Sequence record: MN850564.1 | DNA: 64,000 bases | DNA from: Escherichia phage humlepung | Reading direction: 5' to 3' (one strand) | Shown: positions 1-64,000 of the stretch, one piece after another | Layout of the letters: each line of letters opens with the position of its first letter | How positions within the stretch are numbered: the first letter of the stretch is position 1 | Translations under genes and position numbers: made by a program | The notes under the pieces: model-generated | Databases searched by the model: none | Told to the model about the DNA's origin: nothing | What the model saw: only the letters and a program-made list of their open reading frames with translations

Positions 1-199
1 CAGGAGCTTTTAAGGCTATGTCAAAGGCTCTTACAAGGCTTTTACATGGTCTTAACAGAGATTTAACAATTTCTTAACAATCCCTACATAGTTATGCTTT
101 TAAGGCACTTGTTAGAGACTTGTTAGCCCCTTGTTAAATCTCTGTTAAGACCATGTAAAAGCCTTGTAAGAGCCTTTGACATAGCCTTAAAAGCTCCTG
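1..199. repeat. Perfect 69-bp inverted repeat (arms 1-69 and 131-199, 61-bp spacer); may extend beyond window start
   Basis: Reverse complement of 131-199 equals 1-69 exactly when read by eye. Confidence 0.8.
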
Positions 200-299
200 T
201 AAAGCCCTATAAAAAGCTTTCTGTATAGTTGGGGTGTAACTACTAGGAAGAGACTTAAAAGAGCTTATAAAGAGCTATAGAGAGCTTTTAAGAGGTATG

Positions 300-1140
300 T
301 TTAAAGAATCACTAAGAGGGAAAGGGAACTATAGACCAAGAGATAGTGACCATGTTAATAGCTTGTTAAAAAGATTAAACACTTGTTAGGAACTTGTTAA
401 TTATCTTAACAAAATAACTCTTAAAAATTAACTTGTTAGCTCTTGTTAGTCATCTGTTAAGATTCTGTAAAGCCTATTCAGCACTTGTTAATTGGTATTG
501 TTACCAATCCCTAGAAAACTGTTACAGCCTTGTTAGTTCTGTTAAGAATCTGTTAAGACCTTTGAAGGGTTGTTAAGAAGATGTGAGAACTGTTAAGAGA
601 TTGTTAAGGATATTTTAAAATTTTGCAAAGGGGGTGTTAAGGAGCTGTTAAGGGCTACCAAGCAGATATACATCCTAATCAGATATTTTTGAGTTCCTTC
701 AAAGACCCTAAAAAATGACTTGATAGTCTTATTTTATAAAAATTTTAAGATTCTGAATAATTACCTATACAGTCTTTTAAAAATACAGGTAATAACAGGC
801 TTATAAGATACCTTGTTAGTACCGTGTTAGACCTTGTGAGATAAGGTCTGTAAAGATATTCCTGTTAAGTTTGTTAAAACAGTCTATATAGAGGCTTAGT
901 AGTACCTAGTGAACACCTATAGAGAGTGTCATAGCTGACATAGAGATTAAGAGGTGTATAGGAGCTTCTAAGAGGGTATAGAGAGATGGTTAAGGTGATT
1001 GTATAGGTTGTTAAGAAGGCTTGTTAGAGGGCTTGTTAGAAGGGTTATACAGAGGGGCTATTAAGACCACTAGATAGTTACTAAGATACTATATAGTACT
1101 ATATAACTATATAGAGAGTAAGATTAAGAGGGTTGTTAAG
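300..1140 (+). repeat. Iteron-like array of YTGTTAR motifs (TGTTAAG / TTGTTAG / CTTGTTA), more than 25 same-strand copies in non-coding DNA
   Basis: Visible repeated heptamers, e.g. 361-470, 480-660, 810-880, 1010-1140; no ORF of 60 aa or more in 1-1248. Confidence 0.75.
1090..1105. repeat. 16-bp perfect palindrome TATATAGTACTATATA
   Basis: Sequence is its own reverse complement. Confidence 0.7.
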
Positions 1141-1202
1141 AAGGATAGATATTTTGTTCACATATGATGGTGACCCAGAGGTTGGGACAACCGATAAAAT
1201 TT

Positions 1203-1240
1203 TATAAAAATAAAAAGCCCCCCCAATTAAGGAGGCTCTT
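1203..1240 (-). terminator. Putative rho-independent terminator for minus-strand gene 1249-1800
   Basis: Imperfect GC stem (agcccccc...ggaggct) followed on minus strand by T-run (plus-strand A-run 1203-1215). Confidence 0.4.
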
Positions 1241-1248
1241 AAGATATT

Positions 1249-1800
1249 TTAAATCAGACTTTCTAAAACTGTTTTTAGTGATGACTTAGTTGTCTGATAA
1301 AAATGAGTGAATCCATTGTTGTTATCGAATATCTGCATCATAACAGCATCTCCCTTGATTGGGTACACTCGGATATCATAGTGAAACCCATTAAAGACAG
1401 CAGAACCATTACAGAATACACTAAAATCATCCACTGAGATATACTCTTCATGACCTGTGATTTTTATACAGACACCTTTGCTCGGCCTCTTAGGGTTGAT
1501 ATCTTCCATAATAGACATACTCTGTCCACCAAGAGATACCATAGTGACCACTTTACGGTTCTTCTGTTTAAAGTACATTTTAACTTTCTGCAAAGTGTCT
1601 TCATAGAACGGATAAGACCTTTCTACAAAGATTCCTTCAAGTGGCTCTTTACCATTTTCAACTTCTCTGTTATGCCGTACTGCAAAGATGATTTGTTCGA
1701 ACCAGTCAAGATTTTCTTCGGAGAGTGCTTCTCGAATATCACTCCAGTCAAGGACTAGGTAGTTACCTTCAACTTCTTTTACATCTTTAAAAACTTGCAT
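1249..1800 (-). CDS. hypothetical protein (183 aa)
   Basis: ATG start with upstream GAAGG RBS; tightly packed in minus-strand operon. Confidence 0.6.
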   Translation of the reverse strand: MQVFKDVKEVEGNYLVLDWSDIREALSEENLDWFEQIIFAVRHNREVENGKEPLEGIFVERSYPFYEDTLQKVKMYFKQKNRKVVTMVSLGGQSMSIMEDINPKRPSKGVCIKITGHEEYISVDDFSVFCNGSAVFNGFHYDIRVYPIKGDAVMMQIFDNNNGFTHFYQTTKSSLKTVLESLI

Positions 1801-1854
1801 ATTCGCTACCTTCTAAGTTTCTACAAAGGGGCTATCAAGTAACCCCTCAAGTTA

Positions 1855-2079
1855 CTACTCAGACTTTTCAGTCTTCTTATCGGATTTCTTACTAGTCTTC
1901 TTCTCAGCTTTCTGTTCAGGTTCCTTCTCAGAAGTTGCCTTGATAACCATATCAAGAAGCTCTGATAAATCACTCTTCAGCAAAGTAACAGGCTGCTCGT
2001 TGTAGAAGTTTTTGTCAAGATAAACTTTGAACTCTTCTATAGAAGGAAATCCAAAAATTGGTACAGGTGTCTTAATCAT
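1855..2079 (-). CDS. hypothetical small protein (74 aa), Lys/Glu-rich C-terminus
   Basis: ORF in operon context. Confidence 0.4.
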   Translation of the reverse strand: MIKTPVPIFGFPSIEEFKVYLDKNFYNEQPVTLLKSDLSELLDMVIKATSEKEPEQKAEKKTSKKSDKKTEKSE

Positions 2080-2155
2080 TACTTAGTCTCTCCATAGGCA
2101 TCTTTTAAGATTGCCTTGTTAATCATTTCAGCGATTGCAAAACGAACACATACAG

Positions 2156-2689
2156 CTATAATTGTAGGTTGCATTCTTTACTTACCTCTTCAAGTTTAAC
2201 TTCAGAGTCCTTAAGTCGTTTCTTATGAACTCTGAACCTCATTAGTGAGATGATAATACCAGCTAAAGGAACAGCATACAAGTACCAAATATCATGTAGC
2301 TTTGCAGTAATCTGTGTAATTGTCAAGTCTTGAGCTATGTAGCTGATTGCTGATACAGCTAGTAATGTTGCTAAGAAGAACACTAGTATCATAACAATAT
2401 TTAGGCAGCCTCTGGCATGATATTCATGCTTAATGCACTTGTTCTTTTCGTCAACAACCCTGTTGTAGTCGTTTGTAAAGTCTCTGTAGAAAGCTTTCAA
2501 GTATTCTTGACTGTAGCCCTCAAAGCAACCTGTACCGTACCAATAATCACCACCAAAATGTGCTATGATACCGGTATCTCCATTCGGTTTGGTTACTCTA
2601 AGAGAAGTATGATGACCAGTCTTCTGGTAATCTATTTTGTATCTTTCTTCGTAAATCATTTCCCAACCCCTCTCAATCGTTTGTTCCAC
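2156..2689 (-). CDS. hypothetical membrane protein (177 aa)
   Basis: Hydrophobic segment LNIVMILVFFLATLLAVSAISYIAQ. Confidence 0.5.
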   Translation of the reverse strand: MEQTIERGWEMIYEERYKIDYQKTGHHTSLRVTKPNGDTGIIAHFGGDYWYGTGCFEGYSQEYLKAFYRDFTNDYNRVVDEKNKCIKHEYHARGCLNIVMILVFFLATLLAVSAISYIAQDLTITQITAKLHDIWYLYAVPLAGIIISLMRFRVHKKRLKDSEVKLEEVSKECNLQL

Positions 2690-2874
2690 TCAAGGTCAAC
2701 AAGCCTTTGCAGGACTTTCCCTCTAGGTGTTACACCTTTTAAATCTGCATCGTAGCAACGGTAAAAGTCACCTTCAGCGTGTTTACCATAGCATTTTCTG
2801 ATATTCTGGCTCCTACGATACTGCTCTAACAGGGACAGTTTGTAGTAGTCTTCAACTGTAGTTAGTTTTTTCAT
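2656..2874 (-). CDS. hypothetical protein (72 aa)
   Basis: ORF; overlaps neighbours by short ATGA-type junctions. Confidence 0.35.
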   Translation of the reverse strand: MKKLTTVEDYYKLSLLEQYRRSQNIRKCYGKHAEGDFYRCYDADLKGVTPRGKVLQRLVDLEWNKRLRGVGK

Positions 2875-3416
2875 TCTTTCACCATAGCGTTTCTGAACTG
2901 GCGTTGTGTTTCTCTTGTAATTTCGTTTGGAGTAAACCCTGCTTTTAGCATATCTCTGAAAAGAACTTCTAAATGGTTCCTCTCAATGATGTAAATGGCA
3001 TTCTGAATAGCTGTTTTGCACTCCTTCAGGTCACTACTAATCTCTTCGCACTTACTGGTAAGCTCTGTGTCAACTTTCTTATAGACTGGCATAACATGTG
3101 CGTAGCAACCCTTATTAGCCTCCATGAAAAATTTAAAAGATTCTTCAGAGTCCTTTAGAGCAATCCCTATAAAGTTTTTGTAAGCGCCTGTGAAAGATAA
3201 TGACTCAATCTCAGCAGTTGAGTATACAGTCCCTGCACACAGTCTTGCAGAAGTACTAAATGTGTGGTTTGGTGTTGTGTCAAAGTCTAAGTTCTTCAGT
3301 GGTCGGAAATAAACTGTACCGTTGTGTGAGATGTGTGTTACAACAGCCTCAACACTCTTTGAAGGATTCTGTTTAACATACAAAATGATTTTATCGTGTT
3401 CTTTCACTTTAGCCAT
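2871..3416 (-). CDS. hypothetical protein (181 aa)
   Basis: ORF in operon. Confidence 0.5.
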   Translation of the reverse strand: MAKVKEHDKIILYVKQNPSKSVEAVVTHISHNGTVYFRPLKNLDFDTTPNHTFSTSARLCAGTVYSTAEIESLSFTGAYKNFIGIALKDSEESFKFFMEANKGCYAHVMPVYKKVDTELTSKCEEISSDLKECKTAIQNAIYIIERNHLEVLFRDMLKAGFTPNEITRETQRQFRNAMVKE

Positions 3417-3488
3417 ATCTACTCTCCAGAAACTAAAAAGGGAACTACCTCTCGATAGCTCCCATCATAATCAATATTATATACTCGG

Positions 3489-4070
3489 TCAAGAGTATTT
3501 TTTAGGCAGCAATGCACTGCGCTTGTTACTCTCTTCACTCAATAGTGCAATGAAGTCATCACTTTTACCTTTCCACGGGCTGAATGAAGGGATATGTTCA
3601 CGGATAGCCTCGATAACCGTCTTAAGTGCCGTGTTCTTCATCCACCAATCAGAATCTGCTGATGCCACCACGTAGTATCCACCGTCATCAGTTAAAATTG
3701 GCTCTGAAATACATGGTGAAATCAAAGTGGTGATGATTGAACCGTTGTTCATGTAATATGTGCGCTTCATAACCTTTTCAAGAAGCTTGTGAAGGTCACC
3801 AAACAGTGTTACTAGTTCTTTGTGGTCAATATCTTTTTCGAGGTTTGCTCGATACTTCAATAGTGCAGCATCAACCTCTCTGTCATTGAACTTGAAATAT
3901 TGAACCTCTTCAACAAGGCAAACACTGATATTGTTGACATTCATAGTCAACTTGCAAACTTTTACAGGAGAGTTGATATTTGGTTGAAAAAGTGCAATAC
4001 AACCTTCAATATTTCCAAAATGTTGGACTAATGTTACTTGTGGAGTAATATTCTGTTGCTCTTCGGACAT
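3489..4070 (-). CDS. hypothetical protein (193 aa)
   Basis: ORF in operon. Confidence 0.5.
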   Translation of the reverse strand: MSEEQQNITPQVTLVQHFGNIEGCIALFQPNINSPVKVCKLTMNVNNISVCLVEEVQYFKFNDREVDAALLKYRANLEKDIDHKELVTLFGDLHKLLEKVMKRTYYMNNGSIITTLISPCISEPILTDDGGYYVVASADSDWWMKNTALKTVIEAIREHIPSFSPWKGKSDDFIALLSEESNKRSALLPKKYS

Positions 4071-4414
4071 TACAGTTTCCTCATTAAATACTTTTTAAGT
4101 TGTGTGTTAGGTTTCTCAAAAACTTCTATAGAAGATATCTTGACAGATTCACCACGCATACCAGTATGTTTGAATATGTAGTACTCTAACATCCCTATAT
4201 ACTTTGCTGGTAAGTCATGCTTGACATATACCGTCACAGAATCTTCAAACTCAACGACCTTTGTACCATCTTTGTAGTTAAACTCTTTAGGATGGTTGTA
4301 GTTGTCTATGTCGTACATTAAAAAGAGTCTTTTACGTTGTAAGTCAAGCTTATTTGTTAAAGACTCTTTGATGTCTGAGAAGTTTTTGTACACTGTGACA
4401 TGGAGCTTACTCAT
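4070..4414 (-). CDS. hypothetical protein (114 aa)
   Basis: ORF, start/stop coupling with neighbours. Confidence 0.45.
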   Translation of the reverse strand: MSKLHVTVYKNFSDIKESLTNKLDLQRKRLFLMYDIDNYNHPKEFNYKDGTKVVEFEDSVTVYVKHDLPAKYIGMLEYYIFKHTGMRGESVKISSIEVFEKPNTQLKKYLMRKL

Positions 4415-4700
4415 CGTTAAACTCTCTGACGAAGAAATAGTTGACTTTGTTATTACCTACCATAAGGTCAAAGCAGGTATTCTCAAAAGGTTTGTTGTAG
4501 GCATCATAAGAAGTATATGTATCAGCTACTTGTTTAGTATTGAGCTTTTTACTCGATGGGTTTAAGAGGCCACCATACAGTTTCTTGATAGCCTCTTCTA
4601 CAACAGACCAGATAATTTCGTCAGTAATTTCTTCGTACAGGTCAAGTTCACGCTCTAGTGAGAAGTCACAAATAGGGAAAACAACCTGTACTTTACTCAT
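4407..4700 (-). CDS. hypothetical protein (97 aa)
   Basis: ORF in operon. Confidence 0.45.
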   Translation of the reverse strand: MSKVQVVFPICDFSLERELDLYEEITDEIIWSVVEEAIKKLYGGLLNPSSKKLNTKQVADTYTSYDAYNKPFENTCFDLMVGNNKVNYFFVREFNDE

Positions 4701-5098
4701 TAACGAATCACCTGTGAGACTTGAATTGCTTCAGTTACTGACAAATCACCCACTTTCTCTTCTTTGATAAAAGTGAAGGTGAGTTCAACAGGCTCTTGCT
4801 CTTCTTGCTCAACTGGAACACCGTTAAGCTCATCAAAGATTGATTGAGTTGTCCAGTCTTCTCCACCATCTGGATAGTGGATTGCGTAAAGAGGGAACTC
4901 TAAATCAAACCAACCAAATACAGGACAACCGTCTTCATCATCTCGTACTCGATGAAGTGTGCTTCCAGACCCTGTAAACTGAAGGAATAAATCTCCGTTG
5001 CACTTGTATATTACTGCGTCGGCAAAACCAATGTCTTCTCGACCATCATGACCAAATGTGTCCACCTTTACTTGGATATCTCTAACATCTTTATTCAT
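4700..5098 (-). CDS. hypothetical protein (132 aa)
   Basis: ORF in operon. Confidence 0.45.
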   Translation of the reverse strand: MNKDVRDIQVKVDTFGHDGREDIGFADAVIYKCNGDLFLQFTGSGSTLHRVRDDEDGCPVFGWFDLEFPLYAIHYPDGGEDWTTQSIFDELNGVPVEQEEQEPVELTFTFIKEEKVGDLSVTEAIQVSQVIR

Positions 5099-5489
5099 AA
5101 AAACCTCTCTCTGCTTGTTCGATTTTTGCTTTTAGAACTTCACACCGTTCAATGTGATATCTGGCTTCATGCTCATGTGTCGCCAAAGTTCTTTCAAGAA
5201 TGGTTTTATAGTAACCTGCAAGTTGCTCTCTTGTCAATGGGTTCTCTGAAATAATATCGAGACCACTTTCACCTAGAGTATTAAACTGTCCATGCTCATT
5301 TACATGGTAAGTTTCAAACTTGAATAAACCATTATTAGCAGACTCAATAGGCGATAGTTCAACCAACTCAACAGTAAACCTTGTATGTACCCTATCTCCA
5401 ACTGTAACAACGTTACTTCCAATGATACGTACAAGCGAGCCGTTACGAGTGTACTTAAAAGTTCCAAAGTCACTAGCCCAAAGCTTCAT
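5091..5489 (-). CDS. hypothetical protein (132 aa)
   Basis: ORF in operon. Confidence 0.45.
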   Translation of the reverse strand: MKLWASDFGTFKYTRNGSLVRIIGSNVVTVGDRVHTRFTVELVELSPIESANNGLFKFETYHVNEHGQFNTLGESGLDIISENPLTREQLAGYYKTILERTLATHEHEARYHIERCEVLKAKIEQAERGFYE

Positions 5490-5540
5490 AGTTTTCTCCT
5501 TAGAAAATAAAAAAGGCTCCCGAAGGAGCCTATGAAGATA

Positions 5541-6005
5541 TTACTTTGGATATACACTGTCAAGATAAATGTCAGCTTCCATTCTACGTCTGTTTTTCAG
5601 TCCGTTTGAAGTGACCTTCTGACCTTTGACTGTAACCTTGTTCCACCACTGCATAGCTTCTGCACAACCTACCTTATTACCAGCATTGTGGCGCTTGATA
5701 AATGTAGAATCCTGCATAGCTGTGATACCGATGTTGTATGTTTCACTTACAAGTGCATCGAACTCATTCTGAGAAGTTGGAACCTTGATGGCTTTGTTCA
5801 CTGCTGCAACGAACTTTTCAACATCTGCGAGAAGATACTGTTCAGCTTGTTCAGCAGTAATTTTCATACCCATCTTAACAGGTTTTCCGTCAATACGGAT
5901 TGTCCCATACCCAATTGTTGGGATTCCGGCAGAGTCTTCGTAAGCCTCTAACTTCAGACCTTCGAAGAACTTAATAGCATCTAAACCTTTTCTTGAGAGT
6001 TGCAT
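5541..6005 (-). CDS. endolysin, T4-type lysozyme (glycoside hydrolase family 24)
   Basis: N-terminal FEGLKLEAYEDSAGIPTIGYG with Glu-9-Asp-6-Thr spacing like T4 lysozyme E11/D20/T26. Confidence 0.85.
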   Translation of the reverse strand: MQLSRKGLDAIKFFEGLKLEAYEDSAGIPTIGYGTIRIDGKPVKMGMKITAEQAEQYLLADVEKFVAAVNKAIKVPTSQNEFDALVSETYNIGITAMQDSTFIKRHNAGNKVGCAEAMQWWNKVTVKGQKVTSNGLKNRRRMEADIYLDSVYPK

Positions 6006-6889
6006 TATGCCTCCCCTGCTGGGTTAACTGTAACTGTCGACGCATTAGATGTTACAGAGCCACCTGCGCCAGTCACTACACAGGTGTAGCTTCCTGCATC
6101 AGCAGTGGTTGCACCTTCTTTGGTGTAAGTTGCAGCAGTTGCGTCTGGGATGACTTCCTCACCTTTCTTCCACTGATAACCTGTCGCACCTGTTGCCACA
6201 ACATTCAGTGTTAAGGTCTCACCTTCAGTGATTTCTTGATTGGTTGGTTGCTGAGTGATTACCGGAAGTGCATTCACAGTAACTGTTGCTGCATCTGAGG
6301 TAACACTTGTTCCACCCTCTCCAGATACAACACAAGTGTATGAACCAGCGTCAGAAGGTGCTACTGACTGTTTTGTGTAAGTTGCAGAATTGGCACTAGG
6401 GATGTCCTCACCATCCTTCTTCCACTGATATCCAGTGGCGTTAGTTGCTAGAATGCTTAGAGTAAGTGTGCCACCCTCATTGACTGTTTGACCTGTCGGT
6501 TGCTGAGTAATTGCTGGTGGCTTAATAGCATCCTTCAACTTAGCATTCAACATTGAGAACGGCTTAACTCTTGCCAACCATTCACAGTAAATTGTGTCAA
6601 CATCTTTACCATTGATGATTGCATACTGCAAATCCATGAAGAAATCAGCAGTTCTCATCTGTGCACCAACACTGTAAAGCAATTCATCACTAAATGGAAC
6701 TTTGCAGTCTGGTTTGTAGTCAAACTTCTCAACTTCTGCAATATCAGCTTCAGGCCAATATGAACTATAGGTAAGTGGTAAAATAGCCTCTTGATATGTT
6801 CTAAAATCATACCTCTTACCAGCCTTTACATTTGCAATGAAACCCTTCACAAAATCTTTGAAGTCTGGGTAAGTCTTTGCTTTAATCAT
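6005..6889 (-). CDS. protein with two C-terminal tandem Ig-like domains
   Basis: Two ~90-aa repeats (TQQPT...GYQWKK...GSYTCVV) typical of Ig/I-set-like folds; N-terminal domain paralogous to 6886-7257. Confidence 0.55.
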   Translation of the reverse strand: MIKAKTYPDFKDFVKGFIANVKAGKRYDFRTYQEAILPLTYSSYWPEADIAEVEKFDYKPDCKVPFSDELLYSVGAQMRTADFFMDLQYAIINGKDVDTIYCEWLARVKPFSMLNAKLKDAIKPPAITQQPTGQTVNEGGTLTLSILATNATGYQWKKDGEDIPSANSATYTKQSVAPSDAGSYTCVVSGEGGTSVTSDAATVTVNALPVITQQPTNQEITEGETLTLNVVATGATGYQWKKGEEVIPDATAATYTKEGATTADAGSYTCVVTGAGGSVTSNASTVTVNPAGEA

Positions 6890-7257
6890 TTCTTTTTAGC
6901 CTCTAAATGTGCGTTTAGTCTAAAATAACCTTTGTGATGCGGAGATACATCACCAACAACAATACCTTTAACCTTATAGCCTTTACCAATTACATACTGG
7001 ATATCCATAAGGAATCTTCCAAGTCCAACAATATGGAACATTGGATATAATAGGTTCTCAGAATCTGGAATATTGATTTCAGGTTTGTAGGTACGCTGTT
7101 CGATTGTTGGTGTAATATCTTCTTCAGGCCATTTGCTGAGTCTCCATGTCAAAGGTGTTGGGATAACATCATTAAGGTTGTACCTTTCACCATTTTGCAC
7201 GGAATTGATATAGGATTGTAGGAAGCAATAAAAGTCTTTTGCACTCTTAGCTTTCAT
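6886..7257 (-). CDS. hypothetical protein, paralog of the N-terminal domain of the 6005-6889 product
   Basis: Shared motifs (KDF...Y..P..YKP...LLY...FLMDIQYVI.GK). Confidence 0.5.
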   Translation of the reverse strand: MKAKSAKDFYCFLQSYINSVQNGERYNLNDVIPTPLTWRLSKWPEEDITPTIEQRTYKPEINIPDSENLLYPMFHIVGLGRFLMDIQYVIGKGYKVKGIVVGDVSPHHKGYFRLNAHLEAKKK

Positions 7258-7280
7258 TAAATATCCTTATAAATAGTTAA

Positions 7281-7296
7281 AGGGGCATCAGCCCCT
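7281..7296 (-). terminator. Hairpin AGGGGCatcaGCCCCT, possible terminator between minus-strand genes
   Basis: Perfect 6-bp GC stem with T-rich tract on minus strand. Confidence 0.35.
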
Positions 7297-7304
7297 ATTC
7301 ACAC

Positions 7305-7895
7305 TTAAGCTTTGGTCTTAAGTAGGTTCTTAAGTTTTTTAAGATTCATACTCTCATCAAACTTAAAACCAAATCCATTGACATAATCAATGAACTCGGA
7401 TTTCTTACTAAGTGACAATGCGTAACTCATATCAAAGTTCTTACTTGTTTCTGCGTCTGGACTAGAGTTCACATCAAATGAAATTTCTGTAGGCTCTTGC
7501 TTACTTTTTCTCATATTATCAACCAACAAACATGTATAGTTTGCTGGATAGAAGTTTACACTACCATCAACGTAGCTGTACTTATTATTATGGATAAGGT
7601 TGGAAAATACCTTAAGGAATGTTTCTGAGTCGTGGCAAACAAGTTTGAATTGGCTGCTCTCTCCAAGCGCAACTAATGAGTACGGACTTTCACTATCAAA
7701 GTCATAATTTAGATTCGATGCCGTCACTGTTACACGCATCAAGTTATTAGCAATAGTCTTCTGTTTAAAAGAATTTTGAACATAGTGAAGACCTCTATCA
7801 CACTGATTGACTAGCTCTTTAAGCAGGTCATTTGCATATGGCGAATTAATTGATACAGAGCCATCACTATTGTAATTAAAACTTACTGTTAACAT
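7305..7895 (-). CDS. hypothetical protein (196 aa)
   Basis: ORF. Confidence 0.5.
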   Translation of the reverse strand: MLTVSFNYNSDGSVSINSPYANDLLKELVNQCDRGLHYVQNSFKQKTIANNLMRVTVTASNLNYDFDSESPYSLVALGESSQFKLVCHDSETFLKVFSNLIHNNKYSYVDGSVNFYPANYTCLLVDNMRKSKQEPTEISFDVNSSPDAETSKNFDMSYALSLSKKSEFIDYVNGFGFKFDESMNLKKLKNLLKTKA

Positions 7896-8122
7896 TTTTC
7901 AGTTCTCCTGCGATTTATAATTTTGCTGCAATAGAGAAACGAAGTAAACTCACTGGAAGAAACTACTAAGTGTTGTTCACTAGATTGAGCCATTGCCCTG
8001 AAATACATTCCAGTCAAAGCATCATAGTGACTATTCTTTCCAATTGAGGTTATATAGCCATGACTCTTTGCAGTTTGATATAAATCTATAATATCTGCGA
8101 TTTCTAATTGGGAACTACACAT
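7889..8122 (-). CDS. hypothetical protein (77 aa)
   Basis: ORF. Confidence 0.35.
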   Translation of the reverse strand: MCSSQLEIADIIDLYQTAKSHGYITSIGKNSHYDALTGMYFRAMAQSSEQHLVVSSSEFTSFLYCSKIINRRRTEKC

Positions 8123-8364
8123 AGATAATCCTCTTGTCTTCTGTAATTTTGAAAGAACAGGTACAGACCAATTTCAGAGGATGAATAGTAGAGTAACTCT
8201 ACCCTTTTTGATTCCTTACAGTGATTGGTATTTTTACCTTTCTTCGGGTTGTTTGATTTTCTCATTAAGTCTCCTTTGTAGAACAAGGCAGACCTACAGC
8301 TTTAAGTAAGATGGTACAGTAATCCATACAACAAGTCAAGAACTATTGCAAGTTAAAAAAGTTG

Positions 8365-8394
8365 TTGACAAAGTACTTGACAAGGTGTAGGCTT
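8365..8394 (+). promoter_or_regulatory. Conserved promoter/operator element TTGACAAAGTACTTGACAAGGTGT (copy 1), -35 TTGACA + 17 nt + TAGGCT
   Basis: Near-identical element at 48838-48861; both sit at minus-to-plus strand switch points. Confidence 0.55.
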
Positions 8395-8514
8395 ATAAAT
8401 ACTTAGAAGATAACTTAAAAGGTTCCTCTAAAAAGGCTATTTAAACAGATATCTTTCTGGATATCTATCTTTTATCTTAAAAGCCTTTTAAGAGGTCTTA
8501 TAAGAGGCATACCA

Positions 8515-8886
8515 ATGAAAAACAGAACAAACAAAGGCCAGTTTAAAAAAGGCCAGTCTGGAAACCCATCTGGAAGACCAAAAGGCTCTCGTAACAAAAG
8601 CTCACTCGTAAAAGCTCAACTGACCATTGATAATTCTGCTGAGTTTGCTGCAAAGTTGTTTGAAGCGATTGTTACAAGGGATGCTGCTAAGCTTGCAGAG
8701 TTCGGGTTAAACACAGATGACGTAACCATCAAGAGTATGATTGAGGTTGGTAAAACTATCTTTACTCACTCAGCAGGTGAGATGAAAGCACTTGCAGCAG
8801 ACACTAAGAAGACTCCTGATAATGGTGGTCAACAGCAGACAGATAACAAACCAACGTTCTCTGCTGTAGCGACTCTCAAAAAATAA
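8515..8886 (+). CDS. conserved phage protein with GQSGNPSGRPKG motif (DUF5681-like by recollection)
   Basis: ATG with AAGAGG RBS; N-terminal basic GNPxGRPKG motif. Confidence 0.55.
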   Translation: MKNRTNKGQFKKGQSGNPSGRPKGSRNKSSLVKAQLTIDNSAEFAAKLFEAIVTRDAAKLAEFGLNTDDVTIKSMIEVGKTIFTHSAGEMKALAADTKKTPDNGGQQQTDNKPTFSAVATLKK

Positions 8887-8898
8887 TTTTAAAAGGTG

Positions 8899-8934
8899 TT
8901 GACAGACTCTATAAAGTTGCTCTAAAGTCTGTCA
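8899..8934 (+). promoter_or_regulatory. Sigma70-like promoter (TTGACA-18-TAAAGT) embedded in 9-bp inverted repeat TGACAGACT/AGTCTGTCA
   Basis: Consensus -35, plausible -10, dyad symmetry spanning the promoter; upstream of 8968 gene. Confidence 0.45.
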
Positions 8935-8967
8935 CATCAAACAACAAATGAGAGAAGAGAGTAAAAT

Positions 8968-10383
8968 ATGAGCGAATTATTTAAACATGCGCACCTTCAT
9001 GCAGGTCGAACTGAAAATGGTGCTGTAAACCATACTTCATCAATGTCTGCTCTTGTAGACTTTTACAAAGCTGCTGGTTCGAGCCGTAGCAATGTAGAAA
9101 TCTTACCAGACCTGTTCTACAAAGCTTTGCGTGAGGATGTTGATGTTGCAGTTCGTATTTTACTGCATATGCGAGATGTACGAGAAGGTATGGGTGAGCG
9201 TAAAGCTTTCCGAACTGTTTTACTTAAAGCAATTGAAGATAAGATTTTAGAACCTACACAGGTTCTTCGCATTATGGATAAGATTGCAGAACTTGGTCGT
9301 TTTGATGACTTCAAAATCTTCGTAGGTACTCGTTTTGAGACAGATGCCTTCAAACATTTAGAAGCAGCATTACTAGACCCTGCAACAGCAGGTTTGGCGG
9401 CTAAGTGGTTACCACGAGTCAAACCACGTCATAAGCAGTTTGTAAAACGTTTCTGCAAGTTTGCCAACTTGAGTGAGAAAGAGTACCGCACACTGTTGTC
9501 TGCACTATCTGATACAGTTGAGCAAAAAATCTCTGCTAATGAGTTTGGTAAGATTGACTACAGTAAGATTCCTTCACTTGCTGCTGCACGTTACCAAAAA
9601 CTGTTTAACCGTAAAGATGGAGAGCGTTACAAAGCTTACATCGAGTCCTTATCAAAAGGTGAGACTAAGATTAACGCTGGTGCTGTTTACCCATACGATG
9701 TGATTAAATCTGTCAAGTATGGTAATGCAGATGTTGCTAATGAGCAGTGGAAAGCACTACCAAACTGGATGGCAGAAGGTGAAAACATCTTGTGTATGTC
9801 TGATGTATCAAGTTCAATGTCTTGGGTGAATTTTGGCTCCATTACTGCTCTGGATATTGGTGTATCACTTGCCTTGTATGTAGCAGAACGCAATACAGGT
9901 TGCTTTAAGAATGAGTTAATGGTTTATTCAACAAACCCTCACTTCATCGAACTGAGTGGTGATTTACGAAACCGTCATCGTCAGGTGATGCGACACGTTG
10001 AATATGGCTCAACTAACTTACAAGCAGCTTTTGACCGCATTCTTGAAACAGGTAAAAGAAACAACTTGACTCAGAAAGATATGCCAAGTAAGCTTATCAT
10101 CTTCTCCGATATGGAGTTCAATCAGGTTGATGGAGCTAACGGTCGTACAAACTTTGAAGCAATTCAGAGTAAGTACAAAAAAGCTGGATATGAGATGCCA
10201 CAACTGGTATTCTGGTACTTAGCAAACCGTAATGGTACTTGCGAAGTATCTGTTAAGGATAACGGTGTAGCAATGGTATCAGGGTTCTCTCCAGCCACTT
10301 TAAAAGCTCTGCTTGGTGGTGAGAAGTTTGACCCAATCAGTGTAATGCTCAAAGCAGTAATGATTGACCGTTATATCTGGTAA
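8968..10383 (+). CDS. Ro60/TROVE-like protein with C-terminal von Willebrand factor A domain (DUF2828-like N-terminus by recollection)
   Basis: MIDAS-like DVSSSMS...T...IIFSDMEFN resembling Ro60 vWA (DVSASM / FTDCETN); N-terminal TENGA...S..ALVDFY motif. Confidence 0.6.
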   Translation: MSELFKHAHLHAGRTENGAVNHTSSMSALVDFYKAAGSSRSNVEILPDLFYKALREDVDVAVRILLHMRDVREGMGERKAFRTVLLKAIEDKILEPTQVLRIMDKIAELGRFDDFKIFVGTRFETDAFKHLEAALLDPATAGLAAKWLPRVKPRHKQFVKRFCKFANLSEKEYRTLLSALSDTVEQKISANEFGKIDYSKIPSLAAARYQKLFNRKDGERYKAYIESLSKGETKINAGAVYPYDVIKSVKYGNADVANEQWKALPNWMAEGENILCMSDVSSSMSWVNFGSITALDIGVSLALYVAERNTGCFKNELMVYSTNPHFIELSGDLRNRHRQVMRHVEYGSTNLQAAFDRILETGKRNNLTQKDMPSKLIIFSDMEFNQVDGANGRTNFEAIQSKYKKAGYEMPQLVFWYLANRNGTCEVSVKDNGVAMVSGFSPATLKALLGGEKFDPISVMLKAVMIDRYIW

Positions 10384-10402
10384 AAAGTTTTAAAAAGGGT
10401 AT

Positions 10403-10431
10403 TGACAATGTGTTTAATACCCTTTAATATG
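10403..10431 (+). promoter_or_regulatory. Sigma70-like promoter TTGACA-17-TAATAT inside inverted repeat AAGGGTATT/AATACCCTT
   Basis: Exact -35 consensus, 17-nt spacer, TAATAT -10; upstream of tRNA array. Confidence 0.6.
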
Positions 10432-10548
10432 TTCTACATAGAAGCGAAATGAGAGCTTTTCTAAGATACTGAAAAATATTTTAAAAAAGTTCTTGACAAC
10501 CACTAAAAAATAATGTTAAAGTGGTTACATAGAGTTTGAAAAGTTTAT

Positions 10549-10625
10549 CTCTGTTTAGCTCAGCTTGGTAGAGCGTTCCGTTTGGGGCGGTAAGGCCGGA
10601 GGTTCAAGTCCTCCAACAGAGACCA
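10549..10625 (+). tRNA. tRNA-Pro (anticodon TGG)
   Basis: 7-bp acceptor ctctgtt/aacagag, D-arm gctc/gagc, T-loop TTCAAGT, encoded CCA. Confidence 0.75.
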
Positions 10626-10632
10626 AATTAAT

Positions 10633-10710
10633 GTTCCAGTAGACAAAATGGTAAAGTCACCACTCTTTCAAAGTGGATATTTGAGGGTTCAAATCCCTTC
10701 TGGAACGCCA
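10633..10710 (+). tRNA. tRNA-Glu (anticodon TTC)
   Basis: Acceptor gttccag/ctggaac, anticodon loop cTTTCaa, T-loop TTCAAAT, CCA. Confidence 0.7.
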
Positions 10711-10715
10711 GTTTT

Positions 10716-10791
10716 GACAGAAGACCAATTACAGCAAACTTAATCTTATTCATCTGAAGGTAAATCGGACAAAGAAGAGATTTGGTCTGGT
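10716..10791 (+). repeat. Structured repeat element copy a (5' GACAGAAGACCA ... 3' TGGTCTGGTC)
   Basis: Member of four-copy family with conserved CAGAAGACC...TACAGCAA...GGTCTGG and covarying flanks. Confidence 0.5.
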
Positions 10792-10801
10792 CATTAAGAA
10801 T

Positions 10802-10878
10802 TGCGGGTATAGAGAAAGGGCGTCTCACATGTCTCATTAGCATGGTATCGGCAGGTTCGACTCCTGCACCCGCCTCCA
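10802..10878 (+). tRNA. tRNA with CAT anticodon (Met or Ile2)
   Basis: Anticodon stem catgt/gcatg, loop cTCATta, T-loop TTCGACT, CCA; 1:72 mismatch. Confidence 0.6.
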
Positions 10879-10882
10879 ATTT

Positions 10883-10946
10883 TGCAGAAGACCGTATTCA
10901 GCAACAAAATACTTTTTGCGGATAAAAGAAAAAACACGGTCTGGCA
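10883..10946 (+). repeat. Structured repeat element copy b (5' TGCAGAAGACCGT ... 3' ACGGTCTGGCA)
   Basis: Same family; flank covariation tGC/GCa. Confidence 0.5.
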
Positions 10947-10955
10947 ATGTATTAA

Positions 10956-11029
10956 GGTTAGGAAGCACATAAGGTATGTGCGGTCGCCTGTTAAGCGAAT
11001 GGCACAGGGTTCGAATCCCTGACTAACCG
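10956..11029 (+). tRNA. tRNA-Asn (anticodon GTT)
   Basis: Anticodon loop ctGTTaa, T-arm caggg-TTCGAAT-ccctg, acceptor 6/7 paired; no encoded CCA. Confidence 0.65.
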
Positions 11030-11040
11030 CAAAATTAAAT

Positions 11041-11128
11041 GTGTCGTTATCCCGTAGATGGTAGCGGTGGGGACTGTAAATCCCTTGTCATTGAGACTCG
11101 GTAGGTTCGACTCCTACACGGCACACCA
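11041..11128 (+). tRNA. tRNA-Tyr (anticodon GTA), type II with long variable arm
   Basis: 85 nt, acceptor gtgtcgt/acggcac, loop ctGTAaa, T-loop TTCGACT, CCA. Confidence 0.7.
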
Positions 11129-11133
11129 ATAAA

Positions 11134-11210
11134 GGCTATGTAGTTTAACTGGAGAAAATACTCCCCTGTCACGGGAGATGATGTGAGTTCAAGTCTCATC
11201 GTAGCCGCCA
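11134..11210 (+). tRNA. tRNA-Asp (anticodon GTC)
   Basis: Acceptor ggctatg/cgtagcc, loop ctGTCac, T-loop TTCAAGT, CCA. Confidence 0.7.
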
Positions 11211-11237
11211 ATTTTGAGAGGGCTATTTAGCCCCTCC

Positions 11238-11272
11238 CTTAAAGAGTTCTTACGAGTATTCTTTAAGGGAGC
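11238..11272 (+). repeat. Hairpin CCCTTAAAG-(agTTCTTACGAGtatt)-CTTTAAGGG
   Basis: 9-bp perfect stem; loop motif TTCTTACGAG recurs at 14277-14286. Confidence 0.5.
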
Positions 11273-11348
11273 AGAAGACCAAATACAGCAAGAATGTATG
11301 AAATTTCAAGCCAATTTAATTTTGAAAATTTAAAACTTGGTCTGGCTC
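11269..11348 (+). repeat. Structured repeat element copy c (5' GAGCAGAAGACCAA ... 3' TTGGTCTGGCTC)
   Basis: Same family; flank covariation GAGC/GCTC. Confidence 0.5.
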
Positions 11349-11354
11349 AACAAA

Positions 11355-11493
11355 TTTACAGAAGGCCGTTTACAGCAAAACTTAAACAATCTATTTCTCC
11401 GGTAAAGAAAAGGCGAAGGTTCGATTCCTTCACTCGGCAGATGTCGAGTTGGTGTAATGGTAGCACTTAAGATGATAAACAACGGTCTGGTAA
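11355..11493 (+). ncRNA. Candidate structured ncRNA (element copy d): terminal stem TTACAGAAGGCCGTT/AACGGTCTGGTAA enclosing tRNA-like T-arm and D-arm hairpins
   Basis: Internal gaagg-TTCGATT-ccttc hairpin with T-loop consensus, acceptor-like hairpin, D-arm-like gtgtAATGGTAgcac; no complete tRNA fold. Confidence 0.3.
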
Positions 11494-11639
11494 TTACCTT
11501 TGTAGATAAGTTATTAAGCTTACTTGTGAGTATGCGACCACAAAGGGTGAATGGGTAAATTCTAGATTTAAACCCAAAAAGGCACATCGCTACAGACCTT
11601 AAGCAAGTCTGGGTAGCTTATCTACAAAGATAATTTAAT

Positions 11640-11715
11640 GGAAGTGTAGCAGAATGGTGATGCGGCAGACTTTTAATCTGACAGGCGATGGGTTCGAATC
11701 CCTCCACTTCTACCA
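11640..11715 (+). tRNA. tRNA-Lys (anticodon TTT)
   Basis: Acceptor ggaagtg/cacttct, loop cTTTTaa, T-loop TTCGAAT, CCA. Confidence 0.65.
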
Positions 11716-11719
11716 ATAT

Positions 11720-11796
11720 GGTTCAGTCGCAGATAAGGTAATGCAAGGGTCTCATAAGCCCTATGAATGTGGGTTCGATTCCCATCTGAACCTCCA
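11720..11796 (+). tRNA. tRNA with CAT anticodon (Met or Ile2), second copy
   Basis: Perfect acceptor ggttcag/ctgaacc, loop cTCATaa, T-arm gtggg-TTCGATT-cccat, CCA. Confidence 0.65.
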
Positions 11797-11797
11797 A

Positions 11798-11873
11798 GCT
11801 GGTATAGTTAAGAAGGTTATAACACTCCCCTGATAAGGGAACATCGGTGGTTCGATTCCACCTACCAGTACCA
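11798..11873 (+). tRNA. tRNA-Ile (anticodon GAT)
   Basis: Loop ctGATaa, T-arm ggtgg-TTCGATT-ccacc, CCA. Confidence 0.65.
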
Positions 11874-11888
11874 ATTTCAATAAAGTTG

Positions 11889-11917
11889 TTGACATTGAGA
11901 TGTGACTACTTTATAGT
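11889..11917 (+). promoter_or_regulatory. Sigma70-like promoter TTGACA-17-TATAGT inside the tRNA region
   Basis: Exact -35, 17-nt spacer, TATAGT -10. Confidence 0.55.
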
Positions 11918-12121
11918 AACCTTAGTTTTCGTTGCGTAGCGTCTATTTTGCAAATTTAAAATAAATGCAAACGACAATGTTTTTCTGGCAGTAGCTTGAT
12001 AGGCTAAACACCAGTGAGGTCTTCCAATCCCTCATCAAAGAATTTGGCGTACTCGCCCACGGTATGATTAATAAGGTGGGCATCTTTAAGGGCTTTCTAA
12101 GAGAGTCTTTAAAGATAATTA

Positions 12122-12203
12122 CGGGGCGTATCTCAGCGGTCTTCTAAACCGCCGTTAACCGAGTAAGTGGAGTATGCGGGTTCGAGTCCTGCCGCCTCGA
12201 CCA
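12122..12203 (+). tRNA. Atypical tRNA-like gene, anticodon stem-loop gcggt-cTTCTaa-accgc (TCT, Arg-like), no recognisable D-arm, 23-nt extra segment
   Basis: 7-bp acceptor cggggcg/cgcctcg, T-arm gcggg-TTCGAGT-cctgc, CCA; only 7 nt between acceptor and anticodon stem. Confidence 0.4.
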
Positions 12204-12346
12204 ATTTAGTTAGCAGATTACTTAGACGACCTTAGCGGGTCTTCCTGTAGGGAGGTGGTCTGTATCTCATGTTTTCCAGAACATGTAAATAATCTGAGAA
12301 GGGGCTTTACAGTGTTGAGATAATACGGTAAGCTTCGAATTATAGT

Positions 12347-12429
12347 ATGGGACGATATTAAGACTCTAAGGCATGAGCAACGGCTTCCAACACCGTTTCA
12401 AAGGGGTTCAACTCCTCCGTCCCATGCCA
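12347..12429 (+). tRNA. Atypical tRNA-like gene, anticodon loop compatible with CCA (Trp) closed by a C-A pair, or 9-nt loop
   Basis: Perfect acceptor atgggac/gtcccat plus CCA, T-loop TTCAACT; D-region irregular. Confidence 0.35.
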
Positions 12430-12442
12430 AAGTCTTATTAGG

Positions 12443-12530
12443 GGTAGGTAGCGGCTAATGGTAGCCAAACTGTCTTGAAAACAGTTGCCACTGTAGAGAT
12501 ACGGTGAGGGTTCGACTCCTTTACTTACCG
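12443..12530 (+). tRNA. tRNA-Ser (anticodon TGA), type II
   Basis: 88 nt, stem actgt/acagt with loop cTTGAaa, long variable arm, T-loop TTCGACT. Confidence 0.65.
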
Positions 12531-12787
12531 CCTAATAAGATTTAAAGCCAAGCTTCATTCGGATGTTGCTTTGGTATACCGCGTGTATTGTTGTACGCAC
12601 TGATAAAGCACCTAGTAGGTGTCACGGAGAAGAGATAATATCAAGCTCTCCAAAGGTTCTAGTCACCGGATTAAACAAGACTATGCAAAGACCTTTTTAG
12701 GTCTTTTTAGAGGGCTTCTAAGGTTATTACAGCTTGTTGTGGAACCTTGTTGCTTAGGTTCTTAGAAGTTCTCTAAAAAGATTTAAT

Positions 12788-12865
12788 GGGAGATTGACGG
12801 TAATTGGTAAACCTACCATCCTTAGAAGTTGGTGTTTGAGGGTTCGAATCCCTTGTCTCCTACCA
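12788..12865 (+). tRNA. tRNA with TAG anticodon (Leu-type anticodon but short, type-I length)
   Basis: Acceptor gggagat/gtctcct with G-U pairs, loop ctTAGaa, T-arm gaggg-TTCGAAT-ccctt, CCA. Confidence 0.5.
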
Positions 12866-12872
12866 AATTAAT

Positions 12873-12948
12873 GCAGGTGTAGCAAAATGGTTATGCGGCT
12901 GACTCTTAATCAGTAAGACGATGGGTTCAATTCCCTCCACCTGTACCA
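12873..12948 (+). tRNA. tRNA-Lys (anticodon CTT)
   Basis: Stem gctga/tcagt, loop ctCTTaa, T-loop TTCAATT, CCA. Confidence 0.55.
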
Positions 12949-12954
12949 GACATT

Positions 12955-13030
12955 GGGGTCATAGTTTATATGGTTAAAATTCGAGTTTTGCAAACTTGGG
13001 AACTGAGTTCAATTCTCAGTGACTCCACCA
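12955..13030 (+). tRNA. tRNA-Ala (anticodon TGC)
   Basis: G3:U70 wobble pair in acceptor (Ala identity element), loop ttTGCaa, T-arm ctgag-TTCAATT-ctcag, CCA. Confidence 0.75.
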
Positions 13031-13036
13031 ATTAGT

Positions 13037-13111
13037 GCATCCATAGTTTAAACGGGAAAATTACAGTCTTCCAAACTGAGGTTGAGGGTTCGATTCCCTC
13101 TGGATGCTCCA
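13037..13111 (+). tRNA. tRNA-Gly (anticodon TCC)
   Basis: Perfect acceptor gcatcca/tggatgc, loop ctTCCaa, T-arm gaggg-TTCGATT-ccctc, CCA. Confidence 0.7.
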
Positions 13112-13117
13112 AACAAT

Positions 13118-13194
13118 GCTGCTTTCGTATAATTGGCTATTACACATCCCTTGTAAGGATGGAAATGCAGGTTCGAGTCCTGTGAGCAGCACCA
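13118..13194 (+). tRNA. tRNA-Thr (anticodon TGT)
   Basis: Perfect anticodon stem catcc/ggatg, loop ctTGTaa, T-loop TTCGAGT, CCA. Confidence 0.75.
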
Positions 13195-13199
13195 ATTCA

Positions 13200-13283
13200 G
13201 AGGTCAAGTGAAAGACCGCTGGTGTCAACTGAAGACCGTAACAAATTCCACGGAGTTGAGTTAGCGGCACAACTTCAGACCTC
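13200..13283 (+). repeat. Stem element AGAGGTC...GACCTCT enclosing a GAAGACCGTAAC motif
   Basis: 7-bp terminal inverted repeat; internal CTGAAGACCGTAACAAA resembles the 5' arm of elements a-d. Confidence 0.4.
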
Positions 13284-13289
13284 TTTCAC

Positions 13290-13364
13290 ACTCGCTTAGT
13301 TTATATGGTAAAACACCACCCTTACAAGATGAAGAAAAAGGTTCAAGTCCTTTAGTGAGTACCA
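13290..13364 (+). tRNA. tRNA-Val (anticodon TAC), tentative isotype
   Basis: Acceptor actcgct/agtgagt, loop cTTACaa, perfect T-arm aaagg-TTCAAGT-ccttt, CCA; anticodon stem has mismatches. Confidence 0.55.
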
Positions 13365-13365
13365 T

Positions 13366-13443
13366 GTTCCAGTATCCCAATTGGCAGAGGATGCAAGCTC
13401 AAACCTTGTATTAGTGACGGTTCGAATCCGTCTTGGAACACCA
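13366..13443 (+). tRNA. tRNA with CAA anticodon (Leu-type anticodon, type-I length)
   Basis: Acceptor gttccag/ttggaac, stem gcaag/cttgt, loop ctCAAac, T-arm gacgg-TTCGAAT-ccgtc, CCA. Confidence 0.55.
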
Positions 13444-13462
13444 ATTTAAAGAGGCTATTTAG

Positions 13463-14020
13463 ATGAGATATTTGAAGTATGCTTCATGGATTTTCCTAGC
13501 TTTACTAGAGCCATTTGCAGCAACCCTAGCAGTCATCTTAGCACCTTTCGTAGTTCCATTCTACAGTGAGAAGAAAGGACACTTACCTTTCGGGTTCAGA
13601 TGGATGGAGACATATGACAACCCAATTGATGGTGATGAAGGTCACGTTAAAAGATGGGCTAATATTAGATGGATTGGTAAACTAGGTGTCTACATGCAAA
13701 GAGTTGGATGGCTCTGGAGAAACAAAGCTTATAACTTCTCTTACCATGTATTAGGAAGAGATGTAAAAGATGTTACTAAGTGGAAAGGTAATATCAACGT
13801 AAGTTCTAACCCTGAAGATAATCAGACTGGTTATCTCCTAATGTGGAACAGGAATGCTTGGGGATTATTCGCTTTTATCCCATCAATTAAAATCTTTGGT
13901 AAACAATTTTACTGGAGAATTTATATTGGATGGAAACTAAAAAGTGTTGTCCCAGAAGAAAGAGCATTCTCAAGGGAAAGAGTTATGTTGGCATTCTTTA
14001 TTCATCCACTGAGAAAGTAA
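13463..14020 (+). CDS. hypothetical membrane protein (185 aa, Trp-rich) encoded inside the tRNA array
   Basis: ATG with AAAGAGG RBS; N-terminal hydrophobic segment. Confidence 0.55.
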   Translation: MRYLKYASWIFLALLEPFAATLAVILAPFVVPFYSEKKGHLPFGFRWMETYDNPIDGDEGHVKRWANIRWIGKLGVYMQRVGWLWRNKAYNFSYHVLGRDVKDVTKWKGNINVSSNPEDNQTGYLLMWNRNAWGLFAFIPSIKIFGKQFYWRIYIGWKLKSVVPEERAFSRERVMLAFFIHPLRK

Positions 14021-14028
14021 AGATTTAA

Positions 14029-14104
14029 AGGGGATTAGTTTACAAGGTTAAAACCTCGGTCTTTGAAATCGAAGAAGTTGGTTCAATTCCAACATCCCCC
14101 GCCA
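14029..14104 (+). tRNA. tRNA-Gln (anticodon TTG)
   Basis: Loop ctTTGaa, perfect T-arm gttgg-TTCAATT-ccaac, CCA; 1:72 mismatch. Confidence 0.6.
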
Positions 14105-14106
14105 AT

Positions 14107-14185
14107 GCTCCATTACTCCAATTGGCAGAGAGGCCAGACTTAAAATCTGTGTTATGTATCGGTTCGAATCCGATATGGAGTACCA
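14107..14185 (+). tRNA. tRNA with TAA anticodon (Leu-type anticodon, type-I length)
   Basis: Loop cTTAAaa, T-arm atcgg-TTCGAAT-ccgat, CCA; D-arm resembles the CAA tRNA. Confidence 0.5.
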
Positions 14186-14190
14186 AATTT

Positions 14191-14266
14191 AGCGGTATAG
14201 CATAACTGGCAATGCAGCAGTCTCTGAAGCTGTCTTATTAAGGTTCAAATCCTTATGCCGCTGCCA
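14191..14266 (+). tRNA. tRNA-Gln (anticodon CTG), tentative
   Basis: Acceptor agcggta/tgccgct, D-stem gcat/atgc, loop ctCTGaa, T-arm taagg-TTCAAAT-cctta, CCA. Confidence 0.55.
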
Positions 14267-14267
14267 C

Positions 14268-14294
14268 TTCTAAGGATTCTTACGAGAGTCCTTA
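14268..14294 (+). repeat. Hairpin with loop motif TTCTTACGAG (second copy)
   Basis: aaggaTTCTTACGAGagtcctt; motif shared with 11250-11259. Confidence 0.45.
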
Positions 14295-14297
14295 AAT

Positions 14298-14373
14298 GTG
14301 GCCTTATCATAAATGGTAATGACCCATGCTGTGAACATGGTCTATACGGGTTCAAATCCCGTAGGTCACCCCA
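14298..14373 (+). tRNA. tRNA-His (anticodon GTG)
   Basis: Perfect anticodon stem ccatg/catgg, loop ctGTGaa, T-arm acggg-TTCAAAT-cccgt, CCA. Confidence 0.7.
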
Positions 14374-14379
14374 ATTTAT

Positions 14380-14455
14380 AGTCCAAGTAGCTTATATGGT
14401 TAAAGCGCGTGTCTGAAAAACATGAGAAGAGGGTTCAAATCCCACTGGACTACCA
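14380..14455 (+). tRNA. tRNA-Phe (anticodon GAA)
   Basis: D-stem gctt/aagc, loop ctGAAaa, T-loop TTCAAAT, CCA; acceptor register uncertain by 1 nt. Confidence 0.6.
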
Positions 14456-14471
14456 ATTTCAAAGGTGCTTA

Positions 14472-15206
14472 ATGAAAGAGATGACAGAACAAGGTAAGGA
14501 GATTTTTAATCTCTTAAAAACCGGTAAAGGGTTTTCTAACCCACTTATTACTGGTGCAGCAGTTCTCGGTGGAACCGTAGCTGCCTCTACATCACTTGTA
14601 AGCTCTATTAGCTCTGTAACAGACCCTACAATGAAGGAGAAGCTTGTTGCTGCTGGACTTACAACAGTCCTTCTAAACAGCTTTACAACAATCCTGACAA
14701 GCACTACAGCAACCACTAAGACCCTAACAGACTACGGTCAAAAGTCTATTGATGAGTTTTCATCACGTATGCAGGTAGCAAAGGGATATTCCAATGTTAT
14801 GGGTGCAGCAGGAGAACAAGTTGGTTGTACACCATTCAGTGGTATTATGGGTGTTGCTACAGAGTATGGTCAAAAAGCTATTGACATGATTAACAGTACA
14901 CTAGATAGTGTTAATGGTGTGTTAAGTGACTTACAAGACGCTATTGATGAGGGTCTTGATACTGTTTCTGATTTAGCTAATCAGGCTGTTAGTAAGATTA
15001 ATGAAGGTATTTCAAAGATTACAGCTTATGCAGATGAAGTTGTGCAGATGATTGAAGAAGAAGCTGCCCTTATTGCAGAGTACCTTAAAACGAATATCAA
15101 TGGGTTCTTAGCAGGTATCTTACCAGACTGGTTTGATGATGCTTGTAAAACTGGTGTAATTGATGCTATTGCAACACCAGAAATGAAGAACGCATTACAG
15201 AAATAA
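14472..15206 (+). CDS. hypothetical protein (244 aa, Ala/Thr/Ser-rich)
   Basis: ATG at 14472 with AAAGG RBS; the track start at 14409 would overlap tRNA-Phe. Confidence 0.5.
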   Translation: MKEMTEQGKEIFNLLKTGKGFSNPLITGAAVLGGTVAASTSLVSSISSVTDPTMKEKLVAAGLTTVLLNSFTTILTSTTATTKTLTDYGQKSIDEFSSRMQVAKGYSNVMGAAGEQVGCTPFSGIMGVATEYGQKAIDMINSTLDSVNGVLSDLQDAIDEGLDTVSDLANQAVSKINEGISKITAYADEVVQMIEEEAALIAEYLKTNINGFLAGILPDWFDDACKTGVIDAIATPEMKNALQK

Positions 15207-15207
15207 T

Positions 15208-15300
15208 GGAAGATTAACCCTAAAAGGTAAGGGAGCAGTTTGCTAAACTGCCAGTAGCTGAGAAATCGGTGTACCAGTTCAAGTCTGGTATCTTCCTCCA
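15208..15300 (+). tRNA. tRNA-Ser (anticodon GCT), type II
   Basis: Perfect acceptor ggaagat/atcttcc, stem gcagt/actgc, loop ttGCTaa, long variable arm, CCA. Confidence 0.7.
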
Positions 15301-15304
15301 ATTT

Positions 15305-15380
15305 GAATCCGTGACAGAAATGGCTATGTGCCTGTCTGCAAAACAGGTTTATAAGGGTTCGAGTCCCTTCGGATTCTCCA
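15305..15380 (+). tRNA. tRNA-Cys (anticodon GCA)
   Basis: Perfect acceptor gaatccg/cggattc, stem cctgt/acagg, loop ctGCAaa, T-arm aaggg-TTCGAGT-ccctt, CCA. Confidence 0.75.
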
Positions 15381-15416
15381 AGTTATTTTACTCTCTCTCA
15401 ATTAAAATAATAATAA

Positions 15417-15478
15417 TGCCCTGCTATAAGTATTCTTCCTTTCGCTACCGAAGAGTATTTTTAGACAGGGCTTTTTTA
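15417..15478 (+). terminator. Long imperfect hairpin (gccctg...cagggc) followed by TTTTTT
   Basis: Inverted repeat plus T-run after the tRNA array. Confidence 0.45.
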
Positions 15479-15542
15479 CAGAGTTATACTTTATAGGAAG
15501 ACTTATACAGTATGTCTCTGACGTACATTGTGGTTTCTCCTT

Positions 15543-15566
15543 GACGGTCTCTGTGCCGTCTTTTTT
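15543..15566 (+). terminator. Rho-independent terminator gacggtctctgtgccgtc + TTTTTT
   Basis: 5-bp GC-rich stem, 8-nt loop, T-run. Confidence 0.5.
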
Positions 15567-15602
15567 AAGGAGAAACATGATTAATTATTTGGAGAAAACA
15601 TA

Positions 15603-15803
15603 ATGAGTGAGACCATTTATAAAGAACTTTATGAAGCTAATAAGAAGCTAGAGTTTATGCAGAATACTATCATGGCAATTGCAGATAGATTATCTGTAGC
15701 AACAGGTATAGATATTAAAGAAGCATCTATGGATGCACTTCTTGATGCTGTTGATGCAAAGTTCGAAGTTAAGAAAGAAGAGACTGCGACAGACTCTGAA
15801 TAA
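15603..15803 (+). CDS. hypothetical small acidic protein (66 aa) upstream of terminase
   Basis: ATG with GGAG RBS. Confidence 0.4.
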   Translation: MSETIYKELYEANKKLEFMQNTIMAIADRLSVATGIDIKEASMDALLDAVDAKFEVKKEETATDSE

Positions 15804-15824
15804 TTCTATTTGCGGAGGCGCTTA

Positions 15825-17426
15825 ATGGACTTAAATGCTGTTAAGCAGAAGCGAGTGGAAGATGTTAGGAAAGTCCTAGCTGGAGAGTTGGGGCTTTCTG
15901 ATGAAGTAAAAGAAATTATCAAATCATTCGGTAAAGACCCCTCTAAATTCCTTCCAACTCAAATTCTGACTTTATTAAGATACACACCAGACCAAGTTAG
16001 GCTTATCTTCAAATTGATGACTGATAAGAACTATGTAGCCCCTCAGCCGGGTTCTCAAGAGGTCTTTTTAAACACTAATGCTGACTTGGTTCTTTATGGT
16101 GGTGCTGCTGGTGCTGGTAAAACTGCTGCATTGTTAATGGACTCTTTAAGATTTATTGAAGACCCTAACTATAATGCTGTATATTTCCGTCGAAATACAA
16201 CACAGTTACAAGGTGGTTTATGGCCTGCTGCAAAGAAACTATTTGGTAAGTTTGGTGGGATTCCCCATGAGCAGAAAATGACTATCACATTCCCTTCTGG
16301 GGCGACTATCAAGTTTACCTATCTAGAACTTGAAAAGCACGCTGAAGGCCATCAGGGTATTGAATACTCAGCTATTTACTTTGACGAAGGTACACACTTC
16401 TCTGCTTCACAGATTTCATACCTACAAACCCGTCTACGTTCTGGTGCTGAAGGTGATTCATACATGAAGATTTCCATGAACCCAGATAGAGACCACTTTA
16501 TTTACGATTGGGTAGAACCATTCTTAGATGAAGAAGGTTACCCAGACCCTGAAAAGTGTGGTCGTATTCGTTGGTATGTAATGAATGATGGTGTGATGGT
16601 TTCTGATTGGGAGAGAGACAAGATTCTTGAAATGTTCCCTCTTGAGATTCCTCAAACATATACATTCATCTCTGGTACGATTGATGATAACCCAATTCTT
16701 GACTTCTTAGAACCAAAATACCGTGGTAAGTTGGAAAACAACACCCCTGTAAACGTTGCAAGACTTCGTTTCGGTAACTGGAAGGCTCGTGCAGAAGGTT
16801 CAAACTATTGGCAAAGACAATGGTGTGAAATTGTTGATTCACTCCCAGAAGATGTATTTGATGTTAGAGCATGGGACTTAGCAGCAACTTTACCATCGGA
16901 GATTAACCCTAATCCAGACTGGACAGCAGGTGTTAAGATGGGTAAATCTAAAAAAGACGGTTGCTATTATATCATTGATGTAGTAAGATTTAGAGATAGA
17001 CCCTCTGGAGTCGAAACACAAATTAATTTGACTGCTGAAAGTGACGGTAAGCGAACTGGTATTTTTATCCCTCAAGACCCAGGCGCTGCTGGTAAATCCT
17101 ACGCAACATCCCTCATCAGGAAACTTGCCGAGAAAGGTTATCGAGCAAGAGCCAAACCAACAAATAAAGATAAAGTTACCCGCTTTGCGGGATTTTCTGC
17201 TGCTTCTGAAGCTGGACTTGTAAAAGTCTTGAGAGGTAGTTGGAATGAAGCTTACTTTCAAGAGCTTGAAGGCTTTTGTGGTGATGGCAAAACTAAAGAT
17301 GACCAAGTGGATGCTACCAGTGATGCTTTCAACAGTCTTAACGAAGTTAAATTATTCAAGCCACCATCAATGGGTGCTCACACAGATTTAGTGAGAGGAA
17401 ACCCATATGAGGGGCTTAGACGTTGA
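15825..17426 (+). CDS. terL: terminase large subunit
   Basis: Walker A LYGGAAGAGKT; start moved to ATG 15825 with GGAGG RBS (track start 15810 is TTG). Confidence 0.85.
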   Translation: MDLNAVKQKRVEDVRKVLAGELGLSDEVKEIIKSFGKDPSKFLPTQILTLLRYTPDQVRLIFKLMTDKNYVAPQPGSQEVFLNTNADLVLYGGAAGAGKTAALLMDSLRFIEDPNYNAVYFRRNTTQLQGGLWPAAKKLFGKFGGIPHEQKMTITFPSGATIKFTYLELEKHAEGHQGIEYSAIYFDEGTHFSASQISYLQTRLRSGAEGDSYMKISMNPDRDHFIYDWVEPFLDEEGYPDPEKCGRIRWYVMNDGVMVSDWERDKILEMFPLEIPQTYTFISGTIDDNPILDFLEPKYRGKLENNTPVNVARLRFGNWKARAEGSNYWQRQWCEIVDSLPEDVFDVRAWDLAATLPSEINPNPDWTAGVKMGKSKKDGCYYIIDVVRFRDRPSGVETQINLTAESDGKRTGIFIPQDPGAAGKSYATSLIRKLAEKGYRARAKPTNKDKVTRFAGFSAASEAGLVKVLRGSWNEAYFQELEGFCGDGKTKDDQVDATSDAFNSLNEVKLFKPPSMGAHTDLVRGNPYEGLRR

Positions 17427-17442
17427 TAGCTAGGTGAGAAGA

Positions 17443-18909
17443 ATGGCAGATATTACAGAAACACAAGAAAGCTTACCACCATTTAGAATGGGTGAAGTAG
17501 GTTCTTTGGGTCTGAAGGTTAAGAATGGAAGAATCTATGAAGAACCTCGTCAGGCACTAAGGTTCCCTGAAAGTATTAAAACTTTCCAATTAATGATGCG
17601 TGACCCTGCTGTAGCAGCATCTGTAAATATTATTAAGATGTTTGTCAGAAAAGTCAACTGGAGATTCGTACCTCCAAAGGGAAAAGAGCAAGACCCTAAA
17701 ATGCTTGAAAGAGCAGACTTCTTTAATTCTTTAATGGATGACATGGAGCATGATTGGGCAGATTTTATTAACTCTGTAATGTCATTCTGCACTTATGGAT
17801 TCTGTGTTAACGAAAAAGTTTATAAGAAGCGTCAGGGTAAAAAAGGAAAGTATCAGTCTAAATTTGATGATGGTCTAATTGGATGGGCTAAATTACCAAT
17901 TAGAAATCAATCAACACTTGATAAGTGGTATTTTGACGAAGACTTTAGAAAAGTTACTGGTGTTAGACAGAATCTGAGAAATGTTTCACATATTGCTGGA
18001 GCAATTAATCTCGGAGAAAGACCACTGACAAGAAAACTTCCACGAGCTAAATTCATGCTGTTTAAGTATGACGATGAATATGGAAACCCAGAAGGTCGTT
18101 CACCATTACTTAATGCTTATGTACCGTGGAAGTATAAAGTGCAGATTGAAGAGTACGAAGCTGTTGGCGTTTCAAGAGACTTGGTAGGTATGCCGAAGAT
18201 TGGTTTACCACCAGACTATCTGGATGAAAATGCAGAACCTGAAAAGAAAGCTTTCGTACAATACTGCAAAACTGTTGTCAATGACATGATTGCTAATGAC
18301 AGAGCAGGTTTAATCTGGCCTAGATATATTGACCCAGACACTAAAGAGGATATTTTTGAGTTCTCATTAGTTTCTAGACAGGGTGCTAAAGCATACGATA
18401 CAGGTTCTATTATTGACAGATATTCCAAGCAGATTATGATGGCATTTATGTCAGATGTTCTTGCTATGGGTCAGTCAAAATACGGTTCATTCTCTCTTGC
18501 AGATTCTAAGACAAGCTTACTAGCGATGTCAGTAGATATTCTGCTGAAGCAAATTAAGAACGTAATTAACCGTGATTTAGTTGCACAGACTTATGCTCTT
18601 AATATGTGGGATGACGAAGAACATGTACAAATCACATATGATGATATCGAAACTCCAGACCTTGAAGCAATTGGTTCTTATATTCAGAAGACTGTTGCAG
18701 TAGGTGCTTTGGAAGTTGACAAAGAGCTATCTAACAAGCTTAGAGAGCATATTGGTCTTCCTCCTGCTGATGAGTCTCAGCCAGTATCTGAAAAGCTTTC
18801 TCCAAATAGCCAAAGCCGCTCAGGAGATGGTTATAAGACCGCTGGAGAAGGTACTGCAAAGACACCTTCAGCGAAAGACCCAAGCACAGCAAATAAGGCA
18901 AATAAATAA
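17443..18909 (+). CDS. portal protein (putative)
   Basis: ~490 aa directly downstream of terminase; ATG 17443 with RBS. Confidence 0.6.
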   Translation: MADITETQESLPPFRMGEVGSLGLKVKNGRIYEEPRQALRFPESIKTFQLMMRDPAVAASVNIIKMFVRKVNWRFVPPKGKEQDPKMLERADFFNSLMDDMEHDWADFINSVMSFCTYGFCVNEKVYKKRQGKKGKYQSKFDDGLIGWAKLPIRNQSTLDKWYFDEDFRKVTGVRQNLRNVSHIAGAINLGERPLTRKLPRAKFMLFKYDDEYGNPEGRSPLLNAYVPWKYKVQIEEYEAVGVSRDLVGMPKIGLPPDYLDENAEPEKKAFVQYCKTVVNDMIANDRAGLIWPRYIDPDTKEDIFEFSLVSRQGAKAYDTGSIIDRYSKQIMMAFMSDVLAMGQSKYGSFSLADSKTSLLAMSVDILLKQIKNVINRDLVAQTYALNMWDDEEHVQITYDDIETPDLEAIGSYIQKTVAVGALEVDKELSNKLREHIGLPPADESQPVSEKLSPNSQSRSGDGYKTAGEGTAKTPSAKDPSTANKANK

Positions 18910-19409
18910 TGGCTGAAGTTATCTCTATTTCAAATGCTACACGAGTGCATTCGTATAGAGGTGTTCTTATTATCACTGACAAATTATCTGTAGAGGCTGG
19001 CTCAAGGGTTAGCCTTTCAGGTTATGTAAGTGATGGTGGAGCCTCTGACGTTTTCACTATTTGTAGGTTACTTGATGCACCAATGAGTGGAAAACCGTTT
19101 ATTTCAGGAAATTGTAGTGAAATTGTTAAAATTCCATTTGACAGTTCATGCCTTTTGGGTGTAAAGTTATATAACTGCGAGAATAAACGTATCAATGTTA
19201 ATAGCATTGAAGCCGCTTTCATTACCCTCGACACTGCATTTCAATCTCCAATGACAGTTAATAAAGAAACAAACAGACTTGAATACATTTTTTCACAAAA
19301 TGATTACAAAGTACTTGTCAAAGGCAAAGTATATGATATGATTGTAAATGTGGTAGATGAATCTGGTAACCATTCAACAGTCCTTAAACAAAAAGTAAGG
19401 TTTAATTAA
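18909..19409 (+). CDS. hypothetical head-module protein (166 aa)
   Basis: ORF; overlapping stop/start with portal. Confidence 0.45.
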   Translation: MAEVISISNATRVHSYRGVLIITDKLSVEAGSRVSLSGYVSDGGASDVFTICRLLDAPMSGKPFISGNCSEIVKIPFDSSCLLGVKLYNCENKRINVNSIEAAFITLDTAFQSPMTVNKETNRLEYIFSQNDYKVLVKGKVYDMIVNVVDESGNHSTVLKQKVRFN

Positions 19410-19741
19410 TGGGAACATTAACTATTGATGGTAAGAATAAAATCCTCGCCACGCTAACCCCAACGACTATTATTTTACACAATGTAGACCCAACGGCAGA
19501 CCCTACAGCAAATAAGGTTACTCAGCCAGTGGCTATTTATTTTTCTGAACCGGATAATGGCTTAATTGCCTCAGAAGACACAGTTAATATTACTGTTCCA
19601 GCTTCTGCAACGGTCTCACACTATAGCTTGTGGGATGCTAACGATAAATGCGTGGCAACTGGTGCTCTTAGCAAACCTCAATTCTTTGCTGAAGAAGGTA
19701 TCTATGTTATCTCTTCAGTCTCTGTAGATTTAAACAAATAG
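19409..19741 (+). CDS. hypothetical protein (110 aa)
   Basis: ORF coupled to neighbours. Confidence 0.45.
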   Translation: MGTLTIDGKNKILATLTPTTIILHNVDPTADPTANKVTQPVAIYFSEPDNGLIASEDTVNITVPASATVSHYSLWDANDKCVATGALSKPQFFAEEGIYVISSVSVDLNK

Positions 19742-19752
19742 GGTGAGTAAAA

Positions 19753-21099
19753 ATGAGTTCGAATATCTTCAGACTTGCTGATAGATTATTCAACCAACCT
19801 TTACTAGCCACTGAATCATTAGCTCACTCAGCAGCAACTTATGTGAATAACAGATTGCTGGGTGATGTCCAAGCAGCAGTAAACTTTGATAAACCCAAAG
19901 GTGAAGCAAGAAGTCTTTTAAAAGTGAAAGATGACATTGCTATTATCCCTATTATGGGTGGTTTAACCCATCGTATGACATTCATTGATGCAATGTGTAC
20001 AGGTGGATTAAGCTCTTATGAAGGTTTGCGTAGAGGCTTTGACGAAGCTTTAGCAGATGAGTCAATCAAGACTATTGTTCTGCACATCGATTCTGGTGGT
20101 GGTGAAGCTTCAGGTTGCTTTGAATTAGCACGTCACATTATGGCTTCAAGAGGCCAAAAGAAAATTATTGCTTATGTAGATGAGTTCGCTTGTTCCGCTG
20201 CATACGCTCTTGCATCTTCTGCTGAAGAAATTATTGCATCACCAGATGCAGATGTTGGTTCTATTGGTGTAATTATGGTTCATCAGGAATTAACTAAGGC
20301 ATTTGAAAAGAATGGCGTAACAATTAACGTCATCAAAGCTGGTGAGTTTAAAGGGATGGGTTCACCATTCCAAGCACTCTCAGAAGAAAGCAAAGAAAGA
20401 CTTCAAAAGAGAATTAATGATACCTACGCAACCTTTACAGGTTTTGTAGCTGAATCTCGTAATCTCTCTGAAGAAGCTGTAAAGAATACTGAGGCGAATG
20501 TTTATTCTGCTCAGGAAGCTCTTGAACTTGGTTTAATTAACTCAATCATGTCTCAAGATGATTTCTTAAATTACTTACAAGGTTCTGAAGAGGCTCCTGT
20601 AAGTTTAAACGTTAACAATTCAGGTGAAGAAATGACTGAACAAGAAAAGCAAGAACTAGAAGCTTTGCGTCTTCAGGTTGCTCAAATGAAAGCTAAAGAA
20701 CAGGAATCTGCTTTGTCAGATTTGACTAATAAGATTTCTGCTTCTGCTGAAGCTTTTGGATTTGATGCAAAAGAAGCTGCAACGACTATTTTAGGTGCTG
20801 GTCTTGATAACCCTCTGAGTGTTCTGTTTATGAATGCTATGGAAGGTGCTAACCAGAAACTTAATGAAACTATCGCGTCCCATGCTTCTGCAATGGAAGA
20901 AAAAGAATCAGAAATTACCAAGCTGAAAGAAACTGCTGGTGCTGTTCTTGAACATTCTAATGCTATGGAAGAAATGGGTAATGACGGCGAAGCTGATTTG
21001 GTTGAAGAAGAAAAAGAACCAGCTAAGAATGCTTCCGAAGACACCGCTGAACAACGCAAACTGGCTCTCCAGAATGCTCTAAAATCTCTTATCAAATAA
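19753..21099 (+). CDS. prohead protease (S49/ClpP-like) fused to Ala/Glu/Lys-rich scaffold-like C-terminal domain
   Basis: N-terminal region resembles S49 peptidases (lambda C-like); C-terminal half is helical and low-complexity. Confidence 0.7.
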   Translation: MSSNIFRLADRLFNQPLLATESLAHSAATYVNNRLLGDVQAAVNFDKPKGEARSLLKVKDDIAIIPIMGGLTHRMTFIDAMCTGGLSSYEGLRRGFDEALADESIKTIVLHIDSGGGEASGCFELARHIMASRGQKKIIAYVDEFACSAAYALASSAEEIIASPDADVGSIGVIMVHQELTKAFEKNGVTINVIKAGEFKGMGSPFQALSEESKERLQKRINDTYATFTGFVAESRNLSEEAVKNTEANVYSAQEALELGLINSIMSQDDFLNYLQGSEEAPVSLNVNNSGEEMTEQEKQELEALRLQVAQMKAKEQESALSDLTNKISASAEAFGFDAKEAATTILGAGLDNPLSVLFMNAMEGANQKLNETIASHASAMEEKESEITKLKETAGAVLEHSNAMEEMGNDGEADLVEEEKEPAKNASEDTAEQRKLALQNALKSLIK

Positions 21100-21110
21100 G
21101 GAACACAATA

Positions 21111-21488
21111 ATGGCATATCAAGGTTTTACTAAGTTAGGTAACAGAGAACCTCTGAATGATATCATTCTTTGGGAACAGATTACACCAACAGGCCACTCT
21201 CGTAAAGAGTACACTCCAGTTGCTTCAACAGAATACCGCGTAGGTGAAGTTCTGAAAGCAGATGGTACTAAGGTACAAGCTGGAGAAGAAGCCCAAGCAG
21301 ACTCTGTATGTATCGTTAATTTCTACGCAGACCTGCAACTGTCTTATCATGGTCAGTTGAAAGTGGTAGGTATCCACCGTGATGCAGAACTGAAAGACCT
21401 GCTAACTCTTGAATCAAGCGTTGATGCTACTGAAGTCAAGAAAGCTCTGGCTGCTAAAGGTATTGATTTCGTACCAACTGGCCTGTAA
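21111..21488 (+). CDS. putative head decoration or accessory protein (125 aa)
   Basis: Position between protease/scaffold and major capsid gene. Confidence 0.35.
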   Translation: MAYQGFTKLGNREPLNDIILWEQITPTGHSRKEYTPVASTEYRVGEVLKADGTKVQAGEEAQADSVCIVNFYADLQLSYHGQLKVVGIHRDAELKDLLTLESSVDATEVKKALAAKGIDFVPTGL

Positions 21489-21521
21489 TAACAATAATAA
21501 GACATTCTGGAGAATTTTACA

Positions 21522-22628
21522 ATGTTGACTAATTCTGAAAAAAGCAGATTTTTCCTTGCTGACCTGACTGGTGAAGTCCAGTCTATCCCTAATACTTATG
21601 GGTATATTTCCAACTTAGGTCTGTTCCGTTCAGCACCAATCACCCAAACTACTTTCCTTATGGACTTGACTGATTGGGATGTTAGCTTGCTTGATGCGGT
21701 AGACCGTGATAGCCGTAAAGCAGAGACTAGCGCACCTGAGCGTGTTCGTCAAATCAGCTTCCCAATGATGTACTTCAAAGAAGTTGAAAGCATCACTCCT
21801 GATGAAATTCAGGGTGTACGTCAGCCAGGCACTGCAAACGAACTGACTACTGAAGCTGTAGTACGTGCTAAGAAGCTGATGAAGATTCGTACCAAGTTCG
21901 ATATTACTCGTGAGTTCCTGTTTATGCAAGCTCTGAAGGGTAAAGTTGTTGATGCTCGTGGTACTCTGTACGCTGACCTGTACAAGCAGTTCGACGTTGA
22001 GAAGAAGACTGTTTACTTCGACCTTGACAACCCTAATGCTGACATTGACGCTTCTATTGAAGAACTGCGTATGCACATGGAAGACGAAGCTAAGACTGGC
22101 ACTGTAATCAACGGTGAAGAAATTCACGTAGTTGTTGACCGTGTATTCTTCAGCAAACTGGTTAAGCATCCTAAGATTCGTGACGCTTATCTTGCACAGC
22201 AGACCCCACTGGCTTGGCAACAGATTACTGGTTCTCTGAGAACTGGTGGTACTGACGGCGTTCAGGCTCATATGAACACCTTCTACTACGGTGGTGTTAA
22301 GTTTGTCCAGTACAACGGTAAGTTCAAAGACAAGCGTGGTAAGGTTCACACTCTGGTTAGCATTGACAGCGTAGCAGACACTGTTGGTGTTGGTCATGCT
22401 TTCCCTAACGTAGCTATGCTGGGTGAAGCTAACAACATCTTCGAAGTTGCATATGGTCCATGTCCTAAGATGGGTTACGCAAATACACTTGGTCAGGAAC
22501 TGTATGTATTCGAATACGAAAAAGACCGTGACGAAGGTATTGACTTCGAAGCTCACTCTTACATGCTGCCATACTGTACTCGTCCTCAGTTGCTGGTAGA
22601 TGTTCGCGCTGATGCTGAAGACAAATAA
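21522..22628 (+). CDS. major capsid protein (putative)
   Basis: 368 aa, strongly biased codon usage (CTG, CGT, GGT), position after protease/scaffold. Confidence 0.65.
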   Translation: MLTNSEKSRFFLADLTGEVQSIPNTYGYISNLGLFRSAPITQTTFLMDLTDWDVSLLDAVDRDSRKAETSAPERVRQISFPMMYFKEVESITPDEIQGVRQPGTANELTTEAVVRAKKLMKIRTKFDITREFLFMQALKGKVVDARGTLYADLYKQFDVEKKTVYFDLDNPNADIDASIEELRMHMEDEAKTGTVINGEEIHVVVDRVFFSKLVKHPKIRDAYLAQQTPLAWQQITGSLRTGGTDGVQAHMNTFYYGGVKFVQYNGKFKDKRGKVHTLVSIDSVADTVGVGHAFPNVAMLGEANNIFEVAYGPCPKMGYANTLGQELYVFEYEKDRDEGIDFEAHSYMLPYCTRPQLLVDVRADAEDK

Positions 22629-22649
22629 TATTCTTAAGGAGGGTTATGA

Positions 22650-23099
22650 ATGTGTTATACAGGCGACCCAGCCAATAACCCTCTTGATAGAGTAAGAATC
22701 CTCTGCACAGACACCAATAATGATGAAATTCTTATTGAGCAGTCTGTGCTAGAGTGGTTCTATCTAGAATCTGGAAAGGATGAAAAGAAAGCAGCCATCA
22801 AAGCTCTTAAATATTTACTCTTTCAAGTAGCCAAGATGGGAGATGAGAAGGTTGGTGGTGTTTATTTACGTAACTCTTCCAGATTCAAGTCTCTGAAAGC
22901 TGTTTATGACGACCTTGTTAAAAGCTCTGTTTCAGGACTACCCTATGCAGGTGGTATTAATCAGTGTGATATTGACATGCGTCGTCAGAATCCTTGCTCT
23001 GTCAAGAAATACACAGAATATGGTGATGCTGCCAGATACGAAGGCAGAGATTACTGCAACCGTGTTAATGGCGTATTTATTATCGAGCGAGATGAATAA
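22650..23099 (+). CDS. hypothetical head-tail joining protein
   Basis: ATG 22650 with AAGGAGGG RBS. Confidence 0.45.
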   Translation: MCYTGDPANNPLDRVRILCTDTNNDEILIEQSVLEWFYLESGKDEKKAAIKALKYLLFQVAKMGDEKVGGVYLRNSSRFKSLKAVYDDLVKSSVSGLPYAGGINQCDIDMRRQNPCSVKKYTEYGDAARYEGRDYCNRVNGVFIIERDE

Positions 23100-23581
23100 T
23101 GGTTAAAAGGGTTATTCACCCCGCTAGAGCAAAATTAGTCGGGGCTATGAAGAACTTGCAAACGGCTAATGCTCAAGTTGGGTATTTTCAAGAACAAGGT
23201 CAACATAGCTCTGGTTTTTCTTATCCTGCTTTAATGTATTTACAAGAAGTTATTGGGGTTCCTTCAGCTTCTGGTAAAGTATATCGTAGGTTGTTTGAAA
23301 TCACTATGATGCTAAACAAACAGACCTTGTTAGAGCAGACTAAGAAGAATCTATATAAGCAACTTAGCAGTCTCAACACAGACCCTTCAGATACCTTAGA
23401 AGCATTTGCAAAGAATGCTCAAAAGGCAATTAAAAGGGGCTTTGGTAATTCTGCTATCCTCCCTCCTAACGCACCTTCCACAGTCAAGAAAAAAGGCTTT
23501 AACGCACCTCTTGTTGAGACAGGTGACTTAAGAGATAACCTTGCTTATAAAATTTCTACTAAGAAGGGTATTAAGAAATGA
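23099..23581 (+). CDS. hypothetical structural protein (160 aa)
   Basis: ORF with overlapping start/stop. Confidence 0.45.
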   Translation: MVKRVIHPARAKLVGAMKNLQTANAQVGYFQEQGQHSSGFSYPALMYLQEVIGVPSASGKVYRRLFEITMMLNKQTLLEQTKKNLYKQLSSLNTDPSDTLEAFAKNAQKAIKRGFGNSAILPPNAPSTVKKKGFNAPLVETGDLRDNLAYKISTKKGIKK

Positions 23582-23979
23582 GACTCTTAAACAGACACAG
23601 CTTTGTAGTAAAGCGTAAAGTCTCTGAAGACGGTTATTATAATGATGATGGTGATTGGGTAGCTTCACAAGATATTGTAGAGGTTAACTGCAAAGGTAAT
23701 ATCCAACCATATATCAAAGGTTCTGTAAAGAATGGTACACAGATTGCTTTACCGGAAGGTATCAGGCTTACCGATACAAGAATCCTGTATACCACATATA
23801 AACTTAGAACTTCAGATGATGTAGAGTGGAATGAGTCTGATATTGTTATGATTGATGGTCATGAGTATGAAGTATTTATGACTATGGATTGGTCACAGCA
23901 ATTAGCCCATACGTCCCATTATGAATATATCATTATTAGAAGGGATAAAATGAATGCAGTTAGAAACAGCAGAACTTGA
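23578..23979 (+). CDS. hypothetical structural protein (133 aa)
   Basis: ORF. Confidence 0.45.
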   Translation: MRLLNRHSFVVKRKVSEDGYYNDDGDWVASQDIVEVNCKGNIQPYIKGSVKNGTQIALPEGIRLTDTRILYTTYKLRTSDDVEWNESDIVMIDGHEYEVFMTMDWSQQLAHTSHYEYIIIRRDKMNAVRNSRT

Positions 23980-24553
23980 AAAAGGTCTAGTTAGAACCTT
24001 AGTGGATGTTATTGGTCACAGACTAGCTCGTGATAAAAATAATAGGCCAAACGTAATTAGAGCTTACCCTTCTGATAACTCAAATGACAAAGGTTTAAAA
24101 CCTGACCAGCCATTTATCACCGTATATTGTCAAGATGCTGCAACACCTTATGGTTGGGTTCTTGATAAGTTTGTTGAGGATGATGTAGTTTGCTACAGAA
24201 TTGCTTTTCAGATTCCAGTATTAATTACGGTGAATGGTAAAGGTGCTCACAGTATTATGCTTGAGCTTAAACAACGATTAGAGATGAGTTCAGTCAGAGA
24301 TTTAATCCTTGAAGAAACAGGAGCTACAGTACTAGACACTGGAGCTATCCCGAATGACTATACTTATCTCAATACAGATTTCGAAAATTCTGCACCTCTT
24401 GTTGTAACTCTTGTAAAAAACTCAGTCCTGAAGGATGAACGTGGAAGTATTATTGAGCGTGTCATTGTTGATGGTGAGTTGGTTTATGAAGAAGGACAAG
24501 AGCCACCAGAATATACTATCCATCTAGATGTAGACTCCAAAGGGGTAAAATAA
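23954..24553 (+). CDS. hypothetical structural protein (199 aa)
   Basis: ORF. Confidence 0.45.
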   Translation: MQLETAELEKGLVRTLVDVIGHRLARDKNNRPNVIRAYPSDNSNDKGLKPDQPFITVYCQDAATPYGWVLDKFVEDDVVCYRIAFQIPVLITVNGKGAHSIMLELKQRLEMSSVRDLILEETGATVLDTGAIPNDYTYLNTDFENSAPLVVTLVKNSVLKDERGSIIERVIVDGELVYEEGQEPPEYTIHLDVDSKGVK

Positions 24554-25906
24554 ATGTGGAATCCAATTGTTAATGTAGATATTACATTGAACACCGCAGG
24601 AACTACAAGAGAAGGTTTTGGTTTGCCACTATTCTTAGCTTCAACAGATAACTTTGAAGAAAGAGTACGTGGTTACACTTCCTTAACTGAAGTTGCTGAA
24701 GATTTCGATGAGAATACTGCTGCATATAAGGCTGCTAAACAACTTTGGAGTCAGACTCCTAAAGTAACTCAGCTTTATATCGGTAGACGCGCTATGCAGT
24801 ACACTGTATCAATTCCTGATGCCGTTACCGAAAGTACAGACTACTCAATTACTGTAGCTGTTGGCGGTGGAATTTCTCAACCATACCAGTACACAGCACA
24901 AGATTCAGACACTGCTGAGGTAGTGTTGCAACAGTTTAAAACACAGATTGAAGCTGACCCAACAATCAAAGATAAGGTTTCTGTGAATGTAACTGGTAGC
25001 AATGGCTCTGCCACAATGATTATTACCAAAGCTGGTGATAATGACTTTGTGAAAGTAACAACCACAGCACAGACTGTATATATTGCAAGTACAACTGCTG
25101 ATACAGCAGCAACTGCTCTGGCAGCTATAGAAGCTTACTCTACTGACTGGTATTTCATTGCAGCAGAAGACAGAACTCAACAGTTTGTCTTAGCAATGGC
25201 TTCTGAGATTCAGGCTCGTAAGAAAATCTTCTTTACGGCTAACTCCGATGTAACAGCCCTACAAGGTACAGAATTAGCCAGTGCAAATGATGTTCCAGCA
25301 CAGCTTGCTAAGAATATGTACACTCGTACAGTTTGCTTGTGGCATCACGCAGCAGCAGAAGATTATCCAGAGATGGCATACATTGCTTATGGTGCTCCAT
25401 ATGATGCAGGCTCAATTGCTTGGGGTAATGCTCAGCTAACTGGCGTAGCAGCTTCTCTACAACCACCTAATCAGAGACCTCTGACAAGTATTCAGAAGTC
25501 TGCTTTAGATGTACGTCACTGTAACTTTATTGACCTTGATGGTGGTGTTCCAGTGGTTCGTAGAGGGATTACTTCTGGTGGGGAATGGATTGATATCGTC
25601 CGTGGTGTTGACTGGTTAGAATCAGACCTGAAAACTTCTCTGAGAGACTTGCTAATTAACCAGAAGGGTGGTAAGATTACTTATGATGATACTGGTATTA
25701 CCCGTATTCGTCAAGTCATTGAAACCTCTCTGCAAAGAGCAGTCAACAGAAACTTCCTGTCATCTTACACAGTTAATGTTCCTAAAGCCTCTCAAGTTGC
25801 TTTAGCAGACAAGAAAGCACGTATCCTGAAAGATGTTACCTTCGCAGGTATCTTAGCAGGGGCTATCTTGGATGTTGACTTGAAAGGTACAGTGGCTTAC
25901 GAATAA
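24554..25906 (+). CDS. putative tail sheath protein
   Basis: 450 aa immediately upstream of a small tube-sized gene and a terminator; assignment by position only. Confidence 0.4.
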   Translation: MWNPIVNVDITLNTAGTTREGFGLPLFLASTDNFEERVRGYTSLTEVAEDFDENTAAYKAAKQLWSQTPKVTQLYIGRRAMQYTVSIPDAVTESTDYSITVAVGGGISQPYQYTAQDSDTAEVVLQQFKTQIEADPTIKDKVSVNVTGSNGSATMIITKAGDNDFVKVTTTAQTVYIASTTADTAATALAAIEAYSTDWYFIAAEDRTQQFVLAMASEIQARKKIFFTANSDVTALQGTELASANDVPAQLAKNMYTRTVCLWHHAAAEDYPEMAYIAYGAPYDAGSIAWGNAQLTGVAASLQPPNQRPLTSIQKSALDVRHCNFIDLDGGVPVVRRGITSGGEWIDIVRGVDWLESDLKTSLRDLLINQKGGKITYDDTGITRIRQVIETSLQRAVNRNFLSSYTVNVPKASQVALADKKARILKDVTFAGILAGAILDVDLKGTVAYE

Positions 25907-25921
25907 TAGAGGTAAATTGGA

Positions 25922-26368
25922 ATGGCTATGTATCAGCAATATTCCCCTAAAGACGTTGTATGTAGCTGGAACGGCATTGCTATTGAAGGCTTTGCTCCAG
26001 ACTCATTCTTGCGTCTACAGAGAACATCACCACTTGTGACACCAGTTGTTGGTGCAGGTGGTCAGGTTGCTCTGACACGAAATGCAGACAAGACAGGTAC
26101 TATTGAGATTGAGCTAATGCAGACTTCTCTCTCTAACCAGATGCTTTCTGCAATTCAAGCTAAACAAGACAATATGGAACTTGAAGAAGATATCTCTTCT
26201 AACTTCGTAATCTACGACCCATCAGGCTCTGTTCTGGCAACTGGTATTAACGCTTGGTTGCAGGAGTTACCACAGATTGAACTTGGTCGTGACCAGAACT
26301 CTAAAACTTGGATTTTTGGTTGTGAGAAGTTAGACTACACTTCTACAATTCCAGCGTCAAGTGTTTAA
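25922..26368 (+). CDS. putative tail tube protein
   Basis: 148 aa, followed by strong terminator. Confidence 0.4.
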   Translation: MAMYQQYSPKDVVCSWNGIAIEGFAPDSFLRLQRTSPLVTPVVGAGGQVALTRNADKTGTIEIELMQTSLSNQMLSAIQAKQDNMELEEDISSNFVIYDPSGSVLATGINAWLQELPQIELGRDQNSKTWIFGCEKLDYTSTIPASSV

Positions 26369-26380
26369 TAAATCCTATAA

Positions 26381-26412
26381 GGGGGAGACTTTAAAAGGTC
26401 TTCCCCTTTTTT
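26381..26412 (+). terminator. Rho-independent terminator ggggagac-tttaaaag-gtcttcccc + TTTTTT
   Basis: GC-rich stem and T-run after the putative tube gene. Confidence 0.6.
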
Positions 26413-26440
26413 GTTTCTTTTAAAGTATTAAGGAATCACA

Positions 26441-26839
26441 ATGAAAACAGAATCTAGAGTAATTAATGGTAAGAAAGTAAATATCGTTCTGCTTGGGGCA
26501 AGAGATGGTATTAAGATGTCTATGAAGTTGGGTAAGATTGTTGTCCCAACCTTTGCACAGATGCTATCAAGTCTGACTGACAAGGGTAAGAAAGAAGCTC
26601 CAATGGTTCCATTTAAAGAACTTGTTGAAGCTTGTTTTGACAGAATTGAAGAAATTAACCTTGAAGAGATGGCTACCCTGCTGTTTCAAGGGGCAACTGT
26701 TGATGACTTCCCACTTAATATTGATACGTACTTCCAAGCAAACTACGGTGAGTTTATTGATTACTTAGCATTTGCGCTGGAGGCAAACTTCGGAAGTTTT
26801 TTCGAAGCAAGCATTTTCAAAAGCCTAACTTCTCAGTAA
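26441..26839 (+). CDS. putative tail assembly chaperone
   Basis: Small gene directly upstream of tape measure gene. Confidence 0.35.
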   Translation: MKTESRVINGKKVNIVLLGARDGIKMSMKLGKIVVPTFAQMLSSLTDKGKKEAPMVPFKELVEACFDRIEEINLEEMATLLFQGATVDDFPLNIDTYFQANYGEFIDYLAFALEANFGSFFEASIFKSLTSQ

Positions 26840-26841
26840 AC

Positions 26842-27080
26842 ATGGGTAACACTCTACAGACACCACTAACTGATGCTGCTGTAGAGGCAACCTATGAAGA
26901 AGCAGACGAGATGAAATTTGTGCTTGCTATTTATGGTATGGAAGGGTGTAAAGAAACACTTGACCAACTCTTTGCTATGACATTCTCTGATTTATTATCA
27001 TTGAGACAATTTCTTGAGATTCAGAGGTCGTATAAAGAGGAAATTGCTTACAACGAACTTAGAAGAGCAGGAAAAATGTA

Positions 27081-27081
<1 letters not shown>
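26842..27081 (+). CDS. putative tail assembly protein (79 aa)
   Basis: Small gene between chaperone and tape measure. Confidence 0.35.
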
Positions 27082-35079
<7,998 letters not shown>

Positions 35080-35081
35080 TA

Positions 35082-36230
35082 ATGGCAGTAGGTGAAATTC
35101 AAATTAGTGCCTTGCCTCAAGCAGCCTTACCAATTGACCTTAGTGATATCTTCCATCTTAAACAAGGTATCGAGGATAAAAGATGTACTCTTGAGCAATT
35201 ACTTGCTCCACACTCAAGCCTAAGAAATAACCCTCATGGTGTTACTAAGACACAAATTGGTTTAGATAACGTTATTAATGCTCTCCAGTTAGTCGCTGAA
35301 AATAACTTATCAGACATTGTTAATGTAGCTGAGGCAAGAGCAAATCTACAGATTATGTCTTCAGAAGAGGTTAATAATCTTATTCAACAGCATATTGATG
35401 ATAAGAGCAACCCACACAATACTACTAAGGCACAGGTTGGGTTAAGCAATGTTCAGAACTGGGTGACATCTAACCTTTATAATGAGGATGCGGATAAGTA
35501 TGCTACAGCAAGAGCAGTAAATAACTTGTACAAGGCTGTTCAGGCTTCTTATCCAGTAGGTACTATCCATCTTTCTATGAATCCTGCAAACCCCTCTACA
35601 TATTTAATTTGTGGAGGTACTTGGGAGTTAGTCTCAAAAGGGAGAGCACTTGTAGGTTATGATAGTGATTCTAGGCCAGTTGGTTCAACGTTTGGTTCAC
35701 AGACTACTGCATTGACGGTTAATAACATCCCTGCACATACCCACTCAGTGTATGTCACTGGTGGTGGTCACACTCATGGTGCAACGGCCTCTATCAGTGC
35801 TTTTGATTATGGCACTAAAGGGACTACAACGTTTGACTACGGAACCAAGACCGTATCTACTTACGACTATGGCAACAGAACAACAAGTGCCGCTGGCTTA
35901 ACACAAACAACATTCATTAACCGTGGCTATGCTGATGGTGGCTGGAGAGGTTTATCGGTTGAGGGGGCAAGCTATGACCCAAGAGCTACGTTGACAACAG
36001 CTAACAACCACACTCACTCTGTAGCAATTGGTGCGCATAATCATACGGTTGGTATTGGTGCTCACAGCCATTCTGTTGCAATTGGTTCCCACAGCCACTC
36101 AGCAACAGTAACAGTAACCGGAGCAGGTGAGCATTCGCACTCTGGCACAACTGGTCCAACTGGTTCTGGTCAAGCATTTAGTGTTGAACAGCCATCCTTC
36201 GTATTGTATGTATGGCAGAGAACAGCTTAA
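35082..36230 (+). CDS. tail fibre protein with C-terminal His-x-His repeat domain
   Basis: Repeats HTHS/HNHT/HSHS and C-terminal ...FVLYVWQRTA shared with 36277-38616 product. Confidence 0.6.
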   Translation: MAVGEIQISALPQAALPIDLSDIFHLKQGIEDKRCTLEQLLAPHSSLRNNPHGVTKTQIGLDNVINALQLVAENNLSDIVNVAEARANLQIMSSEEVNNLIQQHIDDKSNPHNTTKAQVGLSNVQNWVTSNLYNEDADKYATARAVNNLYKAVQASYPVGTIHLSMNPANPSTYLICGGTWELVSKGRALVGYDSDSRPVGSTFGSQTTALTVNNIPAHTHSVYVTGGGHTHGATASISAFDYGTKGTTTFDYGTKTVSTYDYGNRTTSAAGLTQTTFINRGYADGGWRGLSVEGASYDPRATLTTANNHTHSVAIGAHNHTVGIGAHSHSVAIGSHSHSATVTVTGAGEHSHSGTTGPTGSGQAFSVEQPSFVLYVWQRTA

Positions 36231-36239
36231 TTTCTTTAC

Positions 36240-36260
36240 AGGGGCTGTATAGCCCCTTTT
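36240..36260 (+). terminator. Terminator hairpin aggggctgtatagcccct + TTTT
   Basis: Perfect 7-bp stem and T-run between the two tail fibre genes. Confidence 0.55.
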
Positions 36261-36276
36261 AAGAGGAAAATTTATA

Positions 36277-38616
36277 ATGGCAGATTACAAGTTGAGTGAA
36301 TTAAACTCAATCGACACAATCCGTTCAGACGACCTTCTCCATGTCAGGGTTAAAAAGAGACCTGAAATGTTAGGTGATGAAGACCGTCGAATGACCTATC
36401 AAGACTTCTTAGCGTCTTTTAAACTAGAAAGATTTGTTCAGATTGCTGGTAGCACTATGACGGGTGACTTAGGAATTGTCAAGTTACTTTATGGTGGTAA
36501 GGCAGTATTTGACCCTACAGACTCTTCTGAGATTACTATGGGGGATGTTTTAAAGGCTTTTAAAATCAATGCAAACGGTCTTAAACTAACTATTGCAGAT
36601 GCTTCAAGGTCTGCAACTGTTTATCATACTCTGAATAAGCCAAGCCCTAATGAACTTGGGATGAGAACTAATGAAGAGAATGACGCAAGATATGCAAGGT
36701 TGGCTGTTACAAACACATTTAACTCTAAACAGACCATTGTAGCAAATGGGGAACAGTTAACACTAAGGTCTCCTGTGAGTGGGGATAGAGCATACTCTGC
36801 TATTGTAGGTAGGGATGCAAGTAATGAAAAAACTTGGGCTATTGGGAACCTGATTAGGGGTAGTCTTGATGTTCAAATCGAGAGTAAACTAGGTTCCATC
36901 CTCACTCTAGGCACGGCTGCTTCTTTTAATAGGTCTTTATCAATCAATGGTCAAGTGCAACCTTCTGACTTCTCTAACTTGGATGCAAGATACTTCACAC
37001 AGACAGCAGCTAATCAGAGATTTGCACAGCTAGTTGGCAATAACACCTTCAGGGGTATTAACAATTTTGTAGGAGAGTTCAATATCACCAGAGATAACGC
37101 TGTGCTAGTCATTAAGAATGCCACTGCTGCAACTGGACTATACTTGCTGGGGCAGAAGGCTGATGGGACAAACAAGTTCTACTTAGGGACTGATAACTCT
37201 GATTCTGCAGTCAACCTACATAACTACACCACGAGTACAACTATCTCTTTGTCAAATGTGATTACCACTACTAAGACTGTGAAAATCACTGGTCAAGTTC
37301 AGCCTTCAGATTGGGCTAACATTGACTCTAGATACATTCCAGCAGCAACATTAAGTACAATTGCAAGAACTAATGCAAGTAACACGTTCACTGCAAAGCA
37401 GGTTATTAACACTAATGGTGAAGCTCTTGTGTTACAAGGAAAAACAACCGCCGCACTTTACATTAGGGGTAAGGACTATGATGGAACGAATAGGTGGTAT
37501 GTTGGCAATGATGACGGTAGTGACACTGTTAGTTTGTATAACTATAAAACTGGTAAAAACCTAAGCATTGGTTCCGAAGTATCAATTAATGCAAACTTAG
37601 TAATTGGTGGTCAAGTACAACCTAGCAACTTCACAAACTTTGATGCAAGGTATTACGGTAAAGCCGAAGCCGATTCAAAGTATTTCTGGTCAGCATTCAG
37701 AGCTTCGAAGACCGAGGCTGCTGGTGGTGTGGCTTGGGACCAACCATCAGGAATCTATCTTGAGACAAAATCTAGCGGGCAAAACCGTTTAGTCTTGCAC
37801 ATGGCCTCTAATGCGAAAGCCCTAACACCATCTGCACAATTAAGATTTGAATCGAAAAATGGTGGGATGTGGTACAGGTCAGCCAGAGACACACTTGGCT
37901 TTGAGGTTGAATGGTCTAAGGTTTACACTGAAGCTCAGAAACCTACCCCTTCAGAGATTGGTGCATACACTAAAGCTGAAACTGACCAGAAGATTGCAGA
38001 AGCAATTAGTGACTCTACAGACCTGAATAAAATCTATCCAGTAGGTATTGTGACGTGGTTTAACAGTAATGTTAACCCTAATACAGCACTGCCTGGCCTA
38101 ACTTGGACGTATCTGAAGAATGGTGTTGGTAGGACTATTAGAATTGCAGCAGCAAATGGTTCAGATGTTGCTACAACTGGTGGTTCAGATTCTGTAACGT
38201 TAGCTGTTGGTAACTTACCTTCGCACACGCACAGTTTTTCTGCGACTACCTCATCGTTTGACTACGGAACAAAAAACACTAACACGACTGGTGCTCACAC
38301 TCACTCTGTAAGTGGCTCTACTTCATCTGCTGGTAACCACAACCATTCCATTTCGTGGATTGGTCAGAACTCTACACACTACTCTGGTGGTGGTGGTGGT
38401 AGTATTGGTGTAGGACCGGGTTACACCGATGTTAACGGTGCTCACACCCACTCCGTAAGTGGTACTGCCGCTTCTGCTGGTAACCATGCTCACAGTGTTG
38501 GTATTGGTGCTCACAGTCATACAGTAAGTGGTAACACTGGTGGTACAGGTTCTGGTTCAGCATTTAGTGTTACTAACCAGTTCTACAAGTTAATGGCTTG
38601 GGTGAGAACTGCTTAA
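36277..38616 (+). CDS. long tail fibre protein with C-terminal His-x-His repeat domain
   Basis: 779 aa; internal GQVQPS(D/N)F repeats; C-terminal HTHS...HAHS...HSHT repeats ending KLMAWVRTA. Confidence 0.65.
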   Translation: MADYKLSELNSIDTIRSDDLLHVRVKKRPEMLGDEDRRMTYQDFLASFKLERFVQIAGSTMTGDLGIVKLLYGGKAVFDPTDSSEITMGDVLKAFKINANGLKLTIADASRSATVYHTLNKPSPNELGMRTNEENDARYARLAVTNTFNSKQTIVANGEQLTLRSPVSGDRAYSAIVGRDASNEKTWAIGNLIRGSLDVQIESKLGSILTLGTAASFNRSLSINGQVQPSDFSNLDARYFTQTAANQRFAQLVGNNTFRGINNFVGEFNITRDNAVLVIKNATAATGLYLLGQKADGTNKFYLGTDNSDSAVNLHNYTTSTTISLSNVITTTKTVKITGQVQPSDWANIDSRYIPAATLSTIARTNASNTFTAKQVINTNGEALVLQGKTTAALYIRGKDYDGTNRWYVGNDDGSDTVSLYNYKTGKNLSIGSEVSINANLVIGGQVQPSNFTNFDARYYGKAEADSKYFWSAFRASKTEAAGGVAWDQPSGIYLETKSSGQNRLVLHMASNAKALTPSAQLRFESKNGGMWYRSARDTLGFEVEWSKVYTEAQKPTPSEIGAYTKAETDQKIAEAISDSTDLNKIYPVGIVTWFNSNVNPNTALPGLTWTYLKNGVGRTIRIAAANGSDVATTGGSDSVTLAVGNLPSHTHSFSATTSSFDYGTKNTNTTGAHTHSVSGSTSSAGNHNHSISWIGQNSTHYSGGGGGSIGVGPGYTDVNGAHTHSVSGTAASAGNHAHSVGIGAHSHTVSGNTGGTGSGSAFSVTNQFYKLMAWVRTA

Positions 38617-38695
38617 TCCCTTGTTGACTGATTGTTAAGATGGTGTTAATATTCTTTATGGGTATTCTCACCATCTTGGCTGATGAGGTGATTAA

Positions 38696-38890
38696 ATGCC
38701 TACAATCCTAGCAATTCTTCTAAAAAATCTAGGTAGCTTCTTCTGGAAACTCATTTTATCCCTTCTAAGTGAATACATGATTGAGAAAGTGTTCTTTAAG
38801 CTTGCAAGATACCTTGCGAGTAAGACAGACACACCTATTGATGATGAGTTCGTAGATAACTTAGAAAAAGCTTTTAAGGGAGAGAAATAA
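38696..38890 (+). CDS. small hydrophobic protein (64 aa), possible holin-like or fibre-assembly protein
   Basis: ATG with GAGGTG RBS; N-terminal hydrophobic segment. Confidence 0.35.
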   Translation: MPTILAILLKNLGSFFWKLILSLLSEYMIEKVFFKLARYLASKTDTPIDDEFVDNLEKAFKGEK

Positions 38891-39262
38891 ATGAAGTGGC
38901 TAGAGGAAGCTTTTAAAAATAATATTGGTGCAATTGTAGTTGGTATTTTTAGTGTTATCGGAATGTATACCACTATGCAGGTTTCAAGTGGTAAACAAGA
39001 AGTGTCTGTCACAACAAAGTTACAGCAGTTGGATAATTATTCCAAAAGTAACTATTCAGCTATTCGTGATTTACAGTCTGACATGAGACTGATTCAGCTA
39101 GGGATGGAGAACCAGAAAGTTCAGTTAGAGAATGTTAAGGGTGAAAACGCAAAACTTACCAAAACTCTTGATAAATTCTCTGACAGTGTGAACAATCTGG
39201 CTCAATCAGTATCAGCCTTGCAAGCTATTACTGAGAAGAACACAAAGAATACTGAAAAATAA
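38891..39262 (+). CDS. membrane-anchored coiled-coil protein (123 aa), possible i-spanin-like
   Basis: N-terminal transmembrane segment IGAIVVGIFSVIGMY then helical Gln/Leu-rich region. Confidence 0.35.
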   Translation: MKWLEEAFKNNIGAIVVGIFSVIGMYTTMQVSSGKQEVSVTTKLQQLDNYSKSNYSAIRDLQSDMRLIQLGMENQKVQLENVKGENAKLTKTLDKFSDSVNNLAQSVSALQAITEKNTKNTEK

Positions 39263-39267
39263 AGTTT

Positions 39268-39295
39268 AAGGCTCCTTTTTACGGGAGCCTTTTTT
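39268..39295. terminator. Bidirectional terminator ggctcc-tttttacg-ggagcc flanked by A-run and T-run
   Basis: Sits between convergent genes ending at 39262 (+) and 39299 (-). Confidence 0.6.
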
Positions 39296-39298
39296 GTT

Positions 39299-40198
39299 TT
39301 ACTTACCTACTGACAGAGGTGCTTCAATCTTCCCTGCATGTTGGTAGTTGTTAATGCCGCCAATAAAATCACTTGCAGTAAGATGTTTTAAGTCACTTAA
39401 AGTGTTAAGTGGTACACCAATCTCAAAAGTAGGTGCATGGAACTCTTCGTTGTTCATCAGTTCATAAACCTGCTTCATATGATTCTGATAAATCTGAGTA
39501 TCCCCAAAGACACCTATCAAGTATCGTGGAGTGTACCCAGTCATCTTACAAAGAACTTCCAGAATAAAACCATAAGACGCAATATTAAACGGAAGTCCTA
39601 AAAAGGTGTCTACAGAACGTTGATACCATTGTAAGTCAACTTCACCTTCGTTGGTGATATAAATCTGAAACAGAACATGACAAGGTGCTAAAGCCATTGA
39701 GTTTGCTGCAATATCTGCTGCATTCCAAGCATTAACAAGCATGTAACGGTCTGTGATATCACCTTTCATCTTCGTTACTAAGGTTTCTAACTGGTCTACA
39801 ACACAACCATTATGACCTTCAAAGTTTCTCCACTGAACCCCGTAGATTCTACCACCTGCATCTTCTAACCAGTCTTGTTCAGAGGAATAATTAGAGCTTA
39901 ACCAGCGTTTAAAATCATCTGACCAGATAGTCCAGCGTTCTCCATCATTTTCACCCCAAGTACGATAACGGAGTTCACCAAGTTTATTCTCACCATTCAG
40001 GAACCATAAAGCTTCCCCAATAACTTGCCGTGTAAACACCTGTTTAGATGTTAAGAGTGGAAAACCAGTACGCATGTCAAAACGAAACTGTGGTGGAGCA
40101 AATGCAGAGATAACATCTCCAGTTCGTGTAGTACGCAGTTCGCCAACAGATAAAACATGGTTCAGGATATTTTTGTAACTCAAATCAGCTTGTGACAT
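39299..40198 (-). CDS. thyA: thymidylate synthase
   Basis: Active-site region ALAPCH and overall ThyA-like sequence; 299 aa. Confidence 0.9.
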   Translation of the reverse strand: MSQADLSYKNILNHVLSVGELRTTRTGDVISAFAPPQFRFDMRTGFPLLTSKQVFTRQVIGEALWFLNGENKLGELRYRTWGENDGERWTIWSDDFKRWLSSNYSSEQDWLEDAGGRIYGVQWRNFEGHNGCVVDQLETLVTKMKGDITDRYMLVNAWNAADIAANSMALAPCHVLFQIYITNEGEVDLQWYQRSVDTFLGLPFNIASYGFILEVLCKMTGYTPRYLIGVFGDTQIYQNHMKQVYELMNNEEFHAPTFEIGVPLNTLSDLKHLTASDFIGGINNYQHAGKIEAPLSVGK

Positions 40199-40199
40199 A

Positions 40200-40745
40200 T
40201 CAAAAGTGTCCTTTTACTTGTGGAACATAAATTTCAAAGGTTGCTTTACCATCATCTGAGGGTCTTGACTGCACCTTTGCAAATACACGGTTATCATACA
40301 GCTTATCAAAGAAGTTTTCAAAAGGTAAATACACAGTGGCTTCTTCAGTAACTTTATGGAAAACTGTATGAAAAACTACACCAGCATACGGTAAAGCATT
40401 GACAAGAACACCTGCACCACCAATTACAAAAACATCTTCATCAATAGAGCTATCAAGATACTTCAAAAATGCTCCAAAGGATTCTTTACTGGCCTTAGCA
40501 TACATTACATCATCTTTGTCAAAATCTATGCCTAAGTATGGTACAGGATTTGTTAAGATGAGGTTTGCACGTTCTGGTAAAGGCTTACTCCCCAGAGTCT
40601 TAAAAGTCTCATTACCCATGACTACTAAGTTGTTTTTAGTGAGTCTCTTAAACTCTTGCATATCTTGCTTATGTCGAGGCCACGGCATACCAGTTGGAGT
40701 ACCAAATTCACCGTTTTCACCACTTGCAAATATTAGCTTAATCAT
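40200..40745 (-). CDS. folA: dihydrofolate reductase
   Basis: N-terminal MIKLIFASGENGEFG...MPWP and VVMGNETFKTL motifs typical of DHFR. Confidence 0.9.
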   Translation of the reverse strand: MIKLIFASGENGEFGTPTGMPWPRHKQDMQEFKRLTKNNLVVMGNETFKTLGSKPLPERANLILTNPVPYLGIDFDKDDVMYAKASKESFGAFLKYLDSSIDEDVFVIGGAGVLVNALPYAGVVFHTVFHKVTEEATVYLPFENFFDKLYDNRVFAKVQSRPSDDGKATFEIYVPQVKGHF

Positions 40746-41002
40746 TTTGTAAACCCTTTCTTAATGAACCAGTTGATGACACTCTTCACAACTTTACTAC
40801 GATGGTAGATAAAATGTGGAGAGGGTTGGTATGAACCATAAGCCCAGAAAGCGATAATTTCATTACACCCTGTGCATCGGGTACTTTCTTCAGCAATATG
40901 ACCGTTGACTATTTCACTTACCTCACCTTGTAAGTCTGTACACCCACAATGTGGACAACGGATAGGTGTTCCATCAGACTCATAGCAGTGTTCAATTTTC
41001 AT
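40742..41002 (-). CDS. small Cys-rich zinc-ribbon protein (86 aa)
   Basis: CPHCGC...CTGC motif pairs. Confidence 0.45.
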   Translation of the reverse strand: MKIEHCYESDGTPIRCPHCGCTDLQGEVSEIVNGHIAEESTRCTGCNEIIAFWAYGSYQPSPHFIYHRSKVVKSVINWFIKKGFTK

Positions 41003-41518
41003 CTATTTAACCTCAAAAACTGGTTCAAGAACCAATATAAAGTCTACACAGTCATCTTCTTCATCCAGAATACCATCAAAGTTCTTAGGAACGAAGTCGA
41101 AGAGGCTCATAACAAAACAGTCAGAAGTGACCTTGATAGTTCCTCCCATGTTCTCTACAGTTAACACTGTACGACTTTCTTTTACCTCCCTTAGAAGATT
41201 ACCCACAAAGTCATCTAAGAAGTACTTCATCAATGACTTAAAACCTTTAGGATAATCTGTACCAGAGTATGTTTCAATCTGTGGTACAAGCTTAACATTT
41301 ATACTAGTCTTTGTTAAGAACGTTTTAGAGAACATGCTATCAGGTAGCTTACAAACAGTCTTTCCAGTACCTTCATGTTCAATCTCAACAAAACCAGCTT
41401 CATCGCCACATGTAACTATTTTAAAAGATGCTTCATTCTCATAATGTGAAGCCATAAACTTTTTAAGCATCTCTTTAAGGAAATCTGCATGAGCATCTTG
41501 TAAGAAGATATCAATCAT
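41003..41518 (-). CDS. hypothetical protein (171 aa)
   Basis: ORF. Confidence 0.45.
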   Translation of the reverse strand: MIDIFLQDAHADFLKEMLKKFMASHYENEASFKIVTCGDEAGFVEIEHEGTGKTVCKLPDSMFSKTFLTKTSINVKLVPQIETYSGTDYPKGFKSLMKYFLDDFVGNLLREVKESRTVLTVENMGGTIKVTSDCFVMSLFDFVPKNFDGILDEEDDCVDFILVLEPVFEVK

Positions 41519-41531
41519 AGTTAATCACCTA

Positions 41532-41891
41532 TTATGGGAACAAGCACTTAATGTCGTCGTTTTTGAAAACAAAACTCGTGTAGTTATGACCATCAACATC
41601 CAGCCAAACAGCCTGAACATCCACACCATCAAGATTCTGGTAAAGCTCTTTGATGAAGTGGTCTTTCACAATCTGACTGCTAGTTGTCTCCAGCTTAATG
41701 TTTGAGATTGCTGAACCTACAGCCATATAACCCATGACACGTTTCTTCTCAGTATGCTTAATCTTACCATCTTTGTAAGCCATAATGAGATTGGAAAGAA
41801 TCTTCACACCGTAGTACTTTTCAAGGTGAGTAGGTGCACCATAAAAGCCTAATGCGAAGTTTTCAGAGTGGATGATGTTTTCACGTTTCAT
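41532..41891 (-). CDS. hypothetical protein (119 aa)
   Basis: ORF. Confidence 0.45.
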   Translation of the reverse strand: MKRENIIHSENFALGFYGAPTHLEKYYGVKILSNLIMAYKDGKIKHTEKKRVMGYMAVGSAISNIKLETTSSQIVKDHFIKELYQNLDGVDVQAVWLDVDGHNYTSFVFKNDDIKCLFP

Positions 41892-41892
41892 A

Positions 41893-42222
41893 TTAATCTG
41901 CCAACCTTAAATTGAAATTAACACCAAATTTTTCACACACTTCCAACATATACTCAAGAGAGACATTGCCAGTGAGATGGATTATGTTGGATACGCGAGC
42001 CTGAGAGATACCACAAATTTTAGCAACTTGCTCTTGAGAAAGACCTCTGGATTTAATCTCTCTCTTAAAACGATGTGCAACGAAGTCTCTCATTTCGTCT
42101 ACACCCATTGGACAAATATAACTCTCCATTTCAGCCTCTCTATCAGCCTCCCAATCATCTTGTGGAGCATAAGGGTCAAAAGCTTCATTCATCTTTCTTC
42201 TTCCGTTTGCGTGAAGTGTCAA
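41893..42222 (-). CDS. helix-turn-helix DNA-binding protein (XRE-like)
   Basis: LSQEQVAKICGISQARVSNIIH resembles an HTH motif. Confidence 0.5.
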   Translation of the reverse strand: MTLHANGRRKMNEAFDPYAPQDDWEADREAEMESYICPMGVDEMRDFVAHRFKREIKSRGLSQEQVAKICGISQARVSNIIHLTGNVSLEYMLEVCEKFGVNFNLRLAD

Positions 42223-42397
42223 TCAATGAATCTATGTTTGTAGCCCTAACCTTTTCACGTTCATCGTTAAGATAATCATCAAGAGCCTTTTCAATCTGTG
42301 AATCATCTTGGCAGATAACTGTAAAGACTGTAAAGCCATCTGTATCATCAATTATCTTACCATAACCGCTTCTGGGATGTAACTTTTTAAGAGCCAT
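42185..42397 (-). CDS. hypothetical protein (70 aa)
   Basis: ORF. Confidence 0.35.
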   Translation of the reverse strand: MALKKLHPRSGYGKIIDDTDGFTVFTVICQDDSQIEKALDDYLNDEREKVRATNIDSLIDTSRKRKKKDE

Positions 42398-42398
42398 A

Positions 42399-42782
42399 TC
42401 AAATACCTGTGCAGCTTCTGTTTTCTAAGAAATACTCAACACCATACATAGCTTTTTGCATCAAATCTTCTTTAAACTGGATACGGTGGTTGAGCATAGC
42501 TTGTACATCAATATCGTCATGGTGTTTCTCTTTAATATTTGCAGATTGCAGGAAATACTCTGCAAGAACACGATACTGGTAGTCAGTTACCTTATCAGTC
42601 ATCTCTGTCAAAGACTCTTCAGAGATTGGTTTAAGTAGCTCACCATTAGCCAGAGCAACACCTTTTACAATCTGGCAAGTATCTTCTGGAACACCTGACA
42701 AGTCCACATTTGGAAGTTCTGTTGCATTGACTGGTAAATTCATTGTCATAACCATTGCAGCAGCTAATAAAATCTTTTTCAT
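42399..42782 (-). CDS. secreted/periplasmic protein with N-terminal signal peptide (127 aa)
   Basis: MKKILLAAAMVMTMNLPVNA signal-like N-terminus; GAGGT RBS. Confidence 0.5.
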   Translation of the reverse strand: MKKILLAAAMVMTMNLPVNATELPNVDLSGVPEDTCQIVKGVALANGELLKPISEESLTEMTDKVTDYQYRVLAEYFLQSANIKEKHHDDIDVQAMLNHRIQFKEDLMQKAMYGVEYFLENRSCTGI

Positions 42783-42828
42783 AATGACCTCAAAGTTATA
42801 TTAAATTTTGTATTACGTTGAGTATAAA

Positions 42829-42875
42829 AATAAGCTATAACACCTGACTTGTCAACAGATTTTATAGCTTATTTG
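42829..42875 (-). promoter_or_regulatory. 13-bp inverted repeat (AAAATAAGCTATA / TATAGCTTATTT) with TTGACA in the loop on the minus strand; promoter or terminator
   Basis: Minus strand reads TTGACA-17-TATTTT; hairpin followed by T-rich tract. Confidence 0.4.
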
Positions 42876-42894
42876 GCAGATTTTTTATAAGGCT

Positions 42895-43130
42895 ACTGCC
42901 ATCCTTCCATACTATACCCTACCAAACCGTACCTAACCTCACCCTACCGAACCGAACCGTACCTCATTAAAAGACCCTCTTTAAAGACCTTTTAAAAAGG
43001 TAAGTCTCATTTTAATGTAGCTGAGACTAACTACCCATACCAAACAGCACCGCACTATGCCTTACCCCACCTCACCGAGCCTCGCCCCACATCACTTAAA
43101 AACCCTTTTCAAAGACTCTTAAGTGATGTT
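42895..43130. repeat. G-depleted (plus strand) low-complexity tract with degenerate ACCCTACCRAACCGTACCT repeats and an 11-bp inverted repeat (43089-43099 / 43119-43129)
   Basis: Strong strand compositional skew; tandem ~25-nt units at 42916-42966; ACATCACTTAA / TTAAGTGATGT palindrome arms. Confidence 0.55.
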
Positions 43131-43343
43131 GGTGAGTACCCGTTGGTTTATGCTGCTCAGTATACTCACCAAATTTTCTATGTCAACAACTTTTTATAAA
43201 AAAGTTCTGATAGCTATATGTGTCACGAAACAAAAGATTGTAAACAAGACACCCATTGCAAAAGATGTGTCCAAAAGCTTACTTGCAACGTATGACAATA
43301 CAAAGACAACCAGTATAAACAGAATGACTGTACTGAACATAGT

Positions 43344-44444
43344 TTACTCATAATCCCTAATAACTAGCCCGACAGGGAACTGTAAAGAACCCTTACGAGT
43401 CATCTTCTGGAACTGTACCGTTAAAGGCTTCCCGATAAACTCTTCAGGATGCTCAGCAAGATACTGTTTCTTCTCATGAGTAGTCTTCCATGATACATCT
43501 ACAAAGACGTTAGGAAGAGTCTCTACAACGAACTTACCATGACCACGTTTATCAGTCTTTACACCAGTCACTTTAAACTCTTCAGTGTGCATCTTCTTGT
43601 GCTTAATCAAGAAGTATGAACGGTGACCACACTCATAGAAAGATTCTTCAGAGATTGAACGGTACATTGCACCTTCAAACTTAGCTTCAACCCACTTATC
43701 ATGAGCTTCATCAAATTCTTCCCAAGAATTTACACGACGAGACTTAACAGGAACAACTTTACAGCCATCTCTAAAGTCATTCAATGGTGAAGTCTCAATA
43801 ATATCTCTACGCTCAGGCCACGTCTTAGTGCTGTCACAGATATCGTACCAGTAGAACTGGAGTAGATGTCGGTCTGGATTGTCAGCATTTTTAATCATAG
43901 ACACAATATCTTCTAAGTCCCAACCATGAGCATAAATCTCACCATCAAAGTCTTCGACTTGTGGATGCAATTTAAGCAACAAAAGCAAATCTGGGATTAG
44001 TTCTGCTGGGACGTTGTAAATAGTATTCTCACGAGAATAAGCCGTGAAGCTAACTAAATCAGCATCTCTTGAGATTCTACAACGTACACCATCAAGTTTT
44101 GGTTGAGCATCAGCAGGGAACTTCAGATACTTTGCATGACTAACCTTTGCAGCATCATGAGCAAGCTGTACACCTACCTTCTCAGTATTCTGTGCAGACT
44201 CTTTTGTGTAAGCATAACCTTTACGGTCAACTTGCTTTTTATACTTAGCAGCAACTTCAAAGAGAGCTTGCTGTTCAGCGTTACGCTCATTCTTTTTACC
44301 GATGTTCTTAGGCTCTGCTGTATACTCTTCAAACATCATCTTGCCATTCTCTTTACCATAGGTTGTAATAACTTTGTCACCTACAGCAACACATGACCAG
44401 ACGTTGAAGGAACCATCTTTATTTTGTTTGTACAGAATTGTCAT
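43344..44444 (-). CDS. ATP-dependent DNA ligase
   Basis: Adenylation motif KLDGVR (KxDGxR); start placed at internal ATG with GAGGT RBS (alternative start 44480). Confidence 0.7.
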   Translation of the reverse strand: MTILYKQNKDGSFNVWSCVAVGDKVITTYGKENGKMMFEEYTAEPKNIGKKNERNAEQQALFEVAAKYKKQVDRKGYAYTKESAQNTEKVGVQLAHDAAKVSHAKYLKFPADAQPKLDGVRCRISRDADLVSFTAYSRENTIYNVPAELIPDLLLLLKLHPQVEDFDGEIYAHGWDLEDIVSMIKNADNPDRHLLQFYWYDICDSTKTWPERRDIIETSPLNDFRDGCKVVPVKSRRVNSWEEFDEAHDKWVEAKFEGAMYRSISEESFYECGHRSYFLIKHKKMHTEEFKVTGVKTDKRGHGKFVVETLPNVFVDVSWKTTHEKKQYLAEHPEEFIGKPLTVQFQKMTRKGSLQFPVGLVIRDYE

Positions 44445-44637
44445 TTTTAACCTCTGAGTGATACCAAGTATTGCAAGCATTACATGCGTAAAGCTCTAAG
44501 TCATTTTTATCTGGTTTGTGGAAACAGTTTGACCCACAACGACACCGGAATAGCTTACCATCAACACGAAGAATGAATGTTTCAAGCTCACCATCTTCTG
44601 TAAGAACTGCGTTCTTAAATTTATCTTCTACAGTCAT
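44419..44637 (-). CDS. small Cys-rich protein (72 aa)
   Basis: CRC...CNAC motif; ORF. Confidence 0.4.
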   Translation of the reverse strand: MTVEDKFKNAVLTEDGELETFILRVDGKLFRCRCGSNCFHKPDKNDLELYACNACNTWYHSEVKNDNSVQTK

Positions 44638-44840
44638 TTTCTCTTACCACCAATCTCTACGTCGATAACTTGAACATCGCCAGCAACATCAAACTTATGA
44701 ATGATGCTTTCCACAGTGTAAGTCCAACCCTCAATGCGAACCAACTCACCTTCTCGTGGGACGATTGGATTACGTTGAGCTACGGTTGTAGTGGAGTGAA
44801 CAACATCATAACAATAGATGTAGTTTACTAAGACTTCCAT
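44634..44840 (-). CDS. hypothetical protein (start trimmed to avoid 89-nt overlap)
   Basis: Internal ATG with GAGGT RBS just downstream of the lipoprotein gene stop. Confidence 0.35.
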   Translation of the reverse strand: MEVLVNYIYCYDVVHSTTTVAQRNPIVPREGELVRIEGWTYTVESIIHKFDVAGDVQVIDVEIGGKRK

Positions 44841-44850
44841 CGTGAAAACC

Positions 44851-45120
44851 TCACTCAATAACCGTAGTGTGTGATTGACCATTTTTGCCATAGCTATAAG
44901 ATGTTGTTGTTTGGGAGTTTGGACATCTGACAACAACAATATCTCTGCTTATAGCATCACCATGTAACTTGTATACTTTGCAATCTTGCATCTCTGGTGG
45001 GAGACTGTAAGAAGCATTTTTATCTTCATAAGAAGGGTTGCAGCCAGATAGAAAAACAACACCAAGCGCAATTACTGCTTTCCACATAATACTTCCCCAG
45101 AGACTGTACATTTTCTTCAT
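44851..45120 (-). CDS. small lipoprotein (lipobox LSGC)
   Basis: N-terminal hydrophobic signal ending in LSG-C. Confidence 0.5.
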   Translation of the reverse strand: MKKMYSLWGSIMWKAVIALGVVFLSGCNPSYEDKNASYSLPPEMQDCKVYKLHGDAISRDIVVVRCPNSQTTTSYSYGKNGQSHTTVIE

Positions 45121-45350
45121 AGCAACTCCAGAATATCAATACGTTCGCCCTTAAGGACTCCAGTACGGTCTCTTGCAATCTTGCCGTCAACAATAAGGAT
45201 ATGTGCAGCCCTTAAAGAGTCACTATTAAAAGCTTTTACGAACTTACTAGGCATCACTACAATGGGCATCTCCTGAATCAACTCTGGAGTATAGCAATTG
45301 TCGTGAAGTTGCTGAATAACGTCTGCAAGTGTCATTTTTGATGTCTCCAA
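45117..45350 (-). CDS. hypothetical protein (77 aa)
   Basis: ORF. Confidence 0.4.
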   Translation of the reverse strand: METSKMTLADVIQQLHDNCYTPELIQEMPIVVMPSKFVKAFNSDSLRAAHILIVDGKIARDRTGVLKGERIDILELL

Positions 45351-45541
45351 TACTCAATGTCAATAAGTTCTTGTGCAATGCTTTTAAGGTTACCTTTCAA
45401 GAAAACCTTCTCAGAACCTGAAAGAGATGAATTGTCAATTAACCTGTTCATTCTCTCAAACAACTTCTGCTTACGATTTTTGATAGTCTCCTTTGAAGCA
45501 CCTTTCATCATTGCTGCATGGGTTCTTCCACGATGGCTCAT
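45332..45541 (-). CDS. hypothetical basic protein (69 aa)
   Basis: ORF. Confidence 0.35.
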   Translation of the reverse strand: MSHRGRTHAAMMKGASKETIKNRKQKLFERMNRLIDNSSLSGSEKVFLKGNLKSIAQELIDIEYWRHQK

Positions 45542-45592
45542 AATCCCTCCTATACAAGATGTAGTATAAGGTACTCTTCCCTGAGCACCTTG

Positions 45593-46096
45593 TCAACTTA
45601 GTTTTGCAAACTCTCCGTGGAGTTTAATAGCAGCTTCACAGTAAGCTTTATGGGCTTCTTCTGGTGTGTCAAATAAACCAAGTGATGTCCTTTTACCTCT
45701 GCATGTTATAGCTGCCCTCCACTTATTGCAGTCTTTAAAGTAATGTACACCCTTGTAACCTGATTTGTTAGTCGTCTGCTTTACCCTATTTTGAGCATTT
45801 CCGTATTTATCAGTCTCCCTAAGATTAGAAATGTGATTATTACTTCTGTTACCATCAATGTGGTCTATCATCTTAGTGGGTTTGTAACCATGTTCGAACC
45901 ACCAAACGAGGTGATGAATTTTTATTACGACATCTTTGAATTTAAGTACTTTGTAACCGTAAGCATCAGCACCTCCTGCAATCTGCCCAGCTTTAGCTTG
46001 TCTATTCCTGTCATACTTGTTGTAGAAGACCCCTTTGTCGGGGTCGTAAATAAAATTATCCTTGTAGTCTTGAAGTGTTAGTGTACGGCGTACCAT
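45593..46096 (-). CDS. HNH homing endonuclease with AP2-type DNA-binding domain
   Basis: HNH core HHLVWWFEHGY...IDHIDGNRSNNHISNLR; C-terminal YKGV...LGLFDTPEEAHKAY AP2-like segment. Confidence 0.75.
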   Translation of the reverse strand: MVRRTLTLQDYKDNFIYDPDKGVFYNKYDRNRQAKAGQIAGGADAYGYKVLKFKDVVIKIHHLVWWFEHGYKPTKMIDHIDGNRSNNHISNLRETDKYGNAQNRVKQTTNKSGYKGVHYFKDCNKWRAAITCRGKRTSLGLFDTPEEAHKAYCEAAIKLHGEFAKLS

Positions 46097-48777
46097 GTCT
46101 TACCTACCTTACCAGTGCCTGTAACAAGCGTCTTACTCTTTAATCCAAGATTTTTTGATGCTTGACCATACATTCTATCAATAATCTCCTTAACATCAGG
46201 TACATCTTTGGTTGGAACCTCTAAAGAGACCTCATCGTGGTAACTACAGACCCACCTAGCACCAATAGCTGGCTTCCTACCATTTAGAACTGTAAGCTTG
46301 CGCTCTGTTAACTCCCTGTTAGCCAAGTTAATACCCTCATTCTGCACCTGCGCCTCACTGCCCATAAGTGTGTAATTCAATAACTTATGTGGAGATTTAC
46401 ACCATAACCACGCCCCAGCAACCTTGATATAGCCACCTTTTGCAATTGCAGAAGTCTTTCCGAAAACCTCTTCAAGTGCTTTCTTAGTTGCTTTGAAGTC
46501 TTCCTCTAGTCTATCAAGCAGCTTTTTAATCTTAGGTAGACGCACAAAGTAAGTTTGTTTAGTCAATGCACCCTCTTCCGTAGATGATGCCTTGATAGTT
46601 TTTGCAAACTTCTCGTCTCCGGCTCCAAATAACAGGGCGTAGATGCCATTTTTGCTCTTCTTACGACCTTTTGTAATCTCGTGGAGAAGTTCCTCATCCT
46701 GTGTCTCCCTGCAACGAACAATATCCTCTTCTTTGTTAAGACCAAAGTAAATACTGTTCAGTGTATGCGCATCAGTCCCTGTGTAGACTTCATAGAGGTC
46801 ATTTTCAGCATCATAACGCAGATACTTGTCAGTTTCTGGGTTAAGATACTTGTCAAGATGTTTACAGTAGTATCTACCATCATCTTGCTTAGTGAACTCT
46901 ACTGACTCTTTACCCTCAGTTACCGCTTTAGTGAAGTCTTCATCACCCATAAAGTTACAAAGAAGAACTAGCTGGGCTGAGTTTTGGTCTACGGAGATGA
47001 TATCTGTACCATCTTCACAAGTCCACACCTCCCTCATAGGTGCTCCATAGACAGCAGCACCAGACGGTACGTTTACAATACCATATTGTGTCATACGTCC
47101 AGTTGAAGTGCCAAACACCATTGCACCAGCACTAAGGCGACCATCAGGACGAATCTGGTTCAACCAACCTTTTTCATCATCCTTTGAGTTCTCAATAGTT
47201 CTGCGTCGGTGCATCAAAGTATAGTACTTAGCAATCTTCTGTCCAAGCTCACCTTCAATCGTATCATAAGATGATTCAGTAAGTTTTGGTGAAGTACGGA
47301 TTAAGCAAGGTTCAAGCAAATCTGTGTATTTCTTCACAGACCAGTTATGCTCGATGTACTGTACACCTTCATGTTCAACATAACTCAAACCACACCGCTC
47401 AACCATTTCCTGCCACTTAGGATGCTTTGTAATCATCTTTTTATTGTCTTTGAAACGACAAACTTTGATAGGGCGACCATCTGAGTCTTTCTTGTAATTC
47501 CAGTCATCTGGAATCCAACCAACTGATTTCAAGTAGTCTTTAACAACTGCTACCTGAGTCATACGAGAAACTTCAAACTCAATTGGTGTATATGGTGCAT
47601 CAATCAAACCTGTGTAGCGACTTGACTCAAGTTCAAAGTGATTGACAACGTGACTGTTATAGTACTTCACAGTCTTGACTGTTTTTACTGGTTTCCAGTC
47701 TTTGCATTTTTTGCCAATCTTTGCATTCAACTCGTTGCAGATTGCACGAGCATCCTTCATCGCTACAAAACCCTCTTTGTACTCTTCACCAGTTACAGAG
47801 TTGGTTGGTGTATAGCAATTTCTCTTTTCAATGTTAAAAATCTTTGTAGTTGGCTTACCAAATGGTTTGATTTCATAAGTCTGCATCTCACCATTACGTA
47901 CCTGCTGACGATACTTTGTCTTAGGGTACTTGGTAATTCTCTTCAGTCCATCTGCATGACCAAATGTTTCAACATACTCATTCCAAGCTTTTGCAAACTC
48001 TTCTCCAGTGACTTTACCTTTGGTCTTAATAGTTGGAGGAAGATGTGGTTCAACCTCTGAAGCAAGTTCATTAGTCAATTTGTCAAGCTCCTTTACATGG
48101 AACTCCATAAGCTCCTTATCAGCTTTCCAACCATTGATAGCTTGCTGGCTCATCCAGAAAGATGTCTCTTTAGCTCGCATGTAAGTCTCATAAGTGTCTA
48201 TACCACACTTCTTAAGCTTGAGATACTCGTTATCAAGTGCCCGTTTAGTTTTGGCATTAATACGGATATCTTCTACAACACGAGTGAAGATTTCTGCATT
48301 CCACACACCCCAATGTTCAATCTCTGGTTTACGGACACCAACACGAGCACCCCATGCAGCCAAACCATGAGCACCTTTATAACCCTTTGGGGTTGGCCTA
48401 TCCATCCACTGAACACGAGACTGGATAAGAGAGTCCTGAAAGAAATTACTCCACGGTTTACACTTTGGATTATCAAAGTTCCATAAATCAGGTGCAATGT
48501 GATTGAAAACCCACCAGTCATAACCGAGACCATTATGGATGCAAAGACGTTTTGCCTTTAACGCAAATTCAACACCTTCACGTAAACCACCTTTGATGTA
48601 CTTAGTGTACTTGTGACCGAGGATAGGCTCATCTGTAAAGACCCATACAGGTGGCTCTTCATCGTCAGATTTATAGTCTGCAAAGGCCATTACGTGAACT
48701 TTAGTGAACTCAAGGAGTAAACCATCAGTTTCTGTATCACCAACCAAATGTAAGTTTTTAAAATCTACGTTTTCCAT
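46078..48777 (-). CDS. DNA polymerase, family A, with 3'-5' exonuclease domain
   Basis: Exo motif GDTETDGL, Pol A motif C-like HDEVSLEV; start at MENVDFKN with AGGGAG RBS (track start 48807). Confidence 0.85.
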   Translation of the reverse strand: MENVDFKNLHLVGDTETDGLLLEFTKVHVMAFADYKSDDEEPPVWVFTDEPILGHKYTKYIKGGLREGVEFALKAKRLCIHNGLGYDWWVFNHIAPDLWNFDNPKCKPWSNFFQDSLIQSRVQWMDRPTPKGYKGAHGLAAWGARVGVRKPEIEHWGVWNAEIFTRVVEDIRINAKTKRALDNEYLKLKKCGIDTYETYMRAKETSFWMSQQAINGWKADKELMEFHVKELDKLTNELASEVEPHLPPTIKTKGKVTGEEFAKAWNEYVETFGHADGLKRITKYPKTKYRQQVRNGEMQTYEIKPFGKPTTKIFNIEKRNCYTPTNSVTGEEYKEGFVAMKDARAICNELNAKIGKKCKDWKPVKTVKTVKYYNSHVVNHFELESSRYTGLIDAPYTPIEFEVSRMTQVAVVKDYLKSVGWIPDDWNYKKDSDGRPIKVCRFKDNKKMITKHPKWQEMVERCGLSYVEHEGVQYIEHNWSVKKYTDLLEPCLIRTSPKLTESSYDTIEGELGQKIAKYYTLMHRRRTIENSKDDEKGWLNQIRPDGRLSAGAMVFGTSTGRMTQYGIVNVPSGAAVYGAPMREVWTCEDGTDIISVDQNSAQLVLLCNFMGDEDFTKAVTEGKESVEFTKQDDGRYYCKHLDKYLNPETDKYLRYDAENDLYEVYTGTDAHTLNSIYFGLNKEEDIVRCRETQDEELLHEITKGRKKSKNGIYALLFGAGDEKFAKTIKASSTEEGALTKQTYFVRLPKIKKLLDRLEEDFKATKKALEEVFGKTSAIAKGGYIKVAGAWLWCKSPHKLLNYTLMGSEAQVQNEGINLANRELTERKLTVLNGRKPAIGARWVCSYHDEVSLEVPTKDVPDVKEIIDRMYGQASKNLGLKSKTLVTGTGKVGKTWYAVH

Positions 48778-48837
48778 TTTTACTCCCTCTAAAATCATTA
48801 ACCTCATACATTACTGCAAAAAATTATAAAAAGCAAG

Positions 48838-48867
48838 TTGACAATGTACTTGACAAGGTGTTAATCT
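48838..48867 (+). promoter_or_regulatory. Conserved promoter/operator element TTGACAATGTACTTGACAAGGTGT (copy 2)
   Basis: 23/24 identical to 8365-8388; lies in divergent intergenic region. Confidence 0.55.
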
Positions 48868-49034
48868 TTGCGAAGTGGGTTTTTACTTAAAAGGTCACTT
48901 AACAGTTTAACTATACAGATACTTTAAAACTCTTAAAAGATTATTTAATAGCTTTTAAAAAGCTTTAAAGTATAACGTATAGAATACGTTAAGATAAAAG
49001 ATTAAAACTTAATAGTTACTTAAAAGAGGCTTAC

Positions 49035-49457
49035 ATGCAGAAAATGTTTGTTCACCCAGACATAGCTGACTTTGTTAGAGCTTTGCAGAAGTTGGAAGAA
49101 CTTGACATTGCTGCTCAGCGGGAATATGCTCACCATCACAGGAGAATGGTTGATATACAACATGAAATAGAGTTGTCTGAAAACTATGAAGATGACTTAA
49201 AATGCTCTGTATTTGAGCATATGAAAGATGTTGCTACAGCGAGACGTAAAGCTAAAGACACAGTTGCTTTACTAGATTCTCTTAAAAAGAGGTTGCAAAG
49301 TGGTACAGACCTGTGTAATCTAGCGTCACTGATTAACGATGTTGAAACTTCTTGGGATAGGCACTATTATCCACGTTCTGAAAAGACACTTGACTTTTCT
49401 TCATCCGAAAACTTAAAATGTTCTAGAAAGAAACTTAACCAACTGAGAGAGAAATAA
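49035..49457 (+). CDS. hypothetical protein (140 aa)
   Basis: ATG with AAGAGG RBS. Confidence 0.5.
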   Translation: MQKMFVHPDIADFVRALQKLEELDIAAQREYAHHHRRMVDIQHEIELSENYEDDLKCSVFEHMKDVATARRKAKDTVALLDSLKKRLQSGTDLCNLASLINDVETSWDRHYYPRSEKTLDFSSSENLKCSRKKLNQLREK

Positions 49458-49458
49458 T

Positions 49459-50259
49459 ATGAATATCGATGTAGAAAAGATGCTTGAAGAGAAAGGTGTT
49501 GATGAAGCATTCTTAATCAATGCCGTAGAAAGCATGGCTATGATTCTTCGTGGTAATAACTACACAGAACAGTTTATGCCTGCAAGCTATAACTTGCCTG
49601 AAGACAAGTCTGATAACGGTGCTTTTGCAGAACAGGTTAATATGATGTTGACAGACACTACACTTGCTCTGGCATCTATTGCGGTTGGTGTTGATGCACT
49701 TGCTGAGTTCATTTTTTATGAAATGCAAAAGAATGACTATATCAGGATGTCAGACGAAGATAAGGAACTGTTGCTGACTAAGGACACTGATTTCATTATT
49801 GATACGCTTATCTCATCAACGAGTGCTGTTATGGCTGTTCTTGAGAAGCGTATGGAAGAGAAACTTTCACGATATGAAAAACTTGATTGGGGCGTAGAAG
49901 AATTAAACCCACGAATCAAAGAGATTATCCAGCAAACTAAAGAGTCTTTGGAAGAAGCTGTTGAAAATGACTCTGTAGCTGACATTGAACCACTTCAGGT
50001 GAAAGTTGCACTGATGATTCCAGCTATCTCTACGATGATGAATATCGTTGCACTAATCCAACTGTCACAGATGATGGGTGTGAGTATTGAGTTCATTGAG
50101 GAAATGACTGGTGGCGTTAGTATGCAAGCAATCAATGATGTTCTGGTGAGCATTGGTGCTTCAATCATTGAAGAGAAGCTGCGCATTAACTTTGGTGATG
50201 ATTTTGTGAAGCAAATCTCAGCTATGGCTGAAAAAGAGTCTGCTGACCAACTGCACTAA
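49459..50259 (+). CDS. hypothetical acidic protein (266 aa)
   Basis: ORF. Confidence 0.5.
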   Translation: MNIDVEKMLEEKGVDEAFLINAVESMAMILRGNNYTEQFMPASYNLPEDKSDNGAFAEQVNMMLTDTTLALASIAVGVDALAEFIFYEMQKNDYIRMSDEDKELLLTKDTDFIIDTLISSTSAVMAVLEKRMEEKLSRYEKLDWGVEELNPRIKEIIQQTKESLEEAVENDSVADIEPLQVKVALMIPAISTMMNIVALIQLSQMMGVSIEFIEEMTGGVSMQAINDVLVSIGASIIEEKLRINFGDDFVKQISAMAEKESADQLH

Positions 50260-50277
50260 GTCTTTATAAATCTTACA

Positions 50278-50301
50278 AGCCTCCTTAGTTGGGGGCTTTT
50301 T
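50278..50301 (+). terminator. Terminator hairpin agcctcc-ttagttg-ggggct + TTTT
   Basis: GC stem and T-run. Confidence 0.5.
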
Positions 50302-50320
50302 AGTAATTAATGGAGATAAA

Positions 50321-51064
50321 ATGAGTAATATTATAGCATTTACTGGAAAGGCGCGTTCTGGAAAAGACACCTCATGTTCTATTGTGAAGAACATCTTAGA
50401 GGATGAGCACGGCTACAATGTTGCAGTAATGGCCTTTGCAGACAACCTTAAACTATCTGCATCAAAGATATTTGACTTGACTTGGAATGACCTGTACGGT
50501 GAAACTAAAGAGACTCCGCAGGTATTTGACTTATCATATCATGAACTGATGTTTAAAGTTACGGAAGCTATGGAGTTCACCTTCAGGGATGAACGTTACC
50601 ATATGGACTTCAAGCTTATGTCAGAGTTAACCGGACGATTAATCATGGAGCTTAAGAAGGTTGCTAAACCGACTCTATTGACACGTCTGGGGTTTAGTAA
50701 AAAGTATAAATTCTCATCAAGACAAATTCAACAGATTTGGGGTACTGAAGTTGTCCGTAAAGTAATGGGCGACAAGTTCTGGTCTAAAGACCTTGAAAAA
50801 AGAATGGTTAGATTCCATGAAATGTGCTCACTTAGAAATCAATATGGTTTTGTCTTAATCAGTGATTTAAGATTTGACTCTGAAGCTGAATGGCTGAGTA
50901 GATTTGCACACCAAACTATTGAAGTAAAAAGAGACAATGTGGACAAAGTTTCATCACATGTTTCAGAAAATGGGATTTCTACAAAATATGAGCGTGACAT
51001 TATTCATAATAATGGTACTCTTGCAGACCTTGAGAACAAGCTAAGAGCCATCATTAAAGTTTGA
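50321..51064 (+). CDS. deoxynucleoside monophosphate kinase (T4 gp1-like), putative
   Basis: P-loop FTGKARSGKDT resembles T4 Dnk VKRSGKDT. Confidence 0.6.
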   Translation: MSNIIAFTGKARSGKDTSCSIVKNILEDEHGYNVAVMAFADNLKLSASKIFDLTWNDLYGETKETPQVFDLSYHELMFKVTEAMEFTFRDERYHMDFKLMSELTGRLIMELKKVAKPTLLTRLGFSKKYKFSSRQIQQIWGTEVVRKVMGDKFWSKDLEKRMVRFHEMCSLRNQYGFVLISDLRFDSEAEWLSRFAHQTIEVKRDNVDKVSSHVSENGISTKYERDIIHNNGTLADLENKLRAIIKV

Positions 51065-51273
51065 AAGAGATAATGAAGATGAGAGTAAAAGACAATTTTA
51101 AAGTTATTGACCACCGTTTAGTGGAACTCTCATCTCTTTCCAATGAGGTAATGATTGAACGTCTTAAGAGAGTTGAATCACGAAGGAAAGAGATTGCAGA
51201 TGAAATTCATGAACTGGACAAGATTGAAAATGGATTGAAGGCAGAACTACAACGAAGAGGTGCTAATGTCTAA
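51061..51273 (+). CDS. hypothetical coiled-coil protein (70 aa)
   Basis: ORF. Confidence 0.4.
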   Translation: MKEIMKMRVKDNFKVIDHRLVELSSLSNEVMIERLKRVESRRKEIADEIHELDKIENGLKAELQRRGANV

Positions 51274-53251
51274 AGGTCGTAAATTGAAAGAGGCTGGTCA
51301 GTTTGTTGGTCATTGCGCATGTCCACGTTGTGGTTCATCAGATGCTGGTTCAATCTATCACCATGACGATGATTCTTATTCAATGACTTGCTTTAGTTGT
51401 AACAAAGGTTTCCCAGAGTGGGATTTTGATAAAGGACAAATCGTGAGCACTTATTCTACTGGTTCAGACAATAAAAACCGTACTTTCCGTGGAATGGATT
51501 TAGACGATGTGAAAGAAAACCTTGAAGCAATGGACTTAAAGGACAGGAAGATTCCTGCAAAAGTCCTTGAACGCTTAGGTATCAAGGTTGACATTGACAG
51601 TGACGGTGAAATTGATGCGCACTTCTATCCAACTTACAAACGTAATGAAGATGGTAAGCTAGAACATGTTGGCTACCGTGTTCGTCACCGTTACCCAGAA
51701 GACCATCCAAAAGAGCACCTACGTGGTAAGCTAAAAGACTTTTCAGGTGGTGTTGGAGACATTAAAGGTGAACTGGCAATGTTCGGTTCATGGATTGCTC
51801 CAGAAGGTGGTAACCGTCTATTCATCTGGGAAGGTGAGATGGAATGTGCGACAGCAATCTATATGACCTCTCTTGCGATTAAAGACAAGTCTCGTCGTAA
51901 GAATTACTGTCACGTATCTGTTCCATCAGGTGCAAACATCAAGTCTATCAAAGACAACTATCAGTACATTACATCATTTGATGAGATTTACTTGTGCTTT
52001 GATAACGATGAAGCAGGTGCTAAAGCTACCAAAGAGGCTGCTGGTATTCTCCCTATTGAGAAGGTTCGTTTATTCCAGTATCCAGAAGGTGTAAAAGACC
52101 TTAACGAGTGGTGGACAAAGTTCTATAAAGAGAAAGATACAGTTCTGGAAGGATTTAAGCAGCGTATCTACAATGCACCTCGTTACTGTCCTGCTGGTAT
52201 CAAGAACTTCGCAGATGGTTTTGAGGCAATGAAGAATCGTGGTCAGATTCCATTGATTCCTTTCCCAGAATCTTTCGGAGATTTGAACAGACTGACTTAT
52301 GGTGGTTATGGTTTAGGTGAGATTACAACTCTGGCAGCACCATCTTCAGTGGGTAAATCTGCATACACTCGTGAAATGATTTATACTGCTTGGAAAGATA
52401 CCGATTATAATATTGGTGTAATTCCTGTAGAAGATACCTATGAAGAGTTGATGGAGATGCTTTGTGCAATCCACCTGAGCAAGCAGATTTCTGAGATTCC
52501 TTATGATGAACGTGATTGGGATGAATTGAAGGAGGCACATGCAGAACTATCTAAAGGTCGTCGTATCCACATCGTAGACCATCAAGGGGCAATTGACCAA
52601 GATAACTTACTGGAGTTTGTTGACTATCTTGTTAATAGCTTAGACTGTAAGATTATTATTCTTGACCCTATTACGTTGGCTCTGTCACGTTCAGATACGG
52701 ATGAAGAGGAAGTTTTGTCTGAGCTATTGCGTCGTTGCAAACGCTACCAGTATGCACAAGTGAACGTCTGTCACGTTCGTAAGAGTGCAGGTGGTCAGAA
52801 GGCTAACTCTGAAGGTGGGGATATCTCTGAAGAGGATATTAAAGGCTCTGGTGCGTATTTCCAGATTTCTATGAACAACATTCTGTTAATGCGTAACAAG
52901 GTTGACCCAGACCCTGTTAAGAAAAACTTGACAAAAATCAAGCTAACTAAATGTCGTCGTCACGGTAAGTCGACGGGTATTGCTGGTCATACTTGGTACA
53001 ATCCAGATACAGGACGCCTCATCAAAGCATCTGGTTGCGGAGTTGACATTGATGGTGCAGCAGAAAATATTCGCCAACAGTTTGGTATTGGTGAAGCTGA
53101 AGACCATTACGATGACTCTTTGCCACATTATGAGGATGAAGTGTTTGACCGTGAGACTGGTGAAGTCTATACTGAAGAGCAGCGCCAAAGCTCAACGATT
53201 CCACCTGTATTAAGTGAGGATGCAGATGACTGCCCATTCGAAACTGAGTGA
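51266..53251 (+). CDS. bifunctional DNA primase / DnaB-like helicase (T7 gp4-like)
   Basis: N-terminal zinc finger CPRCGS...CFSCNKG; helicase Walker A AAPSSVGKSAYT; ATG 51266 with GAAGAGG RBS. Confidence 0.8.
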   Translation: MSKGRKLKEAGQFVGHCACPRCGSSDAGSIYHHDDDSYSMTCFSCNKGFPEWDFDKGQIVSTYSTGSDNKNRTFRGMDLDDVKENLEAMDLKDRKIPAKVLERLGIKVDIDSDGEIDAHFYPTYKRNEDGKLEHVGYRVRHRYPEDHPKEHLRGKLKDFSGGVGDIKGELAMFGSWIAPEGGNRLFIWEGEMECATAIYMTSLAIKDKSRRKNYCHVSVPSGANIKSIKDNYQYITSFDEIYLCFDNDEAGAKATKEAAGILPIEKVRLFQYPEGVKDLNEWWTKFYKEKDTVLEGFKQRIYNAPRYCPAGIKNFADGFEAMKNRGQIPLIPFPESFGDLNRLTYGGYGLGEITTLAAPSSVGKSAYTREMIYTAWKDTDYNIGVIPVEDTYEELMEMLCAIHLSKQISEIPYDERDWDELKEAHAELSKGRRIHIVDHQGAIDQDNLLEFVDYLVNSLDCKIIILDPITLALSRSDTDEEEVLSELLRRCKRYQYAQVNVCHVRKSAGGQKANSEGGDISEEDIKGSGAYFQISMNNILLMRNKVDPDPVKKNLTKIKLTKCRRHGKSTGIAGHTWYNPDTGRLIKASGCGVDIDGAAENIRQQFGIGEAEDHYDDSLPHYEDEVFDRETGEVYTEEQRQSSTIPPVLSEDADDCPFETE

Positions 53252-53321
53252 TAGTTATAAAAGAGAGGGGTTCACACCCTTCTTTGAAGAAAAAAGTTTA
53301 AATAAATTTCAGGAAGAGTGT

Positions 53322-53350
53322 TTGACAAAGATTGATAGATTCTATAGAAT
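53322..53350 (+). promoter_or_regulatory. Sigma70-like promoter TTGACA-17-TAGAAT
   Basis: Exact -35 and 17-nt spacer. Confidence 0.55.
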
Positions 53351-53503
53351 GCTCCTCATGAAATGCGATGGAGAGGTTGAGATAAAAGAAGATTTTCACC
53401 AGAGCATGATTACAGTCATCATTGCGCTGCCTCAGCATAATATTAGTTGGCTGTTTATAATTAAAGAAAATGTGTTTGAATATCAAGTATATCGGAGAAT
53501 ATC

Positions 53504-53653
53504 ATGAAACACTCTAAAGCATTTGAAAAAGTTTTTGGGGATTCCTTAAAAGCCACTGCTGGAAAACCAGCAAAATACTATGAAGAAAAACGTGTAAGAA
53601 CTGGAAAAACTGCACGTAAAGCAGCTTCTAAAGATAAGCACAACTTCCAGTAA
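53504..53653 (+). CDS. small basic protein (49 aa), possible
   Basis: ATG with GGAG RBS; Lys-rich; below ORF-track size cutoff. Confidence 0.3.
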   Translation: MKHSKAFEKVFGDSLKATAGKPAKYYEEKRVRTGKTARKAASKDKHNFQ

Positions 53654-53660
53654 TTAGTAT

Positions 53661-53689
53661 TTGACAATAGAGTATCAACAAACTAGAAT
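53661..53689 (+). promoter_or_regulatory. Sigma70-like promoter TTGACA-17-TAGAAT upstream of SSB-like gene
   Basis: Exact -35 and 17-nt spacer. Confidence 0.55.
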
Positions 53690-53725
53690 TGGTACTCTTC
53701 ATAAATTGAGATAGAGGTTTAAATA

Positions 53726-54583
53726 ATGTCTAAAGTTGTTAAAATGAAAGCTCCGGTAGAGAAATACAATGGTACTGAACGCCAAACTCTGCGATACCTG
53801 CTGAAAGATGTCTGGTTTTATTACCTGAACACTTCACCACGTCCGGGAAAAGGTAAGTCTATTGATAAGAAATTCCCAGGCAAAGACTGTAACTACAGCG
53901 TATCAATTCTGGCAGAAGACGGTAACAAACTGTTTAAAGAGTTTACTAAGTCTAAGAAAAATCCAGAAGGCTGGGATAAAGTCACTACTGAAGCAGTTGA
54001 TGCAGATGACTTCGAAGAGAAGTTTGGTTGTAAACCACCTTTTGAAGCAGACACTTACTACATCTTGAAAGTAAGTCGTGCAGCAGCTTATAAAGATGGT
54101 GCTGTATGGACAGCTAAACAGTCATTCCCTGTGATGCTGATTGAAGAAGTAAATGGTAAGCGTGTAGCTGTTAAACAGCCGATGAAGAAAATCAAAGCTC
54201 AAGCATCTGATAAACATGAAGATGACAAGAACTATGATGTAATTCATCCAGATATTGCAGTCGGTAACGGTTCTTTTGGTAGTGTGATTCTTTCTACTCA
54301 CTTCTACACTTTTGAGAACAATGTTCTGACAAAACCTATTCAGGAACAGTTTATCATTGATACTCTTGTACCTTACACTGGTGGTAACGGTGCTAACGGT
54401 GAACCTGAACTGGATGAAGACGAACTGGCTATGCTTGGTCTTGATGGTGTCGAAGATAACGGTGAAATCACTGAAGAAGATGCAACAGACCATAAATCTT
54501 CGAATGAGTCTGATGATGGTGATGATGAAGATTTGCCAGACCCAGATGACGAAGAAGATGAAGACTTCGATACAGAAGACTAA
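53726..54583 (+). CDS. single-stranded DNA-binding protein (T7 gp2.5-like), putative
   Basis: Highly acidic C-terminal tail DDGDDEDLPDPDDEEDEDFDTED; replication-module context. Confidence 0.55.
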   Translation: MSKVVKMKAPVEKYNGTERQTLRYLLKDVWFYYLNTSPRPGKGKSIDKKFPGKDCNYSVSILAEDGNKLFKEFTKSKKNPEGWDKVTTEAVDADDFEEKFGCKPPFEADTYYILKVSRAAAYKDGAVWTAKQSFPVMLIEEVNGKRVAVKQPMKKIKAQASDKHEDDKNYDVIHPDIAVGNGSFGSVILSTHFYTFENNVLTKPIQEQFIIDTLVPYTGGNGANGEPELDEDELAMLGLDGVEDNGEITEEDATDHKSSNESDDGDDEDLPDPDDEEDEDFDTED

Positions 54584-54602
54584 TCTCTAAAAGTTACTTT
54601 AA

Positions 54603-54629
54603 AGCCCTGTACTTAGTATGGGGCTTTTT
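54603..54629 (+). terminator. Hairpin agccc...gggct + TTTTT
   Basis: Stem and T-run after SSB-like gene. Confidence 0.4.
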
Positions 54630-54645
54630 CATATGGAGAGCCATA

Positions 54646-55686
54646 ATGGAGAAGTACACATTAACAAAGCTTCCCGATTCAGTTACACATGTTTTTATTG
54701 ACTCTGACAGTATTGCCTATAAAGGTGCTTGTGTAGTTGAGAAAGCAAAGTATAAATATGTCAATAAACTCACAGCAGAAGAGTCTGAGCCATTTGATAA
54801 TGCGAAAGATGCTGCAAGATGGTTAGCAGACCAGAGAATCCTTGTGGAAGAGCTTGGCCTGACATTTAATGAAGATGAATGGGAAAGGCAGACTTGGAAA
54901 GAAGCTAAGAGTGAAAAAGAAGCTATCATGGCTACTCAACAGGTTCTTCAGGAATGGCTTAAGGTTGTTGGTAAAGAGAGAATTTGGGTAGGTTATCTAA
55001 CAGAGAAAGGTGTGCATAAGCATAAAGACATTAAAGGTCTTGAGCACCAATATCAAGGTAACCGTAAAGATGCTGTCACACCAACACACTTAGTTGCTTG
55101 TCGTGAGTATCTTCTGTCAAGACCAGAGTTCAAACTAATTCTTGATGGATTTGAAGCCGATTCTATCGTTATTGCTAAAGCTGAAAAGATGGGTAAAAAG
55201 GCTGCCTTGATGAGTATTGATAAAGACCTTCGTCAAGCTGAAGGGACTTACTGCATTGATATGACCTATGAAAAGTCACCTTTGATTTTCATTGCTGACA
55301 ACAACGTAGGTGAAATTTGGGATTGCCCAATAAAATCGACACCAAAAGCTAAGAAGACAGTTGGGGTAGGTTTTAAATTTCTTTGTTACCAAGCTGTGGC
55401 TGGTGATAATGCTGATAATTATTTTGGTTTAAAGGGCGTTGGTAAGGCTACTGTAATGAAAGCACTTGAAGGTAAAACCACCTACAAAGAGTGTCTTGAT
55501 GCAATTTATGAGCTTTATGCTAAGAAAGAGTCATATACTTATGTCTCGTGGGATGGCCAAACAATTACCAGAACACCTTTAGAGTTAATGCAGCAACACT
55601 TTTTCTTAGCTTATCAGGAAAGAAACAAGAAAGACGATTTCACTTTTAAGAAATATAATTGGGAGCCGTGTATGAATGAAGATTAA
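54646..55686 (+). CDS. 5'-3' exonuclease / flap endonuclease (FEN, RNase H-like)
   Basis: H3TH-like motif AGDNADNYFGLKGVGKATVMKAL. Confidence 0.7.
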   Translation: MEKYTLTKLPDSVTHVFIDSDSIAYKGACVVEKAKYKYVNKLTAEESEPFDNAKDAARWLADQRILVEELGLTFNEDEWERQTWKEAKSEKEAIMATQQVLQEWLKVVGKERIWVGYLTEKGVHKHKDIKGLEHQYQGNRKDAVTPTHLVACREYLLSRPEFKLILDGFEADSIVIAKAEKMGKKAALMSIDKDLRQAEGTYCIDMTYEKSPLIFIADNNVGEIWDCPIKSTPKAKKTVGVGFKFLCYQAVAGDNADNYFGLKGVGKATVMKALEGKTTYKECLDAIYELYAKKESYTYVSWDGQTITRTPLELMQQHFFLAYQERNKKDDFTFKKYNWEPCMNED

Positions 55687-56173
55687 AGGATTTGGCAATT
55701 GCCCTACCTATGGTCATTGGGTATCTTTATGTGGGGAAGTTGACCCCACTAAACATTTTGGTTTTGTCTATTTAGTGTACTGCAAAAAGACTGGACAGTA
55801 TTATTTGGGTAAGAAACAGTTTAATAGCGTGACCAAAAGAAAAGTTGCTGGTAAGACTCGGAAGAAGATAGTCACTAAGGAAAGTGATTGGCTGACTTAC
55901 GAGACTTCTTCTGAGTATATCAAAAAAGATATTGAGAGCTTTGGAAAAGAATCTTTTGACTTTTACATTATTCAGACCTACTACACAAAAGGTGGCCTAG
56001 TCTATGGTGAAGCAAACCTTCAACATAAATTCGATGTAATGACAAAAAGGATTGACTCGAAGCTCAGACTCTTCTACAATGCCAATATTGCAGCAATTAA
56101 GTTTATTACTAAAGAAACTTATGAAGATGCTGAAAAAAGAATCCATAAGGTAATGAAAGCAAATTGTGCTTGA
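55676..56173 (+). CDS. GIY-YIG-like endonuclease, putative
   Basis: N-terminal GFVYLVY...TGQYYLGKK resembling GIY-(10)-YIG. Confidence 0.45.
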   Translation: MKIKGFGNCPTYGHWVSLCGEVDPTKHFGFVYLVYCKKTGQYYLGKKQFNSVTKRKVAGKTRKKIVTKESDWLTYETSSEYIKKDIESFGKESFDFYIIQTYYTKGGLVYGEANLQHKFDVMTKRIDSKLRLFYNANIAAIKFITKETYEDAEKRIHKVMKANCA

Positions 56174-56194
56174 TAACTATTGAGAGAGAATAAA

Positions 56195-56443
56195 ATGTTT
56201 AACAAAAGTAAAGCTGTGAGTCATGTAGCAAAAGTTGACAGCAAGATTGAAGAACTTGAGCGCATCCTTGCAAATGCTAGAGAGTCAATAATTAAAGAAG
56301 TTGAAGCTGTTGAGTCTCAAATGCAGCACCTAATGCTTAAACGTCAAGAGCTACGTGAACATCTAGAATATATTGAAACACGAGAGCTAAAGGTTAACAA
56401 ATATTTTAAGGAGTCCGAATGTTTAACTCAAGAGAATCAGTAA
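56195..56443 (+). CDS. hypothetical coiled-coil protein (82 aa)
   Basis: ATG 56195 with GAGAGAG RBS (track start is TTG). Confidence 0.4.
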   Translation: MFNKSKAVSHVAKVDSKIEELERILANARESIIKEVEAVESQMQHLMLKRQELREHLEYIETRELKVNKYFKESECLTQENQ

Positions 56444-57174
56444 AAAACTGGAACCTTCGTTGTGGAAACACTCAAAAGCAACCTTACAGTGATGAGTATT
56501 GGGAATCTTTAAAATCTCAATCTCTGTGTATGCTTGAAGAAGCAAAAGAGCTTGTAAAAGCAATTGAAGAGAAAGACCCCATTGAGACACTGGATGCTCA
56601 GGCAGATTTGCAATATGTTCTTGACGGCTTGATTTATCTGTCACAACATGACCATAACGGTGCTATGAAAGCTGTTTGCCGTAATAATGACCTGAAGTAC
56701 ACAGATGACTATGAAGAAGCTTTAAAACGTCTTGCAGACATTGAAAAGCGTACTGGTCAAGAGTGTATTATCAGAATGTCAGTAGTTGATGGTAAAGAGT
56801 GGTATGCTATTGTTCGTGCAGCCGATGGGAAGATTATGAAGCAATCAAATCTCCCTAAAGTACAGCTTGGTGAATACATTGTAGAACTTGAAAGCCAAGA
56901 ACTTTTTGTGGTAGTATCTGAGACATGCGTTATCTGCAAAGGTATTGTAGGTAGCTTAAAGGATTTGGGTGTAGATGGTTTTGTAGAAGTTAATCCAATT
57001 ACCTCTAAAGCAGATAAAGACTTCTGTAAAGAGAACGGACTATGGATTGCAGATATTGTCTACTATGATGGTGAGCAGTTCCATGTAACCTCATACCCGA
57101 AACTGAATTATGATGCTAATAACCTGAAGTGCTGGTTAAAAGGGGTTGGTTATAATGGATTCACAGAACATTAA
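56419..57174 (+). CDS. hypothetical protein, weak resemblance to MazG-like pyrophosphohydrolase
   Basis: EEAKELVKAIEE...DLQYVLDGLIYL helix pattern; AAGGAG RBS. Confidence 0.4.
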   Translation: MFNSRESVKNWNLRCGNTQKQPYSDEYWESLKSQSLCMLEEAKELVKAIEEKDPIETLDAQADLQYVLDGLIYLSQHDHNGAMKAVCRNNDLKYTDDYEEALKRLADIEKRTGQECIIRMSVVDGKEWYAIVRAADGKIMKQSNLPKVQLGEYIVELESQELFVVVSETCVICKGIVGSLKDLGVDGFVEVNPITSKADKDFCKENGLWIADIVYYDGEQFHVTSYPKLNYDANNLKCWLKGVGYNGFTEH

Positions 57175-57478
57175 TAAAGAGGGTGTGGCTCAGAAGAGCC
57201 ACTTCTCAAACTACAATATTTCTATGACGGTGTTTATGAATGACCCGTTACTAGAAAAATATGGTGAGACTCCAGATACACTTCTGGACAATGAACAAGT
57301 TTTAAAAGCAGTCCTGTACAAATACGGTATTGATATTGAGAAAGAGTATTCTTTTGAAATCTGCCAACACAGAAACACTTTTGGTAAAGTTGTGATGGCT
57401 CCACTCTTTATGGGCGTAGAAAGGACTGACTATGGCTGGTTGTATCTGAAAAGAAACTTGGAGAAATACCGTGTCTAA
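57155..57478 (+). CDS. hypothetical protein (107 aa)
   Basis: ATG 57155 with RBS. Confidence 0.4.
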   Translation: MDSQNINKEGVAQKSHFSNYNISMTVFMNDPLLEKYGETPDTLLDNEQVLKAVLYKYGIDIEKEYSFEICQHRNTFGKVVMAPLFMGVERTDYGWLYLKRNLEKYRV

Positions 57479-57806
57479 AGCAAAAAAGCTATCTTATGAT
57501 GACATTATCTCAGGTGCTAAGTTAGGTGTTGATAGTATCGGACAAGATGTTAAGCACGGAGACACAGTCATGTACTGTGATGACCGAAGAGGTAGAAGTG
57601 CAATCTTGTTTGGAAGAATTGTTTGCAAGATGAGAGGTAATTACGTTGTTGCAGACATGGATGTGAACGTTACACAAAAACTTGAAACAATTATGGATGC
57701 TAGCGCACCATCATGGTTCCTAAATTGTATGCACACCTCGTCAGTCACAAAAGTAAGTGATAAGTTTTACGATATGTGGCAGAATGAGCAAATTTTCAAG
57801 ATTTAA
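57471..57806 (+). CDS. hypothetical protein (111 aa), GTG start
   Basis: GGAG RBS 7 nt upstream of GTG. Confidence 0.4.
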   Translation: MSKAKKLSYDDIISGAKLGVDSIGQDVKHGDTVMYCDDRRGRSAILFGRIVCKMRGNYVVADMDVNVTQKLETIMDASAPSWFLNCMHTSSVTKVSDKFYDMWQNEQIFKI

Positions 57807-57812
57807 ACTATG

Positions 57813-57834
57813 GAGCCTCTTCGGAGGCTCTTTT
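57813..57834 (+). terminator. Terminator gagcctc-ttcg-gaggctc + TTTT
   Basis: Perfect 7-bp stem with tetraloop and T-run. Confidence 0.6.
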
Positions 57835-57852
57835 CATCTGTAGGATTCAAAA

Positions 57853-60087
57853 ATGATTAAGACAATTAAAAAATCAAACGGTACAGTAGTAAGCTTTGAC
57901 CCAGAAAGACTGAATAAGTGGGCATCATGGGCAGATAAACGTGGGATTATCTGGTCAGAAGTCACTATGGAAGCCATGAAACGTGTCTATGAGGGTTGCA
58001 CTACAAAAGAGATGCACCAAGCCATGATTGATGTTTGTGTTGATAAACAAACTCAAGAGTACTCAGATATGGCTGGACGACTGCTTTTGGGTATTATCTA
58101 CAAAGAAGCCTTTGGAGGCTTTACTAAGGTTCCTACGCTGGTTACCTTCGTTAAAAATATGGAGAGAGCAGGACTTTGGGAGAAGATGGATTATTCACAG
58201 GAAGAGCTTGAATACCTGCAAGGTTACATCGTACACTCAAAAGATATCTCTTACGGTTATGCAGTCTTGAAACAGTTCAGAGACAAGTATGGTATCCGTG
58301 ATATTAAAACGGGAAGACTTTTTGAGTCACCACAATTTATGTTTATGGGTATGGCTATGAAAGCTTTTGAGAAGCAACCAAAGCACCGTAGACTGCAAGA
58401 TGTTATCAAGCTGTACACTTATCTATCTGACCTGAAGATTAATGCTCCCACACCTTATTTAAACGGTTTAAGAGCTACTAAATCAGGTTATGCGTCATGC
58501 TGTTTGATTAAGGCGAATGATACTGCTGAATCTCTAGGTATTGCTGCAAAGGTTGCCTATGACATGACCACAAAGCAAGCTGGTATTGGGATGCTGATGG
58601 AGACTCGCACTATTGGTGATGGCATCCGTCAAAATACTATTGAACACATGGGTAAGCTGCCTTATTATAAGCTTGTACGTTCATCTGTAGAGGCAAACAA
58701 ACAGAAGAGTCGTGGTGGTTCAGCTAATAACTTCTACACTGCTCTAGACCCGCAGATTGAAGATTTACTGCGTTTGAAGCACCCTACAACGGTTCCTTCT
58801 AAACGTATTAATGAGATGGACTACTCATTCGGCACAAACGATTATTTCTGGCAGTGTGTTCAGTATGATACAGATTGGTTGCTATTCTCTTACAAAGATG
58901 CACCAAAACTCTATGACATGTTCTACACAGCATCTGCTGATGAGTTTGCTATGGCAGTTGGTCACGCAGTACATACAGGAGTTAAGCACAGACGAGTAAA
59001 GGCTCGTGAAATTGCTAAGCTGTTTATTCAACAGCGTTATGCTACAGGTCGTGTGTATCCATTCTTCACTAACAATGCAAACACACATACACCATTTAAA
59101 GAACCATTGAAGATGTCAAATCTTTGTATGGAAATTGTATTGCCAGTGTATGGTTTTGAGAAAGAGACAGACCTTTACAGAGACGATGCTGTGAAAGAGG
59201 ATGGTGAGGTGGCTCTTTGCTTCCTAGCTAGTTTGGTTGCAGGGAGAATTTCAGAAGATGAATACGCTGACGTTGCTTATTATGCTCTTGCAATGGTTGA
59301 CTCCGTTATTGACCTTATGGATTATCCGTATCCGTCGATGCGTAACCATGTTCAGAAGCGTCGTTCTGTTGGGATTGGCCTTACAAATGTGGCTCATTAC
59401 CTTGCGAAGAACTACGTGAACTACTCTTCACGAGCAGGTAAAACGAAACTTCATGAACTTGCAGAGATGCACTCTTACTATCTGCATGAAGCCTCTCTGA
59501 GACTTGCTAAAGAGCGTGGCGTTCCAGAGTACATGAAGTTCACTAAGTATCCTGAAGGCTGGGTTCCTCCAAAGACAGCTAACAAGAAGATTGATGAAAA
59601 GCATGATGCAAAACTACGATATGATTGGGATGACTTAGCACAACGTATCAAAGAAAATGGTGGAATCCGAAACTCTGTATTAGAAGCTTACATGCCTAAT
59701 GAGAGTTCTTCACTAGCAACTAATACGACAAACGGCTTGTACCCAATTCGTGACTTTATTTTAACTAAAAAGTCTGCAACCGGTAACGTACTGTTTATTG
59801 TTCCAGATTATGAAGAACTGAAGTATGTCTATGAAATTGCTTGGGATATTGACACCTTTGATATGATTGATTGTTATGCAATTGTTCAAAAGTTCACTGG
59901 TCAGGCTATCTCTTCAGACTTCTATGTTGACTATGCAAAGTCTAAGAAGGTATCATTGGCTCAAGCTTTGAAGTACATGATTTATGCCAACTCGGTAGGT
60001 ATGAAAACCATGTACTACCTTAACAGTCGCATTGGTGTAGGTAAATCTGCACTGCAAGATGCTTATTGCGAGGGTTGTGGTGTTTAG
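57853..60087 (+). CDS. nrdA: ribonucleotide reductase class Ia large subunit
   Basis: 744 aa; N-terminal ATP-cone-like region; catalytic-site signature SNLCMEIVLP. Confidence 0.9.
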   Translation: MIKTIKKSNGTVVSFDPERLNKWASWADKRGIIWSEVTMEAMKRVYEGCTTKEMHQAMIDVCVDKQTQEYSDMAGRLLLGIIYKEAFGGFTKVPTLVTFVKNMERAGLWEKMDYSQEELEYLQGYIVHSKDISYGYAVLKQFRDKYGIRDIKTGRLFESPQFMFMGMAMKAFEKQPKHRRLQDVIKLYTYLSDLKINAPTPYLNGLRATKSGYASCCLIKANDTAESLGIAAKVAYDMTTKQAGIGMLMETRTIGDGIRQNTIEHMGKLPYYKLVRSSVEANKQKSRGGSANNFYTALDPQIEDLLRLKHPTTVPSKRINEMDYSFGTNDYFWQCVQYDTDWLLFSYKDAPKLYDMFYTASADEFAMAVGHAVHTGVKHRRVKAREIAKLFIQQRYATGRVYPFFTNNANTHTPFKEPLKMSNLCMEIVLPVYGFEKETDLYRDDAVKEDGEVALCFLASLVAGRISEDEYADVAYYALAMVDSVIDLMDYPYPSMRNHVQKRRSVGIGLTNVAHYLAKNYVNYSSRAGKTKLHELAEMHSYYLHEASLRLAKERGVPEYMKFTKYPEGWVPPKTANKKIDEKHDAKLRYDWDDLAQRIKENGGIRNSVLEAYMPNESSSLATNTTNGLYPIRDFILTKKSATGNVLFIVPDYEELKYVYEIAWDIDTFDMIDCYAIVQKFTGQAISSDFYVDYAKSKKVSLAQALKYMIYANSVGMKTMYYLNSRIGVGKSALQDAYCEGCGV

Positions 60088-60142
60088 TTTTAATAACTAT
60101 GAGGGTCGTAAAAGACCCTCTAAAAATAACTTTGGAGAGACC

Positions 60143-60400
60143 ATGAAAGATTTAATAGAAAAACATGAGCGACCTATATACTTGCTCCACAAGCCTCGGA
60201 AAACGATGTACTATGTGAGTAGCACAGACATGATGATAAAACAAAAGGATGACTCATGGGTTGCTGGTATCTCTTACATCTCTACAGCAGATGGTAAAAT
60301 CTACGCAAGACCTTATGAGATGTTCAATGAAGAAAATTGGGAAGTTTTAGACAGAAAACAAGCCTTAGAAATGATAAAGAAAGGAGAAATCACACTATGA
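60143..60400 (+). CDS. hypothetical protein (85 aa) between nrdA and nrdB
   Basis: ATG 60143 with GGAGAG RBS. Confidence 0.4.
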   Translation: MKDLIEKHERPIYLLHKPRKTMYYVSSTDMMIKQKDDSWVAGISYISTADGKIYARPYEMFNEENWEVLDRKQALEMIKKGEITL

Positions 60401-61470
60401 TTAACCAGCACCCAATCTTTTTAGGTGGTGAGAGAAAAACTTTTGACTCACTTAATAAGCACTACCCAAAAATCTTTGAACTTTATAAACAACAAAAAGC
60501 ACAAGACTGGTCAGAAGATGAGTTCCCTTTTGAGCAATCACGTCTTGATTTTGAGAGTGTGCCAGCATCAATGTCAGGTGTAATGCTTGAGATTCTTAAG
60601 TGGCAGTGGGAAGCAGATACCCAAGTTGCTAAGAGCTTGGCATTCGCCTTTGCACCATTCATCTCTGATGATATTTATGCAACTGCAATTATGAAGCAGT
60701 CTGAGATTGAAAACCTACATGCTCTAACTTACTCGGAGATTGTAAGGCAATGTATTAAAAATCCTGAAACAATCTTAGATGAGATTAACCAGAACGTTGC
60801 TGTACAAGACCGATTAAAAACTGTGAATCGTGTTCTTGAAGAATTACTAGATGAAGGTATAAACTACCGACTGAGTTATGTCCGTGGCTCACTTCTGGAC
60901 AAAGACCCTTTACACTTCCATAAAGTGATTCTGAAAGGTCTATTTGCAGTGACTGCACTGGAAGGTATATCTTTTATGGCATCCTTTGCATGTACTTTTG
61001 CACTTGATGCTCAAGATAAATTTCAGGGTATTGCTCAAGCGGTACAGAAAATTATGCTTGACGAAATCCTTCACACTAAAATTGATATTGAAGTTTTAAA
61101 AGAAACTTTAAGAGATGATGAGTGGCAGAAAGCTTTTCAACAAATTCTTCCAGAGATTAAAGTAATCTTAGATGAAGTAGTTGAAAGTGAAGAGAAATGG
61201 TCGTATTATATCTTCTCCGAAGGACGTGCTGTAGTTGGCTTAAATACAAAGCTTCTTCATGAGTGGGTTTACTATAATGCTGCCCCGCTGTATGACATGT
61301 TTGGCATTCAAAGAGATTTTGTAGCTCCTAAAGAACCACCTTTGAAGTACATGATTAAGAAGATGGAAATTGATAAAGAGCAGAATGCTAATCAGGAGCA
61401 ACAGAACGGTGCGTACCTGTTGAATACTGTTGTAGACGATTTGAATAGTGGATTTTTAGAGGTTCCTTAA
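60397..61470 (+). CDS. nrdB: ribonucleotide reductase class Ia small subunit
   Basis: ALEGISFMASFACTFAL...DEILH matches NrdB iron/radical-site region; ATG 60397 with AAGGAG RBS. Confidence 0.9.
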   Translation: MINQHPIFLGGERKTFDSLNKHYPKIFELYKQQKAQDWSEDEFPFEQSRLDFESVPASMSGVMLEILKWQWEADTQVAKSLAFAFAPFISDDIYATAIMKQSEIENLHALTYSEIVRQCIKNPETILDEINQNVAVQDRLKTVNRVLEELLDEGINYRLSYVRGSLLDKDPLHFHKVILKGLFAVTALEGISFMASFACTFALDAQDKFQGIAQAVQKIMLDEILHTKIDIEVLKETLRDDEWQKAFQQILPEIKVILDEVVESEEKWSYYIFSEGRAVVGLNTKLLHEWVYYNAAPLYDMFGIQRDFVAPKEPPLKYMIKKMEIDKEQNANQEQQNGAYLLNTVVDDLNSGFLEVP

Positions 61471-61712
61471 TGACTTATGTAATTTACTCCAAAACTGGAT
61501 GCCCTCAGTGTGAGACTGCAAAGAATTTTGCAAAAGCTCGTGGTATTGACCACGTTGTGAGAATGTTAGGGCAGGATTATGAGCTATCAGACCTGATGGA
61601 TATTGCACAGATGCCAGTTCGTCAGATGCCATTCATCATGAAAACTGATGGACAAAACCTAAAACCTGTTGGTACGCTACAGAATTTTATGGCAGAGGTG
61701 AATAATGCTTAA
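61470..61712 (+). CDS. glutaredoxin/NrdH-like redoxin
   Basis: CPQC active-site motif in 80-aa protein directly after nrdB. Confidence 0.7.
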   Translation: MTYVIYSKTGCPQCETAKNFAKARGIDHVVRMLGQDYELSDLMDIAQMPVRQMPFIMKTDGQNLKPVGTLQNFMAEVNNA

Positions 61713-61911
61713 ACGCCTTTGGGAAGGTTTGGTTGTTGATGCACCAGCTATTGTGATTGGTATGCTTATTGTTAACCTATTTACTGACTTTGAACAAGGT
61801 TCATTGTTTGGAGCCATGTTACTATGGGTTATCTTTGAAATATTAGAGATACAGTTAGGTATCACTGAAAAACTAAGAGAACTCTTTGCGAAGTTTTCTA
61901 AAAAGATTTAA
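61705..61911 (+). CDS. small hydrophobic protein (68 aa)
   Basis: ORF with hydrophobic core. Confidence 0.3.
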   Translation: MLKRLWEGLVVDAPAIVIGMLIVNLFTDFEQGSLFGAMLLWVIFEILEIQLGITEKLRELFAKFSKKI

Positions 61912-61918
61912 AATGAAA

Positions 61919-61940
61919 GGGTCTCTTCGGAGACCTTTTT
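61919..61940 (+). terminator. Terminator gggtctc-ttcg-gagacc + TTTTT
   Basis: Stem-tetraloop and T-run. Confidence 0.55.
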
Positions 61941-61959
61941 AGCATGTAAAGGGGCAATA

Positions 61960-64000
61960 ATGAACAAAGTACAGATTATTAAAAAGAATGGCTCACTCGA
62001 AGAACCTGATATCAAAAAAGTTTTAGCAGCAGTCACAAAGTCAGCTAATAGGGTTGGGTATAAAGAACTTCCATCAGATGTTACCCAAGCTCTTGAGTCA
62101 GCATTTATGAGGATTCTGGTAAAATCTACTAAGCAGAATAATTTACTCATTTCAGTAAATGATATTCACAGTATTGTTGAAGGTGCTTTGGCAGAAGTCA
62201 ATCACGAGATTTATGAGTCTTACTCAACATATAGAAATTACCGTAAAGAGGTTGCTCAAAATTGGGATGAACTCTACCAGAAGACCAAAGATACACTCTT
62301 CTTAGGTGACCGAGAAAACGCTAATTTTGACAGCAGTTTAATTTCTACAAAAGGCTCAATTATTCGTGGTTACCTGACTAAAGAAATCTTTAAACAGTAC
62401 CACCTAACACCAGAGGAACTTGAAGCCATTGAAAAAGGGTTTATCTATATCCATGATTTAAGAGACCTGATTTTTGGTGGTATCAACTGTTGCTTGTTTG
62501 ACATTGGTAAAGTGCTGAAAGGTGGCTTTGAAATGTCTGGCATTGAATACTGTGAACCGAAGTCTGTACTGTCAGCCTTACAGGTTATTGGTGATGTAGT
62601 TCTTTCAGCAACTGCACAGCAATTTGGTGGCTTTACTTTAGCAGAGATTGATAAGGTACTTGTACCGTATGCTAAGAAGTCTCTACGTTACCATGCTGAA
62701 AAAGCAACAGCTTATGGTATTCCTAAAGAACATTACCACAACTATGTCATGGAGCAGCTACAGATTGAATTAACTCAAGGTTTTCAGTCTCTTGAAATGA
62801 AGCTCAATACTGTGCCTTGTAGCCGTGGTGATTTTGCATTCACAACTTTGACATTCGGGTTACTTGACTCAGATATGTCTAATGAAGATAACCGACTGCA
62901 ATACATGATTGCAAGCACTCTCCTAGATGTTCGTATGAATGGACAAGGTAAGAGCAAGAAGCCTGTTGTATTCCCTAAACTGGTTTATATTTATGACCAG
63001 AAGAGACATAATGAGAATATCTGTCAAGGCCACCTGTACAGTAAAGCTATTGAGTGTTGCTCTAAAGCTATGTATCCAGATTTCTTAAGTGTATCTGGAC
63101 ATGGTGCTGTAGCAGAGGCTTTTGAGCATTCTGGTAAGGTAATTTCACCGATGGGTTGCAGAGCCTTCTTATCTCCATATCTTAATGAGGAAGGAGAAGA
63201 GTTCTACGTTGGTCGTGCTAACATTGGTGCTGTATCTTTGAACTTACCAATGATTTACCAGTATTCTAAAGAGAATGGTTTAGATTTCTGGAAAGAGCTT
63301 GATAAGTACCTAGAGATGATTCGCAGCTTCCACAAGAAACGTTACGAAATGATTGCTAATATGCCAGCAAGTTCTAACCCTCTTGCATTCACACAGGGTG
63401 GTCTGTACAAAGGGAATAAGAAACCTACTGACAGGGTTGGTTGGGATATTGTGAAGTCCTTCACAGCTTCTTTTGGGGTTACTGCGCTTGATGAGCTATC
63501 TGTTCTTGCTGAAGGTAAACGACTTCATGAAGTCGGAAGCTGTAGTTTTGCATACGATGTTCTGGAATACATCAACATGAAAACTGAAGAGTTTAAAAAT
63601 GAAGATGGCTTCTTATATGCAGTCTATGGCACTCCAGCAGAATCACTTTGTGGAACTCAGCTAAAACAGTTCAGAGATATGTTTGGCGTTATTAAAGGTG
63701 TCTCTGACAAGGAATACTTTACAAACAGTTTCCATATGAATGTTGCAGCAGACATCTCACCATTTGAGAAGCAGGACTTAGAAGAGCCATTCTTCCATAT
63801 CTGTAGAGGTGGTAGAATCCAGTATGTAAGGGTAGCTAACCCAGAAAACTTAACAGCACTTAAAAGTTGTATTACCAGAGGGATGTTGAAGGGTTTTTAT
63901 CAGGGACTTAACTTTGACTTAGCAATCTGTGAACATTGTGGTAACAGACCAAAGGCTGATGTTGAAGAATGTGAGGTTTGCCATTCACATGATATCTCTG
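61960..64000 (+). CDS. nrdD: anaerobic ribonucleotide reductase (class III), 3' end beyond window
   Basis: Open frame to window end; N-terminal ATP-cone-like region; C-terminal CEHCGN...CEVCH zinc ribbon. Confidence 0.75.
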   Translation, partial: MNKVQIIKKNGSLEEPDIKKVLAAVTKSANRVGYKELPSDVTQALESAFMRILVKSTKQNNLLISVNDIHSIVEGALAEVNHEIYESYSTYRNYRKEVAQNWDELYQKTKDTLFLGDRENANFDSSLISTKGSIIRGYLTKEIFKQYHLTPEELEAIEKGFIYIHDLRDLIFGGINCCLFDIGKVLKGGFEMSGIEYCEPKSVLSALQVIGDVVLSATAQQFGGFTLAEIDKVLVPYAKKSLRYHAEKATAYGIPKEHYHNYVMEQLQIELTQGFQSLEMKLNTVPCSRGDFAFTTLTFGLLDSDMSNEDNRLQYMIASTLLDVRMNGQGKSKKPVVFPKLVYIYDQKRHNENICQGHLYSKAIECCSKAMYPDFLSVSGHGAVAEAFEHSGKVISPMGCRAFLSPYLNEEGEEFYVGRANIGAVSLNLPMIYQYSKENGLDFWKELDKYLEMIRSFHKKRYEMIANMPASSNPLAFTQGGLYKGNKKPTDRVGWDIVKSFTASFGVTALDELSVLAEGKRLHEVGSCSFAYDVLEYINMKTEEFKNEDGFLYAVYGTPAESLCGTQLKQFRDMFGVIKGVSDKEYFTNSFHMNVAADISPFEKQDLEEPFFHICRGGRIQYVRVANPENLTALKSCITRGMLKGFYQGLNFDLAICEHCGNRPKADVEECEVCHSHDIS

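What the first reader, a model, noticed from the sequence alone, without database searches (positions are those of the whole stretch)
11238..14294. Recurrent hairpins with loop motif TTCTTACGAG / CTTCTAAGRG
Hairpins at 11238-11272 and 14268-14294 share the decamer TTCTTACGAG in the loop. Related CTTTCTAAGAGAG / GGCTTCTAAGG / TTCTTAGAAG units occur at 12091-12115 and 12700-12775, all in tRNA spacers, which suggests a common processing or binding site.
Basis: seen in the sequence. Interest (0 to 1): 0.45.

Follow-up and report, generated by a model that had tools for sequence, protein, structure and literature searches.

The report
Conserved RNA hairpins punctuating phage tRNA array
The flagged repeats are real, conserved RNA stem-loops that sit at junctions in the tRNA and small-RNA gene array of a FelixO1-like phage, most likely marking or protecting RNA ends during processing; this is an ordinary kind of element, but its neighbours include unannotated Y-RNA-like and tmRNA-like genes.

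Summary
The window is a Felixounavirus. The four hairpins exist at the stated coordinates and are among the strongest inverted repeats in the tRNA region.

**Observation.** TTCTTACGAG occurs 3 times against 0.08 expected. It is not a loop: it is a UACG tetraloop plus three closing pairs on each side.

**Family.** HP1, HP2 and HP4 are true paralogs. HP3 is a different, longer element.

**RNA level.**
- They fold better on the tRNA strand, through G·U pairs.
- Their stems covary across genera.
- Their positions are fixed, 3-10 nt upstream of a tRNA 5' end, or abutting a Y-like RNA for HP1.
- The loop drifts (UACG, UUCG, UAUA, UAA), so a motif-specific binding site is unlikely.
- None has a U-tract, none matches Rfam, and no further copy occurs in the 64 kb.

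**Best reading (about 0.5).** They are structural punctuation of a polycistronic precursor: end-protecting or insulating hairpins, or RNase III-type sites.

**Context, unannotated in the records examined.**
- A Ro60 homolog sits upstream of the array.
- Four Y-RNA-like units follow, one a YrlA-type permuted tRNA.
- A tmRNA-like tag-encoding RNA (ANDNVFLAVA) carries HP2 at its predicted 3' end.

The parts
11220..11233 (+). Short G+C-rich hairpin (GGGCU-AUUU-AGCCC) directly 5' of HP1
   Evidence: MFE fold. Kept with a G-C to G.U change and loop changes in relatives. A counterpart GGACU-UUUU-AGUCC is present in L160.
11234..11271 (+). HP1: 16 pairs plus one U.U mismatch, UACG tetraloop at 11251-11254. 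It lies 23 nt after tRNA-Asp and directly abuts Y-like unit U3.
   Evidence: One pair runs A-U / G.U / G-C across relatives. The L160 homolog has a C-G to A-U compensatory change and a UUCG loop. A hairpin also occupies this position in L158.
12082..12116 (+). HP2: 16-bp hairpin with three G.U pairs and a UAA loop. It lies at the predicted 3' end of the tmRNA-like RNA, 5 nt upstream of the atypical tRNA-Arg(UCU).
   Evidence: -18.7 kcal/mol on the + strand versus -6.3 on the - strand. Pair-preserving changes occur in Mordin and L012. An alternative 62-nt hairpin allele occupies the same site in FelixO1. Erwinia phage L035 has a UACG-capped hairpin at the same position.
12697..12786 (+). HP3: long stem of about 21-29 bp with a branched apex. 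It presents the conserved loop UUGUUGCUU (12747-12755) and ends 1-5 nt upstream of tRNA-Leu(UAG).
   Evidence: z = -6.0. The stem sequence is largely replaced with pairing kept in Suspvirus, Mooglevirus and L160, while the loop word UUGUUGCU is kept.
14263..14302 (+). HP4: inner 10-bp hairpin 14271-14294 with UACG loop 14281-14284. The outer 5 pairs use the 3' end of tRNA-Gln(CUG) plus one spacer base, and the 5' end of tRNA-His. It lies 3 nt upstream of tRNA-His.
   Evidence: z = -6.3. A-U to G.U and U.G to U-A changes occur; one relative has a perfect 18-bp stem. In L160 it stays upstream of tRNA-His although the upstream tRNA is Leu(UAA).
11921..12081 (+). Context: tmRNA-like tag-encoding RNA downstream of promoter 11889-11917. 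Tag frame 11967-11996 = ANDNVFLAVA, followed by two stop codons. HP2 follows it.
   Evidence: Promoter. Weak Rfam tmRNA hits. A six-phage alignment shows 8 compensatory pairs and synonymous tag changes.
12122..12203 (+). Context: atypical tRNA-like gene with a UCU anticodon loop, no D stem, G3.U70, A73 and an encoded CCA, immediately after HP2
   Evidence: Rfam tRNA 31.7 bits; ARAGORN misses it. Compensatory change in the anticodon stem. Fold.
11273..11490 (+). Context: Y-RNA-like units U3 (11273-11345) and U4 (11360-11490, a YrlA-type permuted tRNA cloverleaf) directly after HP1
8968..10383 (+). Context: Ro60 (TROVE + vWA) homolog gene at the head of the array
   Evidence: Pfam DUF2828 + DUF7788. 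AF2 model pLDDT 89. Foldseek top 12 hits are all Ro60/TROVE structures, TM up to 0.69.

Best explanation
The hairpins are cis-acting RNA structures in the long transcripts that cover the phage's tRNA and small-RNA array. They act as structural punctuation at junctions.

**Proposed mechanism**
- Each forms a very stable stem-loop a few nucleotides upstream of the next RNA's 5' end. HP1 and HP4 carry a UNCG-type tetraloop.
- After RNase P cuts at the downstream tRNA, the hairpin becomes the 3'-terminal stem-loop of the upstream RNA. For HP2 that RNA is the tmRNA-like RNA; for HP3 it is the Ser-to-Leu spacer RNA.
- In that position it shields the upstream RNA from 3'-to-5' exonucleases.
- It also keeps the leader from mispairing with the tRNA.
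- With stems of 16-21 bp or more, the hairpins could equally be entry sites for a double-strand-specific nuclease (RNase III).

**Shown**
- RNA-level structure, strand specificity, conservation with compensatory change, and fixed junction positions.

**Inferred**
- Transcription through the hairpins, RNase P-generated ends, the protective or insulating effect, and any RNase III cleavage.
For: **Structure**
- They are among the strongest hairpins in the window.
- The + strand is favoured through G.U pairs: HP2 -18.7 versus -6.3 kcal/mol, HP3 -40.2 versus -28.0.

**Selection on pairing**
- HP1: A-U / G.U / G-C at one pair, and C-G to A-U in L160.
- HP2: C-G to U.G and G.U to G-C in Mordin.
- HP3: the stem is almost wholly rewritten but still paired in L017, L034 and L160.
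- HP4: changes keep pairing.

**Position**
- All 20-plus Felixouna-, Moogle- and Suspvirus loci carry them at the same sites.
- They are also present in L160, whose Ro60 is 63% identical. The HP2 site is occupied in the Kolesnikvirus L035.
- They lie 3-10 nt upstream of a tRNA 5' end: HP2 to 12122, HP3 to 12788, HP4 to 14298, and the L035 hairpin to tRNA-Leu.
- HP4 stays with tRNA-His when the upstream tRNA differs.

**Loop**
- The loop varies within stable tetraloops while the stem is kept. This points to structure rather than sequence as the constraint.
Against: - There are no RNA-end or expression data, so the mechanism is inference only.
- HP4 has no upstream non-tRNA cargo to protect. There a 3' hairpin would hinder trimming of the upstream tRNA.
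- HP1 is followed by a Y-like RNA, not a tRNA.
- The apex TTCTTACGAG is invariant in the Felixouna-, Moogle- and Suspvirus loci examined. It also occurs in the Erwinia phage hairpin. That is more conservation than structure alone requires.
- The stems are shorter than classic two-turn RNase III substrates.
Confidence: 0.5

Rival explanations
1. The hairpins are sequence-specific binding sites for a protein that recognises the apex. The phage Ro60 homolog is one candidate, because ACGAG resembles the CGAA / GNCGAAN0-1G motif of Y RNAs. A tRNA-processing factor is another.
For: - The apex TTCTTACGAG is invariant in HP1 and HP4 in the Felixouna-, Moogle- and Suspvirus loci examined, and it recurs in Erwinia phage L035.
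- The Ro60 homolog is encoded at the head of the array.
- HP1 always abuts Y-like unit U3.
- L158 has a second hairpin in the HP1 region with apex AACGAAG.
- Thermus phage Ro60 binds hairpin RNAs that carry CGAA (PMC12135203).
Against: - The loop changes to UUCG (HP1) and UAUA (HP4) in L160. HP2 has a UAA loop.
- The family member in Kolesnikvirus L035 occurs where no Ro60-like gene lies upstream of the array, within the 10 kb fetched.
- In the fold the motif is largely base-paired.
Confidence: 0.15
2. They are RNase III processing sites that cut the polycistronic precursor into sub-clusters, as in the phage T7 early region and the T4 tRNA cluster.
For: - The stems are long, near-perfect double-stranded RNA: 16-17 pairs in HP1 and HP2, 21 or more in HP3, and 18 in one HP4 variant.
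- They form a paralogous family at junctions.
- T7 RNase III sites are likewise a paralogous hairpin family, and RNase III takes part in T4 tRNA precursor processing (own knowledge).
Against: - No cleavage data exist.
- The inner stem of HP4 is only 10 bp in most genomes.
- RNase III determinants cannot be scored without a known cleavage site.
Confidence: 0.2
3. They are DNA-level elements: cruciform or palindromic sites for a DNA-binding protein or homing endonuclease, or recombination hotspots that shuffle tRNA modules.
For: - Homology breakpoints among relatives fall exactly at both edges of HP2.
- Two hairpin alleles combine freely with two alleles of the downstream tRNA.
- HNH endonuclease genes are inserted in this region in relatives.
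Against: - G.U pairs make the structures strand-asymmetric. On the - strand they become C.A mismatches.
- Substitutions run through G.U intermediates.
- The mapped HNH insertion (L011) lies inside the 5' end of tRNA-Leu, not in the hairpin.
Confidence: 0.07
4. They are intrinsic terminators or attenuators, or else functionless relics of decayed tRNA anticodon arms.
For: - They are stable hairpins in non-coding DNA.
- CTTCTAA in HP3 and HP4 equals the tRNA-Arg(UCU) anticodon loop. CUUACGA resembles a Val(UAC) loop (sequence).
Against: - No U-tract follows any of them, and the terminator scan reports none at these sites.
- The hairpins themselves score as no tRNA or other Rfam family; only chance-level microRNA matches far below threshold overlap HP3 and HP4.
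- Compensatory changes and conservation across genera argue against neutral relics.
Confidence: 0.06

Closest known systems
Intercistronic C(UUCG)G / UNCG-capped hairpins of phage T4 transcripts (Tuerk et al. 1988; own knowledge)
   Same: Both are extra-stable tetraloop hairpins in phage intergenic RNA. Here the loop is UACG, or UUCG in L160. Stability and end protection is the presumed role in both.
   Different: Here the closing pair is U-A rather than C-G. The stems are much longer (10-17 bp). The elements sit in a tRNA and small-RNA array rather than between protein-coding genes.
RNase III processing hairpins of the phage T7 early region, and the RNase III step in T4 tRNA-cluster processing (own knowledge)
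   Same: Both are a paralogous family of hairpins at junctions of a polycistronic phage transcript. After cleavage the hairpin stays as a stabilising 3' end.
   Different: No cleavage has been shown here. There is no conserved internal loop like that of the T7 sites, except the 3x3 loop in HP4. The stems are shorter.
Y RNA / Yrl hairpins bound by Ro60 (PMC4201824; PMC12135203)
   Same: They are encoded next to a Ro60 homolog on the same strand, and ACGAG resembles CGAA.
   Different: The defining 5'/3' stem with a large internal loop and GNCGAAN0-1G is absent from the hairpins. The neighbouring U1-U4 units fit the Y RNA description far better.
Rho-independent terminators
   Same: Both are stable stem-loops in non-coding RNA.
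   Different: The hairpins have no U-tract, the stems are A+U-rich, and a tRNA follows immediately.
Promoter-early stem-loops (PeSLs) that flank shuffled cassettes in T4-type phages (own knowledge)
   Same: Both are repeated hairpins at the borders of modules that recombine among relatives.
   Different: There is no promoter inside HP1-HP4. A promoter-in-hairpin does occur elsewhere, at 10394-10425.

Membership tests
Intrinsic (Rho-independent) terminator | G+C-rich stem followed by a run of U | tested here: not met
   The terminator scan of 10000-16000 lists none at the four sites. The tails are GCAGAAG, AAUUAC, UUUAAUGG and AAAUGUGG.
UNCG tetraloop hairpin | 4-nt loop of the form UNCG closing a helix | tested here: met
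   HP1 and HP4 have a UACG loop in the MFE and centroid folds. HP1 in L160 has UUCG. Not met for HP2 (UAA) or for HP4 in L160 (UAUA). The canonical C-G closing pair is absent (U-A).
RNase III substrate | About 20 bp or more of mostly Watson-Crick double-stranded RNA | tested here: inconclusive
   Stem lengths are 16-17 pairs (HP1, HP2), 21-29 (HP3) and 10+5 (HP4), or 18 in one variant.
RNase III substrate | Staggered cleavage by RNase III | not testable with these tools
   This needs an in vitro digest or rnc-dependent end mapping.
tRNA or tRNA fragment | Cloverleaf or T-arm recognised by ARAGORN or Rfam RF00005 | tested here: not met
   There is no tRNA hit over the hairpins.
Any curated Rfam family | Score at or above the family's gathering threshold | tested here: not met
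   Only chance-level microRNA hits overlap HP3 and HP4: MIR473 at 32.7 bits against a threshold of 52, and mir-4659 at 24.7 against 92.
Y RNA (YrlA/YrlB type), applied to the hairpins | Stem formed by the 5' and 3' ends, with GNCGAAN0-1G and a large internal loop or tRNA-like domain | tested here: not met
   The hairpins are simple stem-loops. ACGAG lies at the apex and varies.
Y RNA (YrlA type), applied to neighbouring unit U4 at 11360-11490 | V, T, closed acceptor-like (AS) and D arms in that order inside a 5'/3' stem | tested here: met
   The consensus fold shows these arms. The T and D arms are near-invariant. The AS stem has three different sequences, all paired, with 3 compensatory pairs.
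Y RNA (YrlA type), applied to neighbouring unit U4 at 11360-11490 | Encoded within about 4 kb of a Ro60 gene on the same strand | tested here: met
   The Ro60 homolog is at 8968-10383 on the + strand. U4 lies about 1 kb downstream.
Y RNA (YrlA type), applied to neighbouring unit U4 at 11360-11490 | GNCGAAN0-1G motif near the 5' end; binding to Ro60 | tested here: not met
   The 5' strand reads AGAAGRCCGUUUACAGCAA, with no exact motif. Rfam gives no Y RNA hit. Binding cannot be tested here.
Dispersed mobile repeat (MITE- or REP-like) | Many copies at variable positions | tested here: not met
   There are only three full-length copies, always at the same syntenic sites.

The most novel reading that the evidence does not exclude
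The hairpins may be boundary modules of an undescribed phage small-RNA toolkit.
- HP2 would be the 3'-terminal stem-loop of a tmRNA-derived, tag-encoding RNA (ANDNVFLAVA) that lacks its own tRNA-like domain. That RNA is conserved in Ounavirinae, in a Kuttervirus and in a Klebsiella phage.
- HP1 would be the 5' module of a set of Ro60-associated Y-like RNAs.
- The hairpins would then be needed to release and stabilise RNAs with which the phage manipulates host trans-translation and RNA quality control.
Probability: 0.25. Interest if true: 0.75.

Novelty: new member of a known kind. Interest (0 to 1): 0.42.

Why it matters
**The hairpins themselves.** They are one more example of stable intergenic stem-loops that punctuate phage polycistronic RNAs. 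That is useful for annotation, and for engineering FelixO1-like therapeutic phages without breaking tRNA maturation.

**What they flag.** The 'tRNA spacers' of this well-known phage group are not spacers.
- They encode four Y-RNA-like units next to a structurally confirmed Ro60 homolog. This turns a published guess about phage Bas63 gp130 into concrete candidate RNAs.
- They encode a conserved tmRNA-like, tag-encoding RNA.
- They encode atypical tRNA-like genes.

All of these can be tested with standard RNA-end mapping and pull-downs.

Tried and rejected
- **Genome-wide motif.** nhmmer with the family profile finds only the three known copies in 64 kb. 8-mer enrichment shows nothing related.
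- **Terminators.** None at the four sites.
- **Rfam.** Only tRNAs and chance-level hits.
- **IMG/VR scan for TTCTTACGAGNNTNCTT.** Only FelixO1-like contigs form the hairpin; the rest are chance matches.
- **Pairing partner for the apex.** No complement lies in the array. The only 8-nt complement is inside a gene at 25215.
- **PeSL-like idea.** The stem AAAGGGTA/TACCCTTT of the promoter hairpin at 10394 recurs in the alternative HP2 allele, but nowhere else in the window.
- **Ro60-binding idea for the hairpins.** It is weakened by loop drift and by the family member in the Erwinia phage, whose fetched locus lacks a Ro60 gene.
- **Single consensus structure for the three paralogs.** The MAFFT alignment puts HP2 one column out of register, so RNAalifold recovers only 8 pairs. 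Per-hairpin ortholog counts were used instead.
- **A complete tmRNA.** ARAGORN finds none in the window or in FelixO1 20-36 kb. This is despite a published remark that FelixO1 encodes ssrA (PMC4392139).

Full report
**What the window is.** The region is 96-98% identical to many Felixounavirus genomes, for example Escherichia phage allfine. ARAGORN finds 24 tRNA genes on the + strand between 10549 and 15380. The finding lies inside this array.

**Checking the observation.**
- The five longest inverted repeats in 10400-15500 are the four reported hairpins and one further element (11492-11635). The hairpins are HP1 11234-11271, HP2 12082-12116, HP3 12697-12786 and HP4 14263-14302.
- Folded as + strand RNA they give z-scores of -4.5 to -6.3, and no shuffle folds as well. 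They rank near the top of a 46-nt sliding fold of the whole 64 kb.
- TTCTTACGAG occurs exactly three times against 0.08 expected. Two copies sit at the hairpin apexes.
- The description needs correcting. The loop is the tetraloop UACG, and the rest of the decamer is stem.
- HP2 is a true paralog of HP1 and HP4. Its 3' arm AGAGTCTTTAAA differs from HP4's AGAGTCCTTAAA at one base, and nhmmer gives E = 1e-8.
- HP3 shares only the stem word CTTCTAAG. That word is lost in a relative whose HP3 stem has a different sequence.

**RNA or DNA?** The evidence points to RNA on the tRNA strand.
- The + strand folds are stronger because of G.U pairs. For HP2 the values are -18.7 versus -6.3 kcal/mol, and for HP3 -40.2 versus -28.0.
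- Substitutions among about 25 related genomes mostly keep pairing and pass through G.U intermediates.
  - HP1 shows A-U / G.U / G-C at one pair.
  - HP4 shows A-U to G.U and U.G to U-A.
  - HP2 in Citrobacter phage Mordin shows C-G to U.G and G.U to G-C.
- The HP3 stem is largely rewritten but still paired in Suspvirus, Mooglevirus and L160.
- In L160, whose Ro60 is 63% identical, HP1 carries a C-G to A-U compensatory change and a UUCG loop. HP4 there has a UAUA loop on an unchanged stem.
- Selection therefore acts on the stem and on a stable loop, not on the decamer as such.

**Distribution.**
- A profile of the family finds exactly three copies per genome, at the same syntenic sites, in all Felixouna-, Moogle- and Suspvirus loci and in L160.
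- No further copy occurs in the 64 kb, and no related word is enriched.
- In Erwinia phage FIfi106 (Kolesnikvirus) a hairpin with the same apex, GGTTCTTACGAGAGTC, sits at the HP2 position. The family is therefore older than the genus.
- At the HP2 site FelixO1 and some others carry a different 62-nt hairpin.
- The two hairpin alleles combine freely with two alleles of the downstream tRNA, and homology breaks fall exactly at the hairpin edges.

**Position relative to neighbouring RNAs.**
- HP2 ends 5 nt before the tRNA-like gene at 12122.
- HP3 ends 1-5 nt before tRNA-Leu(UAG) at 12788.
- HP4 ends 3 nt before tRNA-His at 14298.
- The Erwinia hairpin ends about 10 nt before a tRNA-Leu.
- HP4 stays with tRNA-His in L160, where the upstream tRNA is different.
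- HP1 is not followed by a tRNA. In every genome it abuts a Y-like unit.
- None of the four is followed by a U-tract, and the scan places no promoter or terminator at them.

**What else is in the 'spacers'.**
- **Ro60 homolog.** The gene at 8968-10383 (DUF2828 + DUF7788) gives a confident AF2 model (pLDDT 89). Its top 12 Foldseek hits are all Ro60/TROVE structures aligned over their full length, including a Thermus phage Ro60. This fits a remark about Bas63 gp130 in PMC11482910. I did not check directly that Bas63 gp130 is the ortholog of this gene.
- **Y-like units.** Four units of the form AGAAGRCC-N-WCAGCAA...GGTCTGG occur in the window: 10719-10790, 10886-10944, 11273-11345 and 11360-11490. 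They are on the + strand only. Up to four occur in each related locus (all four in most), and none in the Erwinia phage locus (L035) or the other unrelated loci fetched by then.
- **YrlA-type unit.** The fourth unit folds as a permuted tRNA cloverleaf with V, T, closed acceptor-like and D arms. The acceptor-like stem has three unrelated sequences in three genera, all paired. This is the YrlA architecture described in PMC4201824.
- **More distant relatives.** Syntenic phages whose Ro60 is 54-57% identical carry the same kind of units, with different stems and the same C(A/U)GCAA word.
- **tmRNA-like RNA.** Downstream of a near-consensus promoter (11889-11917) lies a tmRNA-like reading frame, GCA AAC GAC ... 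GCT TGA TAG, encoding ANDNVFLAVA.
  - Rfam tmRNA hits are weak.
  - The frame is conserved, with synonymous or tag-internal changes, in Mordin, L160, the Erwinia phage (ANDAQFLAVA), a Kuttervirus (ANDNTFLAVA) and Klebsiella phage BUCT541 (ANEEMYLAVA).
  - The surrounding helices show 8 compensatory pairs.
  - HP2 is the last helix of this RNA before the next tRNA.
  - No tRNA-like domain of its own is evident. Published phage ssrA lists do not include these phages (PMC4131195).

**Most likely function of the hairpins.**
- The data fit structural punctuation of a polycistronic precursor. Each hairpin is a very stable stem-loop just upstream of the next RNA's 5' end.
- After RNase P cleavage it would cap the 3' end of the upstream RNA and keep the leader from mispairing. 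It could alternatively serve as an RNase III entry site.
- These steps are inferred; I put the confidence at about 0.5.
- The sequence-specific binding-site reading (0.15) is weakened by loop drift. It is also weakened by the family member in the Erwinia phage, whose fetched locus has no Ro60 gene.
- DNA-level roles (0.07) are weakened by the strand asymmetry.
- Terminators and neutral relics (0.06) are weakened by the missing U-tracts and by the compensatory changes.

**Comparison with known elements.**
- The closest precedents are the UNCG-capped intercistronic hairpins of T4 and the paralogous RNase III hairpins of T7 (own knowledge).
- The elements are a new member of that general kind, not a new kind.

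**Verdict.**
- The 'processing site' idea is plausible, and the 'motif-specific binding site' idea is not supported.
- Interest in the hairpins alone is modest. The surrounding unannotated Y-like and tmRNA-like RNAs raise it.

Noticed in passing
window 8968-10383 (+): The gene heading the tRNA array encodes a Ro60 (TROVE + vWA) homolog. The AF2 model has pLDDT 89, and the top 12 PDB matches are all Ro60 structures. Sequence databases name it only DUF2828 or 'RNA-binding protein'. More than 2,400 relatives were found; the named ones are from phages.
   Followed up: yes
window 10719-10790, 10886-10944, 11273-11345, 11360-11490 (+): Four Y-RNA-like units share a 5' AGAAGRCC-N-WCAGCAA word and a 3' GGUCUGG word. 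The fourth is a YrlA-type permuted tRNA cloverleaf with a covarying closed acceptor stem. Up to four occur in each related FelixO1-like locus (all four in most), and none in the Erwinia phage locus or the other unrelated loci fetched by then. Distant relatives keep the CAGCAA word with different stems.
   Followed up: yes
window 11889-12081 (+); L034, L160, L035, L036, L037: A promoter is followed by a tmRNA-like, tag-encoding RNA (ANDNVFLAVA plus two stops at 11967-12002) with no evident tRNA-like domain. The frame, the helices (8 compensatory pairs) and the ...LAVA ending are conserved in Ounavirinae, in a Kuttervirus and in Klebsiella phage BUCT541. It is unannotated in the records where it was checked.
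   Followed up: partly
window 12122-12203 (+): An atypical tRNA-like gene that ARAGORN misses (Rfam tRNA 31.7 bits). It has a UCU anticodon loop, no D stem, a 23-nt variable region, G3.U70 with A73 (the alanine identity pattern, own knowledge; its acceptor resembles the E. coli tmRNA acceptor, compared with a sequence recalled from memory) and an encoded CCA. The anticodon stem shows compensatory changes. In about half of the relatives a canonical tRNA-Arg(UCU) takes its place.
   Followed up: partly
window 12349-12432 (+): A cryptic tRNA-Trp(CCA)-like gene, called by neither ARAGORN nor Rfam. It has an acceptor stem plus CCA, a T arm, and an anticodon stem that covaries in Mordin (AACGG/CCGTT to GTAAG/CTTAC). 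The last stem pair is a C.A mismatch.
   Followed up: partly
window 11492-11635 (+): A structured RNA closed by a 22-bp stem (z = -4.4). The stem covaries in Mordin. An internal hairpin keeps the loop UUAAGCAAG while its own stem changes.
   Followed up: partly
window 12747-12755 (+) and 10900-10907 (+): The apical loop of HP3, UUGUUGCUU, is conserved across genera while its stem covaries. It is complementary over 8 nt to AGCAACAA in Y-like unit U2. This could be a loop-loop contact or chance.
   Followed up: no
window 14297-14373 (+): The phage tRNA-His has C73, but the base at -1 is U, so G-1 is not encoded. RefSeq marks the FelixO1 copy as a pseudogene.
   Followed up: no
window 10394-10430 (+): The first promoter of the array (TTGACA-17-TAATAT) has its -35 box inside a 12-bp stem-loop, AAAGGGTATTGACA...TAATACCCTTT. 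The same 8-bp stem recurs in the alternative HP2 allele of FelixO1.
   Followed up: partly
window 13195-13289 (+): The Thr-to-Val spacer contains the word GAAGACCGUAAC and complementary segments (for example AGAGGTC/GACCTCT) that suggest a structured RNA; it was not folded. The sequence is conserved in Mordin.
   Followed up: no
L011 spacer Ser-Leu; L033 5031-5516, 6004-6396, 7314-7727: Relatives carry free-standing HNH endonuclease genes inserted between tRNAs. In L011 the insertion lies inside the 5' end of tRNA-Leu(UAG), with that end duplicated.
   Followed up: partly
window 10-55 (+) and 145-190 (-): An identical 46-nt hairpin sequence (TTAAGGCTATGTCAAAGGCTC...) occurs twice in inverted orientation near the start of the window.
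   Followed up: no

Follow-up and report, generated by a model that had tools for sequence, protein, structure and literature searches.

Results

RNA elements in the tRNA array

We have analysed a 64,000-nucleotide stretch of Escherichia phage humlepung (MN850564.1; the window), which contains a Felixounavirus tRNA array and, just upstream of it, a gene for a Ro60-like protein. In its first part the array holds four co-oriented RNA elements, a to d, dispersed among the tRNAs, and element d lies about 1 kb from the Ro60-like gene with tRNAs in between. The features of the locus are as follows.

8968-10383, + strand: gene for a 471-aa Ro60-like protein with a helical-repeat ring and a vWA domain, the proposed partner
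10402-10430 and 10493-10522, + strand: two sigma-70-like promoter matches just upstream of the RNA array
10715-10793, + strand: element a, P0 UGAC/GUCA, AGA/G loop, P1 AGACCAA/UUGGUCU, UACAGCAA, no tRNA-like insert
10882-10947, + strand: element b, P0 UUGC/GCAA, P1 AGACCGU/ACGGUCU, UUCAGCAA
11269-11348, + strand: element c, P0 GAGC/GCUC, P1 AGACCAA/UUGGUCU, UACAGCAA
11356-11493, + strand: element d, a 138-nt RNA made of a closing module and a permuted tRNA-like domain

The four elements share a 4-bp helix (P0), an asymmetric loop with AGA on the 5' side and G on the 3' side, a second helix (P1, AGACC.../...GGUCU) of 7-8 bp that starts with an A-U and a G-C pair, and the single-stranded UACAGCAA directly after the 5' strand of P1. 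The enclosed part differs among them, with tRNA parts in d and none in a-c. RNAfold gave identical P0 and P1 in all four copies and a multi-hairpin interior in d. Exactly four elements with a P0 of at least 4 bp and a P1 of at least 7 bp occur in the 64-kb window, all inside the array, and covariance model R1 scored a at 36.4 bits (with the interior deleted) and b at 45.1 bits, the self-match of d being 163 bits. Element a lies between tRNA-Glu and tRNA-Met, beginning 4 nt beyond the CCA of the former and ending 8 nt short of the latter; element b lies between tRNA-Met and tRNA-Asn, beginning 3 nt beyond the first and ending 8 nt short of the second; and element c ends 7 nt before d. The four elements occupy the same positions in members of Felixounavirus, Suspvirus, and Mooglevirus. 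Further palindromic hairpins interrupt the tRNA array as well.

The number of consensus promoter matches in the 10402-10522 region is not above shuffle expectation, and the matches are only consistent with co-transcription of the array RNAs. No terminator-like site was found on the + strand from this region to position 11873. When a-d were scanned with Rfam at gathering and permissive thresholds, no Y RNA, tmRNA, ribozyme, or other family was found, the only matches being a weak tRNA fragment and a chance similarity of a and b to Dicty Class I RNA. The Rfam scans and conserved sequences likewise gave no pointer to a self-cleaving ribozyme, a group I permuted intron-exon arrangement, or a bulge-helix-bulge site.

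The Ro60-like gene product

The product of the neighbouring gene has the Ro60 fold over its full length, with a helical-repeat ring followed by a C-terminal vWA domain, and the Ro60 structures of Thermus phage phiLo (PDB 9L5Y and 9KOP) were among its top structural matches. By sequence, Pfam assigned DUF2828 and DUF7788 only, with no match to TROVE (PF05731), and a phmmer search against PDB sequences, including those of solved Ro60 proteins, gave no match at E<=1. Members of the same family are annotated as "Ro-like RNA binding protein" in mycobacteriophages. No relevant literature on DUF2828 was found. In another Felixounavirus, Bas63, a screen has been reported to show that the Ro60-like gp130 counters the bacterial defence system Ppl, and the same 2024 preprint offered, as a guess only, that "some tRNA genes are possibly Y RNAs" (PMC11482910). 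We equate gp130 with the Ro60-like gene by its same position, not by sequence alignment.

Structure of element d

Element d consists of the following parts.

11356-11378, + strand: 5' half of the closing module
11481-11493, + strand: 3' half of the closing module
11356-11359 and 11490-11493, + strand: P0, 5' strand UUAC and 3' strand GUAA
11360-11362 and 11489, + strand: internal loop, 5' AGA opposite a single G
11363-11370 and 11481-11488, + strand: P1, 5' strand AGGCCGUU and 3' strand AACGGUCU (in DNA letters AGGCCGTT and AACGGTCT)
11371-11378, + strand: conserved single-stranded UACAGCAA, directly after the 5' strand of P1
11394-11410, + strand: anticodon-arm-like hairpin UUUCU-CCGGUAA-AGAAA
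11411-11431, + strand: variable-loop equivalent AGGC and T arm GAAGG-UUCGAUU-CCUUC (T arm 11415-11431)
11432-11449, + strand: acceptor-like 7-bp helix ACUCGGC/GUCGAGU with loop AGAU, no CCA
11450-11466, + strand: U8/G9 equivalents and D arm GUGU-AAUGGUA-GCAC (arm 11452-11466)

An earlier note on this DNA, made from the letters alone, had described the terminal stem with the T-arm, acceptor-like, and D-arm hairpins, and each of them is present where it was placed. RNAfold recovered all four, in line with the folding check that the note had proposed. The thermodynamic z-score is only -1.4, which is weak; judged from the sequences, the case for d beyond chance is comparative, and folding energy alone is not the evidence. 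An inner stem P2 (CUUAA/UUAAG) predicted by RNAfold was dropped, as it was 85% paired with no real covariation among orthologues.

The note had also held that no complete cloverleaf with an anticodon arm could be drawn and that the tRNA mimicry was partial. It had overlooked the hairpin at 11394-11410 (TTTCT-CCGGTAA-AGAAA in DNA letters), which a 4-nt variable loop joins to the T arm. Element d encloses a full circularly permuted cloverleaf, and the mimicry is complete: the 3' half of the tRNA shape precedes the 5' half, and re-joining the halves gives a full cloverleaf in d and its orthologues. The D arm has the equivalents of A14, G18, G19, and A21, and the elbow is intact (G18, G19, T54, Psi55, and C56 equivalents). 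The Rfam tRNA model (RF00005) aligned the anticodon-arm, variable-loop, and T-arm stretch in canonical order at 22 bits, below its gathering score of 29 and covering only model positions 7-64. On d in its native order ARAGORN found no tRNA, even with the pseudogene and intron options (-ps, -i); such a standard prediction had been named in advance as what would speak against the structure. When the 5' half was joined to the 3' half, ARAGORN called a cloverleaf tRNA-Thr(ggt). A tRNA was still called in 81 of 200 trials after shuffling of the arm segment, and the call lends weak support to the anticodon arm itself.

The anticodon-like loop varies among orthologues (CCGGUAA, CUGGUAA, CUUAUAA, CUGCUAA, and, in several Felixounaviruses, a 6-nt CGGUAA), and position 33 in d is C, not U. 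The triplets read GGU, UAU, or GCU and are shifted in Mordin; the de-permuted orthologues were called as Thr, a 4-base anticodon, Ile, SeC, or Ser. The acceptor-like helix of d is closed by AGAU and has no encoded CCA, whereas 22 of the 24 array tRNAs have one; in some relatives N-CCA directly follows the acceptor 3' strand (CGCUCCC-A-CCA in genome L008, ACUCCCC-G-CCA in L034). Because the triplet and loop length vary and CCA is not encoded, the reading of d as a functional or degenerate tRNA is disfavoured.

Conservation and covariation

Among 14 distinct orthologues, 96.3% of the cells in the helices of d were paired, compared with 41-48% when the partners were slid, and 15 pairs showed compensatory changes, compared with 1-5 in the slid controls. 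In this set P0, P1, and the acceptor-like helix were 100% paired, with changes on both sides in 6 of the 7 acceptor-like pairs, and the T arm was 98.6% paired. The D arm was invariant among Ounavirinae; across lineages it covaried and remained 100% paired. The weakest helix was the anticodon-arm-like hairpin, with 86% pairing among the 14 orthologues and 75% across lineages.

In the alignment across lineages, which was fitted to the model, pairing was 94.2% against 38-45% for slid partners, 29 of 33 pairs were compensated, and the covariation score was 0.48 against at most 0.08. All eight P1 pairs covaried across lineages, the first pairs remaining A-U (19/22) and G-C (21/22), and all seven acceptor-like pairs were compensated, with variants such as ACACG/CGUGU (SUSP2), ACCCUUC/GAAGGGU (Mordin), and CGCUCCC-A-CCA...GGGAGUG (L008). 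The most conserved part of d across phages is the closing module, not the anticodon arm. Element d is kept in genera whose Ro60-like proteins are 56-89% identical to that of the window and also in unrelated phages. It is absent from some relatives (L007 and L022) and is therefore dispensable.

Occurrence beside the protein family in other phages

The DUF2828-type Ro60 paralogue occurs in about 690 sequenced phages, including Felix O1-like and KVP40-like phages, Listeria, Staphylococcus, and Enterococcus Herelleviridae, Campylobacter phages, and cluster-L mycobacteriophages. Outside Ounavirinae, the motif ACAGCA[AT] had a density of 0.87 per kb on the strand of the gene in the 1.2 kb downstream of it; the density was 0.05 per kb on the other strand and about 0.14 per kb in regions far away. 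An initial statistic based on the best stem near a motif was too permissive to discriminate, and a strict test of the stem-motif-stem-G architecture was used instead. Of the motif sites close to the gene, 49 of 97 had this architecture, as did 18 of 141 control sites (p = 3e-10). Within the leader of the protein gene itself the motif was found in 8 of 60 cases, against 0.7 expected, which fits, as expected, a predicted autoregulatory binding site.

Behind the gene, mycobacteriophage Krypton555 and Rumpelstiltskin have a gap with three stem-ACAGCAA sites each, and one of the three encloses a mimic of the T, acceptor, and D parts; that of Krypton555 matched the Rfam YrlA model below threshold (38 bits, E 7e-5). 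In Listeria phage cka18, three tandem elements lie upstream of the gene, behind a promoter-like sequence. Abundant non-coding RNAs have been described upstream of the Listeria-phage homologue (PMC12282133). Mapping of these RNAs onto the motif-bearing elements failed, and the single published Listeria-phage ncRNA region with coordinates appears to lie elsewhere than those elements (PMC12282133).

A covariance model built from non-Ounavirinae elements only was abandoned, as the MAFFT alignment was inadequate, and the reverse test was run instead. The model trained on Ounavirinae-type d only (13 from Felixouna-, Susp-, and Mooglevirus, plus that of L008) gave full-length matches in unrelated phages at 37-70 bits, with rough E-values and with the d of L008 being part of the training set. 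All 63 matches lay on the strand of the gene, and true tRNAs reached at most 24 bits.

Discussion

Conservation of Ro60-Y RNA particles extends from bacteria to humans, and their functions are only partly understood; Ro60 itself is an autoantigen in lupus and Sjogren syndrome. We consider that element d is probably a Y-RNA-like non-coding RNA of a Felix O1-like phage and a candidate partner of the adjacent Ro60-like protein. As the best reading of these sequences, d would belong to a new sequence class of Y-RNA-like tRNA mimics in phages, the predicted partners of a divergent Ro60-like protein. Protein binding is argued from co-occurrence and analogy, and we infer transcription, processing, and an effector function of d as well.

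The closest likeness is to YrlA (RF02553), in which a variable region, a T stem-loop, a closed acceptor-like stem-loop, and a D stem-loop follow one another inside a terminal stem (PMC4201824). On the one hand, d has this order within a stem of its 5' and 3' ends, has its candidate protein-contact motif on the 5' strand, shares a 7-bp acceptor stem with some YrlA members, and has siblings lacking a full tRNA mimic, as YrlA often has in YrlB; it may also resemble YrlA in being encoded beside a Ro60-type ring protein, from whose gene it is about 1 kb away. On the other hand, the Rfam YrlA model gave no match to d at E<=10 in scans of 5.2 kb and 171 nt (gathering score 69 bits), and the 5' motif GNCGAAN0-1G that contacts Ro60 is absent from the 5' strand of d, UUACAGAAGGCCGUUUACAGCAAAAC, as is the canonical GNCGAA/CGAA from d altogether; the 5' motif of d is A(R)A-AG...UACAGCAA, of which UACAGCAA is conserved instead. 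Moreover, the extra anticodon-arm-like hairpin completes a cloverleaf, the candidate partner belongs to the DUF2828/DUF7788 family with no Pfam TROVE match by sequence, and a-d are embedded in a tRNA array, whereas YrlA stands alone next to its gene. Because d lacks a match to the YrlA model, has no GNCGAA, and shows a variable "anticodon", it is not a decoding tRNA and does not belong to YrlA as that family is modelled. The comparison with bacterial Y RNAs drawn in the earlier note accordingly holds for the element order, and it gains from the Ro60-fold neighbour and the co-occurrence across phages; it fails for membership in Rfam YrlA, the Infernal check that the note had suggested.

Thermus phage phiLo likewise encodes a Ro60-fold protein with adjacent small stem-bulge-stem RNAs, Yrl1 and Yrl2, and a counter-defence role has been proposed for that system (PMC12135203). 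The phiLo RNAs differ in having a CGAA motif and, as described, no tRNA-like domain (PMC12135203). Furthermore, the phiLo protein is a recognisable TROVE protein and its binding has been shown, whereas here binding is argued as stated above.

In d the tRNA shape has its ends in a new place: a 4-nt loop caps the acceptor stem, and the break in the chain falls between the D arm and the anticodon-like arm, at the junction with the closing module. In the proposed mechanism, elements a-d would be co-transcribed with the tRNAs and released via ordinary tRNA end-processing. The Ro60-like ring protein (8968-10383) would bind the closing module with UACAGCAA, and the tRNA-like domain of d may be an effector module that recruits or occupies a tRNA-recognising factor. 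Candidate factors are an exoribonuclease, RNase P, a CCA-adding or modification enzyme, or a tRNA-directed defence nuclease. Y RNAs of the YrlA type provide a parallel, as they link the Ro60 of bacteria (Rsr) to PNPase. The reported action of Bas63 gp130 against Ppl suggests that the Ro60-like ribonucleoprotein may act in counter-defence.

Several other explanations have to be weighed. The stem modules could have nothing to do with the Ro60-like protein and be cis-acting processing or punctuation signals of a polycistronic tRNA precursor, for example stabilising hairpins or sites for RNase III or RNase E, with d having captured tRNA fragments by chance. The location of a-d between same-strand tRNA genes, with a and b 3-8 nt from tRNA ends, and the further palindromic hairpins of the array would fit this, but stem-ACAGCAA also stands beside the homologous gene where there is no tRNA array (the mycobacteriophage gap, the Listeria phage, and the gene's own 5' leader), the single-stranded motif is conserved in unrelated phages, which is unexpected for a generic nuclease hairpin, and the tRNA-like interior itself covaries; we consider this explanation unlikely. 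It is also rather improbable that d serves as a free-standing tRNA decoy for a tRNA-targeting nuclease or tRNA-binding factor without need of the Ro60-like protein. Phage tRNA arrays have been linked to the evasion of tRNA-targeting defences, d sits inside such an array, and its intact elbow with acceptor and anticodon-like arms would suit a decoy. However, a decoy leaves unexplained both the closing module common to the non-tRNA-like siblings and the strand-specific linkage of the module to the Ro60-like gene in many phages, and the variability of the anticodon loop speaks against one particular tRNA being imitated as the target.

Permuted tRNA genes are known from Cyanidioschyzon merolae and Thermofilum pendens, where the 3' half lies upstream, a short linker crosses the acceptor ends, and a bulge-helix-bulge, a splicing endonuclease, and a circular intermediate lead to a functional tRNA with a conserved anticodon. 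Element d resembles them in that the T arm and the acceptor 3' strand come before the acceptor 5' strand and the D arm. If it were a genuine permuted tRNA gene, possibly two-piece, that decodes ACC (Thr), RNase P would cut in the acceptor loop, 3' trimming and CCA addition would follow, and the halves would be joined or held at the closing stem. The ARAGORN call on the re-joined halves, the 7-bp acceptor helix, the N-CCA of L008 and L034, and a 131-nt "tRNA-Thr GGT" annotated over the d interval in one GenBank record all speak for it. The closing stem of d, however, has a 3-nt/1-nt internal loop and not a 3-4-3 bulge-helix-bulge, the triplet is not conserved, 6-nt loops and C33 occur, CCA is not encoded, the acceptor loop has just 4 nt, and a-c carry the best-conserved part, the closing module, without any tRNA parts. 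To our knowledge, the host clade has no permuted-tRNA splicing machinery, and we know of no maturation pathway for permuted tRNAs in bacteria. [quoted passage not shown] On balance, a decoding permuted tRNA is very improbable; of the alternative in the earlier note, a permuted or degenerate tRNA, "permuted" is structurally true and "degenerate" is disfavoured. A functionless remnant, with the 3' half of one decayed tRNA abutting the 5' half of its downstream neighbour, is hardly credible. Tandem tRNA junctions can imitate the T-arm to D-arm order (PMC4201824), and in our own scan such junctions gave weak matches, but the acceptor strands of d pair together and co-vary through at least three different sequences, and d is retained across the genera and unrelated phages described above; covariation in the alignments already contradicts this reading. 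Finally, d overlaps an 85-aa ORF on the minus strand (11330-11587), which several records, among them wV8 and AYO145A, list as a hypothetical protein. This ORF is not conserved: a 1-nt deletion in the loop goes with a moved end and a length of 76 aa, Susp- and Moogleviruses have 44-49 aa at different coordinates, and in L028 the length is 34 aa. The substitutions track RNA pairing, not codons. The coding reading is already contradicted, and its probability is close to nil.

Beyond the window, the Y-RNA-like reading may be extended, as a possible but still tentative joint claim, to a large and hitherto undescribed class of phage Y RNAs, defined by a closing stem followed by (U)ACAGCAA, of which a-d would be founding members and which would be the cognate ligands of the DUF2828-type Ro60 paralogue. 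If this is true, the class would include permuted (d) and unpermuted tRNA mimics, part of them encoding CCA, recognition by the protein would extend to the motif in the leader of its own mRNA, and the ribonucleoprotein, possibly virion-delivered, would redirect or block host tRNA or RNA processing against Ppl-like defences. The unpermuted type is found in Aeromonas phage APT65 (genome L011, 3715-3827), where an RNA immediately downstream of the homologous Ro60-like gene has the same circular order of acceptor, D arm, stem with UACAGCAA, and T arm. It differs from d in ending at the acceptor stem and in having the stem before UACAGCAA closed by a loop, and Rfam scored it as a 113-nt tRNA.

Our study names concrete candidate Y RNAs, four per genome with one complete permuted tRNA mimic, and defines a shared candidate recognition module that differs from the canonical GNCGAA. 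With the same design beside the same protein family in many unrelated phages, the earlier vague Y-RNA hypothesis for Felix O1-like phages becomes directly testable, and the results suggest that a whole RNA family is missing from Rfam. Database annotations at the d interval, a 131-nt tRNA-Thr or a minus-strand hypothetical protein, are corrected accordingly.

Structure and conservation of element d

We have found that element d, the RNA under study, encloses a complete circularly permuted cloverleaf, which is opened between positions 26 and 27 and has its acceptor ends closed by a 4-nt loop. Its parts are arranged as follows.

11356-11370 paired with 11481-11493, +, terminal stem
11394-11410, +, anticodon-arm-like hairpin TTTCT-CCGGTAA-AGAAA
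11415-11431, +, T arm GAAGG-TTCGATT-CCTTC
11432-11449, +, acceptor-like hairpin ACTCGGC-AGAT-GTCGAGT
11452-11466, +, D arm GTGT-AATGGTA-GCAC

Every hairpin described in the earlier note is present and is reproduced by RNAfold. Its view that no complete cloverleaf with an anticodon arm could be drawn had overlooked the fourth hairpin at 11394-11410, after which come a variable-loop equivalent of 4 nt and then at once the T arm; the cloverleaf is complete once de-permuted. The Rfam tRNA model aligned 11382-11432 to its positions 7-64 in canonical order, at 22 bits, below the 29-bit threshold. ARAGORN called no tRNA in the native order of element d, but it called a normal cloverleaf, tRNA-Thr(ggt), once the 3' half (from the anticodon-like arm to the discriminator) had been placed after the 5' half (the acceptor 5' strand, the D arm and position 26), and it is on this basis that we describe the enclosed cloverleaf as permuted.

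Element d is conserved. In alignment A2 of 14 distinct d orthologues, standard pairs occupy 96.3% of the pair cells against 41-48% with slid partners, compensatory double changes occur at 15 pairs against 1-5 in the controls, and none of 500 shuffles reaches the observed values. The acceptor-like helix is 100% paired, with both sides changed in six of its seven pairs. It reads ACUCGGC/GUCGAGU in the window, ACACG/CGUGU in SUSP2 and Sf14, ACCCUUC/GAAGGGU in Mordin and CGCUCCC/GGGAGUG in L008 (L-numbers denote loci from other records with homologues of the Ro60-like gene described below), and the closing loop differs among these variants (AGAU, UUACGG, GCCAAACA, ACCAACUA). The inner stem P2, a suggestion of RNAfold, was unsupported in the same comparison.

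In two d-like elements, at L008 8950-9087 and L034 4369-4513, a discriminator and CCA are encoded directly after the acceptor 3' strand (CGCUCCC-A-CCA and ACUCCCC-G-CCA, respectively), with a linker of 5-15 nt to the acceptor 5' strand. By analogy with the YrlA RNA of M. smegmatis, which has a 7-bp acceptor stem, is cleaved by RNase P and receives CCA (PMC4201824), such elements may be matured by RNase P and at the 3' end to give an RNA in two pieces.

Sibling elements and the tRNA array

Repeat analysis and a purpose-written extractor found exactly four elements with the same ends in the 64-kb window.

10715-10793, +, element a
10882-10947, +, element b
11269-11348, +, element c
11356-11493, +, element d

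In every copy, the 4-bp outer stem P0 pairs though its sequence differs: UGAC/GUCA (a), UUGC/GCAA (b), GAGC/GCUC (c) and UUAC/GUAA (d). Each also has an internal loop with 5'-AGA opposite 3'-G, an inner stem P1 of the form AGACCnn/nnGGUCU, and U(A/U)CAGCAA directly after the P1 5' strand. Independent folds of all four elements gave identical P0 and P1, and among them only d has the tRNA-like interior. Their positions are the same in Felixounavirus, Suspvirus and Mooglevirus genomes.

The tRNA array on the + strand (~10.5-15.4 kb) holds 24 genes called by ARAGORN and one called by Rfam only. Escherichia phage allfine matches this region at 97.7% identity, as do over 200 further Felix O1-like phages (Felixounavirus, Ounavirinae). 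Element d lies in the gap between tRNA-Asp (11134-11210) and tRNA-Lys (11640-11715). Elements a and b stand 3-4 nt from the CCA of the preceding tRNA and 8 nt from the next tRNA and, given this tight spacing, would be released by ordinary tRNA end-processing. Promoter-like sites, as consensus matches only, are at 10402-10430 and 10493-10522, and the next one in the array is at 11889; a consensus scan gave no + strand terminator-like site before the latter.

The neighbouring Ro60-like protein

Just upstream of the array lies the following gene.

8968-10383, +, Ro60-like ORF, 471 aa

The protein matches Pfam DUF2828 and DUF7788, with no Pfam TROVE match and no sequence match in the PDB. Its AlphaFold2 model is confident (pLDDT 89, pTM 0.89; 38-sequence alignment). 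When this predicted model was compared with the PDB by Foldseek, the best 12 matches were all full-length Ro60/TROVE matches (Xenopus and human Ro60, D. radiodurans Rsr, Thermus phage phiLo Ro60; E ~1e-8, TM up to 0.69), and beyond them only isolated vWA domains were matched.

Homologues were found by tblastn in 692 phage records, including the 'Ro-like RNA binding protein' of cluster-L-type mycobacteriophages (34% identity, E ~1e-77), KVP40-like vibriophages and phages of Listeria, Staphylococcus, Enterococcus and Campylobacter. Homologues in giant phages are annotated 'structural protein'. Considering that the homologue of Listeria phage CKA15 was detected in purified virions by mass spectrometry (PMC12282133), the Ro60-like protein may be packaged and injected.

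The same RNA design beside homologous genes

In mycobacteriophage Krypton555, the homologous gene is followed by a gap of 370 nt with three GGACnnn-(n)ACAGCAA...nnnGUCC-AG elements. Inside the middle element are a T arm, a closed acceptor-like hairpin of 7 bp and a D arm. This element folds exactly as d does (z = -3.5) and gives a sub-threshold match to Rfam YrlA (38 bits, E 7e-5). In Listeria phage cka18, a promoter-like TTGACA-17-TATCAT precedes three stem-(U/C)AACAGCAA elements in tandem, which lie 80-390 nt 5' of the homologous gene.

Across 69 loci at which the protein shares less than 75% identity with that of the window, so that close Ounavirinae are left out, ACAGCA[AT] has a density within 1.2 kb downstream of 0.87 per kb on the strand of the gene against 0.05 on the opposite strand; upstream the values are 0.52 against 0.09 per kb, and far from the gene the density is ~0.14 per kb. 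A strict architecture was defined as a stem of 7 bp or more that stops at most 4 nt short of the motif, with G after the partner strand. Near the gene and on its strand, 49 of 97 motif sites have this architecture, compared with 18 of 141 control sites (Fisher p = 3e-10).

The motif also occurs no more than 80 nt from the start codon of the protein itself in eight of 60 distinct leaders, against 0.7 expected, as a mini stem-ACAGCAA-stem-G hairpin abutting the ribosome-binding site, 27-46 nt upstream of the start codon (L012/L032 (KVP40), L037, L040, L042, L058, L071). Such an arrangement would be typical of RNA-binding proteins that recognise the mRNA encoding them, and suggests translational autoregulation of the Ro60-like protein.

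A covariance model trained only on 14 Ounavirinae-type d sequences (13 from Felixouna-, Susp- and Moogleviruses, and L008) gave full-length matches in unrelated phages: L071 (70 bits, E 4e-14), Rumpelstiltskin (L009; 57 bits, E 1e-10), three elements in L034 (56, 43 and 35 bits), Krypton555 (L010; 43 bits, E 3e-7), L043 (43 bits) and L062 (37 bits), the E-values being rough. All 63 matches with E<=1, on the same rough scale, lie on the gene's strand, and real tRNAs score at most 24 bits, through local T-arm matches. In the resulting cross-lineage alignment, which is biased towards the structure because it was fitted to the model, 94.2% of cells are paired against 38-45% with slid partners, and compensation is seen at 29 of 33 pairs. 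All eight P1 pairs covary in this fitted alignment, the first two remaining A-U (19/22) and G-C (21/22).

In many metagenomic phage loci, ~60-300 nt downstream of the Ro60-like gene, a first short stem-UUACAGCAA element is followed at once by a much larger conserved element of ~230-250 nt, which opens with GGAUCG-GUACAGCAAAAAGUAC (L038, L039, L041, L045, L049, L053, L056, L057, L059, L064, L065, L073, L074 and others). It appears to be an uncharacterised structured RNA.

Identity of element d and comparison with known RNAs

One GenBank record (REP6) annotates a 131-nt 'tRNA-Thr GGT' over the interval; it has the same anticodon-like loop and is not a credible tRNA. Against a decoding tRNA, the 'anticodon' loop is variable: it is CCGGUAA here, with C at position 33, CUGGUAA in SUSP2, CUUAUAA in Sf14 and CUGCUAA in L008, and several Felixounaviruses have CGGUAA, of 6 nt. 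After de-permutation, the orthologues are assigned to Thr, a 4-base anticodon, Ile, SeC or Ser. Element d also has no CCA, whereas 22 of the 24 array tRNAs encode one. Dead tRNA halves are argued against by the acceptor strands, since co-variation and mutual complementarity are not expected of unrelated remnants. The minus-strand 85-aa ORF annotated in wV8 and AYO145A shifts and shrinks to 76, 44-49 and 34 aa in relatives, and was rejected as well.

YrlA-type Y RNAs (Rfam RF02553) are defined by the 5'-strand Ro60-contact motif GNCGAAN0-1G, Ro60 adjacency, Ro60 binding and a tRNA-like domain ordered V, T, closed acceptor-like stem, D (Chen et al. 2014, PMC4201824). On the one hand, element d has this architecture and genomic logic in common with YrlA. 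On the other hand, it has no GNCGAA motif, its partner would be a sequence-divergent Ro60 paralogue, and it fails the curated Rfam YrlA model. The bacterial Y RNA reading of the earlier note is partly supported, by the architecture and by the Ro60-like gene just upstream of the array, while element d falls outside the curated family. We consider that element d is very probably a functional structured RNA of a Y-RNA-like tRNA-mimic family. Together with its Y-RNA-like siblings a-c, it would partner the adjacent Ro60-like protein, a role that we regard as reasonably probable for d. The transcription, processing, binding and effector of d are all ones that we infer.

Phage Ro60/Y-RNA pairs are already known from cluster-C mycobacteriophages and Thermus phage phiLo (PMC12135203). 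In the PhageMaP preprint, gp130 of Felixounavirus Bas63, which is structurally Ro60-like and encoded upstream of tRNA genes, counters the Ppl defence, and its authors speculated that 'some tRNA genes ... are possibly Y RNAs' (PMC11482910). A study of a Listeria phage offered a comparable conjecture on abundant non-coding RNAs that lie upstream of the homologue (PMC12282133). In the searchable literature we found neither the actual RNAs nor the ACAGCAA module identified, and Rfam 15 has no family for RNAs of the a-d type. Our results turn the published guess on Felixounavirus Y RNAs into specific, testable molecules, and indicate a widespread uncatalogued RNA class of interest to RNA and phage-defence specialists.

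In Aeromonas phage APT65 (L011), two 113-114-nt 'tRNAs' (966-1079 and 3715-3827) flank the Ro60-like gene, and one of them has a ~45-nt insert in the anticodon loop. In the other, the 113-nt 'tRNA' just downstream of the gene, a hairpin and then C-UACAGCAA replace the anticodon arm. Its parts and their circular order match element d, but both its ends are at the acceptor stem, and it is the unpermuted counterpart of d.

Other features of the array

11491-11638, +, 148-nt hairpin directly 3' of element d, with 22-nt inverted termini
12122-12200, +, tRNA called by Rfam only (31.7 bits) and missed by ARAGORN
12347-12429, +, uncalled tRNA-like sequence
11234-11271, 12082-12116, 12697-12786 and 14267-14296, palindromic hairpins of the CTTTAAGGG.../...CCCTTAAAG type

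The 148-nt hairpin is very stable (MFE -44.3 kcal/mol, z = -5.45; none of 200 shuffles folds equally well). It is absent from some Felixounaviruses, with no match found in Susp- or Moogleviruses, and may represent either an inserted MITE-like element or a further small RNA. Since relatives annotate tRNA-Arg(TCT) at the position equivalent to 12122-12200, the copy here may be atypical or degenerate. The sequence at 12347-12429, reported by neither ARAGORN nor Rfam, has acceptor strands ATGGGAC/GTCCCAT, a T arm GGGG-TTCAACT-CCTCC and a 3' G-CCA, without a recognisable D arm. The palindromic hairpins punctuate the tRNA array and may be processing sites or terminators.

Follow-up and report, generated by a model that had tools for sequence, protein, structure and literature searches.

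The cloverleaf is among the most conserved of RNA folds, and departures from it outside organelles are very rare. In mitochondria, metazoan tRNA-Ser(AGY) and nematode tRNAs can be without a D-arm, and in YrlA RNA a loop closes off the acceptor, the equivalent of the anticodon stem running into the Ro-binding stem. The allo-tRNAs and tRNA-Sec have acceptor/T branches of 8/4, 9/3 or 8/5 (PMC5389517), and among the described variants of tRNA-Trp(CCA) are ones with an unpinned anticodon stem as well as the Hirsh (G24A) and A9C suppressors (PMC13092985). Phages also encode tRNAs that resist host tRNA nucleases, for instance the tRNA-Lys of T5, which withstands PARIS AriB, and a phage tRNA-Thr that withstands P2-OLD.

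Here we consider two elements, E1 (12122..12203) and E2 (12347..12429), in a 64,000-nt stretch of Escherichia phage humlepung (MN850564.1), hereafter the window, in which every feature discussed is on the plus strand. The initial annotation had described both as atypical tRNA-like genes with aberrant cores that could be non-canonical tRNAs, tRNA mimics or decayed genes. The window comes from a Felixounavirus (a Felix O1-like phage) and holds 24 canonical tRNAs, as called by ARAGORN, for 18 amino acids, arginine and tryptophan being the only amino acids without one. AGA is the commonest arginine codon in the window (40.5%). In the genome paper of Felix O1, a tRNA for Arg[AGA] was expected and not found among 22 tRNAs (PMC3185647), and the tRNAs of phage Sf14 reportedly cover 19 amino acids (PMC12482277).

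A sigma-70-like promoter match (TTGACA-17-TATAGT, 11889..11917) lies some 200 nt upstream of E1; it agrees with the consensus at 11 of 12 positions and is the top-scoring one within 10300-15700, as a consensus match only. We found no terminator-like site between E1, E2 and tRNA-Ser, and the spacer that separates E1 from E2 (12204..12346) is invariant in five relatives. The cluster also contains a genuine tRNA fragment, a T-arm, at approximately 11382-11440, beyond which the gaps of the cluster yielded no more hidden tRNA-like genes.

Structure and conservation of E1

E1, a putative non-canonical tRNA-Arg(UCU), is 79 nt long plus CCA and reads CGGGGCG-UAUCUCA-GCGGU-CUUCUAA-ACCGC-CGUUAACCGAGUAAGUGGAGUAU-GCGGG-UUCGAGU-CCUGC-CGCCUCG-A-CCA. 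As the initial annotation had it, the element has a 7-bp acceptor (nt 1-7 at 12122..12128 with 12193-12199, one pair being G.U), a clean anticodon arm (12136..12152; stem 12136-12140 with 12148-12152, loop CUUCUAA, anticodon TCT at 12143-12145), a T arm (12176..12192; 5-bp stem, loop UUCGAGU) and an encoded CCA, the last following the acceptor 3' strand and discriminator A12200 (12193..12203 in all). With the Rfam tRNA model (RF00005) E1 reaches 31.7 bits, the gathering score being 29, in an alignment that deletes the D-arm and inserts 20 nt. ARAGORN called neither E1 nor E2, and small shifts of the boundaries, which the initial annotation had thought might reveal ordinary cloverleaves, did so for neither. 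In some GenBank records E1 is labelled ‘tRNA-OTHER’. Its single-sequence minimum free energy fold is uninformative (z = 0.04).

The family to which E1 belongs is large. We retrieved 137 well-formed unique homologues, every one of them 79 nt, from unrelated phage groups and metagenomes; there was none in isolate genomes among 185,579 species representatives, and both E1 and E2 are absent from 5,426 E. coli genomes. Matches in IMG/VR to patterns of 14-15 bases were mainly chance ones, together with one recurrent false positive in coding sequence, and were filtered by architecture. The homologues are not recent copies of one sequence because they have 95 distinct acceptor stems between them. Identity across unrelated phage families is 82-90%, which suggests that the element has moved by horizontal transfer.

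In 65 unique sequences, 94.5% of the cells expected to pair do so and the covariation score is 0.778, compared to 0.193 for shuffled alignments (0/500) and no more than 0.16 for slid controls. Four helices are backed by covariation. In the acceptor, which is 99.1% paired, all seven pairs show double changes; all five pairs of the anticodon stem covary, with compensatory turnover even between close relatives; and the T stem, 98.8% paired, has three double-change pairs. E1 therefore keeps, with covariation, these traits of the canonical cloverleaf: a 7-bp acceptor, a 5-bp anticodon stem with a 7-nt loop, a 5-bp T stem, a UUCRA loop and N-CCA.

The fourth helix, which we call helix X, is new. There is no D-arm hairpin between positions 9 and 26 of E1, where there are 7 nt. 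These begin with a linker, U8-A9-U10 (12129..12131), that lay outside the constraint of our search anchors and is nearly invariant (T8 and A9 in 100% and T10 in 96% of 137 copies). The next three nucleotides, C11 U12 C13 (12132..12134), pair with G40 A41 G42 (12161..12163) on the other side of the anticodon arm, which is thereby enclosed. Helix X is paired in 137/137 copies by way of 23 sequence combinations, with pair 12:41 being UA in 84, AU in 26, GC in 23 and CG in 4 copies, and pair 13:40 CG in 116, GC in 11 and UA in 10. Thus the 7 nt and the 23-nt extra segment (CGUUAACCGAGUAAGUGGAGUAU) reported by the initial annotation are both there, but they do not amount to an absent D-arm plus an insertion, because the two pair with one another. 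Two other pairings for these nucleotides failed. If nt 11-13 are paired instead with the second GAG, the helix is broken in every sequence where nt 12 varies, and a hairpin drawn by RNAalifold within the extra segment (39-41:48-50) requires nt 40 and 41, which vary freely and covary with nt 13 and 12, to partner a region in which nt 47-49 are fixed. Nor does the extra segment form the hairpin of a Type II long variable arm.

The single-stranded parts of the extra segment are strongly conserved. The anticodon stem is joined to the 3' strand of helix X by a linker, C-R-U-Y-A-A-N(-N) (12153..12160), with C32 in 100%, T34 in 99%, T35 in 96% and A36 and A37 in 100% of copies. Helix X is followed by the segment U-A-A-N-Y-G-G-A-G-U-A-U (12164..12175); part of this ‘invariant’ core (nt 42-64) was set by the search anchor in some scans, but the segment is also invariant in 30 of 31 unique copies retrieved with an anchor elsewhere in the molecule. 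It contains the heptamer AANUGGA, the same as that at A14-A20 in the D-loop of the canonical tRNA-Arg allele of related phages (AACUGGA). The A after GG is invariant in E1 and may be the structural equivalent of A20.

That canonical allele is among the closest known counterparts of E1. In sister Felixounaviruses (VpaE1_ev108 and JohannRWettstein carry it) a canonical 77-nt tRNA-Arg(TCT), form A, lies in the exact slot that E1, form B, takes in the window, between identical flanks. The two have in common the anticodon loop CUUCUAA, a 7-bp acceptor, 5-bp anticodon and T stems, a UUCGA loop, A/G73, CCA and AANUGGA. Unlike the canonical allele, E1 has no D hairpin, its nt 11-13 find their partner strand 3' of the anticodon arm, its D-loop-like sequence lies in the place of the variable region, and its helices meet in a three-way rather than a four-way junction. 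With the mitochondrial tRNAs that lack a D-arm, E1 shares the missing D hairpin and a short connector between acceptor and anticodon arms, but it differs from them in having the D stem-like helix X, a D-loop-like segment that contains GG and a T arm that is canonical throughout; its length is also fixed, it is phage-encoded, and the hosts are bacteria whose own tRNAs are all canonical. YrlA (RF02553) resembles E1 in its tRNA-like acceptor/T module, and some E1 relatives, considered below, are similarly without a free CCA end, whereas in E1 the anticodon loop is intact and class I, its own class, has a free N-CCA end. The YrlA model had no match on E1 or E2, its sole hit being one of 17.3 bits (E=7.5) at 14319-14441. 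In the literature searched, with most subscription journals outside its coverage, we found no earlier description of the E1 fold.

The anticodons of the E1 family are restricted to arginine. With an anchor free of the anticodon we counted TCT in 127 copies, ACG in 4, CCT in 4, TCG in 1 and ACT in 1 (n=137), and one contig, L395, has three E1-type copies with ACG, TCT and CCT, each with a G-CCA end. The bacterial arginine identity set is A20, C35, U/G36 and A/G73 (PMC9976931). C35 and U/G36 are present in 137/137 copies, the discriminator is G in 83, A in 50 and T in 4 (G or A in 133/137, and A in the window), and 98/137 unique copies encode N-CCA.

Structure and conservation of E2

E2, a putative non-canonical tRNA-Trp(CCA) of 83 nt, is found in 235 phage records, all of Ounavirinae type, and neither specific scans nor BLAST extended the family beyond Ounavirinae. 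Its diversity is low, with 13-16 unique sequences from one subfamily. It has no match to RF00005 at E<=10, and its best Rfam match, to tRNA-Sec, is sub-threshold (14.5 bits, E=3.8, gathering score 47). In the alignment, 99.6% of its paired cells are paired and there are eight double-change pairs across four stems, compared to none in slid controls.

The 5' strand of the acceptor (ATGGGACG, 12347..12354) can pair over 8 nt with 12418-12425 (CGUCCCAU). The acceptor is 100% paired, with pairs 1:72 and 2:71 covarying, and is followed by G73 and an encoded CCA (12426..12429) that are invariant in all copies; the perfect acceptor and CCA given by the initial annotation thus hold. The same annotation credited both elements with perfect T-arms, but the T stem of E2 has an A.C mismatch if it is counted as 5 bp, the other arrangement being 4 bp under an 8-bp acceptor. 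The eighth pair, G8-C, can form in every copy and does so in the minimum free energy fold, yet it never varies, so that covariation does not speak for 8/4 over 7/5. We consider the 4-bp T stem (12403..12417; GGGG:CCUC, loop UUCAACU, first pair GC in 11 and UA in 2 sequences) the more likely of the two.

In place of U8-N9, E2 has a 9-nt connector, A-U-R-U-U-A-A-G-A (12355..12363), in which all but the R is invariant in 13 unique sequences, including those of Yersinia and Pectobacterium phages. The motif RUYAA is common to this connector and to the linker of E1. The D arm (12364..12377) has a 3-bp stem, CUC:GAG, with a middle pair that is UA in 8 and AU in 5 sequences, and the loop UAAGGCAU. The anticodon arm (12379..12397) has a 5-bp stem, AACGG:CCGUU, in which four of five pairs covary, and the loop CUUCCAACA with the anticodon CCA at 12387-12389; as first reported, this loop is of 9 nt, or of 7 nt if the C.A at its ends closes. 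The variable region is 5 nt (UCAAA).

The determinants of E. coli-type tRNA-Trp are G73, the CCA anticodon and A1-U72 (PMC9976931). G73 and the anticodon are invariant in E2, and the first pair is A-U in 8 unique sequences, including that of the window, G.U in 3 and G-C in 2. Erwinia phage Ep030 belongs to a sister genus that lacks E2, and its tRNA-Trp is canonical; the anticodon arm of this tRNA (CGGCCUCCAAAACCG), with its C31.A39 closure, is identical to that of E2 variants. We also considered UGA readthrough or recoding by E2 and rejected it, since TGA accounts for 15 of 68 stops, mostly with a nearby in-frame stop after it, and its usage is ordinary.

Among described tRNAs, E2 is like the allo-tRNAs and tRNA-Sec in that it can form an 8-bp acceptor and a 4-bp T stem, 12 bp in total, but unlike them in its 5-nt variable loop, with no long variable arm, its 9-nt connector from acceptor to D stem, its tryptophan anticodon and its G73. 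The tRNA-Trp variants mentioned above are similar to E2, where a C.A that is not a Watson-Crick pair lies at the base of the anticodon stem and leaves a 9-nt loop, and where positions 8-9 and the D-stem region are also altered; those variants are, however, otherwise canonical.

What E1 and E2 may be

Neither E1 nor E2 resembles a tRNA by chance, because each is conserved and every one of its stems shows compensatory changes. Across sister phages, E1 and canonical tRNA-Arg are complementary in their occurrence, as are E2 and canonical tRNA-Trp. A separate canonical tRNA-Arg(TCT) is present in 2/97 E1 loci and in 0/73 of those with N-CCA, the loci being for the most part partial contigs; many of the 97 have clusters of 15-26 tRNAs with a tRNA-Arg(ACG) among them. 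In view of the arginine anticodons, the complementary distribution and the identity nucleotides retained, the non-canonical tRNA becomes the best supported of the options in the initial annotation, and we put at roughly 0.7 the probability that E1 and E2 are functional, structurally non-canonical tRNAs that complete the tRNA set of the phage. E1 would then belong to a tRNA design, widespread and confined to phages, that places half of the D-arm beyond the anticodon arm.

How would such molecules work? As a tRNA-Arg(UCU), E1 would decode AGA. After U8-A9-U10, its nt 11-13(14) pair with (39)40-42 as helix X, lengthening the anticodon stem and producing a three-way junction. The segment U-AANUGGA-GUAU has the D-loop sequence of tRNA-Arg, complete with the A after GG that would correspond to A20, the main determinant for ArgRS, and it may take the place of the D-loop at the elbow; if it does, the L-shape and recognition by ArgRS (through A20, C35, U36 and A/G73) would be kept. 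E2, as a tRNA-Trp(CCA), would combine an 8-bp acceptor and a 4-bp T stem with a 9-nt connector, a 3-bp D stem and a 9-nt loop closed by C.A, and would retain the TrpRS determinants G73, A1-U72 and CCA. Transcription, processing, aminoacylation, ribosomal decoding and equivalence in three dimensions are, for both elements, what we infer from these features.

The alternative that survives best, although we think it unlikely, is that E1 and E2 are uncharged mimics, with no part in translation as adaptors, whose arginine or tryptophan anticodon arm and acceptor/T minihelix soak up a host tRNA nuclease, a modification enzyme or some other tRNA-binding factor during infection. Their highly unusual cores, rejected by standard tRNA finders, would suit such a role, and known host defences do cut tRNAs, reading the anticodon stem or the D-loop, and are counteracted by phage tRNAs. 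Like E1, those nuclease-resistant phage tRNAs are phage-encoded replacements of host tRNAs with altered anticodon-stem or D-loop features; they are, however, ordinary cloverleaves with point changes, unlike E1 and E2, and published work on tRNA-cutting defences contains no host nuclease specific for tRNA-Arg(UCU) or tRNA-Trp that we could find. The mimic has its best case in class II, the approximately 13% of unique E1-family copies that are without CCA and have the acceptor closed into a leader/trailer helix of 20-30 bp, whereas the canonical tRNAs next to them encode CCA and lack this helix; one class II copy, at locus L077, is 16 nt from a canonical tRNA-Arg(TCT). These features look more like those of a mimic or of a different maturation route. 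For the family as a whole the idea fares worse. Both E1 and E2 possess an anticodon loop as well as a free CCA, and in most E1 copies N-CCA is kept along with an A/G discriminator, an acceptor fixed at 7 bp and a T-loop of canonical type. The E1 scaffold carries four different arginine anticodons of both codon boxes, with only the ArgRS identity nucleotides in common and no shared loop that a nuclease might recognize; the two elements replace, rather than accompany, canonical tRNA-Arg(TCT) and tRNA-Trp; and the phage needs AGA to be decoded. The mimic that the initial annotation had allowed is therefore disfavoured overall and keeps some plausibility chiefly for the class II relatives.

Considerably less probable is the proposal that E1 is primarily the companion of free-standing HNH homing endonuclease genes, as a cleavage-resistant replacement allele or an RNA processing signal, its odd sequence serving to evade the nuclease and any tRNA role being secondary or lost. 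In many unrelated lineages an HNH-family ORF does begin downstream of E1, 6-150 nt away (HNH_3, 25-54 bits; HNH_2, 24.7 bits; HNH, a sub-threshold 17.6 bits), two alleles in one Felixounavirus slot with identical flanks are the trace that homing-driven replacement is expected to leave, and the similarity of E1 between unrelated phage families suggests horizontal transfer. Most E1 copies, that of the window included, nevertheless have no adjacent endonuclease gene, and a role at the level of DNA alone would not account for the selection seen on RNA structure, anticodon and CCA. Moreover, a homing companion is compatible with a working tRNA and so is not a true alternative to one. The last of the options, that E1 and E2 are tRNA pseudogenes decaying after insertions and deletions, could appeal to ARAGORN having missed both, to the ‘tRNA-OTHER’ labels and to the tRNA fragment in the same cluster, but it is effectively refuted by the covariation (for E1, 0.78 against 0.19 in shuffles; for E2, the double-change pairs that slid controls lack), with every helix of both elements kept by compensatory changes, the length of E1 identical in 137 divergent copies from unrelated phages, its single-stranded core invariant and its arginine anticodons strictly kept.

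If E1 and E2 are the non-canonical tRNAs that we favour, what led to their redesign? They may in this way have evaded host defences that cut tRNAs, or homing endonucleases directed against the canonical gene. A fuller scenario, which we offer tentatively and hold to be rather less than an even chance, is that E1 is a natural alternative tRNA architecture in which the function of the 5' half of the D-arm (stem strand and D-loop) has been moved 3' of the anticodon arm, and which is L-shaped, charged by ArgRS, used by the ribosome and spread among phages, partly via homing endonucleases, because its rewired core evades host tRNA-cutting systems or other factors that recognize the D-arm and anticodon-stem region, with E2 a second, independent redesign on the same core motif (RUYAA-N-stem-UAA..GG).

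If the E1 scaffold is charged and decodes, the core of a tRNA can be rewired more freely than has been assumed, and a tRNA with a three-way junction must be tolerated by ArgRS, EF-Tu, RNase P and the ribosome; the scaffold would also be a ready-made one for engineering, possibly nuclease-resistant or orthogonal. Because standard annotation misses E1 and E2, phage tRNA complements and analyses of codon adaptation would be systematically wrong for Arg(AGA) and Trp, the reports of 22 tRNAs with none for AGA in Felix O1 and of 19 amino acids in Sf14 being examples of annotations affected. Beyond annotation, E1 and E2 provide a test case for whether host tRNA-targeting immunity or homing endonucleases have been drivers of structural innovation in the tRNAs of phages.

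The two elements and their place in the tRNA cluster

The tRNA cluster of humlepung (10549-15380, + strand) holds 24 tRNAs called by ARAGORN for 18 amino acids. Arginine and tryptophan, the only two that lack such a tRNA in the window, are exactly the anticodon identities of two tRNA-like elements on the same strand, E1 (12122-12203, TCT) and E2 (12347-12429, CCA). The initial annotation had described well-formed acceptors around aberrant cores and left it open whether these were non-canonical tRNAs, tRNA mimics or decayed genes; the features it described are present in the sequence, and the first option is the best explanation for both. Neither element was called by ARAGORN, and small boundary shifts produced an ordinary cloverleaf for neither. 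With the Rfam tRNA model E1 scored 31.7 bits (gathering score 29) in an alignment that deletes the D-arm and inserts 20 nt in the variable region; a 14.5-bit match to tRNA-Sec was the sole Rfam result for E2, and there is no dedicated Rfam family for the E1 fold. About 270 Felix O1-like phages (Felixounavirus) match the 1.8 kb around E1/E2 at 95-99% identity.

By consensus match only, E1 is preceded at a distance of about 200 nt by the top sigma-70-like match of the tRNA region (TTGACA-17-TATAGT, 11889-11917), and consensus matching found no terminator-like site between E1, E2 and tRNA-Ser. The 143-nt spacer between the elements (12204-12346) does not vary across five relatives that differ elsewhere. 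Parts of it can form hairpins (e.g., CATGTT-TTCCAG-AACATG), and both a small structured RNA and a processing element are conceivable here.

Several other features of the cluster were observed. At 11382-11440, within the 429-nt gap at 11211-11639, lies a probable tRNA remnant, an isolated T-arm-like fragment (GAAGG-UUCGAUU-CCUUC) with a partial Rfam tRNA match (22 bits, model positions 7-64) but without an acceptor 5′ strand to match. Short inter-tRNA spacers at 10711-10801, 10879-10955 and about 11270-11350 share a recurring motif, CAGAAGACC ... GGTCTGG, with a possible hairpin closing about 45 nt; the motif may serve as a processing signal or simply recur as part of the spacers. A long hairpin immediately upstream of tRNA-Leu(TAG), at 12693-12792, gave spurious Rfam matches to plant miRNA precursors that stay below the gathering score (MIR473, 32.7 bits). 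In the evolved phage VpaE1_ev035 (locus L004, 720-796) the homolog of the second tRNA-Met(CAT) of the window (11720-11796) has an anticodon point change to CGT (Thr), the rest of the tRNA being conserved, and in Salmonella phage Si3 (locus L003, 135-211) ARAGORN gave the tRNA-Asp homolog a four-base anticodon (gtca) and hence an 8-nt anticodon loop.

Fold and predicted arginine identity of E1

In five aligned Felixounaviruses the flanks of the E1 slot are identical, with an 82-nt E1 in the window, Si3 and VpaE1_ev035 and a canonical 77-nt tRNA-Arg(TCT), called by ARAGORN, in VpaE1_ev108 and JohannRWettstein. Because the two alleles differ over their entire length, E1 is a replacement rather than a mutated copy.

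In the 65 unique copies of exactly 79 nt (acceptor start to discriminator) used for covariation, the proposed structure had 94.5% paired cells, double changes in 18 of 21 pairs and a covariation score of 0.778 versus 0.193 for shuffles (0/500 reached it), slid controls giving at most 0.16. It comprises acceptor, anticodon and T stems and a fourth helix, X, in which nucleotides 11-13 (sometimes 14) pair with (39)40-42; the 5′ strand falls inside the 7 nt that the initial annotation had noted in place of a D-arm, and the 3′ strand inside its 23-nt extra segment. Across the 137 well-formed unique copies that make up the final set, pair 12:41 was UA in 84, AU in 26, GC in 23 and CG in 4, pair 13:40 was CG in 116, GC in 11 and UA in 10, and both were paired in 137/137. 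Pairing of the helix X strand with the second GAG instead was rejected, since it is broken whenever nucleotide 12 varies, as was an internal hairpin of the extra segment from RNAalifold, which requires fixed nucleotides 40-41, both of which vary.

Helix X encloses the anticodon arm and E1 is therefore a three-way junction, running from the acceptor stem through U8-A9-U10 into helix X, which is stacked on the anticodon stem, and on through a C-R-U-Y-A-A-N linker, the 3′ strand of helix X and an invariant U-AANUGGA-GUAU to the T arm. The heptamer AANUGGA also makes up D-loop positions A14-A20 of the canonical allele (AACUGGA), and the last U ahead of the T stem is at the expected place of U48. 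The simplest reading of this core, from sequence, is that helix X would substitute for the D-stem, and the segment with GG for the D-loop at the elbow; in effect, the 5′ strand of the D-stem and the D-loop would have been relocated 3′ of the anticodon arm. Four metagenome relatives (loci L418, L442, L381 and L400), two with a CCT anticodon, have the same U-AANUGGA-GUAU/T-arm core, a much shorter linker (about 2 versus 7 nt) and GUACCGGU at the 5′ junction, so the RUYAA linker is not universal in the wider family. Among Felixounaviruses about 95% identical overall, comparison of the window (12136-12152) with loci L040 and L015 (heid) gives the E1 anticodon stem in the forms GCGGU:ACCGC, GCUGU:ACAGC and UCUGU:ACAGA; these differences are paired compensatory substitutions, a turnover unusually fast for a 5-bp stem.

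Our search anchor lay within nucleotides 42-64, leaving the anticodon free, and the 137 copies carried TCT (127), ACG (4), CCT (4), TCG (1) and ACT (1). All 137 have C35 with U or G at 36, and 133 have G or A as discriminator; in bacteria the identity set for ArgRS comprises A20, C35, U/G36 and A/G73 (PMC9976931). A 37.5-kb metagenome contig (L395, Ga0255783_10000721) has three copies on the reverse strand at offsets 774, 3377 and 7873, all with G-CCA ends and with anticodons ACG, TCT and CCT, so that a single phage has the E1 architecture for three arginine isoacceptors. Anticodons of both arginine boxes have only ArgRS recognition in common, which is the strongest argument for the predicted arginine charging of the scaffold and counts against a decoy for an anticodon-specific factor. 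A mimic is the less likely option for the family at large and more plausible for the roughly 13% of unique copies that are without CCA (class II; e.g., loci L010, L014, L026, L029, L033, L047, L053, L077, L079 and L277, with flanks). In these the acceptor helix extends 13-23 bp further into leader and trailer; of the neighboring canonical tRNAs, 87/95 encode CCA, and such pairing is absent from them. Class II copies may follow another maturation route or be uncharged mimics. The E1 of the window, ending A-CCA, belongs to class I.

A separate canonical tRNA-Arg(TCT) was found in 2/97 E1-carrying loci and in 0/73 of those whose element ends N-CCA, many of them clusters of 15-26 tRNAs with a tRNA-Arg(ACG). 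AGA is the commonest arginine codon in the long ORFs of the window (16.7 per 1000 and 40.5% of Arg). With 22 tRNAs listed for Felix O1, its genome paper noted that an Arg[AGA] tRNA could have been expected (PMC3185647); E1 explains its absence.

E2 and its tRNA-Trp relatives

E2 was found in 235 phage records, all of Ounavirinae type (Felixounavirus, Mooglevirus, Suspvirus and Yersinia and Pectobacterium relatives), and more specific scans found none beyond such phages. Across 13 unique sequences its structure had 99.6% paired cells and double changes in eight pairs, over the acceptor, D, anticodon and T stems, versus none in slid controls. It has an 8-bp acceptor whose eighth pair, for want of variation, is unproven, a 9-nt connector (AURUUAAGA), a D arm with a 3-bp stem and loop UAAGGCAU, a 5-bp anticodon stem with a 9-nt loop (C-Y-U-CCA-A-M-M), a 5-nt variable loop and a 4-bp T stem, then G73 and CCA. 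The determinants of E. coli TrpRS are G73, CCA and A1-U72 (PMC9976931).

Erwinia phage Ep030, of a sister genus without E2, has E1, no canonical tRNA-Arg and a canonical tRNA-Trp (Rfam, 56.8 bits) that has the very anticodon arm of E2 variants, C31.A39 closure included. The C.A pair was thus inherited in the tRNA-Trp of the lineage and is not damage. Phage Sf14, with E2 and the canonical arginine allele, has a reported coverage of 19 amino acids (PMC12482277). In both E1 and E2, R-U-Y-A-A-N stands before the D-stem strand and U-A-A..GG after it, a shared motif that hints at a common core design.

Spread of E1 and possible causes of the redesign

BLAST with the 82-nt query found near-full-length copies of E1, 82-90% identical, in several unrelated groups of phages (T5-like phages of Klebsiella and Serratia, phi92-like and rV5-like phages, Asteriusvirus jumbo phages of 350 kb and an Erwinia Kolesnikvirus) and a partial, more divergent copy in a Vibrio phage. 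In phage records they are almost always unannotated or "tRNA-OTHER", and pattern scans of IMG/VR and metagenomes gave many more. In a scan of 185,579 species representatives of bacteria and archaea the core pattern matched no isolate genome, giving only four metagenome-bin contigs plus three chance matches, and neither E1 nor E2 had a match in 5,426 complete E. coli genomes. In many unrelated lineages free-standing HNH endonuclease genes (two HNH_3 subgroups, HNH_2 and one weak HNH match) begin 6-150 nt downstream of E1; the E1 of the window has no adjacent endonuclease gene. Taken with the two alleles at one slot and the high identity between phage families, these neighbors suggest that E1 spread by homing-assisted transfer.

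What could have driven such a redesign? The anticodon stems of tRNAs are cut by host Toprim nucleases, which also read the D-loop, and phage tRNAs escape them by changes in both (PMC12445682; bioRxiv 10.1101/2025.02.04.636281). By analogy, escape from host tRNA-cutting nucleases may have been the force, or alternatively escape from homing endonucleases that recognize the canonical gene; the literature examined identified no nuclease system against tRNA-Arg(UCU) or tRNA-Trp in these hosts. A full-text search, its coverage excluding most subscription journals, found no description of the E1 fold, which is likely, not certainly, novel.

We conclude that the decayed-gene reading is refuted, that E1 and E2 are best explained, on sequence evidence, as functional non-canonical tRNAs, Arg-UCU and Trp-CCA, and that E1 is a member of a widespread, phage-restricted scaffold, predicted to be arginine-specific, with a new junction topology.

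Follow-up and report, generated by a model that had tools for sequence, protein, structure and literature searches.

The tRNA array of Felix O1-like phages contains a spacer that poses a simple question: is it a passive gap between two tRNA genes, or does it encode an RNA of its own? The window that we analyzed, a 64,000-nt stretch of the genome of Escherichia phage humlepung (record MN850564.1), comes from a Felix O1-like phage of the genus Felixounavirus and carries 24 tRNA genes on the plus strand at 10549-15380, as called by ARAGORN. Most of these genes are separated by just 2 to 10 nt, without hairpin signals of the kind described below. The spacer, by comparison, measures 255 nt (12533-12787) and lies between tRNA-Ser(tga) on its 5′ side and tRNA-Leu(tag) on its 3′ side, the latter heading the sub-cluster Leu-Lys-Ala-Gly-Thr. 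A preliminary description of this DNA had proposed a candidate small RNA at this site, pointing to the lack of tRNAs and of open reading frames (ORFs) of 60 aa or more, a terminator-like hairpin, paired sequence blocks, and an upstream promoter. Every one of these features was recovered where it had been placed, give or take a few bases. The interpretation itself fared unevenly: we found strong selection at the RNA level, whereas the terminator did not survive closer inspection. Our literature search returned no report of a noncoding RNA at this spacer and no RNA sequencing of a Felixounavirus. In the related phage Bas63, the tRNA genes scored as mostly nonessential on laboratory hosts (10.1101/2024.10.10.617714).

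Conventional genes do not account for the spacer. ARAGORN calls no tRNA within it, and the Rfam tRNA model yields no match at E ≤ 10 with permissive filters across 12520-12800; a tRNA, an intron-containing tRNA, and a tmRNA were all rejected on the negative ARAGORN and Rfam results within the gap. Weak matches to tmRNA models were seen at 11815-12120, outside the gap. An Rfam/Infernal scan, which the preliminary description had suggested as a check, assigned the gap to no known family: only models of plant and animal microRNA precursors matched its long 3′ hairpin (H7, see below), with a best score of 32.7 bits where the gathering score is 52, and these matches reflect the presence of a long hairpin rather than homology. 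The preliminary description had also named a predicted tRNA or ORF covering the gap as evidence against an RNA. No such tRNA is predicted, and the longest ORFs reach only 48 and 45 aa (Table 1). The longer of the two is annotated in some genomes, and we judge it not to be a gene. Among 31 distinct versions of the sequence, its frame is shortened to 19 to 29 aa in 11 by 1-nt insertions or deletions or by a stop codon, including the version from Bas63, one of the phages in which it is annotated; in Bas63, L025, and ESh22, the break falls within the first 26 codons. In most relatives the first ~25 codons remain open. Across the 31 versions, every substitution in the conserved part is nonsynonymous, with zero synonymous changes. 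The GTG start is buried in a hairpin stem (H3) and lacks a Shine-Dalgarno sequence, and the product has no Pfam match. A protein gene was rejected on the frame breaks, the lack of synonymous change, and the missing Pfam match, such that annotations like AYO145A_049 and bas63_0145 are false protein calls that can now be removed.

The closest upstream promoter on the strand of the spacer is the sigma-70-type site at 11889, the promoter named in the preliminary description, which matches the consensus best among all sites in the region. Its hexamers and spacing are identical to those of promoter P45 of the Felix O1 genome (PMC3185647), and the two are probably the same promoter. On the plus strand before position 13900, our promoter scan found no other promoter-like site except a weak one at 12315; it detected none inside the spacer and none downstream of it that could drive the next seven tRNAs.

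We then asked how far the spacer extends among phages. A 1.5-kb stretch around it matches 265 phage records at 80-99% identity, mostly from phages of Escherichia, Salmonella, and Shigella, and all records that we retrieved come from three genera of the subfamily Ounavirinae: Felixounavirus, Mooglevirus, and Suspvirus. The spacer element itself occurs in 253 phage records, flanked as here by tRNA-Ser(tga) and tRNA-Leu(tag); these are records of the same three genera except for two with seemingly mislabelled organism names. Two metagenomic phage contigs, L042 and L044, carry the element between the same two tRNA genes, with a neighboring gene that is only 64% identical in DNA. A search of 5,426 E. 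coli genomes found nothing that matches the element, and no exact copy of a 26-mer taken from its core was present among 185,579 GTDB prokaryotic species (one genome each), on which grounds we rejected a host-derived or host-mimicking sequence. We built a covariance model (R1) from 28 versions of the element and searched with it and with blastn (model filters were on for all loci and off only for the four loci of the Yersinia phage P778 group). The element was found neither in the syntenic phages of the P778 group, which share 53-57% identity with the source phage in the Ro-like protein, nor beside the distant Ro-like (DUF2828) genes of Klebsiella, Cronobacter, Vibrio, Mycobacterium, Campylobacter, and Listeria phages. 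As the P778-group relatives keep the tRNA array without the element, it is lineage-specific, and the array as such can do without it. The R1 model also scores 28 bits at 1-168 of the window, where the site is one arm of a perfect 68-nt palindrome, and we tentatively treat this match as a long-hairpin artefact and not as a second copy. TTGTT-containing repeats are also present in the noncoding region at 100-400.

To gauge conservation against a neutral yardstick, we used the 4-fold degenerate sites of the neighboring Ro-like gene, which are 66-71% identical to Mooglevirus and 43-48% identical to L042 and L044. Over positions 12601-12687, the core of the spacer shows a mean identity of 95% (minimum 92%) to eight distant relatives from Mooglevirus and Suspvirus, and it differs from L042 and L044 at 8 to 11 of 87 nt (binomial P ~ 3e-14). 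Core identity amounts to 87-97% in relatives whose neighboring gene is near saturation at 4-fold sites. Other segments are far more variable among the distant relatives (51% identity in hairpin H1, 44% in the loop of H6, and 45% in the apex of H7), and these three also harbor insertions and deletions. Measured against this yardstick, the element is under purifying selection that is strong and uneven along its length.

Table 1. Features of the spacer and its surroundings (window coordinates).
Feature	Position	Strand	Remarks
Ro-like RNA-binding protein gene, 471 aa	8968-10383	+	Pfam DUF2828 and DUF7788; PHROG 850 "RNA-binding protein"
Y-RNA-like module M1	~10715-10793		Bulged terminal stem; ACAGCAA
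Y-RNA-like module M2	~10882-10947		Bulged terminal stem; motif reads UCAGCAA in the source phage
Y-RNA-like module M3	~11269-11348		Bulged terminal stem; ACAGCAA
Y-RNA-like module M4	~11358-11491		Bulged terminal stem; ACAGCAA; tRNA-like arms
Sigma-70-type promoter, TTGACA-17-TATAGT	11889-11917	+	11/12 matches; best in region
tRNA-Ser(tga)	12443-12532	+	5′ boundary of spacer; ARAGORN and Rfam tRNA model
A/U-rich linker UAAUAAGAUUUAAA	12533-12546	+	Nearly invariant
H1 hairpin	12547-12575	+	Fold kept, sequence free
45-aa ORF	12563-12700		Second-longest ORF in spacer
H2, 6-bp hairpin GUGUAU/GUACGC	12583-12598	+	Substitutions solely U-A to U-G and A-U to G-U
Invariant core, H3-H6	12601-12706	+	Loops and linkers conserved like stems, save the H6 loop
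H3	12608-12622	+	Core hairpin
48-aa ORF, GTG start	12619-12765	+	Carries "hypothetical protein" annotations (AYO145A_049, bas63_0145) in certain records; rejected as a gene
H4	12626-12651	+	Core hairpin
H5	12660-12683	+	Core hairpin; compensatory U-A to C-G
H6, AAAGACC-UUUUUA-GGUCUUU	12687-12706	+	Core hairpin; U's continue to 12708
H7 long hairpin	12703-12780	+	~20 consecutive basal pairs and apical sub-hairpin
UUGUUGCU octamer, H7 apical region	12747-12754	+	Invariant in 28 of 28 aligned sequences
AUUUAAU leader	12781-12787	+	Immediately 5′ of tRNA-Leu
tRNA-Leu(tag)	12788-12865	+	3′ boundary of spacer; ARAGORN; 40 bits

Folding of the whole gap gave -72.9 kcal/mol, compared with -57.9 ± 4.6 kcal/mol for dinucleotide shuffles (z = -3.3), and RNAalifold and single-sequence folds agree on seven hairpins, H1 to H7 (Table 1). 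Together, conservation and folding show a build of three layers, namely H1, the core, and H7. The 5′ layer is retained as a fold: among relatives, H1 comes in at least six versions of unrelated sequence, each of which folds as a hairpin of 25-35 nt. The linker that precedes it contains AAGAUUUAA, which is repeated near the 3′ end of the spacer at 12778-12786. Within the core, the stem of H6 is fixed while its loop (12694-12699) is free in both sequence and length. H7 closes the spacer on its 3′ side, and its apex combines an invariant octamer, UUGUUGCU, with surroundings of the low conservation given above.

The pairing pattern bears out selection at the RNA level. In an alignment of 28 sequences, 98.9% of the pair cells contain standard pairs, a value that dropped to only 36-52% upon sliding the 3′ partners by 1 to 3 columns. 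Six pairs display compensatory double changes (one in H5 and five in H7), a number reached in 0 of 500 shuffles, and the covariation score is 0.114 versus at most 0.033 in the slid controls. Many pairs are G-U or alternate among G-U, A-U, and G-C; since a G-U pair becomes an A-C mismatch on the minus strand, the constraint acts on the plus-strand transcript. The core by itself has an unremarkable folding energy (z = -0.8) and a single compensatory pair. As it is nearly invariant, its fold thus rests mainly on single changes that preserve pairing, plus this one compensatory pair. Taken together, the conservation of the core, the pairing-preserving changes, the G-U pairs that are meaningful on the plus strand only, and the lack of a tRNA or a conserved ORF support RNA-level selection on the gap. 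We regard the 255-nt spacer element as a new RNA family, of a general kind that is known, namely structured non-tRNA RNAs in phage tRNA clusters.

H7 has relatives within the array. The blocks TTTAGAG and CTTCTAAG, previously noted as paired, turned out to be the two arms of a single long inverted repeat in which 12697-12722 faces 12761-12786 (26 nt, 85% complementary). On its own, H7 folds with z = -6.5, and 0 of 200 shuffles fold as well. Its basal stem, from C12703-G12780 to G12722-C12761, is bulge-free in the source phage and spans 16-19 bp in relatives. RNase III substrates need double-stranded RNA of about two turns, around 20 bp and mostly uninterrupted, and the predicted H7 stem is of this length. 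Immediately 5′ of tRNA-Lys(ttt), at 11492-11635, lies a paralogue of H7, a long hairpin with a ~22-bp stem (z = -5.0) that covaries strongly between genera. The two share the base sequence CUUUGUAGAU/AUCUACAAAGAU(A)AUUUAAU, and the base of the 11492-11635 hairpin (CUUUGUAGAU ... AUCUACAAAGAUAAUUUAAU followed by G) is nearly identical to the H7 base in L042, L044, and Mooglevirus. A shorter related hairpin at 12084-12118 precedes a tRNA-Arg-like gene. Long near-perfect hairpins ending in AAAGAU(A)AUUUAAU are hence a recurrent feature immediately 5′ of tRNA sub-clusters, which leaves H1 to H6 as the unique part of the spacer.

The hairpin that the preliminary description had read as a terminator at 12688-12706 does exist, as AGACC-UUUUUA-GGUCU at 12689-12704, and five U's directly follow H6 in Felixounavirus. 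The terminator reading nevertheless failed. The H6 stem consists of 5 to 7 weak pairs, only three of them G-C, and H6 with its U-run was absent from the list returned by our scan for consensus terminators. In L042 and L044, moreover, the U-run reads UUUG, and the new G pairs with a C that replaces an A in the 3′ arm of H7. H7 thus makes up for the change, which means that conservation of the U's reflects their place at the base of the H7 helix and not a terminator tail. An intrinsic terminator at H6 was accordingly rejected, lacking a G+C-rich stem, a conserved U-run, and a positive scan, and transcription would be expected to read through H6.

The surroundings of the spacer bear on its possible role. 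Just upstream of the array lies the gene of a 471-aa protein that is 33% identical to mycobacteriophage proteins annotated as "Ro-like RNA binding protein." An AlphaFold (AF2) model of it (pLDDT 89, pTM 0.88) retrieved Ro60/TROVE structures as all 11 of its best PDB matches (E = 1e-7 to 3e-6, TM-score ≤ 0.67), namely the Ro60 proteins of Thermus phage phiLo, Xenopus, human, and Deinococcus, and the protein is thus predicted to have the Ro60 fold. This agrees with the PhageMaP preprint, in which the Bas63 orthologue gp130 was found to resemble Ro60 and to counter the ppl defense, and in which some of the "tRNA genes" of the array were guessed to be Y RNAs (10.1101/2024.10.10.617714). We found four paralogous modules in the array, M1 to M4, with the terminal stem NNNC-AGA-AGRCCNN ... 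NNGGUCU-G-GNNN. M4 additionally combines a T arm with a closed acceptor-like hairpin and a D arm, arranged in the permuted order known from YrlA, and 12 of its 27 predicted pairs undergo compensatory changes across relatives, including two of the P778-group contigs, L043 and L046, in which a YrlA-like RNA sits immediately 5′ of tRNA-Leu(tag). It is likely that M1 to M4, and not the 255-nt spacer element, are the Y RNAs of this phage. The tRNAs, the four Y-RNA-like RNAs, and the Ro60-fold protein together make a neighborhood that points to RNA metabolism or anti-defense.

On balance, our data lean toward the gap encoding a functional, structured noncoding RNA module of Felix O1-like phages. As no promoter and no convincing terminator lie inside the gap, we infer that the element is co-transcribed with the tRNA precursor: it would be copied from the plus strand as part of a polycistronic transcript, probably starting at the promoter at 11889. 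Host tRNA-processing RNases could then free it, by analogy with the T4 species 1 and 2 RNAs (rnaC and rnaD). Its 3′ end would be set by the RNase P cut at 12787/12788 that makes the 5′ end of tRNA-Leu, and its 5′ end would be defined by 3′ processing of tRNA-Ser, with an endonucleolytic cut in the A/U-rich linker that follows; RNase III might additionally cut the 20-bp stem of H7. In this scheme H1 may act as a protective 5′ cap or insulator, H7 as a signal for processing or stability, and the ~105-nt core as the working part, most probably a platform to which a protein or RNA partner binds in a sequence-specific manner. Once freed, the element would persist as a structured RNA whose core binds that specific partner.

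Other readings of the same data have to be weighed against this one. The most serious holds that the element is purely a cis-acting spacer of the tRNA precursor, whose hairpins are processing or stability signals (an RNase III site in H7, barriers to RNase E or exonucleases, presentation of tRNA-Leu to RNase P) with no stable trans-acting RNA; to this reading as a whole we assign a smaller though appreciable chance. Since hairpins like H7 are found repeatedly in front of tRNA sub-clusters, the element could work in cis only, in part or as a whole, and the base sequence and pre-tRNA position that H7 has in common with the 11492-11635 hairpin, the similar shorter hairpin at 12084-12118, the ~20 consecutive pairs that would suit RNase III, and the retention of H1 as a fold only all fit such a role. 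In the T4 tRNA cluster, RNase III processing has been described upstream of the first tRNA. What a cis role does not explain is the ~105 nt of near-invariant sequence, loops and linkers included, that processing hairpins would not need; furthermore, most tRNAs of the array do without such signals, and the same tRNAs mature in distant relatives that lack the element. A different reading, which we consider very unlikely, takes the gap as an independent Hfq-type small RNA that ends at a terminator formed by H6 and its U-run, with H7 as a separate downstream element. The five U's of Felixounavirus and the fixed stem with its varying loop would suit it, but the compensated UUUG, the G-C-poor stem, and the negative terminator scan speak against it, and the next seven tRNAs would be left without a downstream promoter.

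The vicinity of the Ro60-like gene suggests instead that the element could be a Y-RNA-type partner or regulator of this protein, bound through the AAGACC/GGUCUU helix of H6. Besides the predicted fold of the protein and the preprint's proposal on Y RNAs, the location is in favor: the element, starting at 12533, lies 2.1 kb downstream of the end of the Ro60-fold gene (10383) and shares its strand, which is inside the 4-kb same-strand distance from a Ro60 orthologue that Chen et al. 2014 used as a criterion for Y RNAs (PMC4201824). The AAGACC/GGUCU of H6 is moreover common to the terminal stems of M1 to M3 (M4 has AAGGCC). The features of a Y RNA are nevertheless missing from the element. Its 5′ and 3′ ends form no long stem, H7 being a local hairpin and the sole predicted end-to-end pairing comprising six invariant A-U/G-U pairs; the gap contains no GNCGAA or GGUCCGA motif, no T-loop, and no T or D arm, and gives no match to YrlA (RF02553) at E ≤ 10. 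Better Y-RNA-like candidates exist elsewhere in the array, relatives at 53-57% Ro-like identity lack the element although both the Ro-like gene and a YrlA-like RNA persist in them, and gp130 alone rescues T7 from ppl with no phage RNA supplied (10.1101/2024.10.10.617714). We thus deem a Y-RNA-type partner improbable. Direct contact with the modules was considered as well. The H7 loop has 8 nt of complementarity to M2 (AGCAACAA), limited to the lineage of the source phage and with only 5 nt conserved, and the UUGUUGCU loop has 5 nt of complementarity to the ACAGCAA motif of the four modules; we keep a kissing interaction between the H7 loop and M2 as speculation only. Least probable of all, and barely credible to us, is that selection acts on a gene for a small protein, be it the whole 48-aa ORF or just the conserved N-terminal 25 aa, or on a protein-binding or recombination site in the DNA. 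The ORF annotations in AYO145A and Bas63, the mostly intact first ~25 codons, and the TTGTT-containing repeats that recur at 100-400 could be cited for it. The broken frames, the purely nonsynonymous changes, and the occluded start without Shine-Dalgarno sequence or family match argue against a protein, and the compensatory and G-U-preserving changes favor a single-stranded plus-strand RNA over duplex DNA.

Returning to the structured RNA module, a bolder version of this reading would make the element the founder of a new class of phage RNAs that acts with the Ro60-like protein and the Y-RNA-like RNAs, protecting or maturing the phage tRNA pool against host RNA-targeting defenses. We regard this as unlikely. 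If true, the element could serve as a scaffold, a decoy, or a quality-control substrate through its core and its UUGUUGCU loop. Felix O1-like phages are widely used in the typing and biocontrol of Salmonella and E. coli, and their tRNA region has so far been annotated as tRNAs plus spurious small ORFs. The combination of a selected 255-nt RNA, four Y-RNA-like modules, and a Ro60-fold protein suggests that the array is an RNA-metabolism module that goes beyond codon supply. Bas63, which carries the element at 84032-84285 of its record and for which a knockout platform exists, offers a genetically tractable candidate for asking what non-tRNA RNAs do in phage tRNA clusters, a question that, to our knowledge, goes back to the first description of the T4 species 1 and 2 RNAs.

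By location, these T4 RNAs are the closest known counterparts of the spacer element. Like it, rnaC and rnaD, which are annotated as small stable RNAs within the T4 tRNA cluster, are small structured non-tRNA RNAs that are co-oriented with the tRNAs and abut them. Homology was rejected: the element shows no sequence similarity to rnaC or rnaD beyond chance matches of 7-13 nt to tRNA T loops, and R1 found no match in the T4 tRNA cluster (locus L038). The two also differ in kind, as rnaC has a tRNA-like T arm (CCGGGUUCGAAUCCCGG) and the spacer element is without any tRNA-like feature. The stability and processing of the T4 species 1 and 2 RNAs are documented, whereas those of the element are proposed; we know of no function assigned to the T4 RNAs to date. 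A second parallel is offered by the RNase III hairpins of the T7 early mRNA, the spacers of rRNA operons, and the T4 tRNA precursor, which resemble the ~20-bp H7 upstream of the first tRNA of its sub-cluster. H7 departs from a simple RNase III site in its invariant apical UUGUUGCU, which cleavage would not need, and such a model leaves the invariant core unexplained. The Y RNAs of the YrlA type (RF02553) share with the element the vicinity of a Ro60-fold gene on the same strand and a place beside tRNA-like RNAs, but measure 80-130 nt, about half of its 255 nt. Finally, ROOL and GOLLD are structured phage and prophage RNAs that, like the element, tend to adjoin tRNA genes. The 64-kb window gave no match to ROOL (RF03087) or GOLLD (RF01998), either at the gathering score or at E ≤ 10, and the ~250-nt element contrasts in size with ROOL (~580 nt; 574 model positions) and with GOLLD (~800 nt) and has a different architecture. 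A comparable arrangement is nonetheless seen in Listeria phage LP-048, where a ROOL-like RNA (90 bits, slightly below the gathering score) lies between tRNA genes, ~1 kb upstream of a homologous Ro-like gene.

Four paralogous modules resembling Y RNAs lie between the tRNAs of the array. All four share a terminal stem with a bulge, NNNC-AGA-AGRCCNN ... NNGGUCU-G-GNNN, in which both the outer and the inner helix covary from copy to copy, and they carry an ACAGCAA motif, which in the window reads UCAGCAA in module 2. The arms of the fourth module, which contains GGCGAAGG, follow the order T arm, closed acceptor-like hairpin, D arm, i.e., the permuted order of YrlA, a bacterial Y RNA family in Rfam, and comparison across relatives revealed compensatory changes in 12 of its 27 pairs. 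The Rfam YrlA model gave no match to the four modules. Y RNAs in the array were put forward, as a guess only, in the PhageMaP preprint (10.1101/2024.10.10.617714), and the four modules look like the apparent Y RNAs referred to there.

Features in and around the tRNA array and at related loci
Feature	Position	Strand	Remarks
Ro60/TROVE-fold protein, 471 aa	8968-10383	+	Pfam DUF2828 + DUF7788, PHROG 850; AF2 model
Y-RNA-like module 1	10715-10793	+	
Y-RNA-like module 2	10882-10947	+	
Y-RNA-like module 3	11269-11348	+	
Y-RNA-like module 4	11358-11491	+	
T arm of module 4	11415-11431	+	
Closed acceptor-like hairpin of module 4	11432-11449	+	
Long hairpin	11492-11635	+	directly before tRNA-Lys(ttt)
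Hairpin	12084-12118	+	directly before tRNA-Arg-like gene
tRNA-like sequence	12122-12200	+	TCT anticodon loop, long extra region; Rfam tRNA 31.7 bits
tRNA-like sequence	12350-12432	+	GGGACGA...UCGUCCCAUGCCA
Conserved spacer	11211-11270		
Conserved spacer	11925-12083		
Conserved spacer	13195-13289	+	
Perfect palindrome, 68-nt arms	1-68 and 133-200	+	cut by window start
Over-long 'tRNAs', Cronobacter phage S13	L036:7896-8016 and L036:8026-8138		
Over-long 'tRNA', Klebsiella phage FBKp34	L035:8003-8116		

Further structured sequences occupy the array. Like the hairpin before the tRNA-Arg-like gene, that before tRNA-Lys(ttt) shares base sequence with H7, the long 3' hairpin of the structured RNA element that lies between tRNA-Ser(tga) and tRNA-Leu(tag); the stem before tRNA-Lys, ~22 bp long (z -5.0), shows covariation between genera. 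Both hairpins that precede tRNA sub-clusters end with AAAGAU(A)AUU(U)A(A)U, after which the tRNA follows, and may act as signals for RNase III or for processing. ARAGORN made no call for the two non-canonical tRNA-like sequences. The first is annotated as tRNA-Arg in the related phage Bas63 and is only 46% conserved relative to the genera Mooglevirus/Suspvirus. An acceptor stem, a hairpin resembling a T arm, and a CCA end are present in the second, but its D region is aberrant. Three further spacers fold well and display 85-92% overall identity to Mooglevirus/Suspvirus, i.e., the level of the tRNAs, with about 90-100% in their best-conserved parts. The spacer at 13195-13289 contains CUGAAGACCGU (z -3.0) and that at 11211-11270 consists of two strong hairpins (z -4.6); all three are candidates for additional ncRNAs.

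The boundary with tRNA-Leu(tag) varies among relatives. In some (L018, L020, L028, and L031, e.g., L031:3177-3642), an inserted HNH endonuclease gene separates H7 from tRNA-Leu; the gene begins just 3' of a copy of the tRNA's first 11 nt (GGGAGATTGAC; window 12788-12798), and this copy acts as the gene's ribosome-binding site. In others (L007, L011, L014, L017, L026, and the distant metagenomic phage contigs L042 and L044), the tRNA is swapped for a different tRNA sequence with the same anticodon (GCACCTATAGCC...). A long variable arm is typical of bacterial tRNA-Leu; judged by eye from the sequence, it is seemingly absent from both versions.

At the window start, the palindrome is followed by repeated CTTGTTA(A/G) motifs (window 100-420), and the Bas63 counterpart of this region falls within a 1.66-kb stretch without an annotated gene. 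The region may represent an origin or some other element acting at the DNA level. It also scored 28 bits (E about 1e-5) with R1, the covariance model built from 28 versions of the RNA element; the long hairpin is the probable reason.

The AF2 model of the 471-aa protein had a pLDDT of 89, and its best 11 PDB matches were all Ro60 proteins. A total of 709 phage records contain homologues, and tRNA genes adjoin them in Klebsiella, Cronobacter, Campylobacter, and Listeria phages. In Cronobacter phage S13 and Klebsiella phage FBKp34, 'tRNAs' of unusual length (111-121 nt) lie directly 3' of the DUF2828 Ro-like gene. Apart from an insertion of ~40 nt, they align with the tRNA model over its full length and may be tRNAs with introns or partner RNAs that resemble tRNAs. 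In Listeria phage LP-048, an RNA resembling ROOL (L041:1427-1978) is flanked by tRNA genes and precedes the DUF2828 Ro-like gene by ~1 kb. Its score of 90 bits (E 3e-17) falls short of the gathering score, 99.1; an RtcB-like ligase gene lies 1.3 kb downstream.
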